A stretch of DNA of 64,000 nt, from assembly GCA_964035545.1 (NCBI GenBank), contig OZ037767.1, forward strand, positions 22,088,628 through 22,152,627. The letters run 5' to 3'. Below the pieces are notes generated by a model, which was not told the DNA's origin, ran no database searches, and was given only the letters and a program-made list of their open reading frames with translations. The DNA is from Bugula neritina. Lineage: Eukaryota; Animalia; Bryozoa. The position numbers and the translations under genes were made by a program. Shown here in pieces: positions 1 to 64,000 of this stretch; the stretch's first letter is position 1, and every line of letters starts with the position of its first letter.

Positions 1-141
1 GTGGAACTTATATAAAGTTGACACAGACAGCTTGCTTTTGTTAAAGCAACTGCTGCTTTCAACTTAATACCGCTGTTGGAGTGTGCAACGTAAAAATATT
101 ATTAAGATGGCTGATTATTTATCATTTGATCTCTATTGCAG

Positions 142-2374
142 GTCGACGACTTCTTGAAGCAGAGCAATCAAGGAATGCCTTTGTCTGCAGTTTATGTGGC
201 AGGCAATGCCCTGGCAGCAGTAGCAGCAGCTTTCCTCCTGCCAGGTCTGCTATGCAAGCCAATCAGCAAGTGTATGCCAGGAGACAGAAGCAGCACAGTG
301 GTAAGGCAACTTCAGTCCCAAAATTATCGAATATTAGAAAAGTGATGAATTACTGCTTCGAAAAATATTTGTCCTTGTCTTAAACTGCAGATTTGGGTTT
401 AATGAGGTTCCTAGAATATTAAATTATTTCCAATTCAATACAATCAAGTATCACATTAACCTGGGGGTCATCTCAGTCATTAGTAGTTGCATTATCTATT
501 ATAAAAAACATAATGCAAATTCTCATCTTATTACTGTGTTATTATTCAGCAACTTTTGTTAGAAAGTAGCTTTTCCCTAGACATCACGTCATTACACATC
601 TAAATAATATTATGAGCATTCTAAGTGAAACTGACTTTCAATTATACAAAGCAAGTAAATTGTCCAATACAAAATAGAATGAATAGCAAGGGATTATTTA
701 GTAGTAAAGTTAACAATAAATACATCATCATGAAACTTAACAAATGTTTTAGCAATTGCCATGATCTTAATGATTTCACATTGAACAATATGATTCAGCC
801 CTTATTAAATAGAACTGTTATTCCAATTTCTCATACATTTAGGACAATATTCTGTATAAAAATTGTATGGTAATATAAAAGAAATACTTTTTCCTTGACT
901 TAACATACTTTTATAAAATTTAGAAATTTAGTTTTAAAAATGACACACACAATACATTGCATGCACATTTTTACAAACACAAAGCTTTTTTATATTTGTA
1001 AAATTATTTTAAACTGTTATGGCAGCTACAACAAAAAAACACTACCGAGGTATTACTATTTTGGTAAAATAATTGTTCTCAATGGGGTTTGAACCCGATA
1101 CCTCCAGATTGCAAGTAGTTGAGCTAATCATTGCATCACTGGCACTACTGGGTAGACGCCATTCTACATCCCACCCAGTTCTCAAAAACTTCACTGGCCT
1201 CTCTACTACTCCATCAGTTTTCAGGCTCCCCTGGCCACTCAGCTTCCTTGGAGTACTACTGTACTTCACTAAAGGTCGAAATAGCCCCCAATGAGATTCG
1301 CACCCAAGACCTCTGGCTTGCAAGCAAGCATGCTAACCATTACACCACAAGGAATTATGAGTAAATGCAACTACAATTTCGTTAACAAAGCTACATGAAT
1401 TTTTATGTCACATCTCATTGTTACTCTAATGTATTGCAACAAAAAAGTAAAAATGCTTACATTCGTATATGTTCAAAAGGCTGTTATCAATCAGAATGTT
1501 CATAATATTATTTAGATGTGTAATGGCGTGATGCCTAGGAAAAAGCTACTTTCTAATAAAAGTTGCTGAATAATAACACAGTGATAAGATGAGAATTTGC
1601 ATTATGTTTTTTAAAGTAATATTGAATTGATCAAATTTACATTTAAACCATATACTGAACATTTATATTGTTTATAGAGCAGTTTGAAGAAGAACTTTAG
1701 GTTATCTTGTTTATTCACAGATGATCGGGGTGATGACTCAGTCGAGCAATTGACTCGTGATTATGAAAGAGATGCTAGAGAGCTCTTTAGTAAGCACAGC
1801 AGAAGAGTAGAAAAAATTCAAGTAGGTTGCACAAACATACTCAATGTTGTACAAATAAGTAGGCTGTGCAGTGTACTCTGTTCATTTACTCCTGGTGTGA
1901 GACATCTAAAACTACAAGATTACTGAGAATAAGTTTTGAGAGTTTGTAAAAGCTACTAGGGCTTTTCTTAAATCTTTGATTTTGAGGTGATGAAAATGCA
2001 TCTTACAGTTTATTTTTCAAAGGCAACTATAATATATTTTTAAACTAAAGGAGCGGTTTTAGAAACTTATGCTTTCATTTAAGCAGACATAAAATAATTT
2101 GAAGTCTACCAGTCATAAAGTCCAAATAGTAATTTTAAGCATTTAGAAACAAAATAAACTTTATACATTAAATTTATTCACAAGAAGTAAGATTATTTTG
2201 CAGGATGAAAGTGAACGCCAAAGGGCTCAAGAGCATATGGATGTGGTTTGGCAGGGAATTGAGTTTGCGTTTAAGAAACTGTGGGAATGGGTGAAAGTGA
2301 AAGCAACTGAGTGGATTCTTGGACGAATTGGTTCTATTGCCAGTTGGATTGGGAAACTGTTCCTTACTGAATAA
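142..2374 (+). CDS. RING + Trp-rich amphipathic-helix protein, paralog 1 (5'-partial; exon 1 lies upstream of the window)
   Basis: Exons 142-300 (xRRLLEAEQSRNAFVCSLCGRQCPGSSSSSFPPARSAMQANQQVYARRQKQHS), 1721-1821 (DDRGDDSVEQLTRDYERDARELFSKHSRRVEKIQ) and 2204-2374 (DESERQRAQEHMDVVWQGIEFAFKKLWEWVKVKATEWILGRIGSIASWIGKLFLTE*). All have GT-AG boundaries with compatible phases (1,1,0). Exon lengths 159/101/171 match paralog 2. Confidence 0.85.
1076..1143 (-). mobile_element. tRNA-derived SINE head or degenerate tRNA-like fragment (intronic)
   Basis: Reverse complement gccagtgatgcaatgattagctcaactacTTGCAatctggaggtatcGGGTTCAAACCCcattg has A-box-like and B-box-like motifs but imperfect stems. Related to 1284-1352. 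Confidence 0.55.
1284..1352 (-). mobile_element. tRNA(Ala,TGC)-like SINE head or tRNA pseudogene (intronic)
   Basis: Reverse complement TGGTGTAATGGTTAGCatgcttgcTTGCAAgccagaggtcttgGGTGCGAATCTC has an A box, a CTTGCAA anticodon-loop-like segment and a B-box-like motif. A related copy lies at ~41706-41775, so it is a dispersed repeat. Confidence 0.65.
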
Positions 2375-3568
2375 ATATTTTTCCTCCGAAGTAGTTTGAC
2401 ATTCAAGTGTAATAGTGGCAAAATTCTTTTAGTCCAAGTTTTTTAATGTTCTTAGTAAGTTTTTGTTTTTTATGCGAGAACCTAACGCTTTTTACTAATT
2501 TTTTAATCATGAACACAAGTTGTTTTCAATCTGTCCATTACTTCACTTAGATTATTTACTCCTAAACAACTCTTTTTGTTACTGCTATTTTACTACTCAT
2601 CCATGCATAACGGAGAACTACATATATCTTCTGAGAGTTGCCTCTGTTCTGTTTCTCAGCTTGACACTAGCTCTTTGTAATTTTACTTTTCAAAAATATT
2701 CCAACAGAAATGCTAATATACTTGAAGCCTCGTTGCATAATTTTCTTCTAAATTTTTGTGATTTATACAAGTTTCTTTTCAATTTAAAATTATGCAAACA
2801 AAACTAGATCAACTTTTTGCACCTAATCAATTTTAATAAATCAGGCGCTAAATCCAAAGATTCAAATAATCTATTATTTAGTTTAGATTGACTTTTTGTT
2901 CTATTGTGAGTAATAATTAAGGAACCAGCCAATAATAAACTTATAGATTAACTGCAATAGCTCCATGCAGAGACAAACGAATATATTTCTAATATTACTA
3001 ATTATCAGACTCACAATACTTGGAAGGTAAAAGGCCAAGTGCTTAAAACGAAATCTCAAAATTACTAATTAAAAATAAACGACACTCAGTGCCGCAGGTT
3101 GACTTAGAGAATGTGGAACTATGCTGAAATATAAAATATATAATACAGCATACAACGTAGCATATAATACAGCATATTGTATAACACCGCTAATAACATA
3201 AAAAGCTTCAAATAGCATGAAATGGAAAAATTTATGTAATAAATAACAGACACCCACACACATACCATATAAATATTAATTTTAGCATAAATATGATTTA
3301 ACATAGCATATAGCCTAAATAAAAGAGCAATAACATGTGTGCGTGCATGTGTGTGAGTGTACTAAAAGGAAACTTACAAGATGTCATCATTGGAAACTGT
3401 GAAGTTGGAAAATCCAGACAGTTAGAAAATTCAAACTAGGTAACAGCAATCACTTTGCTCATCAAGTTCAACTACACATTGCATCATGGACTGCTCCTTA
3501 GATGTTGTTAATGTCTAAGCTGAGTTACTTATAATTTGACAAAGTAAATCACTATCTCTTTAACTACC

Positions 3569-6083
3569 ATGGCATACAAAGAAGCCAATAATCTATCCTT
3601 TGCCAAAGTCATATTTGACGAAGAAGATATCCATGTTTGTGAAGTCTGTTATGAAGAGGAGAACCTGAAGAAGCTGCCATGTGGTCACCTTGAGTGCAAG
3701 ACATGCATTGGTAAGTAGCAACCTATGCTTTATATATTTTTCATTTGATATAGTAAAAGTCGGTAAAATACTGTTAGTTGAAGGGTTGAAACTTATGCTT
3801 AAAATTCTAAACAGAGTCATCCATACTAATCTGTAATTACAAAAATTCTAAAATAAACACGGTTGTCAATTAGGTTATCATAATTTAATAGCAGTAAGGC
3901 TCATCTATCTTCTAAAAAATCTTTTGAAGCAGTCAGCTATATTCTATATAAACTTAATTCTGATAGACACCATATCATATTGATGATTAGTTTTTTCTCA
4001 AATACTTAGTTGTATTTGTTTAATTTTGGACTAACATTTAGGTAGTTTGTGATAAAAACATTTACATACTCAAACCTCAAACCAGCAACATGCAGCAATT
4101 ATTTTGAGTAAATTGTTAATACTTGATTGTAACTTTATAATAGATAGACGCATTGCGACAGCAAAGAGGCAGCACAAGCCATTTAAATGCACAACCTGCC
4201 TAACAACGATATCTGGAGAGTCCAGCAACAGCTTTCCCACAGCTTACCATGCTCTGGATGAGAACAGGTCTTTATATAAGAAAAGAGCTGAATATGCTAG
4301 CAGTAAGTCATAAACCTCTCTCACTATACATGAATGTTGCTACATTTTCTGATACAGTGCTCCTGTATAGCTAATAAATCTCTTTCTCACGAGATTCTCA
4401 CGAGAAGGGCTTGGCTCCCCATTTTTGACTAAGATACCATTGAAAATCTATGATATAAAATTTTTCAAATCAATTTCCAATTTTGAGTAAGTAATGCTGC
4501 CATTTTTGTGGAAGCTTTCTCCTGTATAAACGATAAGGAAGAAGATGGAATGTGTTGCTGAGGTACTTTCATGTGCAGATTAAAGGTCAAATGCAATAAT
4601 GTGTATAAATTGACAAGTTTATATTACATGGCCAGATGTCATTTAATGAGGTATATGTTTATAAACACAGCCCTAGAAACAAAAAGGCTGAATTTAGTAG
4701 GTCATTGAGGTAAATTTGTCCTTCTGCTATGTCACAGATTAAGGTTTCAGGACCTGTTAGCTCAGTGAGATATGGAAGGAGCATTGTATAAAATAACACA
4801 GTAGATATCTGGATGCCAATACTATACCGTCTAGTTATATAACAGCTTATAACCAGTAAGAATAGTTGTCTCTATAACATCAATGCTTCTGATTAAAAAG
4901 AGGTTTTAATATGATGAAGAAACTTGACAGCTATTTAGTAAAACTAATTTATTTATGGTGGCTTGACTTTATGCTTCCATCTTGAATTTTAAAGATATCA
5001 ATATTCAGAAGATTAAGCATTGCATGCATACCAATCAGATGATTACTGAGAAACACTATAGATTTATATTATAAATTGTTTATAGGGATAGATATATTTG
5101 TTTATTATAGGGGTGAATAATTTGTTTATAGGGGTGGATATATTTGTTTATAGGTCGGAATATATTTGTTTATAGGGGTGGATAAATTTGTTTATAGGTG
5201 AGAATATATTTGTTTATAGGGGTGGATAAATTTGTTTATAGGGGTGGATAAATTTGTTTATAGGAGTGGATAAATTTGTTTATAGGTGGGAATATAGATG
5301 AAGAAGAAAGAGAGTCTTATGAAGTAATTGTAATGGACTTTGAAGAAGATGTTCAAAGTTTGCATGATAAGTACAAAATGAGAATGGAAAAGATTCAAGT
5401 AAGAAACATAATTTATTTTTAAATGTATTATGCGATAACAAACAGGTTTATGCAAATCCAAGCATATTGCTATTCAAAGCAATGCAAGCTCTGTAGCCCT
5501 AAAACAAGTTCTCTTGTACCAAGTACAACTTTTGCAGTCAGAAGTACATCATAAATTTAGTAAGCACACAAACCTGCAGGCATCAGTATATAATATTTTT
5601 TTAAACAGTATGCAATTGTACTATTTCCTGAGGAAATATTATTATTAATAAATACAGTATATAATTTGTCATTACACAAGTATTTAAAAGCTGCCGGTCT
5701 ATATCTATTAAAGTGCTGATCTAGGTCATGAGTGTGAGCCCATCAGGGCCATCAGTAATGTCAGAAAAAGCATCCAATCACGATTACTCTTATATCACAG
5801 TAAACTAGTCTTCACCCTATCCGAAAAACTTGCCATCAGAAATTTTCGCAGAGATTATATGGACATGAAAGCAATCATGTTAGTACAATATGCAATTATA
5901 TACTTGTCTCAGAGTGCAGAAGGAAGAAGGAGAGCTCAAGGGTTCATTAGATCAATGATGTCTAAACTGAACTATGCCCTAATGAAGCTGAGAGACTGGG
6001 TAACCAATGCCGTTAAATGGACCTTCAACTGGATAAGTGGGAGAATCAGCAGCTTCATGAGCTGGATGAGCAGTTTTATCTGA
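3569..6083 (+). CDS. RING (C3HC4) + Trp-rich amphipathic-helix protein, paralog 2 (~190-194 aa)
   Basis: accATGg at 3569. Exons: 3569-3710 (MAYKEANNLSFAKVIFDEEDIHVCEVCYEEENLKKLPCGHLECKTCI); 4144-4302 (DRRIATAKRQHKPFKCTTCLTTISGESSNSFPTAYHALDENRSLYKKRAEYAS); 5298 (or in-frame 5286)-5398 (EEERESYEVIVMDFEEDVQSLHDKYKMRMEKIQ); 5913-6083 (SAEGRRRAQGFIRSMMSKLNYALMKLRDWVTNAVKWTFNWISGRISSFMSWMSSFI*). RING spacing is C-x2-C-x10-C-x-H-x2-C-x2-C-x16-C-x2-C. AATAAA near 6336. Confidence 0.9.
5071..5297. repeat. ~22-bp minisatellite (~10 copies) built from the exon-3 splice acceptor of paralog 2
   Basis: Unit about TTTGTTTATAGGGGTGGATAAA. TATAG ends at 5085, 5110, 5131, 5153, 5175, 5197, 5219, 5241, 5263 and 5285. 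Confidence 0.9.
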
Positions 6084-6836
6084 AGTTGAAGTAAATTTAG
6101 TTACATACACATGCTATGTTGTGAGACATTAAATTCCGTGACATAATGGTACCAAGTGCTGCAAAAGTGGTAACATGCTAGAGCATGTGTCACTTCAAAA
6201 ACTTTGTGACTCAAATTATTGCTGCTATAAAATTTATCAATTTCATTTTTATACAATTTCAAGTACACGGAAGCATTGGTTCATCAGTGTGTCATTAAAA
6301 TGCTATTAAATATTGTTACATTTAATGCTTTTCTAAATAAAACTCATATTTTGTAACACCATATAGTAGAGAACTGTATTTGGTTAGTTGTGCCATACTG
6401 TCAACACCAGTTTTATTGTTATATAAATGTCAATAAAAACATGTACTTTCTCGGATCAATTATGACTGTTGATAATTATAGATTCTCTGTTATATGGCGT
6501 AGTTTACTTGGTTGGTTTAAACCAAGATAATTTTGTAATAGTCTTATTCCTGGTTGCTTACAATTCGCTATTGCTAAGTATACCTTTATCCTGACCAGTA
6601 TATGACCATAGACATGATGAAGTAGATGCCCAGCTGTGTCCTACAATGATCTGAATAGAATTTGGGACTAGTTGTTAGTTTATTCAGTATTTATGTGAGG
6701 CTAACTTACTGATAGTAATACTTTAGGCAATGTGTATTTCCTAATATATGTAGCACCTTTTTAATATTCCTTATTCAATTGAATCAGCAGAAAATTGTAT
6801 TATATTACATTAAAAACGTAGCTTCATGTTTCTGCG

Positions 6837-6923
6837 AGTGTTCGAGTGTGTTGTGTGTGTGTTGTGTGTGTGTGTGTGTTTGTGTCTGTGAGTGTATGAG
6901 TGTATGTGTGTGTGTATGTGAGT

Positions 6924-6958
<35 letters not shown>

Positions 6959-7113
6959 CTGCGTGTGTTGTCTGTGTGTCTTGTCTGTGTGAGTGTGCGA
7001 GTGTGCGAGTGTGTGTGTGTGCTGTGTGTGTGCGTGTGTGTGTGTGTGGTGTGTGTGTGTGTGCGAGTGTGTGCGAGTGTGCGAGTGTGCGGGTGTGTGC
7101 GAGTGTGTGCGTG

Positions 7114-7152
<39 letters not shown>

Positions 7153-7166
7153 TGTGTGTGTGTGTA
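6837..7166. repeat. Imperfect (GT)n microsatellite
   Basis: About 330 bp of GT/GCGT/GAGT repeats. It explains the poly-CV and poly-HT ORFs. Confidence 0.95.
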
Positions 7167-7181
7167 TAGCTATGTGTGTTG

Positions 7182-7231
7182 TCTGGTTGGTTATTTTCAG
7201 CAAGTGCACTTGCTAAAAATAACCAACCAGA
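7182..7231. repeat. 50-bp near-perfect spacerless palindrome
   Basis: tctggttggttattttcagcaagtg|cacttgctaaaaataaccaaccaga: 25-bp arms with one mismatch. Confidence 0.85.
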
Positions 7232-7912
7232 GCTTTATAAAAGAATATCTGCAATAACACCGAAACAAGAACAACCACTTTTGATTATTCTTCTGCAGTC
7301 AAAAACAATAGTATCTTTATTTTTAGCTCTAGGGGAAAACTATGGCGTGCTCTTGCAACAATGTTTATTTCCACTTGGTCTATATGTTTAACTTTGTTTG
7401 GCACTTAGAATTTAGAAAAGAAACTACTTTTAAATTGACTGAGAATAATGCATCACACTCCAACCATAAACTAGATTTTGAGCTATTAGCAAAAAAGTCT
7501 CCATCCATGTGCTTATTTGTACTGCTTGATTAGCTAATAGAACAGGCAGTTTATCTGAGGGAATGACACACTGGATTTACAAAGGTATTATAGCGGTTTC
7601 ACTATTTCAAGGTCAAGCAAGCACATACTATATTATCATGTAACAAGAGCAAGTTAATATCATAGCAACTTCAGTTTCATTTGATCAGGTCAGGCAGTTT
7701 CACTATGTTTGGCAGTTTCATTGGTTCAGAGATTTTATACTCTATTAGTGTCACAGTAGCTATTATCTTTAGTTACGTTTGATAAGAGCTAGCAGTTTCA
7801 TTATAGTAGAGATTTATACTTGCAGGAAAGTGAGCAGTTTCTTTTTGATTAAACCTTTAAGCTTTCAGTTTAGCTAAGTCAAATAGGCTGAAGAGAAGAT
7901 TCTACCTTCAAA

Positions 7913-9692
7913 ATGGCAGAAAGAGCAACAGTTCAACGACTTTGCAGGTTATCGACAGTAATACTTGAAAAAGAAAAAGTGTACACTTGTTGCCAGTGTT
8001 ATGAAGACAACGATAGTCTAAGACTGCTGTCATGTGGTCACATATTGTGTCAATCTTGTATTAGTAAGTTCTAAACTACTGTAATAGATTACAGCTACAG
8101 CTCTATCTAACTTTTATAGGGCATTTAAATTGCTTCACAGTCTGAAGGGATGCTTTTTGCGATAGATTTGTGCTTGCTGTTTTCATAAACTTATGGTTAT
8201 GGTTTCCAAACACTGAATGAAAAATTCATTCCTATATCTAATGCAAAGTTTAGAAACGCAGCAGCACATGAGATTTTAGCTAAAATCAATCTATTAATAA
8301 AATTAAGCAAAAGCCTAAGTTTTTAGGGATACAAAATGCTGGCTAAGATTGATACCAATTGTTAAATTGTTAGGGTGTGAAATTTAGAAAGTAGTTGTAG
8401 CATAAGATTTCCTTCATCAACAATTTAAAATGATTGGTATTGTTTTACCTCTCATATTGAAGGTGTTTTTCTTGGCTTGGAGTGAGTCCACCAAAGTATA
8501 TGTAGATATTAAAAACCTCAATAAAAGTTTGAACAGGGTGATGTCCTATAGTGATCAATCATTCGTTTTATTTCAGACAAGTTTTAACATTTACCAATTA
8601 ATGTAATTGATTTGTAAGTGAATGCAATTTTAGAGGAGGGATATATTCGAGCATGCACGAGGTCTATCAACCTTCTGTGTCCTGAATGCCAAGATGTAAT
8701 ATACGAAGCACCAGAGGATGGGGATGTTGATTACTCAAATAATCCTCTTCTTGATTCGCTTCCACCTGCTGAAAAATTCATTGAATCAAACCAAAAGGTT
8801 CATAAAAAGAGGGGTGGATTTCTTAGTGGTAAGAAATCAGCCTTATTATATGAATATTATTTTTGGACTAGTTTGTTGCTGAAGACAAATAGCCAGTAAT
8901 TATTGGGTGGTTGAATTAACATTTAGTCTTTATAATCTATAATTAGTTGAGTACAGTAAGCAATAGAAGCAAATAATGTTATTCTTTGCTCTGTTACATT
9001 CTATCCTAGCCATCTGTTTAGTTTTATTTTGAAATATAATTTTTGGAAAAAAATTTCAAATTTAGGCTTTTTTATAAATTTATCTTCTTAAATTTTTACT
9101 TTTAGCTTGTCATAAAACGAATCACTTACTATGTAGGTACCCGTATTTATTTACTGGGAATTGGGATATTGTATTAAATATCTAATATACGCATGTGTGT
9201 ATAATTGGTAAAGGTTGGAGACAACCAAGTAAAGGAGACACGTATAAAAGTGTGGCCATGGATTTTCAAAAGGATGTAACTGAATTGTTCAGCAAACACG
9301 AGAAACGTTTAGAAAAAACACTGGTAAGACCATTTTTGCAGTGCAGAATAGTTTAACCACTAAGTTCCTTTCAAATTCTATTGTTACGTGATATTGCAAC
9401 TTTTAGTAGTGTAACTCTATTCATGTTTTTTAACTTCATCTGATTTTATCATACCTTTTCAAAGAGATTTGCTATTTAAATACTACATTCTGATTGTTAA
9501 AATAGTTGAAGCCGTTGTGTGTTTTAGGATCCTGATGTACGAGTAGCCTCAAAGAAGCGCCTGGATCTTCTCAAGAGAGAAATACAGTTTGGTTTCGTCA
9601 AAATATTTCAATGGATAGACGGAAACCACCCATGGATAGGAGATCGAATGGAGACGTTCAATGAGTGGATTAGCAGGCTTTTTCAGCAGTAA
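7913..9692 (+). CDS. RING (C3HC4) + Trp-rich amphipathic-helix protein, paralog 3 (~206 aa)
   Basis: aaaATGg at 7913. Exons: 7913-8063 (MAERATVQRLCRLSTVILEKEKVYTCCQCYEDNDSLRLLSCGHILCQSCI); 8634-8828 (KEGYIRACTRSINLLCPECQDVIYEAPEDGDVDYSNNPLLDSLPPAEKFIESNQKVHKKRGGFLS); 9214-9323 (GWRQPSKGDTYKSVAMDFQKDVTELFSKHEKRLEKTL; acceptor could be the in-frame 9235); 9528-9692 (DPDVRVASKKRLDLLKREIQFGFVKIFQWIDGNHPWIGDRMETFNEWISRLFQQ*). Same intron phases (1,1,0) as paralogs 1 and 2. AATAAA near 9853. Confidence 0.88.
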
Positions 9693-10821
9693 TATGTTGT
9701 ATATGAGATCTGAAACTAATTTTAGAACTGTAATAAGAGTTTTTTTATTTTATGATTATGTATAAAAACAGCTAGCTTTTATTTGTGGGTGCCACATTAC
9801 ATATGCTTAAAAATTTATGAAAGCTTGTAGCAGGCATGTATATGCTAATGCAAATAAACTGTTTTTGCAAAACATTATTCAATAATAATAATAATATTTT
9901 ATTTTACGAAGTAATATGAGTAATTTGATTATGTTTGAGTTCAATGCAACATTTTACTCACACTGTATATAATTTGTGTTGCTAGAGTTTACCCACATAA
10001 TTATTCATTAGCAAAAGTCAAAATGAGCTGTGATGAAGTCTCAGTATCAATTATATTTAAATACAAACTATCAAACTGCATACTTTGTTACTCGTCATTA
10101 CTTGCCTTACTTATGCATACTACATAACAAATGTATAGCATTCACTCATGCAGTATATTATTATTCATTATCTTCAATATATAATATAATATAATATAAC
10201 TATATATAAAATGTAGAGTTCATACTATATAATAATATGAGCCCATGCACAATTTATATTAGGCCATAACAACTCAAAAGTTATGTAGTTACATGGGTAG
10301 CAGCATCAAACATGTGACAGAGCAGATTGTGGTTTCACAGTTTACTGTTGAAGTGCACTAAGATCCAAGGTTGAGGTTTCTGACAGTGCATAAAGGGCCA
10401 TAATATTCTAGCATGTTACCATTGATTGTAGTGTTTGCATTTACAGCTAATTATGATAAAAAAAATTATTGCTACCGGCATGACATTGCTATTGCGCGAT
10501 CATTATTATAATGATTGTTACAAGTTATATTAAAAGCATGAGTTGTTTTCTCTTTCCAATCGTGTTTCATTTGAAGTATTTGGTACTACCATAAATTCGT
10601 AATTTTATACCATAGTAATCAATTCAAAAGCTATACTTGCGTGGCAGTGAAATGGGAGGTGCTAAAAGATAGTCATGCCCATTTAAATCTTTTTTAGTTG
10701 CAGTTTCGTTTTAAGCTGCAGCAAGAGAGTAGATGAGCAGATGTACCGTCATTAAATTTGAAGCCGAGTATTTCTATTAGAAAGTTCCACGGGTACCGTT
10801 TTATTATTTACGTTGAAGAAA

Positions 10822-25554
<14,733 letters not shown>

Positions 25555-26327
25555 AGACAAGTGGAGTTAGAAATCTTTGTGTCTCTGCATTAAATTTACT
25601 AGAATCATTTGTGTCTTAGACAACACATAGTCTTATCACGAGGGTTACCAAATATTGTGCTTAGAAAATATTTGCTGTAATTTTTATACTATTCACATAT
25701 AGGTATCATGTTGGTAAAAATTAACTTCCAAAAATTAGTTATAAAAGAGATTTTCTGCAACATCTAGATTCTAGGCTGTATTGAATTGCTTAAAATTATT
25801 TGAAATTTGTATTGATTTTTTTAACTTGTGTTAGCCTATCATGATGATTCAATTTATTTTCTGATGTGCTATACTCCATGACATGAATATACATTTTCTT
25901 ATGCTTTAAAATAAAAGTAGAAATGTTGCCATTTTATTTTTGTTTTTTGATACAATCTGACTTCCATTTTACATTTTGTTTACATATGAGCATAATATAT
26001 GCAAGATTTATTTATTAAGCGGTAAGAGATATACATGCTTTGTGGCAGTGGAAAAAGTTGATAATCTAAAGTCTTTGTATATAATGCTTCAACATGCAGT
26101 AATAATCGCGTTGAACAGTAATATGAAAAAATATATGATAATAAAATGTATTACTTATACGTTTTTATTTAAAGCACCATTTCAGGGTGTAAAGTAATGA
26201 GTTTAAAATGAAATAACTACAACCTTCACAGATATAATGTAAGTAAAAGATAAAAGAACAGCAGTTTTGAATTTATTTCTATTATATAATGTCTTCATAG
26301 AAGCATTCTGGAATGTATTGTAAAAGT

Positions 26328-29300
26328 TTAAGATGATTTATTTATTTCATTGTCATCCTCTTCGGGTGATGCTACCTTAATGTGACCTTGTAAAGGTACT
26401 TGGCTAATATTTTGATTTAAAGGTTTTTCTAGCACAGGGTGTGTAGGTGAAGTGGTGGGCTTTACTTCCCCGGGCTGTTCCGCCATTAGGTTGTGAAATG
26501 GATTTGGTTTGTCTACGGTTAAGTTAACTCTTAGGCTATTACTTCTTTCACTAGGGGGCACTCTACGCAGGCTGTTCAGACGGTTGTATTCCTGAACCGA
26601 CATAGTTTTCTGTGCAGATCTTCTGATTGATGGATCCTCTGTGAATAGAGGTTTGGGGCCTCTGGGACTCGGTGTCGCATGTCTGTCCCAAGGAGCTACT
26701 TTTGGAGTTGTCCGCTCCCAAGGTGGCACTGATGGACTCTGGGCAGGTGTTGAAGCAGCTGAACTTCTTGCACTGCTATATTGGTACTGACTAATTCCTG
26801 GACCCGGGTTATTTGCTGCCATCGTTGCAGGACTGTAGGCAAAAGGCTTCCCTGGACTAGGCCGTATGTTCATTTTAGGAACGTCGTATATAACCTCTCT
26901 ATTGATGCTGCTAGGTCTCACCACTTTAGGATTGAGTTTGGGTTTAGGTAGAGTTGGTGGAGGGATTTTTAGTTTGTTGGGTCTAGCGGGAGAGTCAAGA
27001 CTTCTGGGAGATGTGGCCTTAGCATCAGTGGCATCATACTTGTCTGGAATACGGGGATTTACTGAGGTCTGCCCAACCAGCCTAATAATTTCAGGCCTGA
27101 AATAGATTTTCTCAGTTCTATCCAGTGTTGCAACTGAGAAATTTGAAGTTCTGTCATCTTCAATGCTATCTGGAGTTATGCTGTGTTCAGGAATTGCTGC
27201 TGGAAGAGCTGTGTGATGTCCGTAGTTCAATGGCAAAGACACTGCAGCTAATTGTGGACTTCTGGCAGGTTTGGGAACCGGGTTTTTAATTGAATTTTGT
27301 TTTACATTTGATGTTGTTTCAGCACTGAAGTTTTCAGCTTGTTTAGATTCTTTGGAGACACTCGGAGAAGGCAAAAGAGATTCGCTAACTCTGCTAATCA
27401 ATGTTGGCTGATAGATAACTGCCGGTGGAGTGGATGGGGTCAAGGTTTTTGGGGATGATGGTGAGTTTAAAGGTTTAGATTGTTCACCTGAAGAAGTACT
27501 TGGTTCCAAGGCCATCGCTTTAGGTGGCTCTTGTGGGGACAAATCAGACTGACACGGTGAAACCAATTGTGGTTGTGTCACAGCTACAGGTGGATCATTC
27601 GGCTTTCGGATTTTCTGTGAAATTAATAAGAAATGGAAATTCTATTATGTTTTTTCAAGGTAAATGTATTTAGGAGCAGCAGCAGCGGAAAAATTGAGAT
27701 AGCCTGTTTCTTTAAATTTCTTTGTAAGTTTTGGTTTGGGGCACAGGTGGGAATTCTTGCGAGAACATAATTTCTTTTTGCTACATTTTTAATCTAGATC
27801 ACAGGCTTTTCTCAATTCTCCATTACTCCACCTACCTCAAATGGTGTATAATTTTTATGTCTATTATATAATATAGCTCACTGAACATGAAGCCAAGGTT
27901 TTTTTTCGATGCAGTACATTGAGCTGCTTTCACCAAATGCTGCATGCATGACTTGAACTTGTATGAATCATAAATATGCATTGAACAAAATAATAATTAT
28001 AGAGTATAGAATGCAAATACCGCAAAACATGGTAGTCACATGATTTGCATGTTACATAGGCTAAACCTGAGTTAGTAGAGATCAGTTAGTAGAAATTAGT
28101 TAGTAGAAATTAGTTAGTAGAAATTAGTCGTTCGAGACTATCAATTAACTTTTGCTTCAATTACCTGTAAGACTTTGTCTCTTTCTTCATTATTTAGTCT
28201 AAAACTGGTGTCTCGGCCTATCCATGAGTTTCGGTGGTAACTTTCAGTTAGATTCTTATCAGTGGCATCGGGTGGAGAAGGAAGGGTTCCAATCATAAGC
28301 GGAACATTATCTTCTGCTCTTTCCTAGTAATAAATGCTTTTGTTATAATTTATAATTATAACAAATAATTATTCAACAGCTAACCCTAAAATGCTGCCAC
28401 ACAAGTCATTAACGCCTCTAACTTTCAACAATTATTTAATTTAAAAATTTAATTGTTGTGACTGACTTTAGAAGCATGGCTTCAGATGCACTCTTATATC
28501 ATTAAAATAAACAACAACACGTCATATGCATTGTACCTAGCAATAGTTACCATTTGAATGTAACTTTTTTCAAATTTCCGTTTTAAAACATAACTTAAGC
28601 CAAATGCATTGCCCATATTTTAGTGAGAACATAATTTCATCTGCTACCTTACCTATCTAGAATATAGGATTTTCTTTATTTATTACTGCACCTACCTCTC
28701 CACAAAAACCTCAACTTTAAACATACTGCGAGAAATTAGTCATAATTTGTAAATAATTGCTCTGACGATGAATAGGACAAAAGGGTGTGCTGTGGTAAGT
28801 TACAGAATATTCCAGCATATTTTTAAATCACGAGTTAAACTCATCAGCTGTAATTTGTATTATCATTCTAATAGTTTCATGTTGTAACTACTGAGCACCT
28901 TAATTGTATAATTATCAGGTATAGTGAAAGTGCAGGTTCGCAGCAAATAATAAAAACAGCATTGGCTATAAGAATTATCCTCTTCATTCAAACGGTGATT
29001 TGTGAATTTCAAAATATATAACAAGCTAGTCCAAAATTTCTAACCATGTCAAACAAAGTAGGTGTGGTAATAAATAAATTGAGAAAAGCTTGTGACCGAG
29101 ATGAGAAATGTGACAAGAGAAGTTATATTCTCTTGCTAGTTTCAACCTGTGTCTCAAGTGAAAGTTTATAAAACAAACTATGCTAATACAATTTCATCTT
29201 TACTGTACCTAAATATTATACGGTCTCCTCTAAACCAGAAGACACGGTCATTTAACATTTAACATATAGAAGTTATGTTCCCTCACCTTGTGGTCACCCG

Positions 29301-32300
29301 CTCCATTTTGGTTGTTTTCTGGCTTTTGTGGAGTTTTAGCCAGTTTTTCTAATTCAATTTCAGATATAGATGGGCCCTGCCTGGCTAGAGTATTGTTGTT
29401 GGCTGTTTTTGAAGCTCCAGCCGTGTTGAATGAGTCCAACTTCCCCCTGAACATATTATAAATACTACATACTTGATACATACAATCTCTAGTTTAACAA
29501 CACACACACTTGTGCTGCTTTGGCATGCAAGTTCAGCATGGTTTAAGATTTAACTAGTATCTTGTTTATAGTGTAAGTTTACAACCTGCTCCAGTAATTT
29601 TAGTATTTAATTTGTATTTTTTTGTCATACACTTACTACTGCAATTGCTGACTAATTGATATTTGGAAAAAGCTATTATAGAATTATCAGCAAAATTAGT
29701 CAACATAAAACAGTTGATGATCGCATCACATTGTAACTTGTATTTTCCATCTGCTATCAGGCATTGATTCAGGCAATTTCTCATCAAATTTTAATAATTA
29801 GGTTTATCCCAGGTTTTGTGGATGGTTCCATTTATTCCAAAACTTCAAAACAGACACTGCATGAACAAGAACACAATGATTAGTTGTACTGGAAGCGAAC
29901 AGTCTAGTAATGTATAGTCTGCAATGATATATAGTTACATCATCTATTATGGTTTTTTTATAATGCTAAACCTTTCAATCCTTCAATCCAATAAATCAGT
30001 TGAGATGAACATTTATTACCCTAGAAACGGTTCCACTTTTTATTTTAGTAGTAAAAGTGTCAACAGCGGTTCACATTTAGATATTTTAACAATTGAAGTG
30101 TTCTGTCATATTGGACATACAGCTGCTACAAAGTTGAACTCTATTTGTCGTGAGCCACACGTACCAAAGTAGTCATGGCAACCCAGGTAGTCATAGCAAC
30201 CATGGTAAATAATTTATTCATTATCATCTACAGGAGCTGATTGTTATAATGCTATCAATCACTTGTTTAGACAGAAAAATCCTGTTGAATGATTGTACAA
30301 GTAACAAAATATGTTAGACATCCATAAAATAATAATACAGAGAAATATTTTCGCAACCTAATTCAAAAGTTATTAAATTATTCCATTGAACTGCAATCTG
30401 AGAAAAAGTGCTGTATTAAAGCTATATATTTATTCTTCATTTGTACAAATTTATGTAATAATAATAATAATATGATGAGACAGCTGGGCCCAAGAGCTTC
30501 TTGGCCAATATAGTAATATGTATCTAATCCACAGTAGAACATCTCCACAGCTTTTATCAAGTTTAACTACTTTAGCTACTTAAATTGTAAATGTCTTACA
30601 AGTTTCATCAAATACAAACAAGAATTTTTAGCTAGATCTTAAAACTGATTGAAAGATTACTGTTTTACTGAATGTTTGGCAGGAAATGGTGGAATTTTGA
30701 AGTGGACCAATGAGCTGTCAATAATTGAGTTAAGCTCACCTAATGTCATGCAAATGCTTCACTCAGTGCATCTAAACTTATCCTTATTAGCTTTTTCTAT
30801 AATTTATTCTACAAACTCAACGTCATGCCTCATCACATGAGCATAATTTAAAACATTACCTTCATATTTCATCAACATCATTGTATAAAAATAACTATTA
30901 ATTATATACAATACTGTGCAAAATTTAAATAATTTGGTTCCAAGCATTGATTAAGAGCCAACTAATTATTGTTTATTGGCATACAACGACTAATAGACTA
31001 TTTACTAGTCTGAGTTGGTCAAACCAAATTTCTAACTATAGAATAAATATAAGAATCTTACCTGCGCATGCAACCGCACCTCCTTAGCAGCAACAGTATA
31101 GTAAGAACTATCAGCATTAGTAAAACCAGCCCACACACTGTAGCAGCTATCACTGTAACAACACAGTAATATGATAATAATATACATATATAATAATTTC
31201 ATTAAAACCCAACATAATTATAAAACTAGGTTTGGAGTTGCGTCACCAATTCAAATGCAATGTATATACATAATTAATTTACATTTTATAAAAACATATC
31301 TCATCACACAGTATATGGTCTCAGAAGTTATTACTAATTCAGCAATGTTATGATTCTGTAAGTTATGTTGGCTGTTTTTGTTTTGTAAACAGAAATTTGA
31401 TTGACAAAGCCACTATTTTGTTCAATAACTACTATATTGTACTGATTCACATCCACTACATAAATCTAATACAGGATGCAGCAATGTTATAGTAAAATGA
31501 TGCATGGTTTTAGATTTTTATACAGTTATATCATATTACAGGCATTTGTTTGCATCCTTTGCTTCATTTAACACAATATGCATGATATGTACATGCGGCA
31601 CTTGACGGGAATACTATAGTATTTACTTTAAACATCTATTCCAGTGGAATTAGTAACAGTATTAGACTAAGCTCCACAAAATAAAGGGGCCTCTTCAATA
31701 ATACAGCTATAAATATTTTACTCAAATAAATCCTTCAAAATATTCTAGTATCTTGCAACTACCCAACAAGTTATTTTAATCTCTGCGCTCTACATGCATG
31801 GCTGGCTGTTTGATAGAACAACCAACCGAGCAGTGCAAGTTAAATTTATAGCATTGAAGCGAATGCCAATACACAATAGCCTACAAAATGTCAACTATTA
31901 GCCAAAGTTCTATTATAGAACAAGTTTAAAGCTTGTGGGGGGGATAGTGGGTAAAAGGTTGTTTAGCATAACTTATAGAACTATTCACAGCGTTCTCCAT
32001 TGCATCAGTGTTGTCCGTATATAGACTTGGTTTTGATGAAACTCAACTTTCCTTTTAGGAAAATATTAGGAAATAAGGATACTTGTGTATCTCAACTAAC
32101 ATAAGAATGACCATTATAGATTTACGTATTACTCTCTTTTCAGGTTTATAAATCCTATTTCATTTAATGTATTGCTTTGGAATGAGGTAGGGCAGTTCTA
32201 GAGAAATCGAGAAAAGCCTGTGTTCTAGATTAGAAATGTAGCAAAAGAAGTTTGGTTTAACTAGCACCCCAAACCAAAATTTATAAAAAAGTTCAAAGAA

Positions 32301-32605
32301 CTTAGGCTAACTCAATTTCTCATATACTGCTCTCAAATTTTGAAGCCTCGTGATTCAAATTGACAGCTTTTTAAAAACTCTATCAAATTTAATAAAAAGG
32401 CATGAAACAAATCTTACATGCTAATAAAAACTTACAAAGCTATTAGAGTAATGAGTGGCTAAGAAATTCTTATATTGAAGGAATTCAACCTGCAGCTAGA
32501 AGAAGTCAGCTTACCAATACCAAGGAGGGCGTATCCAGTGAGAGGGTTCACAACTCCGACCACCACGCTGTTTTTGGCTGTCACTGCTGCTGTCACATCT
32601 GCCAT
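26328..32605 (-). CDS. Uncharacterised single-pass (type III) transmembrane adaptor-like protein, ~595 aa
   Basis: Exons 32605-32515 (aacATGg with in-frame TGA upstream; MADVTAAVTAKNSVVVGVVNPLTGYALLGI), 31152-31062 (VIAATVCGLVLLMLIVLTILLLLRRCGCMR), 29446-29287, 28323-28165 and 27614-26328 (429 codons, Pro/Ser-rich). All GT-AG with compatible phases, 1788 nt in total. A splice acceptor at 32621 implies an upstream non-coding exon. Confidence 0.85.
27677..27828. mobile_element. Short MITE-like repeat, copy 1 (degenerate TIRs)
   Basis: gcagcggaaaaattgagatag ... cttttctcaattctccattact. The internal sequence (ttggtttgg..., ttcttgcgagaacataa..., ttttgctacattt) is shared with 54670-54823. Confidence 0.65.
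28070..28128. repeat. 14-bp tandem repeat (~4 copies)
   Basis: (ttagtagaaattag)n. Confidence 0.8.
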
Positions 32606-34859
32606 GTTAGTCACTCAACAGCTGCAAAATGTTACAAAAGTGTGAGAGAGTAGTCAGGGCTCAGGGACAGACAGCAAACTAGAGATTGTATACTTGTTTA
32701 CACTGCTCATTACAATCTAATCTATTGATACACAATAAATCTTCACGTAGCAACTTTGTAAACTATTCTTAGCACATTTTAATTAACTAATTGCGTTCCA
32801 TGGTTTGCTTATACGTCATTCATGTAATGATGGTTAGAGTAATAGCAGTTACAGTAGGTATGAGTAGTAGTGACGATGGTACCCTGGAATAGTAATAGTA
32901 CTGCTAACTATTGATACTAGATATTACTGTTGATAATATAATCACTGTTTTAGAGTGTATCCTATTGTCCTTACAACAGTATATACTGTACATGCATTAT
33001 TACTGCTGCTTTGCTTTATATCTTGATTTTGAAATTCACAGTTATGTGTTGGCAAGCTAAATGTAGGCTCTGTGTAGACTGTAGACCATTTTAGACTTTC
33101 GGTAGATGATTTTGTTAAGGTGTAGTATCAAAATAGCCGAATTGCTTTAATTTTTTTAATGATTAATGGTTAGAGCCGGAAATTGAAATTCTTACAGAAT
33201 GTCACTTCTTTTGCCACAGTCTTCATCAAGAGACAAGAACACAAACTTTTCTCAATGTACTGCTGCACTTACATCTACTATAATTTGTTAATTTACATAT
33301 CTGTAGAATATAAATAGACCATCACAGGACTGTCTATAGACTATTTGTAGTATCTTCAGGTAGATCTGTAAATCAACTAATGATTTTAGCTTTTTTCAAG
33401 TTGAGATTTTAGCTTTTTTCAAGTTGAGAAAGACTTACAATAAACAAACAGTACTTGAAAGTAAGTAAGTACAGTACACACTCAAGCAGTATCTATTATA
33501 GTATTGAATTACTGAAAAATAATGAATCCACTGGATCAAATTAAATTAGAGTTTGGGGAAAATATGAAATTACCAGAGTTTATAGGATAGTAATTTAATA
33601 AGTGATAAAGTTATTGCAGTCAAGTATGCATATCGGCCCTTTGAAGAGATAATAGTCAAGTCAAGGGAAATTAATTTAAAGTCTGACGTCTCGCTTTGAC
33701 AGTCCTGATGTCTCAATATAAGAGTTGCTCACATTTTAGATAGCCATTCCAACTTTTATCACTTTCTACTCAAGCTTTGCTTACAAAGCCTGCTGTGTAA
33801 ACTCTAGAGCAAAGCTGTTAACTAAATATCTGTTACTTATGTTTAGCATCTATTCTAGTCTACAGAAGTATTTTAGAAAATATGAATAGTATAATTATCC
33901 ACTCAAGCACCAATTAGATTACATAATAGACTGAAGCTGAATACATTCTCTTGCAGATTAGACTGAATAGTCCATTCCTATATCCTTGCTTTGGAAAAGG
34001 CAAAATATTTATCCATAGATGTGGTCGTGGTCACCACTGTAATCTTCTTGAAATAGAAGTAAATATAAATATTTTGTCACTTTAGCTTTCAGGGCTAGCT
34101 AGCATGCAGGCTAACTGCTGTTTTGTTGTTAATGATTCTCTCATTTATCATCCCAGACAAGTTACAAGCACAACACAGATTGGAATAATCAGCACCATCA
34201 TAGTTTACTGATGTGATAGCTACCACAGCTAAATAAATTAACATTCACCATGGCCTGAAACAGCTGAAAGAAAGTCAAGAGTATTATCAAAATTTGGGAC
34301 AACCACAGTGTAATAAAGTAGTCAAGAGATGAGAATACATTAGCAGTAATATATTAATCTCATTTCGGATGAGTGAAACTGTAATCATGTGTGACAACTT
34401 TCAGCATGTACTCTCAACATGTGCCATGTATTGACACTATGAATGATTTGTGTCATTTGATTGTGGCACATGCAGCAGGTCTCCTACATCATAATGTGAC
34501 GTTTGCTGAAGAATTGGTCTGCAGAGGCAACTCAGTGGTGGTTTGTAGACAGATAGAAAGATGGAATTATCAAAGAAACTTGTTTGAATGTGGATCTTTA
34601 CATGATATATAGCTGGCAATAAACATTTATGAAACAAAGCAAATTTTTCTCATTATTACAAAGGTACATTTGTTTTTAGATTTCCTATCAGCAGACTAAA
34701 CTTCACTCCTTGATAGTAAAATAGATTGAATAAACAATCTGTTGATATTGAATAGCTAGCTTGCCCATCATTGAATAACCAAATATTGTGCTGGTATTAT
34801 GTTTAGCCAACCTTCCTACAACAAACTGATAACAACTAAGATGTTGTTACTTTCACTTT

Positions 34860-35447
34860 ATCACCTCACTACATCCTCCAGTAGTCTGCACCTCACTACA
34901 CCACCCAGTAGTCTGCACCTCACTACACCCTCCAGTAGTTTGCACCTCACTACACCACCCGGTAGTCTGCACCTCACTACACCACCCAGTAGTCTGCACC
35001 TCACTACACCCTCCAGTAGTTTGCACCTCACTACACCACCCGGTAGTCTGCACTTCACTACACCCTCCAGTAGTCTGCACCTCACTACACCACCCAGTAG
35101 TCTGCACTTCACTACACCACCCAGTAGTCTGCACCTCACTACACCACCCAGTAGTCTGCACCTCACTACACCCTCCAGTAGTCTGCACCTCACTACACCC
35201 TCCAGTAGTCTGCACCTCATTACACCACCCAGTAGTCTGCACCTCACTACACCACCCAGTAGTCTGCACCTCACTACACCCTCCAGTAGTCTGCACCTCA
35301 CTACACCACCCAGTAGTCTGCACCTCACTACACCCTCCAGTAGTCTGTACCTCACTACACCACCCAGTAGTCTGTACCTCACTACATCCTCCAGTAGTCT
35401 GCACCTCACTACACCCTCCAGTAGTCTGCACCTCACTACACCACCCC
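34860..35447. repeat. 27-bp minisatellite (~22 copies)
   Basis: Unit CACCTCACTACACC(A/C)(C/T)CCAGTAGTCTG. The unit is a multiple of 3, which produces stop-free ORFs on both strands. Confidence 0.95.
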
Positions 35448-35522
35448 TGGGCTCCTTCTAAAGTTATATGTTGAACTAATAAAGTTACACGTTAGTGTTT
35501 CTCAGTTTTGAACCAATGAATA

Positions 35523-35738
35523 CAGTGCTCCCTCTGTATCTCACTAAGCTAATCTGGTCTAGTCGGAACCTCAAATCGTGACAGTAAAAAAACAGATTTA
35601 CCTCATGCATCACTTAAATTCGGCCATATTGCGTTCCTATTCACACAAACACGCAAGTCACAAAACAGGGGTGCAAGCCTTTTTAGAAACCCGTGGAATT
35701 TTGTGAGAAAGGGACTCTGAGAGACAGAGGAAGCACTG
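35523..35738. mobile_element. Tc1/mariner (pogo/Tigger-like) MITE, 216 bp
   Basis: TA|CAGTGCTCCCTCTGTATCTCA ... TGAGAGACAGAGGAAGCACTG|TA: ~21-bp TIRs starting CAGT, with a TA TSD. Confidence 0.8.
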
Positions 35739-36541
35739 TACTTGTTCTTCCAAGACCAGCATATTATTTTTTATAAATTTTGGACTCAGCTATGCAGAAC
35801 AATAGTCTGGTGAATAACTCAACTTGAAAGCCCTTTTACTTCAAAACTTTATGACTTTATAATTGCTTAGAAATAAACCATTCAGCTGAACAGCTGAAGT
35901 TCAAAGAAATATATTAAAATGAGGTTAATGGTGATTAAATTAACCAGAGAGGAGTATATGTAATATATTAATCTGGAAAGCTAATCTGTGAGAAAAATGC
36001 CAGAGCTATAAATTCTAATGACTATCACTGTGAGTCAGTGAGCATCCGGAGATTTGTCTCTGCTTATCTCCATGGCAACTAACAAACTAGCTAACTACTT
36101 ACTAGTATTTCTTATAAATCATGTATTTTGTATCATCAATGGTAATTTCTACCAATTAATTCATGGTCCTCTCCCTGGCACCATGTTACAGTACATTGTA
36201 TGTACATTTATATTTAGTGGTTAATATTATTGTTAGCTATCTAATCATCATCTATTAGATGCAATATCATAGCATCGTTGCCATGGCACCCTTTGTAAAG
36301 AGTCTACTGATAGAGAGGCTTTCAGTAAAATTAACTTTATCTTTTCTAACAGTTTAGCATAGTGCCCCCTCCCTCCAGAAGACTTGGTATAATTATTACA
36401 AATTATGTTGAATATGCAATATAAGCAGATTATTAGCTAGTAGGCTACTAGTATTGCCAAGTATGACTTTTTTGTAATTTATAAATTGTTTGAGCTGTCT
36501 ATGTTTAGTACTGAGTAAATACGTGATTTAAACATCTATAG

Positions 36542-38261
36542 CAGGGGTGTCCAACCTTTTCAGACCGAGGGCCAGTCTGCAAGTTTCAGCTTGAGCTGGG
36601 GGCCACAACATTTTTTTTGTTTTTAAGATAAATTTTCAAGATTCATTAAACATCTGCAGGCCATATGCATTGTAATTATAAGCGAGGGCTAGGCTTTGCA
36701 TGTTTATTAAAATCATAACATATTTGAATAGATATATATTATTTATGTGTGTATGTGTGTATGTGTGTATATATGCATTTAATTAAAATAGGTAAACAAG
36801 AAACATTTCATTTTTATTACTTTAATAATCAATAATTATATATGCATTTATGTTTGTGCATAAGAAATTATACATATATATTTATACAAAGTATATATTC
36901 ATGATTGTACATGCAAATTTAAACAAGATGTGCCAGTGCTAAGAGTCTGTACTCATATCAGTATAGTTATATTTTACAACCATCAGTGAAACACTTGTGA
37001 GTACACAGTGAGTACTGTTTGCCTTGAACAATTCTGTTAATATCTGGTTTCGTATCAGAACATATAACCCTTAGTTACTGGACTAAGTGCTGACTAGTGA
37101 GTGAAGTGTAGTATTTATTTTGTGTATTTCATTTGACTGAAAATTGAAAGCTCAGAGTTCAAACCTTCAAGCCATCTCAGTGCAGTGCAGCGCAGCATCT
37201 AACAAGCAGTCAAAGGTCAAAGGTCACGGCAATCACAAATCCCAAATCATTTCAGTACATACTCGCACAAAATTCATTATAAAACAAAATTGTTTAGGCA
37301 TCTAAACTTAAAACAGTATGTAAATGAAAACTAACATATACATAATAATATTTTAGTACTGCATAAATGAAGTGTGTCAGGGATTCTTCAACTACTTATC
37401 TTTCACAATACAATCAATAAAAGTGAGATCTTAGTTATACTTTCAAAAAAGTCTTGTCTCTATATGGCCTGTCCTGATTAAATGTCTTTGAAATACGTGT
37501 CTGCGCAGGATAGCTAAGGGCAACTTTTTAGCTGCAACTGCCTTGCTGAGGTTTGCATTGTAACTGTGTAAAAATTCAGTAACAGTAATAACAATCTTAT
37601 TTAATTGAAGGCTACTAGAATCAAAATTTAAAAACTATGGTGTGAATCTTATTTTTTCTCAGTGCAGCTTTTTTGGAATTTTTTCATTCTTTTGCACAGT
37701 TATAGAAAAAAACTGCACATTTTTGGCTAATTTTGCCTCAAAAGTTGATTTTTGTAGTACCAGTAAAATATCTTAGCAGGAAAACATGATATCTGAATAA
37801 AAAAGCAATGACTTTTAGATTTTATATAAATTGTGGATTTATACGCGGGAAATGGTATATTTCTTTTCAAGTAGTAAACGCTGTGCATCACTTCACACTT
37901 CAGTGAACGCGTAGAGATGAGCATATAATATAGGCAGCTACATTACTATAAGTCACAGGCTTGCTAGCTAACAGACTATAATGACTAGCTTGCTGTTATT
38001 GGTTGTAGTTTGATCTCAGGCTAAACAATGACAAGTAGGCAACACGCATGCCACCCACAGAACAATATTGTAGAAGAACTTAAACTACATTTTAATAGAA
38101 ATTCTTAGTGGGATGCTTTCAACTATACCATGTGCTGCTGTTTCAGGCTAGTTAGCAAATTTGATGAACAAAAATTTGTAACTTGCTATACCTTTGGGGG
38201 GCCACACAAATATAGCTGGAGGGCCGGATCCGGCCCGCGGGCCGCCTGTTGGACAGCCCTG
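36542..38261 (-). mobile_element. Non-autonomous hAT (Charlie-like) DNA transposon, 1720 bp
   Basis: ATCTATAG|CAGGGGTGTCCAAC ... GTTGGACAGCCCTG|ATCTATAG is a perfect 8-bp TSD, with GGGCC subterminal repeats. The minus-strand decayed transposase C-terminus (FSQMKYTK...LRVICSDTKPDINRIVQGKQ...) lies at ~37000-37155. Confidence 0.9.
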
Positions 38262-41200
38262 ATCTATAGTCTATAGCCAATGCAGTACCAGCATAAAATA
38301 ATAATAATATATATATAGAAACTTAAAACTACCAAATTTTGAAAAGGAAAAGCTTGAGAATCCTGAGGCTAAGTATTTGTTGGCCTCCACATAAAATACT
38401 AGGCTAAATTGTTTGAACTATAATAGTTAATACGAATAAAGTTATAACTTATGTCCACATTACAACTAAAATTTCCTTACAAATCAGCAGAGAAGGTGCT
38501 TCTGCTTATTCATAATTAATTCAAATAAAATTATTTATTTTGTTTTCTAGAGGGTCTAATTCCTAATAACCATAAGCCTGAAGTCTCAGAAATATAAATG
38601 TTCTAACAAATAGTTAGATAAGACAGAAGTACAAGACCGTCCTTTAAATGAAGTAAATCAACTAGGAGCCCTAACATAAAATTACTGTCAAAATACAAAA
38701 CCGAAATGAAACAGTAAAAAATTGGCAGCTATGACTCATGCCCTCAAGACAACTTATGTTCTGACATGGGCCTTAAGTTTAACTACCTCAAGAATGACAA
38801 AGACTTATGGCTTTTACAATGCAATGCAACTTGAAGAAACTTCAACTCGGCCAAATTGAATTTCTGACTGAAAATCGTGAAGGTATAAACATAACTTAAA
38901 GAATACAACATAATAGAGCCTGGTGAGAGTAATAGTCTTAGAAATGTAGAAACATAGTTTTTACATTAAATATCAATTTTATTGTGGTATTGTGCTAACG
39001 CCTGTCCTATGTTGAACTTGATGAAAATCAACTAATTAGTTTATTTTTTTATTCCATTTCATTGCCTTAAAAAGTCTAACAAGGAGTAAAAAAAATATGG
39101 GGGGTCACCCAAAAGGAGGTCACAACGGGCCCACTTTTTCGACAAAGCTAGTGGAGGCACAGCGCAATTAATATTTTTTTTTTGTTTACATAATAACAGT
39201 TTTTCCTATACAGCATGTTAATGTTTCAAATGAAAAGTTTATACTCACCTTTTTTTGTAGAAGCTATCAATCGGATTCTTTGGTCCTAGTCGGTGTGTAA
39301 TTCATATAACAATCATAAATTTAAATCCTGATAATAGAACTATTACTATGTCTATAGGCACTGATCTCAGCCTGTCAATGTGAAAACACTGTCTATTACA
39401 CGAAGTACTAGTTTGCTTTGCCCTATCTCTCAGTGAATACGTAAGAATGAACCAGAAAGATTACAGATCTCAAAATAGCATTCGATTTCTAATTCTCATC
39501 TCGCTTATCCTTCGTCTACTAAACACCTACATACCATGTCTCACCACAACTCTAGCAGATTATTATAATTAATTCTAGCGGCTGTACGCTTCAGCGAGTA
39601 CATTTTGCTAATGAGCCTACGTGCTTCAATCATTTAGGAGGTAGTTGTCTTTTCCTATATACATCGAAACAATAACTCCCAATAACAAATTGTTTCATTG
39701 GTATAATGTTAGCTAGTTAGATATTATGCATGTACATGACTACATGTACTCGATGAATCGAAATGTTTATAGTGCTAGGATAGTATGCTATATAACATTT
39801 TTTTATCATTATACTAAAAAAAGTAAACAAAGCAACCAGAAATGTTTGACAGCATGAAGCTCTATTATGTGCAGGCATAAGCATATAGACAGTCTTGCTC
39901 TATAAATAAATAGGTAGATGCAACTATTTCAATATAAATGGTTTTTAAGGAGTTCGCTTTATTTAAAATATCTGCAGGTGTTCGAAATTTATATCATATT
40001 CCATCATATTAAACTACATTATGTTATATTTTATTTTATTCTATTATATTTTGATATACTACATTATAATATAATGCATTATATTATATTATATTGTACT
40101 TCATTTTATTATATTATAATATATTATATTTTATTGTATTATATTATATTATGTTACATTATATTTTATCATATTATATAACTATATAAATAATTCTATA
40201 CCTATACTTCAGTTTATAGTAAAATAAAAGCTTTTTCTCAAATATAATCTTATTTTATTAACAAGTTCTATTATAAATTTTAGCCATGCAGTTCTTATCA
40301 ATAGTTCCATTGAATAGCGATTATCAAACCACTAATTATTTTGCGACTAACTAATGCATTGAACTGGATGTTATGGTTTTCTAATATAAATCCAATGGCT
40401 AATAAACTCTACAATAATTAATTTTACTGTGTATGTCTTGCATGCATCTGCCAAAGTTTTATATTAATTTCATTAATATACGTAAGTAATTGCTAAAAGT
40501 TGCACAATGTATTTTAAAATTTCATATAGTAATATTGCTTGTAAAATAATATCATAGCCTATCTATTGAGAAATTTAAGGCTTCCATATATAAAATTATC
40601 TTATGTTAACAATAAATTGTTCAAAGATTACAACTCTAAAATGCAAAATTAATAAAGATTATAATATTTCATTTTATCATTTTACAATTGATTTATAGTA
40701 TATCAACCTTATTGCCTATAGGTCTTTATTGAAACAATAAGTTTTCTAATTATAAAACAACTAAAATATGTAAACTAAATGCAACATAATGTAAAAAAAT
40801 TTGCTGCTAGTAATTTTGTGCACCAAGTACTGTATATATTTACTATGGCTTACTGTTAAACAGTATCTAATGTAATATCTAGGGTCATAATTATGGTTCT
40901 ATTTACTAGGACCATCTTCACTGGTCAAACAGTTGTATTAATAAAATAGTGACTAATTCTTTGTTTGCACATGTGCAAGTTAAAGTATTGATCCATGCAG
41001 TAATTTCAGTTAATCTCATGTCTATATAATTATAAACAAAAGTATTAAGTAAACTTTTCAAACAATCATATATTTACAAAAACAAATAAATATAAATCAT
41101 GTTTATTTGGAACAATCAATATATCAAATTTTACAGATTGCTTGAAAAACCTGTCTATGACTAGAATAAATAAGTTAACACATGTTGTGGAATTGGTCTG

Positions 41201-41705
41201 AAGACTGAAAGTCTCATAAAAGTTTACATTTAGTAAAAAAGCATCTGAAGTCACTACGATTAGAATCATGAGCAAGAGATATCAAAATATTACATAGTAC
41301 ATAAAACATAGAATACTATCTGTTGCAATTTTAAAATTGCCATAATTACTGACAAAATAATATAGTCATAAAGATATAAAATCAAAATGAATTGCACAGT
41401 CTAACGTCAAATATTGCTTTAAGTTAAATGAAATATTTGTGAAATTATGAGCAAAAAAAATTAATTGCTGCGTAAAATTACTACAATTGACTTGCGCGGC
41501 AGTATTTTGTCATTTCTCAGAAGTTTTAGTGAAGTGCTATATACATGATCTGTACATGGGAAACAGTTATAAAATTAGAACTCAACAAAAAAGCTCTGTA
41601 AATTATTCTATTACAAGCGATTCATTGCATTTGGATTTGAGAAAAAAATGTATTGAGTATATGAATAACGCTAGACTCTTAATGTATGTAATGTAAAACT
41701 TTTGT

Positions 41706-41775
41706 CTCCACTGAGGTTCAAACCTTTAATACGGATCTGGCTTGCAAGCAGGCGTGCTAACAATTACACCACATG
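41706..41775 (-). mobile_element. tRNA-derived SINE head, same family as 1284-1352
   Basis: ggttcaaacc...tctggcttgcaagcaggcgtgctaacaattacaccac matches tctggcttgcaagcaagcatgctaaccattacaccac at 1312-1348. Confidence 0.65.
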
Positions 41776-42075
41776 AACTGTGAGATTCCTAGCAGCAGTA
41801 TAATTACTTCAATTTTTAATAAAAAAAGAATGTAAACAGGGTTAATTATATATAATATAATGTGTTTGCATTTGTACAACTTCCAAATAGAATTACTAAA
41901 CTGTGAAATATTTCACTGCATTAGTTTTACTACAAAGCCAAGTTCCTATAGCTGATTGTGTTTTTTATTATTTGCTTTTGGTAAATATCTAAAAATCACC
42001 AAAAACGAAGCTTGTACATAGATGTTATGTTAGACTTGTGTTAGATCTTATTTACTATAATGTGTACAAGTCTAG

Positions 42076-45000
42076 CTAGGACATATTTTTTCTCACTAAA
42101 CCTGTAAGATTATATAAATCACTATTCACTTTCTCAGATAACTCTTGATCGGTCCTCCTACTAAATGCATCTGTCCTGTTTCTTTGATGCTTCAGTGAGC
42201 CATTCCTATGACGGCCATCTCTCTGCCTGCTTCTTGGTGATTGGACCGAAACCGGGACTCCGTCACATAAATGCTCTTGTGACGATTCTAAAGAAAACTC
42301 TTGATCACTTGCATATTTACGTTTTGGTCTTTTAGCACTCTTGCTGAAATTTTGCAAAGAAAAAGCAGACATGGAATGACGTGATGCTGCGGGCAAAGAT
42401 CGTGTCTGCTGGAGTACGTTTGATGTCAAATCTACTTTTAATGGGGGATGATAATCGTCAACTGGTTGGTGTAGATACGGTTGCAACTTTGGTGAATATT
42501 TTGGAAGCGGTTGGTGCTGAATGTCTAACGGCTTTTTTAATTTTGATAATCTCTGGGAATCTGCTTGTAAACACCTGTGTAACAACAAAATTGAATATCT
42601 ACTATTACAAATAAAACACTGTTTACAGTCGGGTGGCATTTTTAATAACAAACTACTGCAATAATTTTATATTTTCAATAAAATTCCTGTAGCTTTAAAA
42701 TAATCTATTTGCATCAAGAGTGAATGATAATTGTAATTGCACACCCACACAATCATACACACACCCAAACACACACCCGAACACATGTCCACCCGCACAC
42801 CTGCACACTCACAAACTCGCACACCCGCATACCTGCACATATATGTAGTAATAGAATAATCTTCTTACCTATGACTTAAGTCACTAGACGGTCTTTCTAT
42901 GATATCAGAAAACTTGACAGAGTCTCTACGAGATGAAGCGTATCTTGGGGAATGGAGAGAGACGGAGGTTTTTATTGCAGGTTTCACTGCATGCACTGGA
43001 GCTTTGAAGGGAGTTACTAAATTCATATTGACTAGTTTTATATCCATGTCTTCTTCATCTTCAGACTGTGACCTGATAAAGGCAATTCTATGTACATACA
43101 CTATAGTACCACAATGCATTTCAGCTAGTTACGTTGATTCATAATCAATTTTGTGACTGTTTAGAGCAACTCTAAAAGTAATTCAAGTTCTAACAAAGTT
43201 TCAAGAGGGTAATTTCCTTTGCCTATTATATCATCAGTTGATTTATGTTCTGGGTGGAAATTTGTAAGGTTCAAAGCATGCTTTATCAAAAGTTAATTTA
43301 ATTTCCATGTTGCATTCTTTTTACAAATATTTTATCTTATAGTACAAAAGACATGCAGCTAAAGGAGAGTAGAACTGTAGAAAAAAGTAAATTAGATACA
43401 CTGATCTCTACCTAGACTCATCAGACGTAGAGAGCAGAGGCAGGGTGACTGACGTCTGCATGTCTGGTAGATCAACTCTGATACCTGCAGAGCTGAAAGA
43501 GAGGTCACTCGGTGGTTTATTCATCTGCCCTGCTTTGTGGTCATCACTGACGCTCCTGGTTGAGAGCATATCTCTGAAGTAAAGATACTTGCATATGAAG
43601 ACATGCACAGAAATTAGAATCATTCTATAAGCAGCTATGAGTTGGGGTGACTGACTGCAATAGTGTGAGATTCTCAAGTTTGGAATTGAGGGTTCAACTT
43701 GAACTTTAAACCCCCAACTCCAAATTCAAGAATTCTAAACTATTGCACTCAGTCACCCCCAAATCGGAGTTGCTTATAAAAGGATCTGGTGCAACCGATG
43801 AAGCTGGTGCAGCCAGTGCATAGCTGATTAGCTTGAGGTTAGGATCAGTAAATTTTGAAAATAAGTTAATAATTGTTTATAACTTTAATTCATATTATGC
43901 ACATTCAGCTGATAAATGTGGATACCTTTTGGAGGTCATTTCCGGGCTGTTCACTCTGACCCAAATGTCTTCAAACTTTGGTGCAGCATGACTTGTGTCC
44001 ACAATTAGTCCTTTACCTTGACCTTCGGTAAACTTCTTGGCTGGTGGACTGGTCAATCTATTGTTGGAGCCAGTTGGACTGTTTGGACTATCATCTGGTA
44101 TACATCTAGTGTCTTCTCCGTCACTCTCTTCTGCCTGGAAGAACAATGAATTATAAAACTAAGAACAAATTGCTGTTTTTTAACTAGCTGAATGTCATTT
44201 AGCAAAAAACATATTATAAACATTAGCTATATGACTGAGTATAAGTTATATGAGGGTTGTTTGACTAGGAAACAAATAAGTTTAAATAAACTGTTGGTTT
44301 TAATAAATAACTCTTTTAAATGGTTATAAACACAGCTAAGCTGTACGATCAAGGGCTGAATATAGAATACATGAAAATGCTTTTGCTTGTGCTGAAAATG
44401 CTCTGTCAAACCAACAAATAATTTTTATAAGCCTAGAGATAGATTTAGTAAAGGCTTTAAAGTAAACAAAAATAGACTAAAATATAACACTGCAGCTGTT
44501 TAAAAATAATTTGTCATAAAAGTGTGAAATGGCAATAAACATATACGTATATATCTATCTATTTGTCATTTACAGATATATAAATGTATCAATAGTATTG
44601 ATTGCTTACCAAATAAACTATTAAATAATCAAACCAAATTTTGCAATAAAAGTTGCGAATTAAGACGAAAAATCAAAACATTTGCCATAAGTTGCAAACT
44701 AAATTCAATCTTGATCTCTCCCTCTTTAAGATTGTTTGTATATTTTGAGAATGGTTATAATGCCTGCAGTACTGGTAGTTTGTATGAGAACAATACCTAT
44801 GCAAGCTAAAAACTACTTTCTTTTTAGCATATATTAGGCTGTAAAACTAAAGTAACATATATTTTTCTTCATTCTTTAATTGTAGAAATCTACAAAAAGC
44901 TAGGGAGTTGCCTGACCACTCACTTGCTTGAGTACATATGTACTGGTGAATGATGAGTACTGAGCCTGGCTGTTCACTAACTTAGCCTTAGGATCTGATT

Positions 45001-48000
45001 CGTCCGCTGTACGGTTCAGCTTTTCAGTAACAGAGACTTGGGGTGGAATGTGTGCAGTAGGTTTACCTCCACACATTGTTTCATCAGTATGGTCAAAGTG
45101 GGTCTCCAGATAACCTGGTTGTGTGAATAAAAAAATTTATGATTCATAGTAGCAGAACGAAATGGTTTATAAATGAATTTTCCTGCGAAAAGCACAATTG
45201 AATCAAAATAAATAACACATTTAATACAGTCTGTAGCTTGACAGGATTTTATGTTCCATATATTTGGAATTTTTTTTTAATTAAGATGTGCAAAATTTTA
45301 GAGCGCAATAATATATCAAAGAATATAATATATTGGAATATAGAATAAATAGAGTATATAGACTATAGAGTATACATATTAACATATTGAGCATAATATA
45401 TTGAAGTATATAGAGTATCTATAGAGCATAGAGTATAAAGCATGGAGCACAATATACAGAGTATAGAGTATAGGGTATAATATTATATTAAAGTATAATG
45501 CATAGTGTATATATTATAGAGCATATAGAGTATAGAACATATAATAACAAATAGAGTACACATACCACGAATGCTGCCGCGGCTGCTATTCCCCGGCCTC
45601 ATAGAGGGGCTCAACTCACCATCCCCTCCATTATGTCTTCTCCTGAATGAGTACTTGTGCATCATATAGTGACTGATTCTTCTAGAATTTGTAATGAGCC
45701 AAAGAATGAAATTAATTTAATTTCTTACAAATTATTTTTCTTAAAGTTATAAATGTATATATAAATTATGTATCCATTCAAAATAATAGCGTTTCAGGAT
45801 GCTTTATATAAAGTCAATCAAATCTTTGCCCATGGCCCAGACAATTTTTAAACGGTCTAGAAAATAAACCTGTTGTGTATTGGGTTGCCTTTATTAGCCC
45901 CAGTGAAGTACTCATACAGCCTGGTATGTATAGAGTGTAACTTAAAATATTTTTACTGTTATAACACTAATTATTTTATGGTCATATAACATTGTAAAGT
46001 AATTGTGATTTTAATGTAACATTCTTAGAGCTGTCCCTACTTGAGCCACACGACTTATGTGAAGACAACATAAATCCAAATAAAAAACACACTCACACTG
46101 TGTATCATTGATGTTTAAAATTTTACGTTATGTACAATCACCCACGCTTCTGTGGTATCGTTATAATATGTGTTGAAGATTAAATTGTGCATGGTTCACC
46201 AAAATTATAAAGATGGCAACATATTTCTATTTTGAGGTTTCAAGCTATTGAGCTGGCATTGAATTTGCTTAATTCACTTGGTTTACAAATTGAAATTATT
46301 TGGACAGTATTTCAAGAGCATGTTACCACTCATTATTCTTTATCTATATATAAAGGCACTGGTGTCAAATGTGTCAAAGGTATCAAAGGTGTCAAAGGTA
46401 TCAAAGGTACTATCAAATGTGTCCAATGCATCTTCTGATCAACGTATAGCTTTTTCAATTTAAGATTTTAGTTAGTTGACAGATTGTGAAAGTCTTACCT
46501 AGACCCATTGAAAGAGTTGAAAAGTGAATATTCTCCAAATCTACATACATGCATATTTATTTAACATATAACTTATTTAACATGTTTATAAAACCATTCT
46601 GAAATTATTGTTAAAAGTGTATGGTATCGAGCCATCATATATATAGCTAATATTTGTTAGTCTCATGATTCTATAAATGTATGTTTAACCTCGAGTATTG
46701 TTGTTTCTTTAATCAATTGATTCAGGAAATTAGACTTATTAAGTAAAATATCAATTTCTGTCAACTAAAACATCACAATATATAAACATACTATTATATA
46801 CTAGTGAAAAGTCGTATGATTATAACATATAGCATTATAGAGCATCTATTACGTATATAATTCCAAGCATCTGCTACAACTCCATGGGCTAACATACCTG
46901 TTATATTTCACTGTTATTATAACGACAGCAATGATGATCAACAGAAACAGCATAGCAGCCACAATCCCGAGTATTAGGCGATATTTGGAAGTATCTAGAA
47001 TCAGAGTGTGTCAGGGTGAAACAACTTCTTCTGACATGCAAAGGCGAGCTAAACTTACTTTTCACAACCACTTTATTTACGAATTTCACAAGCATTTTAT
47101 TTGGTGCGGTTAGTTTAATACCATGATCATTAAATTTGTATGGTTATGTCAGAGCTTTTCCCTTTGCAAGAAAATGTTTTTCTTTACAGTCAAACTATCA
47201 TAAAATTGAGAAATGTGTGAGTTTAGCCACATTATATGTGGATATTAAAATTTTATATTAGCTGAAGTTAAAATCATTTTTACAAGAATAGATCAAGGGA
47301 GGCCAGTGCTTCACATTAAAGCTGACTATTACCTTGCTACTTTCTTTGTGTTACTAAACTGTTGAGCATTTCAAACTACGTATAGCCAAATTTAATTACG
47401 AGTATATATTGTAATGATAGTATATTATAAATTATAAAGTCTACTTTTAATACTGTAAAATTAGGTGTAATCTAAATTTGTGAAGTACAGGGGATTTGAA
47501 GCTCACAAAAACAATCTCTATTTAACTCTCTTGGTTTGCTTCAGTGAATATGCTGAATTAAAAACCATGGCAATGACATCTAAGAAGCACTTGTTACACT
47601 AGCAATTATCTCTTAGAGATAGCATTTGCTATAATTACTAGCAGTAATGTTTGGGTGATAATGTCAAATATCAAACCTGAATTACTAAAACTTCCCCCAC
47701 CATCGCTATATTCTTCCTGAGCCTTAGTGTAGTATATGGGAGCGGTGGTGGTCAGTATAGGCTCCACACACGATACAGTCACCATGGAGTTTGGTTCTTC
47801 AGCTACAAAATGTACTTGATGTAAGCTCTTACTCTAATACTATATTGTAGACACACTATGCATTCCTCTAGAGATTATCCCCTCATGCATTAGCACTGCA
47901 AACCAATTAATATTTTATATATTTATGCTAGTTTTCAAAAGAAAATCTATAATTTTGTTTAAATTTCTAAACAATAATTATTATGTTAGAGAGAAGGTTA

Positions 48001-51000
48001 CATAAAATCTAAAATCCTCAACTCTATATATACTATTGAGTTGTAGGGCAATATCATCTGTAACAACTCAATGGTTGGGCTTATAATATGTATCAATAGC
48101 ATTGTATCAATTCTGTATCTAGAGCTGTATTACGTCTCAACGTTTTGTTAGAAATTCAGACTGCAGGTACAAATTTCCTTCGTTCTCTGAAAACTTGTTG
48201 GCCCTGGTTCAAATGCCTATATTGCAAGTCCTATACTACAATTGCTAGCTAAGTTTATTCAGTTGCCGTGATGTGCAATATGAATATATATGACTTTCCA
48301 TTCAGCAGGGGGAATATTCAGTCGTTTTAAACATTAGTTAGCAACTTTCCATTGCATTTACTAAAGTATAGGTGGCAATTCCAAACATTACACTACATGC
48401 AAAGAATGTAGTTGTAAATGAACATAGAGTTATAGCAGTGAGAGAAGATGTTAAGGCATGTCACATTAGCATTGGTAATTATAATACATCATATACTCCA
48501 TTCATCTAGTACTCCCTGTTACTCATTTATACATTGATTTTCATTGTAGTTGTATAAAGCATACAAATACACCAAGACGTCTGCACTGGTCCTGAACAAA
48601 CTTTAGTTAATTGCACGAGCAGACTCGTAGTTTCTACAGGAAATTACCAACAGCTAAGCGGATTTCATCTCCATTATTTACCGTTCAATAATTCTTAGAA
48701 TGCCTTACAAAAAGTCAACAAGATGAAATGTAATTTAGATGGCTAAGTCAATGATTCAAATCTGTGATTTGCATGGAATCAATACATGCGTATTTTTAGA
48801 CCTTTATTTTCTGTAATGTTTATGAAAGATTGAATGCGTTTGTGGCGAGACTAATCAATTCTGTTTTATCAGGCCGAGCAATGGCCGCACAGAGAATAGC
48901 TGTAATGACAGCATGCTGACAATGATTGCAATGTACCCTGCAAGTGACTGCAATGTACATTGAGAGCTAGTGGCTGTAATGGCAGTATACTGAGTGCTAT
49001 GCACACTATACCGTTGAAATAATGCAGCCATTGGACAAATGTTTTCTTATAAAAAGCAAAGGTATTACATTTATAGTCTAAGTCTGTTATAAGTTAATAA
49101 TTATTTTCATGGCTACAAATCGCGTTATTTTTCTTTATCATTGCTTCAACCTAGTTGACTCGTTCACGTTTACGTGCAGTAACCTAGAAATGGTGTCTTG
49201 TACACTCCCTAGAGAATATTTGAATTATACCAAAGTTCCATAATCCCGTATACCCATATGATAAGTATGCAATGTGACAGCTATAATGAGCAGCTTGCAA
49301 GGATACCTGCTCTCCTGTGTTGTAAAAAGATTGAGATAGCTGACATACTTGAGCAAGTTTCCCACATAATCCTTGCATCCCTCCAGAGCTTTAAGGCATG
49401 TAAATGGAATTATGGGAAATTATGCTTGCTTGCGTGCGCGTGCGCGTGTGTGTGTGTCTGTGTGTGTAATGCGTCGTGCGTGTGTAATTTATTTTTTAAT
49501 TTATAAATTGTTGTGCGAAGAGTCTAATTATTTTAAACTTTGTGCCTTCATTTGATTGATAAGCTTGAAAGTAAAAAAAAGATTCTAAGTATTTATACTC
49601 ACTGGCTGTATTACAGCAAGTATAATTATTGTGTTAGTAATAATTAATCAGATAAACTTGATGACAAAACAACTGCATTTGACAAATGATTTTATATATT
49701 AAAAGACTAAATAATGCATTCAATGTCATTGGACAATAAAACTCATTAAATGTCATAGCAATCTTATGGATTCCTCACATGGCATATGAGTTGCTAATAA
49801 CATTTTTTGGAACTATGTTTGACAAGAATAGAAGTCTACCTTGAAGAGTCATGCAGTCACCATAATCCATCTGGATGTTGATGAAATTGTTATATAGCCC
49901 AAGTAAATGGTCACAACTACATATGTGTGTGTATTACACATTGGTGTGTTGCAACATTTACTTTATGATGCTATCTGAATGAAACTACCAACCACCACCC
50001 AGTAAAACTTTGTACATACCAGAGTACTGTATCCACAATGAACCAGCTTCTCTATTAATTGGACTTTCAAATACCAAATCGTATGTGCTACTCGAAGTCA
50101 CCTCCAAATTGTATTTGTGACTACAGAGATAGTAGCTGTAATAGTTCCCTGTTCAAGTACAAACACATGGTTTTTTACTTTTTTCAATAGGAAATAAAAC
50201 CAACACTGCTTGTTTGGTTATAGAAACTTTAAAGGGTTTTGGTAAAGTAAATGATAGCTGCAGTAACAGAGTTTCGTTATAGGAAGTAAGTTCACAGTGA
50301 ATTAGGTTTAAGCTATAGTATTAGTTTGCTTTAATCGCTCAACTGACATGACTCATCTATTTATGATTTTATTATTTAAAACTAGAAAGCTAGACTCACA
50401 AATATCAACGTTCATTGCTGTCAAATAACTCTTTTTAAACATTGCACGTCAAGCGTTAAGATAACTTTATAAAACTTCCTGTGTATAAAGTATGCTATTC
50501 AAACTGCAGAGTATAACATTTATAAACTTCAAAAATTTGGAATATATGGATATGTGAGATCATAATAATGTCACTTGGAAGTAATGTTTAAAAAAACTAT
50601 ATATGTTTTATAACATATAGTAACATATAACAACATAGCAACATAGTATATATGTTATTATATAGTCACCTCTATTGTATGCTATTTCCAAGTACTGCTT
50701 CACATTCTCTAACTGACAGGCATGCATATCGTCCTTACTGATATTGCCTTCCTATATAATAAATACTTAGTCCTGTAGTGTGCCATAAGATTAACCACAA
50801 AAAAGTAAAAGTAAAAGCTAAATTAATCAAACAAGCATATAAGATGCATTTTGTTTAGATACTACTATAATAGCCTAAAACTGAGCAAAAACAGCAATTT
50901 AATTAAAAATTGACGAAAAATATATAGCACAAATTTCCTTTCTGTAAGGGATTGATAGATAGAAAAGTGTAAAGAATAAAAGATAAAATATACATTTATT

Positions 51001-53219
51001 AGTGAATATTTTTAATGTGTAGTTATTATTATACCTGAGTTTACAGTGTGAGTAACAATATAGCAAATAGAAATAGTAAAAAGACCTTTTTGCCTGTGAG
51101 CAGCCATGCATTTCACATCCGCAAGCAGAAACATGCAACTTCTTGAAAGAAATTTAAGCTATTGCAGAGCAAATGGTGAAAATAGATGGTGCTAAATTTG
51201 ATATTGTTATTTTGACCATAAATCAGTTTCATACAATCCTCTAAAACATTCAAAACGGCAATTTTCTGGTTTTTTATGGCATGTTAGTTGCTTTCATTCA
51301 AAAATTTAATGATACTTTTAACCGCAGATTATTCAGAAATTAAAAGAATTATTCAAAGAGTTAAAATTCTTCAGTTTAATATAACCCATGCTCTCTATTG
51401 AGTAACAGCTTGCGTAACATCTGATATAGCTGTGTGTTGGTATTAGATTATAGTAAAGGAAAGTTAGAGGGATTACTGCTACCAGCAAATGACTCACCTA
51501 ATGAGAATCATATTGTCAAAAAAGCCTCTTTTTTGTTCAAACTTGCATATAAATAATTTAAACTTATAAAAAATAAAAAACCATTCATTTTATATATATA
51601 TAATTATTCTATAAATGATTGTTCTGTTTAGAGATTAGCATATATACCATTTAATAAAATATATGTTTTGCTAATTATATTGGTTGTTAAATTGACACTT
51701 GGAAGTTTTGCATAACGTAATATAGGATAGTATTTTGGTAAAGTTAGAAAAACAATAATGGATGTGCATCATATTAACATCCTAGTATTATAATGGTTAT
51801 TATATTAATTGCAGCTGTTAATTAGTAAGCAACAGCCTTCGAGGAGTTAAACTATTTTAATTTAATAGAATATAAAATAATTTTGCTATTGGCAGTTTAA
51901 AATGCTTTTTTGTATAGTTTAGCTAGTTTTGGTGCTGCAGTAAAAATTGTTGTACTATTTAAAGTACATTTCAACTTTTAAATGTTGTATTAACTACACA
52001 GTGCTAAAACACTTTTTCCTAATTAAGTGTTTTATTTCCTTTCAACAAGTTGAAATTTTATACTTACAAAGAGCATGAAGTGATCTGGTTTGCTTAATAA
52101 TTGTTCTATAACATATTTGTATCTGTGTATGTATTTCAAGTTTAAATAATGCAAATGCTGCTAAGATTTTTATACTGAAATTTAGTATAAATAAGTTAGG
52201 ACCCTAGGCAAACTATATCAGCAGCTAATGGTAGATACAAACTGGAAGAGTCATTGAGTGGGACATCGCAGCCAATGTAATTTAATTTTAACAAAACTAC
52301 ACGTTAAGAACTTTGTAATAATATTATCTTAAAAAAATTTACTGGAGCAAAATAAGCAAGCTAATGCAGCAAACGGCAAAGCAAATTTAAACTTGGATAC
52401 AAAAGTGTTGTAACATTCTATGTTCTAAGCACAGTTATTAAAATAAAATTGACATAGGGGCAGGTTTTCTAAGGAGCATGAGCATTTCTTAGTAAAATAT
52501 GTGCTATAAATGTTTTAAAATGCTCTTGAACCATATTAAATAGCATGTAGCAATACATGTGCATTATATTACTTATAAAACAAACCCTATCGATTATGAA
52601 TAAAGCACAGCTACTGCTATAAAAAACAGTTCTCAGCAAGAGCATTTTAAAACTGATGAGTAGAACACGTGGTGCAAAAGCTAATGAAGTATAAGAAACT
52701 AAGTCTAAGATCTAGAAGATATCTTACGGAGGTGTTGTGAATCTGTCCATATCGCTTTAGTCCCTACATTACAGGGCAGGCAAAACATATATAAAACATA
52801 CGCCGTTGCAAGAATCACACTATGAAATAAGTATACAGCTTTGTGGTGTATATCAGTATGTAATATATGCACAATGGGCAGCATTAATAGAACAAATATA
52901 CCTACATGCATCACACCTTCTCTCAAGTTTTAAATAATACTTTATTCAATTAATTTAAGTTGTTCTTGCATAATAATATTACAAGCAATAACTTGAAAAA
53001 ATGATTTTCTTAAAGCAAAACTGAAAGACATAGTTTTGCCATATATAGTTTAGACTACTTTATTAGAGACGTTAGTCCAGATTATAAGATTAACTACAAT
53101 CTCATAATGTGCTTTCTCATATGGAGAGGTGTTTAATTATTAAGGATGATAAAATTGAGCTCTTATTTTGTGTATATTGTTTTGCACGAGCACACAAAAA
53201 TACAAACATACACACACGA

Positions 53220-53250
<31 letters not shown>

Positions 53251-53425
53251 AACACACACACACAAACACACACATAAATGCAAACACATAAATGCAAACA
53301 CACAAACAAACAACCACAAACAAACACACACACAAACACACACACAAATACAAGCACACACACAAACACACATACAAGCACACACACAAACACACACACA
53401 AACACATACACAAACATACACACAC

Positions 53426-53488
<63 letters not shown>

Positions 53489-56400
53489 AACAACCACAAA
53501 CACACACACAAATGCACACACACAAACACACACACAAATACAAGCACACACACAAACACACATACAAGCACACACACAAACACACACACAAACACATACA
53601 CAAACATACACACACACGCGCACACAAACACACATACAAACACACACACATGATGCAGTATGTATGTGAGTTAAAGGTCAGTGTTTAAAATTAAAAAAAT
53701 TTGCACACAAAACATTAAATATATCATTAAATAAATATTGCTATTCTACGATATGAAAAAAAACATAAATACTCCACATTACTCAAAAACAATACACTTT
53801 TTAAGAAATCATATAAAAAAGACATACCAAGTTAGATTCCAGCAAAGTCAAGGATATTCTGCTATTTAATGTACCCTCTAGATGGCATCTACATGGTGCC
53901 ACAGGCTCCCCAGGTTTCAACAGCATTGGGTAGGAGGGGGTGGACAAATACCCCATGTATTCCTGGATATTAAAACTGCTGCACATGGATTTAATAAGTT
54001 CTACAATCACATAACCAGATTATAAATGCGTGTGATGTTAGTTTATGCTAATTATGACACATATGTTATGTTTTGTCAAATTATACATGTAATATAATTA
54101 TGTATGCAAAGTTTCTCAGTACCCCGAGACAGTTTTATAAATAGTTTATGATGACATTTTATTATAATGCTTTACTTTTTAAGCAAATTAACAATTAGCA
54201 GCAAAATTATGTATTATATGTACCCTGATGTTCAACGGCAACTTATATTATGCAATTTTATATTTGACAGAGGAACGTGATGTTCCTGGCTCAAATGAAA
54301 ACTATAGTTGCATTTTTCAAAATTATCAGCACATCGGTTTTGAATCAAATTTCATAAAAACAACAAGTTCATGAATAATCTGAAAACTCTTACATGCAGC
54401 CTAAAACTTGGACTATAATATGATTTTAATCTTAACAGCCAAGATAAAGTCATAGTTAAAATGCACTGAGCTGTAATGTTGAAATTGAATACCATAAAAT
54501 ATCATAATTGTTCTACTGTTCTACTAAACTCTAAAGAGTTACTTATTACGTTTCCAAGCTTTGAATCATACTAATAGACTTTTTACAAGTATTTGGGAAA
54601 AAATGCATCAATTATTAAAACCACAATTATAAGTTAATGCAAACTGCAACCACAAATCTTATCTAAGAGCAGTAGTGGAGAAATTGAGATACCCTAAGTT
54701 TTTTAAAGTTCTATTTAAATTTTGGTTTGGAGCAAGAGTTGAATTTCTTGCGAGAACATAACTTCTTTTGCTACATTTCTGGTTTACAACACGTGCAGGC
54801 TTTTCTCAATTTCTCCATTACTGTACCTATCTTATAAATCTACCATGTGAGCATTCATTTGCATAATGTGAAGTCATGAAAACGCAGTGACTGCGTTTTA
54901 TAGTTACCTTGAGGTACGCAGGTGTATATCACACTAATCTGATACTGAGTAGATGTGGAACACCCTGTAGGGTTACGAGGCAGGAATGGTCTAGTTATAT
55001 ACTCTACAGGCACTACACAAGTTCTCTTGCCGGTACACTGGTCTATATGTTCTTTGTTTTTCTCTGTGGCTGGGTCCTGGGGCTTGGTCGGTGTGTTACG
55101 GCATCCGGTAGTTTTGTATAATATATCAGATACCTTTAAACATTGAATGTAATATAGGATGTAATATATCAGACACCTTAAAACATTAAGTGTAATATAG
55201 CATGTAATATATCAGACACCTTTAAACAATGAGTGTTATATATTACACAGGTACTTATAAATAGTTGAGTATAGGAATAGTAGAATTCAATGTTAAAGCT
55301 AATTCTTATATAAGTATATCAACAAATGGAAATAATGCAATTGAATGAAACTACAATCAAAATTTTAAAAAGAACATACAAAAACCAAACATTAAAGTTT
55401 TACACACAAACGTAGCACGAAAAGCGATTTATATTACATAGTATTATAATATATTCAACTTTTAATAGCCTTAAATCTGCAGTTATAATCGACTACAGCA
55501 GATTTCCTTTGCATTTCATTTTTCTTTGCAAAGCAGAGCAAAGACTTCTCAAGTAATTGTATTACGTTTAAATAAGTATTTGTAATGACTTGTATTAACT
55601 GTCAGCACTATAGCAGCATACTGCTTGAGCTCAGATTCAAAGTTTTCTTACATCTGTTGCAATGATTTAATTTCCCCTTTTATTCATGCATTTAGAATAG
55701 GATTTCAATCTTTAGGGACGTTAAATGATGATTGATTAGATGACATGAAACCTCATCACATCTCATGAGCATTACGATCACTAACAGATTTACTGCATTT
55801 GATTTGCATATAAATATTATGTCAAGTACTGTTTCTGTTTCAATCAATACTCTGTAGAGAAGTCTTGAACGCCAACTTTGTTTACGTCTTAAGGTCAAGC
55901 CAGTATAATCTCATACTATACTTAAATTGAAACTTCTAATAGAGGTTTGATGTGCTTCTTTAATCAAAAATGTGCCAAAAAAACCTGGAATTATTAGAGT
56001 ATATTATGCTTTTATTTAAAATTAGAAAAAATAGAACTTTGCTTTCAATTCTTTATTTAGTTGAAAAAAGAGTTATAATTGCATCACAAATTTACTTGGA
56101 AAAACATAAAAAACAATCATTGCTGTTATAGGACTTTAGGCTGATATAAAACATGTTTCTCTATAGCTTACTTATATAAATTAATAAATCCAAATTATGT
56201 ATAGTTCATGATTGATCAGTAAATTTATTATATGCAAAACTAAAGAAGTACCAAGTACTGCTAATTAGACTTTATATTGACAATATTCATATGCTCATCT
56301 AATTTAGTTTATAAGACTAAATAATTTTTTTCCAATGCAGCTGAATAATATTTCTAAACACTATCACACTGAACACTGAATCATTCAAGTCTGTTTGTTT

Positions 56401-59400
56401 CGAGTCACAACCAATGCAAGTAATTGGTGTCAGAACACGTACTACTTTCATCTTAAGTCATGCTAACAGGAGAAATGAATTCATGTACTTTTCTAAACAT
56501 TTATGTTCTTTAAATAGTATTGATGAATTTAATTCTACACAATTACTGCAACAACAACAAAATTACTGATTTTCTTTTAATCCTGTTTATTTCATTCCTC
56601 TTATTTTTTATCCATGTAAGTACTGTACCACATCATAATTGATGAGATACTGACATGTTACAACATGTTTTAGTGTAATGGAGGTTTCAGTTGCACTAAA
56701 GCCTAAATACTAAGTGTGTTATCCGTTATTTATTTGTTATGTGACATTAACCTTGATTTTATCTCCATGATCTCTACAGCTCAACTTCAAAGGGTTGATG
56801 AGAGATAAGGGAGGTCCTTGCTGAAACACTCCAACCACTGTGTATTCCTGCCCTGTAGAAATACAGAAACAGCTCTGGTAGTAGTAATACAATCAGTTGA
56901 TTACAGCATATATATAACTGGATACAGCGTTTGACTGCTAAGTATTTTGAACTCTATTTTTAGGCCAATCAAACTTACCTGTTTTAGCCTGTGCTTTACT
57001 ACTAAGTGAAATCAAAAAGACAATACCTTCAATTATAAGCTACTTTTAATTTACTAAAAAGAATTAAAATTATTCTTCTTACTATACTCTACCAACCGGA
57101 GTTATATTTCAAGTAAATTTGGTTAAAAGTACAAAAACAATCCAATTAAATAGTAATGTATATGCAGTAAACGTTTCACATGGTATTGTCACCTAACTAA
57201 TTATGGCTACTTTGGCACTAAACACATGTTTATAATATTATATTGTTTATGCTGAAAATAACATTATCATAATCTTATTGGAAGAATTAAAACTCCAGAT
57301 GCATATCTTATAAGCATGATATTTATTAAATTGATTTTCATTTTCTTGTGATAATATAGCTGTAGCAATTTACAACTAGAAACACATACGAAAGCAAAAA
57401 AATCAATAGATTTTCATATGTATATATAAAATGGATGAATGCAAAATATCAACATAGAAACAGTATGCTGATGCTGAAGTTAATTGCAAGGTTATTTTCC
57501 ATTTATGCTGCGAACATATTTATAACACTTAACATCTCAGTCTAAACTGACAGCTAGTGTACCTGGTTAACTAGTTTTATATCTGCAATTTTTACAAGAT
57601 GCCAAAAATAACTAAAGAACCTGTGAGCACCTTTTCATAATGTCACTTACATTATAAATTAAAGAACTGACACAATTCTATGCCCATTTCTAATAAAGTC
57701 AAATTATAGACCTGAATTTTATGTTTCAATAATTACTGATGACTAACATACTTATATAAATATCCTGCAATACTATTGTCCCATCATTGTATATAATTTA
57801 TAAAAAATTCTGGAATAGACGCAGCTATAATAAACACTGCATATTCATAGTTATATATTGATAAGTTGATTGATATATAGATTTATGTATTATAGCTATA
57901 TTGTGTTTATATTTTTTAATGTTTAGTAATGGTGAGGGGTAAGTTGAGCACTTAACCCTTATGAAAGCATTTTACCAAAACAGCTATTATAGAGCATGGA
58001 TTGACCAGGTCAATGTAAAGATGTTTTCCGGTTTATCGCAACTAAATGTTAATTTGATATGATAAAAAAGTGATATTTAAGTTATTCATTTGCCCAAATA
58101 CCATTAGAAAAGTTCAAGTTATTGTATGATATAATAATAAATTATAAATATTTAGCACTGTTACGGCACTGGTGCCTAAATTGAAACAATATTGGCATTC
58201 ATTTAATATGTAGTTGTAAATATATTATGCTAAAAGTCTATTACAGTCCTAATAGCATAAAGCCTAGAACTTTTATAGGATCAGATTACCTAGCACGTAA
58301 GCAAGAATGTGTGAATGAGGGTACTCTGCATGCTACAAGGTGTACTAATGGTACGTGAACCCTACCACCCTCTCTTTTAGTAATTCAGTAGTACATCATG
58401 CTAAGCTATGCAAAATAATGCTCACATTGATTGTTAAAAGCACATTTTGGACTTTAACTCTTGCTTTTTGCAAACTAACCAAAGTAGGTGAAATGACAGA
58501 TCAATGTGCTAGCTGCAAGCGTGTACTGATGATGTTAGGCATTAATATTGTCAAACGTATTATTTGCTGCTATTATCAATTTGATCAATATTATGCTTTG
58601 TGGCATTTGGTAAAAACAAAAGATGGGGAAATTGCACAATAGAAGTACTCGATTTTGACATGCTTCTTCTTTGTTTAAATAAATAACTGACTTATGTAAT
58701 AATTGATGACTGATGACTGATGACTGATGACTGCTGTTGCTGCTGCTGCCTGCTGCTACTGACATCTGCCTATCAACTACCACATTCAACAATTATTAGC
58801 TTAATTACTTTTTATGTCGAAAGAAATAAAACATGACTTTCCTAATCATGTGTTTATGATTTTAACATTTTAAATAGTGGGAAACTGACAGTCCTGAGAA
58901 ATATTTCACATAAATTATGCATGGATTAGAAAAGTACGTTGACAAAATGCAATATAAATTATAAAGTAAACCTAGTGGTTAAAACATCAAACTTTTGCTA
59001 GGGTGTGAACGCTAAAAAGCTTTTTAAAAAGTCCAGCTTAATTGGAAAGCAAAGCAAATAGAGCATTGCATGTATAGCTGTTGTGGTAGAATGTAGATGG
59101 ATATTTACGCTGTGTTCACCAGTAAATTTTGTTGCTCTATTCAATAATACATTTTCTATAAATTAGCCAGCACCACTTTTTAAGTATGTTATATTTTAGT
59201 AAGTGAACTATTATAACTATTTAAAAAATTCAATTTTTAAAATTTATAAACATGAGAACATTACTCCACCAGCCTAAAGGCATAGGAGCTACTAGCCAAT
59301 GGCCACCTCTTTACTATATTTCACTAACCAATCACTAGTTCTCTACCATTCTCATCTAATAGCTTGCTTATTAATAGGCATGGGTATTGATTAGCTTTAG

Positions 59401-61449
59401 AAATTTGCATTTAATTTAGCTTTGAGCAACATAGCCAAGCTCAATTATGTCATCCAAGCAGTTACAATATTCACTCATTGCCCATCTATACAGATTGACT
59501 GTTCCAATTACTGATTGGTAATTTGTAAGATAGGTAATTACTGTCCCTCTCTATTTAGAAGTTTAGTCTATAATTACTCTATTACCATCCTGCACACTGC
59601 AATGCCATCAGCGCATGAATCGTAAAATAACTTTTTTTTATAAAAGCTGTTGAGCTTGCTAATATTTTTAAAATTCAAATTCAAGTCACTAAGATTAACC
59701 TGGATGAAAATTTTCAGCTTTGACAAGCTGCATTCAAAAGTGTAAATGTTTAATTCACTGTCAGTTTGATCCAATGTATTAGAACAGCCATTTTTATTTG
59801 ATAACGACCATCAGAAAAAATGCACCTGGCAGCAATTGTCCATCAGGATAATTGAATGTGTTGTCAGCATAGTAATACAACTGTCAGCAATGATTAGTTA
59901 CTGACAGAGTCTTTAGCATCAACTGATGTCTCAAACCCAAGACTCTTGAAGCAACATAGTCTAAAATATTAGAAGGTATAGAGGACTGTGCCCTTAAAAA
60001 TAAAAATTTCAATTTAATGTCTAATTACCTAACTATTGTGGAAACTCCCAGCATTGTGTCAGGTGCCGAAACATACAGGTGTTCCTTGCATACTTTACAT
60101 ACTAGTTGGTTTATTAACCCACCACGCAGTATGCAAAGCATATCTAAATGTGATTATATATACACATTACACATAGTCTGTATTCAAGCTAATCAGCTCA
60201 AAGCAAAATAATAAAATATTTATTACTGTTGTTTATAGCCTACTATATGGTATGAGAAAGATAATTATTGCTAGTTCCTTTTTGTATGGGCTTGGATTGC
60301 TTTAAACTTAATAACAGCAACCTTCAGTAACCTGTAGCAACCTGTAGCAACCTGTGGTAATCTGCAGCAACCAATCAGAACTTTGGCAGGTTGTCTGTAC
60401 ATTGCTCAGGTATATCAGAGAAACTGTCAGTCAATTCACAGCAGAAAGAATACAACCTGATTTGTCTAAAGATAGGGTAAATAGTACGGCTGTATGACAA
60501 ACAAACTTTGAACTGATAATGCTCCTTTTATTTAACCTAATATTTCTCAAATTCAACTTTTGAAATGATTATCGAAACAAAGTATGTTTCAAACATGACG
60601 AATAAAGACTTTTGGTCCTATAATTGACTTGGTTGGTGTCTCAGGGGTAAGATTCCCTATAGCTTTTTAGCTTCAGAAGGCTTCCCTTCAAAGAACTAAT
60701 TAATTGCACCTCATTTAAACATCAAAGACTGGGCTTCACACTCAGACTCCCCTTAAGTGCCTGTGTCTGATAGCATTGATTCAATGACTGCAAATATTTT
60801 AAAGCATTGCTAGAAAGTTCTCTAACCCTGAGAGTAGCCAATAATACTATTTGTTACAAGGCGCTAAAAGTACCATGTATAATCTAAGTTTATGATTATA
60901 TTTAATCAAAGTTTTTTTTTCAAAATTTGGCTTATTATTATGCAAAACTAGACTCTATTAATATTAAGGCTAATGCAATTTAAAAATATTCACCGCATGA
61001 AACATTCAAAAAATAAATTGAAAACCATTGCTATGTCCTATGTGCCTTAGCTTTTTCAAAAACTTTCGTTATATACTTTGAGATTACTAATTGTATCTCA
61101 ACATATTAAGCCAACACTGAAACACATTTTATTGTGATACAACTTATTAATCTGCAAAATTTAACAATTATCTTGATTTTGAAAAACTGAAATACTAATT
61201 GAAACAAAACAAATACTAGCAGAAGTTTCACTGGCAAGAAAAGTGGAATTTCAAAATTTAAGTATCAAAATAAAAATTGTGGAGCTTTGATATTTTGGGC
61301 TAGAACTCTTATTATGCTGGTTAATTTACATAATACTTTATAGAGGAACATGCAAACTAATGAATTAGTTATAATGAAGATTTACCTTTAACTAAATAGA
61401 AGGTCAGCAGTAAAGACAAGACTGGAAGGTACTGACTCATGTTCTTCAT
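42076..61449 (-). CDS. Type I transmembrane receptor: signal peptide, SUEL/galactose-binding-lectin-like domain, CUB-like domain, TM, long disordered cytoplasmic tail (~819 aa)
   Basis: Phase-consistent exons: 61449-61386 (MKNMSQYLPVLSLLLTFYLVK); 57026-56979; 56852-56752 (...LKLSCRDHGDKIK); 55133-54908 (VSDILY...DQCTGKRTCVVPV...GCSTSTQYQISVIYTCVPQ); 54000-53828 (ELIKSMC...GYLSTPSYP...PCRCHLEG...ISLTLLE); 52763-52728; 51562-51498; 50120-50020 (...LVFES...AGSLWIQYS); 47802-47677 (AEEPNSMVTVSC...); 46994-46898 (TM RLILGIVAAMLFLLIIIAVVIITVK); 46540-46499; 45681-45566; 45114-44924; 44134-43926; 43573-43412; 43072-42869; 42574-42076. Total 2460 nt. The small exons are the least certain. Confidence 0.78.
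43616..43787. mobile_element. Hairpin (foldback) MITE-like repeat, copy 2
   Basis: gaatcattctataagcagctatgagttggggtgactga ... tcagtcacccccaaatcggagttgcttata. Self-complementary and homologous to 23048-23216. Confidence 0.7.
46362..46425. repeat. 9-bp tandem repeat
   Basis: (gt[ga]tcaaag)n, about 6-7 units. Confidence 0.75.
53205..53650. repeat. Compound (CA)n microsatellite with an internal higher-order duplication
   Basis: CA/CAAA/CATA repeats; the block caaacaaacaaccacaaac...caaatacaagcac... occurs twice. It explains six spurious ORFs. Confidence 0.95.
54670..54823. mobile_element. Short MITE-like repeat, copy 2
   Basis: CAGTAGTGGAGAAATTGAGA ... TCTCAATTTCTCCATTACTG form ~20-bp TIRs. Homologous to 27677-27828. 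Confidence 0.7.
55119..55243. repeat. 43-bp tandem repeat (~3 copies) spanning the splice acceptor of the lectin exon
   Basis: atatatcaga[t/c]acctt starts at 55121, 55164 and 55207. On the minus strand each copy reads ...aag|gt[ag]tctgatatat. Confidence 0.85.
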
Positions 61450-64000
61450 GACAGCGCCAAGTAGAAAGACAGAACTAAGTTTACCATTAGTTACAGAAAT
61501 ACTCTATTTAGCAGCATGTTGTCCTGAAGTTTAATTAACAAAGAGCCGTCATCAGGAAAAAGCCTACTTCACAATGCCAATAGTCAGGTTGAAATAAAAT
61601 GCAGTGTTGCCCACCCACCAGCTACAACTGTAAGTAAGTAATGCACGTAATTATTGGATAAGCGTGATGAATAGTCAGCGTAAAGGTATAGACTAAGATC
61701 AGGTTATTATTTTCTAGATATACCTATTTATAATACAGATTAGGTTTCTGCTTTTATTGATTATTTCTTAGTCTATGAACATAAACCTGTAATAGTTGAG
61801 TTGTCATAAATAACATAGATCATCAGAAAGACTTGTGTCAGCAAGTACTAGCTGGTATATATCATGTAATAGTTGAGCAAAGATAGGTCTAGCTAAGTTA
61901 TGCTATGAATTTGCGATTTTTCAAAAGTAATGCCAATAAATAAAGTTGTTGATATGTTTATATATTGAAATATAAGAAGTTTGTAAACCTATTGTACCGC
62001 TGCAACATCACTTCTATTAATTATTGTATGGGTTTATAAACAATTTGTTTTTTTAATATTTTAGAAAAGTGCTTCACAGTACTAGACATTTATGCTTTTT
62101 TTAGTTTTTTCTGCAGTTAAATTAATAAACGTGTGCCTAAAGTTGGACTCCATGAAGTTTCCAAAGAAGAACAAGGAAAAGAGTATTGTTTAGACTTTAG
62201 TATTATAAACTAAAAGCTTTCAGTGACATAGTGAGAGCAACTTAGTATATTTAGAAAATTCTTATCAAATTTTTTTTAAGCAATTAGGATTTGTACATCT
62301 TCTATGGATTTAAGAAAGAAAGTGTGCGTTGGAAATTTGCCGCTGTAACGTATAAAATCCTTGGAGATATACTAGGTTAAGCTTTTTTAAAGCAAATGAA
62401 GTAATTTTGATATCTATGAGTACAACTTGATATCAACAACTTGAGATTTGCAAGCATTTTATGAGTTTACGAGTATATAGGCTTTTAAGCAAATACTTGT
62501 TATTTAAAAAGTTGGAAAAACACTTTTGGGAAGTTTTTAAACTCGCTATGAGTTTATATTACTTGCGTCTATAACAGTCGTTAACACAGAACTTTAGTAA
62601 ACTTCAAACATCAAATCAGATTTGTATAATGTATGTGAAGGCAGCAATATATTCGCATATACACTGTAGTATAATACAATATGAAATATCAATGCTTCTG
62701 ACACGTCATATTAGTGACAATTTTTGTTATTGATTTTACTGTTTATATTTGCACCTAGACTGTTAGCACATCTATGACTTCATTGTTCTGCTGCACGCAC
62801 ACAGTAAACACTTGACAATATAAAATTATGATTTTCTACCTTATCATGTCAACACTAGGATTGATTGACAACATCGTAAAGACCTTGTCTCCATAGTTTG
62901 AATTAAGTTCCACTAAACTGCTATATTCCCCACAGCTTAGCTCCTAGCAGTTATAACATCTTTGTTATTTGGTAAAACAAATTTAAAGTGGAAAATTTTA
63001 TAATTACTTTTTATATTAATCTAAAAGTCATTAGAAAACTACAAAATGCAGTCCTCTGAATTGTCAGCAAATTATAGTTTAAATTAAAAGATTGTATGTT
63101 ATGAATATGAATAAAAAAATACACATATGTAGTCATATATACTACTATAACAAAAAAACTGTCAAGTTCTCATTTTATTGAAAAAAAACATTAAAAATGG
63201 TGAATTAATAGAATATGTTTTGTAGATTAATAGATATGTGACAAAAAAAACAATTTTGTTAATGTAAAATCCTTTACATTAAAAATAGTGTAAATGTTAG
63301 ACATATTAGTAAATAATTATTAACAAAAGTCCAATTGAGAAGAAAATATATGTCATTGATTGCATGCATGACTATATGCCAGTTACACTTTGAGTTGAAA
63401 TAACTGTATACCACCATATGCAAGTCATAAGCTATATTATGAAAACTATTAGGTGAAAACTTTCAGTCATTGCTTGAGGTTTACTGTTAATTGAACAGTC
63501 AAATTGACTACAAGTTCACTACACCATTATCTCTCAGCAGGATGAGCTGTTTACATCTCTAGATATAGCACTATGTTGTTTTATTACATATCTTATACCA
63601 TAACTGATTCTGAAGTACAATGTATGCTATAAATGACTGTGTGCGTGGCATTTATCTGCAGCTAATGCTAGGCTCAGTTTCAATCCAGCATACAATGCTA
63701 TAGAGTAGGTCTATATGTTATTTTAAAGCACAGCTATAAATTTTATATAAACACTTAAGTTCTATACATTATATTATAAACTAAGGTCATTTGGTGCGCA
63801 AAATTAAAATACATAGTATTCATAGAAAATGAATATTGAAAGAGACAAACTGTAAGTGAAACTGAAAAAATGCGTAAAAGTTTAATATTAGATTAAAATT
63901 TAAATTCCTTAAGCACAGCATAACACTAGAAAGTAAAACTCTAAGCATTAACTGTTTATGCTAAATCACAGACACATATACATATGTACACAAAACGCAG

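What the first reader, a model, noticed from the sequence alone, without database searches (positions are those of the whole stretch)
142..9692. Tandem array of three divergent mini-RING genes with an unrecognised RING + charged helix + Trp-rich amphipathic tail architecture
Seen: three head-to-tail + strand genes about 4 kb apart, invisible as such in the ORF track because each is split over small exons. They share intron positions and phases (intron 1 splits the RING right after CxxCI), and paralogs 1 and 2 have identical exon 2-4 lengths (159/101/171). They share D[YF]xxDxxxL[FH]xK[HY]xxRxEK in exon 3 and K[LI]xxW...WIxxR[IM]xxxxxW[IM]xx[LF][FI] in exon 4, yet the proteins are highly diverged and no introns align by eye. 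Known: the L[PS]CGHxxCxxCI ... CxxC ... S[FL]P layout is typical of TRIM-family N-terminal C3HC4 RINGs, but there is no B-box, and no PRY/SPRY or NHL domain. Inference: a lineage-specific, rapidly diversifying family of membrane-targeted ubiquitin ligases or ligase-like effectors. Tandem expansion with intact frames and high divergence is a pattern often seen in innate-immunity genes. Paralog 1 lacks exon 1 here, so the array may continue to the left.
Basis: partly seen in the sequence, partly recalled or inferred. Interest (0 to 1): 0.88.

Follow-up and report, generated by a model that had tools for sequence, protein, structure and literature searches.

The report
Bryozoan RING genes with Trp-rich tails
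A bryozoan (Bugula) chromosome carries four, not three, old tandem copies of a small gene that joins a RING zinc finger of the ubiquitin-ligase type to a tryptophan-rich two-helix tail; this arrangement was not found in annotated proteins of other animals, and neither expression nor activity has been shown.

Summary
The array has four head-to-tail genes, not three. A fourth copy and the missing exon 1 of paralog 1 lie in the 10 kb left of the window. All four have four exons, GT-AG introns in phases 1,1,0, eight conserved RING zinc ligands and open frames of about 189-199 codons.

The copies are ancient. Synonymous sites are saturated and introns do not align, so recent rapid expansion is not shown.

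The family is larger than the array. A cluster about 9 Mb away on the same chromosome was already reported by this scan (s1-472049) and has the same gene structure. One more gene lies on another contig. Relatives occur in Bugula neritina-associated metagenomes.

One ortholog pair from the sister cluster gives dN/dS about 0.3 with indel-free exons, which indicates real, constrained genes.

The tail folds as a helix-turn-helix (pLDDT 84). It has no transmembrane-grade segment in the four copies, and its amphipathicity is only modest. One relative ends in a true hydrophobic anchor.

No B-box is present, so these are not TRIM proteins. No RNA data were available.

The nearest matches outside bryozoans are Trp-rich motifs in phage proteins. 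This is more likely convergence than shared ancestry.

Best reading: a Bugula-restricted family of RING ligases with a new targeting or oligomerising tail. Interest is moderate.

The parts
142..300 (+). P1 exon 2 (159 nt, phase 1 to 1). Encodes the last CxxC pair of the RING and the SFP...N motif. P1 exon 1 lies outside the window at L010:9618-9756, across a 385-nt intron.
   Evidence: Splice borders; alignment A5.
1721..1821 (+). P1 exon 3 (101 nt). Charged helix with the motif DYERDARELFSKHSRRVEK.
2204..2374 (+). P1 exon 4 (171 nt including the stop). Trp-rich tail, predicted as helix 2-31 and helix 35-54.
3569..3710 (+). P2 exon 1 (142 nt). Start codon, pre-RING leader and RING ligands C-C-C-H-C-C.
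4144..4302 (+). P2 exon 2 (159 nt). RING ligands 7-8 and the SFP motif.
5298..5398 (+). P2 exon 3 (101 nt). An alternative in-frame acceptor at 5286 would give 113 nt.
5913..6083 (+). P2 exon 4 (171 nt including the stop). Trp-rich tail.
7913..8063 (+). P3 exon 1 (151 nt). Start codon and the N-terminal part of the RING.
8634..8828 (+). P3 exon 2 (195 nt). RING ligands 7-8 with a 12-residue insertion before the SLP motif.
9235..9323 (+). P3 exon 3 (89 nt). An alternative in-frame acceptor at 9214 would give 110 nt.
9528..9692 (+). P3 exon 4 (165 nt including the stop). Trp-rich tail.

Best explanation
The locus is a four-gene tandem array of old paralogs. It belongs to a family, apparently restricted to Bugula bryozoans, of small cytosolic proteins of about 190-200 residues. 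The family has at least 13 genes in three loci of this genome.

Each protein has four parts:
- a short conserved leader;
- a C3HC4 RING split by a phase-1 intron;
- a highly charged helix (exon 3);
- a Trp-rich two-helix hairpin (exon 4).

Shown here: the gene structure, conservation of the eight zinc ligands, maintenance of the frame over saturating divergence, and the predicted helical hairpin.

Inferred: the RING recruits an E2 and acts as a ubiquitin ligase. The tail is the specificity module. It most likely holds the ligase on a lipid or membrane surface, or assembles it into oligomers there, so that nearby proteins are ubiquitinated.
For: - Gene structure: all 16 exons are open and all splice sites canonical, with the same phases in four copies whose DNA no longer aligns. 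The chance of a 190-codon open frame in this sequence is about 7e-7 per gene.
- RING: all eight zinc ligands are invariant, and exon 1 matches RING models.
- Constraint: pN is below pS among paralogs. In the sister-cluster ortholog pair, exons have no indels against 51 gap columns in introns, and dN/dS is 0.30.
- Tail fold: helix-turn-helix at pLDDT 84. Trp content is 5.6-8.9%.
- Tail periodicity: the hydrophobic moment peaks in the helical band (95-100 degrees) in all four copies. It is significant for P2 and for the sister-cluster and C6 members.
- Membrane hint: the relative P0026/L034 has an array-type exon 3, and its tail runs into a transmembrane-grade segment (Kyte-Doolittle 2.12).
- Cytosolic location: the N-termini show no signal peptide (read directly from the sequences).
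Against: - No transcript evidence exists; no RNA run holds the locus.
- The residue after the last RING cysteine, the usual Arg/Lys 'linchpin', is G, L, Q or M in the four copies. Ligase activity may therefore be weak or absent.
- Amphipathicity of the four tails is only marginally above shuffled sequence.
- No tail has a membrane-spanning segment.
- A two-helix hairpin could equally serve self-association.
- Full-length proteins were never searched or folded, because exons could only be handled one at a time.
Confidence: 0.5

Rival explanations
1. The tail and the charged helix form an oligomerisation module, a short helical bundle doing the job of the TRIM coiled coil. It would bring RINGs together for activity, without any membrane contact.
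For: - The tail is predicted as a packed two-helix hairpin with pTM 0.54.
- Hydrophobic moments are weak compared with shuffles.
- The conserved pre-RING leader and post-RING segment resemble the flanking helices that dimerise TRIM RINGs (my own knowledge; alignments).
- The closest other RING exons in the genome belong to TRIM-NHL-type genes.
Against: - One relative carries a true hydrophobic anchor after the tail.
- High Trp content is typical of interfacial membrane helices rather than coiled coils.
- Foldseek found no coiled-coil or bundle match.
Confidence: 0.3
2. The proteins are ligase-dead or weak RING adaptors or decoys. They would bind E2s or substrates without catalysing transfer.
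For: The linchpin position is G, L, Q or M, and the E2-contact position C1+2 is Q in P3.
Against: All zinc ligands are kept, and V sits at C1+2 in three of four copies. Many active RINGs lack an Arg linchpin (my own knowledge). Sister-cluster members have R or K at this position.
Confidence: 0.12
3. The tail is a membrane-disrupting, antimicrobial-peptide-like or pore-forming element, possibly sharing ancestry with Trp-rich modules of phage injected proteins.
For: - Phage-like proteins P0046, P0037 and P0050 share the motif KIW..IK..FKWI..KI..F..WI.GLF with the tails, at single-stretch scores of 32-36 bits.
- Their reversed sequences score 11 bits or less.
- P0046 is a phiKZ internal-head-protein family member.
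- One sister-cluster tail hits that Pfam model at E = 3e-4.
- hhalign gives probability 98%.
Against: - The hhalign set was chosen from hits to the same profile, so that test is circular.
- None of the four array tails hits the Pfam model.
- The tape-measure hits are periodicity artefacts, since reversed sequences score as high.
- There is no signal peptide, so the protein is not secreted.
- Three of the four tails carry a net charge near zero or negative (-3, -1, +1); only P2 is cationic at +7.
Confidence: 0.06
4. The copies are untranscribed relics or pseudogenes.
For: There is no RNA evidence, and no full-length spliced product appears in the protein libraries.
Against: Four copies keep frames, splice sites, phases and zinc ligands although synonymous sites are saturated.
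Confidence: 0.02

Closest known systems
TRIM/RBCC ubiquitin ligases (including the TRIM-NHL-type genes of this genome at C2:28.57 Mb and C1:28.31 Mb)
   Same: An N-terminal C3HC4 RING follows a short conserved leader, and helical segments lie downstream. These genes carry the nearest RING exons outside the family in the genome.
   Different: There is no B-box, no long coiled coil, and no SPRY, NHL or other C-terminal domain. The RING is split by an intron after CxxC[IL], which the TRIM-NHL genes examined lack. The total length is about 190 residues.
Sister cluster in the same genome (C3:31.136-31.186 Mb; earlier scan finding s1-472049)
   Same: The four-exon structure, phases 1,1,0, leader, RING, SFP/FP motif, exon-3 helix and tail starting [DN]PxER are all the same.
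   Different: Tail identity is only 15-29%. Several members there have extended tails (an extra helix or Thr/Pro-rich repeats). The exon-3 motif D[YF]xxDxxxLxxK[HY] is sharper in this array.
Small membrane-anchored RING ligases (RNF5/RNF185, RNF152/RNF183 group)
   Same: Similar size, an N-terminal C3HC4 RING facing the cytosol, and a C-terminal element that sets location (my own knowledge). The relative P0026 has a tail-anchor-like end.
   Different: The four array proteins have no transmembrane segment. No sequence similarity outside the RING was seen, and none of these proteins appeared among the hits of the tail-profile search.
Trp-rich helical motifs of phage proteins (Pfam PF12699 phiKZ_IP; tape-measure 'TMP' WxxΦ repeats)
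   Same: A W-x2-[IV]-K ... W-[IV]-x2-LF pattern with about 11-residue spacing is shared. One family member hits PF12699 at E = 3e-4.
   Different: The phage proteins have no RING and a different context. Matches to tape-measure proteins survive sequence reversal, so they reflect periodic composition. The array's own tails do not reach any Pfam threshold.

Membership tests
RING finger (C3HC4) E3 ligases | Eight zinc ligands C-x2-C-x(9-39)-C-x-H-x2-C-x2-C-x(4-48)-C-x2-C | tested here: met
   All eight ligands are invariant in P0-P3: C-x2-C-x(10-11)-C-x-H-x2-C-x2-C in exon 1, with CxxC following about 18 residues later in exon 2.
RING finger (C3HC4) E3 ligases | Match to curated RING profiles above the gathering score | tested here: inconclusive
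   Exon 1 alone gives E = 1e-5 to 1e-3 against zf-RING_5, zf-RING_UBOX and zf-C3HC4, below the cut-offs because only two thirds of the domain lies in that exon. The joined domain was not searched.
RING finger (C3HC4) E3 ligases | E2-activating 'linchpin' Arg/Lys after the last cysteine, and ligase activity | tested here: not met
   The residue after Cys8 is G (P1), L (P2), Q (P3) and M (P0). Activity itself cannot be tested with these tools.
TRIM / RBCC | B-box zinc finger after the RING | tested here: not met
   No B-box hit in any exon at E <= 10, and no further Cys/His cluster is present. The genome's real TRIM-NHL genes show B-boxes plainly.
TRIM / RBCC | Long antiparallel coiled coil plus a C-terminal substrate domain | tested here: not met
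   Only about 90 helical residues follow the RING, and the stop codon ends exon 4.
Tail-anchored / transmembrane RING ligases | C-terminal hydrophobic segment able to span a membrane | tested here: not met
   The Kyte-Doolittle 19-residue maximum is 0.49-1.07 in P0-P3, against 2.12 in the relative P0026.
phiKZ-like internal head proteins (PF12699) | Score above the Pfam gathering cut-off (27 bits) | tested here: not met
   No hit for the array's tails. One sister-cluster tail reaches E = 3e-4.
Bugula RING + Trp-rich-tail family (sister cluster, s1-472049) | Same exon-intron structure and detectable similarity in all four exons | tested here: met
   The exon-1, exon-2 and exon-4 profiles of the array hit sister-cluster genes genome-wide at E = 1.8e-11, 8.4e-5 and 0.0026. 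The exon-3 profile reaches only E = 1.39 genome-wide (0.0028 in the local search). Splice positions and phases are the same.

The most novel reading that the evidence does not exclude
The Trp-rich hairpin is a true lipid- or membrane-engaging module. It would be related by descent, or by close functional convergence, to the Trp-rich segment of proteins that jumbo phages inject into bacteria. Bugula would have coupled it to a RING so that ubiquitin ligases sit on particular membranes, for example those around its bacterial symbionts or around invaders. That would be a new way of aiming ubiquitination at a lipid surface.
Probability: 0.07. Interest if true: 0.85.

Novelty: new variant of a known kind. 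Interest (0 to 1): 0.45.

Why it matters
RING ligases gain their specificity from whatever is attached to the RING. A compact family that swaps the usual TRIM modules for a short Trp-rich helical hairpin would add a new targeting principle. It would also give a handle on cell biology or immunity in bryozoans, a phylum that is almost unstudied at the molecular level and is known for its bacterial symbionts.

The value is tempered in three ways. The scan has already reported the sister cluster. Nothing here shows expression or activity. The 'fast-evolving immune gene' flavour is not borne out by the one dN/dS estimate available.

Tried and rejected
- **RNA evidence.** The look-up of sequencing runs returned one run, not on record as RNA and held only as assembled contigs, and no RNA holder.
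- **Orthologs of the array.** With the exon-1 profile it returned only unrelated 61-64% GC contigs. The search for homologous proteins with P2 exon 4 found nothing. No dN/dS could therefore be computed for the array itself.
- **Paralog dN/dS.** Synonymous sites are saturated, so the ratio is meaningless.
- **Tape-measure proteins as relatives.** Rejected. The best single stretches score only 10-23 bits, and several reversed sequences score as high or higher.
- **Structure and feature searches of the tail.** Foldseek against the PDB gave nothing at E <= 0.001. The ESM Atlas feature search gave only scores below 0.9.
- **PDB sequence search with the half-RING.** Only generic RINGs were found.
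- **Loci L030 and L031.** Each has a family-like exon 1 but no recognisable exons 2-4. L030 is interrupted by a reverse-transcriptase element. They were not pursued.
- **Joined spliced proteins.** All searches were done exon by exon, by reference.
Full report
**Where the window lies.** The window is G000:C3:22,088,628-22,152,627 of a 216 Mb, roughly 33% GC animal genome. Contigs from two JGI metagenomes align to another part of this chromosome at 86-92% nucleotide identity over 7.5 kb, introns included. Their records are labelled AY690838, which is the Bugula neritina mitochondrial genome accession (PMC2678162). The genome is therefore a bryozoan of the Bugula neritina complex or very close to it. 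The earlier scan note s1-472049 says the same.

**Checking the observation.** All have AG/GT borders, and the intron phases are 1,1,0.
- P1: exons 2-4 at 142-300, 1721-1821 and 2204-2374.
- P2: 3569-3710, 4144-4302, 5298-5398 and 5913-6083.
- P3: 7913-8063, 8634-8828, 9235-9323 and 9528-9692.

The quoted exon-3 and exon-4 motifs occur only at these places in the window and in 40 kb upstream.

**The array continues to the left.** I fetched the DNA left of the window. L010, the adjacent 10 kb, holds two things:
- P1's missing exon 1 at L010:9618-9756, which makes intron 1 385 nt long.
- A complete fourth gene, P0, at L010:4282-4432, 5083-5244, 5993-6090 and 7477-7644, with the same phases.

No further copy was seen in the next 30 kb. 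The predicted products are 189 (P1), 190 (P2), 199 (P3) and 192 (P0) residues, counted from exon lengths.

**Two uncertain acceptors.** P2's exon 3 may start at 5286, which has a better pyrimidine tract, rather than 5298. P3's exon 3 may start at 9214 rather than 9235. All four options are in frame.

**Is the similarity real?** P1's exon 4 was searched against all six frames of the genome. The exon-4 positions of P2, P0 and P3 came back as the top non-self hits, at E = 0.03-0.04 each and on the right strand. Profiles of exon 4 (A1) and exon 3 (A2) retrieve the four copies at E = 1e-13 to 1e-26. Otherwise they find only places in one region 9 Mb away. Amino-acid identity between copies is 41-54% in exon 1 and 23-41% in exons 2-4.

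**Age of the duplication.** At the DNA level the genes do not align, except for 53 nt of the RING exon between P1 and P2. Synonymous differences are saturated (pS 0.70-0.88) while pN is 0.44-0.54. The duplication is therefore ancient. The frames have been kept against a chance expectation of about 7e-7 per gene. These are constrained coding genes, not a recent burst.

**The wider family.** The region C3:31.136-31.186 Mb was reported earlier by the scan as 'RING + amphipathic helix' genes (s1-472049). It holds genes with the same leader, the same RING split after CxxC[IL]G, the same FP...N segment, an exon-3 helix and a tail beginning [DN]PxER. The introns sit at the same positions and phases.

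A further member lies on C6:7.696-7.698 Mb. An eight-sequence tail profile (A3) finds nine tails in the genome, all in the two C3 clusters. The next-nearest RING exons belong to genes with B-boxes, a coiled coil and NHL repeats. Any TRIM kinship is therefore at the level of the RING only.

**Relatives elsewhere.** The A3 profile was run against 1.84 billion representative proteins. Four exon-sized ORFs from the Bugula-associated metagenomes scored 39-69 bits in a single stretch: P0001, P0006, P0007 and P0026.
- P0001 is the ortholog of a sister-cluster gene.
- P0006 is only 50% identical to anything in G000, and P0026 only 25-29%. Gene content therefore differs between close Bugula lineages.
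- P0026's contig carries an array-type exon 3 (…DTYDSFEEAKGAVTEFFSKHNRKIERMT). Its tail continues into a 19-residue segment of transmembrane-grade hydrophobicity.

No annotated animal protein with this tail appeared.

**One ortholog comparison.** For the one available ortholog pair (sister-cluster gene c2c against contig L036):
- Exons are 93.7% identical with no gap columns. Introns are 91.9% identical with 51 gap columns.
- All splice sites are kept.
- dS = 0.150, dN = 0.044 and dN/dS = 0.30.

This is the best available evidence that family members are functional. It argues against pervasive positive selection. It does not come from this array.

**The RING.** All eight zinc ligands are invariant. 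Exon 1 alone matches several RING models at E = 1e-5 to 1e-3. In the PDB it matches generic RINGs such as CWC24, CBL, BRE1, RNF13 and TRIM5, all at E > 0.01. The hydrophobic E2-contact position two residues after the first cysteine is V in three copies and Q in P3. The residue after the last cysteine is G, L, Q or M rather than the Arg/Lys linchpin. Ligase activity is therefore likely but not assured.

**The tail.**
- Pfam finds nothing for exons 2-4.
- AlphaFold2 on the A3 alignment predicts helix 2-31, a three-residue break and helix 35-54 for P1's tail, with mean pLDDT 84 and pTM 0.54.
- Foldseek finds no specific relative.
- Trp makes up 5.6-8.9% of the tails.
- The maximum 19-residue Kyte-Doolittle hydropathy is 0.49-1.07, well below a membrane span.
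- Hydrophobic moments peak in the helical band at 95-100 degrees. They exceed shuffles only weakly in the four array copies (fraction of shuffles reaching the observed value 0.02-0.11) and clearly in sister-cluster and C6 members (0.000-0.02).
- Exon 3 is 41-52% charged residues.

The data fit a surface-seeking or self-packing helical hairpin. They do not discriminate firmly between the two.

**The phage resemblance.** Most other hits of the tail profile were long phage tape-measure proteins (PhageMin_Tail). Their best single stretches score 10-23 bits, and several of their reversed sequences score as high or higher. Those matches are periodic-composition artefacts.

A smaller set behaves differently. 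P0046, P0037, P0050, P0048 and P0059 give single stretches of 32-37 bits, and their reversed sequences score 11 bits or less. They share a striking motif, …KIW..IK..FKWI..KI..F..WI.GLF.
- P0046 belongs to Pfam phiKZ_IP, the jumbo-phage internal head proteins (5.8e-10).
- P0037 sits in a phage-like gene row.
- One sister-cluster tail hits phiKZ_IP at E = 3e-4.
- hhalign of the two motif alignments gives 98%. That set was picked from hits to the same profile, so the figure is inflated.
- A preprint reports that proteins carrying this Pfam domain are injected with phiKZ DNA, and that the injected cargo associates with host-derived lipids (10.1101/2024.03.24.586471).

I treat this as an unexplained resemblance, more likely convergence than descent.

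**What could not be done.** No RNA run holds the locus, so splicing and expression are unverified. No full-length product was searched, aligned or folded, and all searches used single exons by reference. No orthologs of this array's own genes could be retrieved.

**Verdict.** The architecture is real and, as far as these libraries reach, confined to Bugula. It is best filed as a new variant of RING ligase with a novel helical tail. It belongs to the same family as the sister cluster the scan had already found. Rapid diversification, TRIM membership, membrane targeting and an immune role are not established.

Noticed in passing
window:497-1618: P1's intron 2 holds a 1.1 kb foldback element with 132-nt terminal inverted repeats (497-628 and 1487-1618, 92% complementary). 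It is probably a non-autonomous transposon. ARAGORN finds no tRNA in it.
   Followed up: partly
window:5071-5296: A 22-nt unit (ATAAATTTGTTTATAGGGGTGG) is repeated about 10 times and ends exactly at P2's exon-3 acceptor. Each unit carries an acceptor-like TTTATAG|G, which gives a row of decoy 3' splice sites. P0's intron 2 has a similar repeat array of short units at about L010:5400-5640.
   Followed up: no
window:7540-7880: GCAGTTTCA/T occurs four times within 220 nt upstream of P3's start codon, with looser copies nearby. The whole window has 6 matches against 1.5 expected. The excess partly reflects a ~98-nt duplication. The core AGTTTC resembles an IRF/ISRE half-site (my own knowledge). 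It is not shared by the window's P2 promoter (no match there); the P0 and P1 promoters in L010 were read by eye only, not pattern-searched.
   Followed up: partly
window:6846-7165: An imperfect (GT)n microsatellite of about 320 nt lies between P2 and P3. Similar arrays occur at about 53.1-53.7 kb.
   Followed up: no
window:10813-25554: Downstream on the + strand there appears to be a multi-exon AAA-ATPase-type gene. Its last large ORF (25228-25554) matches the Vps4_C oligomerisation domain at E = 3e-4.
   Followed up: partly
L035 (Logan SRR17229696 contig), 27-539: A 170-residue ORF begins with what reads as a signal-peptide-like hydrophobic start (judged by eye, not tested). It carries two Trp-rich repeats like the tails (…VWVKIKNVFTKIWDAIKNFFTMVWGGIMKLF…) and has no RING. 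It comes from an unknown 37% GC organism. The best stretch scores 29 bits and the reversed sequence 17. It could be a secreted relative of the module or a chance look-alike.
   Followed up: partly
L030:4929-5240 (-) and L031:5603-5818 (-): Two further loci (C3:18.52 Mb and contig C298) have a family-like leader and RING exon but no recognisable exons 2-4. In L030 a reverse-transcriptase ORF follows directly. They may be broken copies or a different subfamily.
   Followed up: partly
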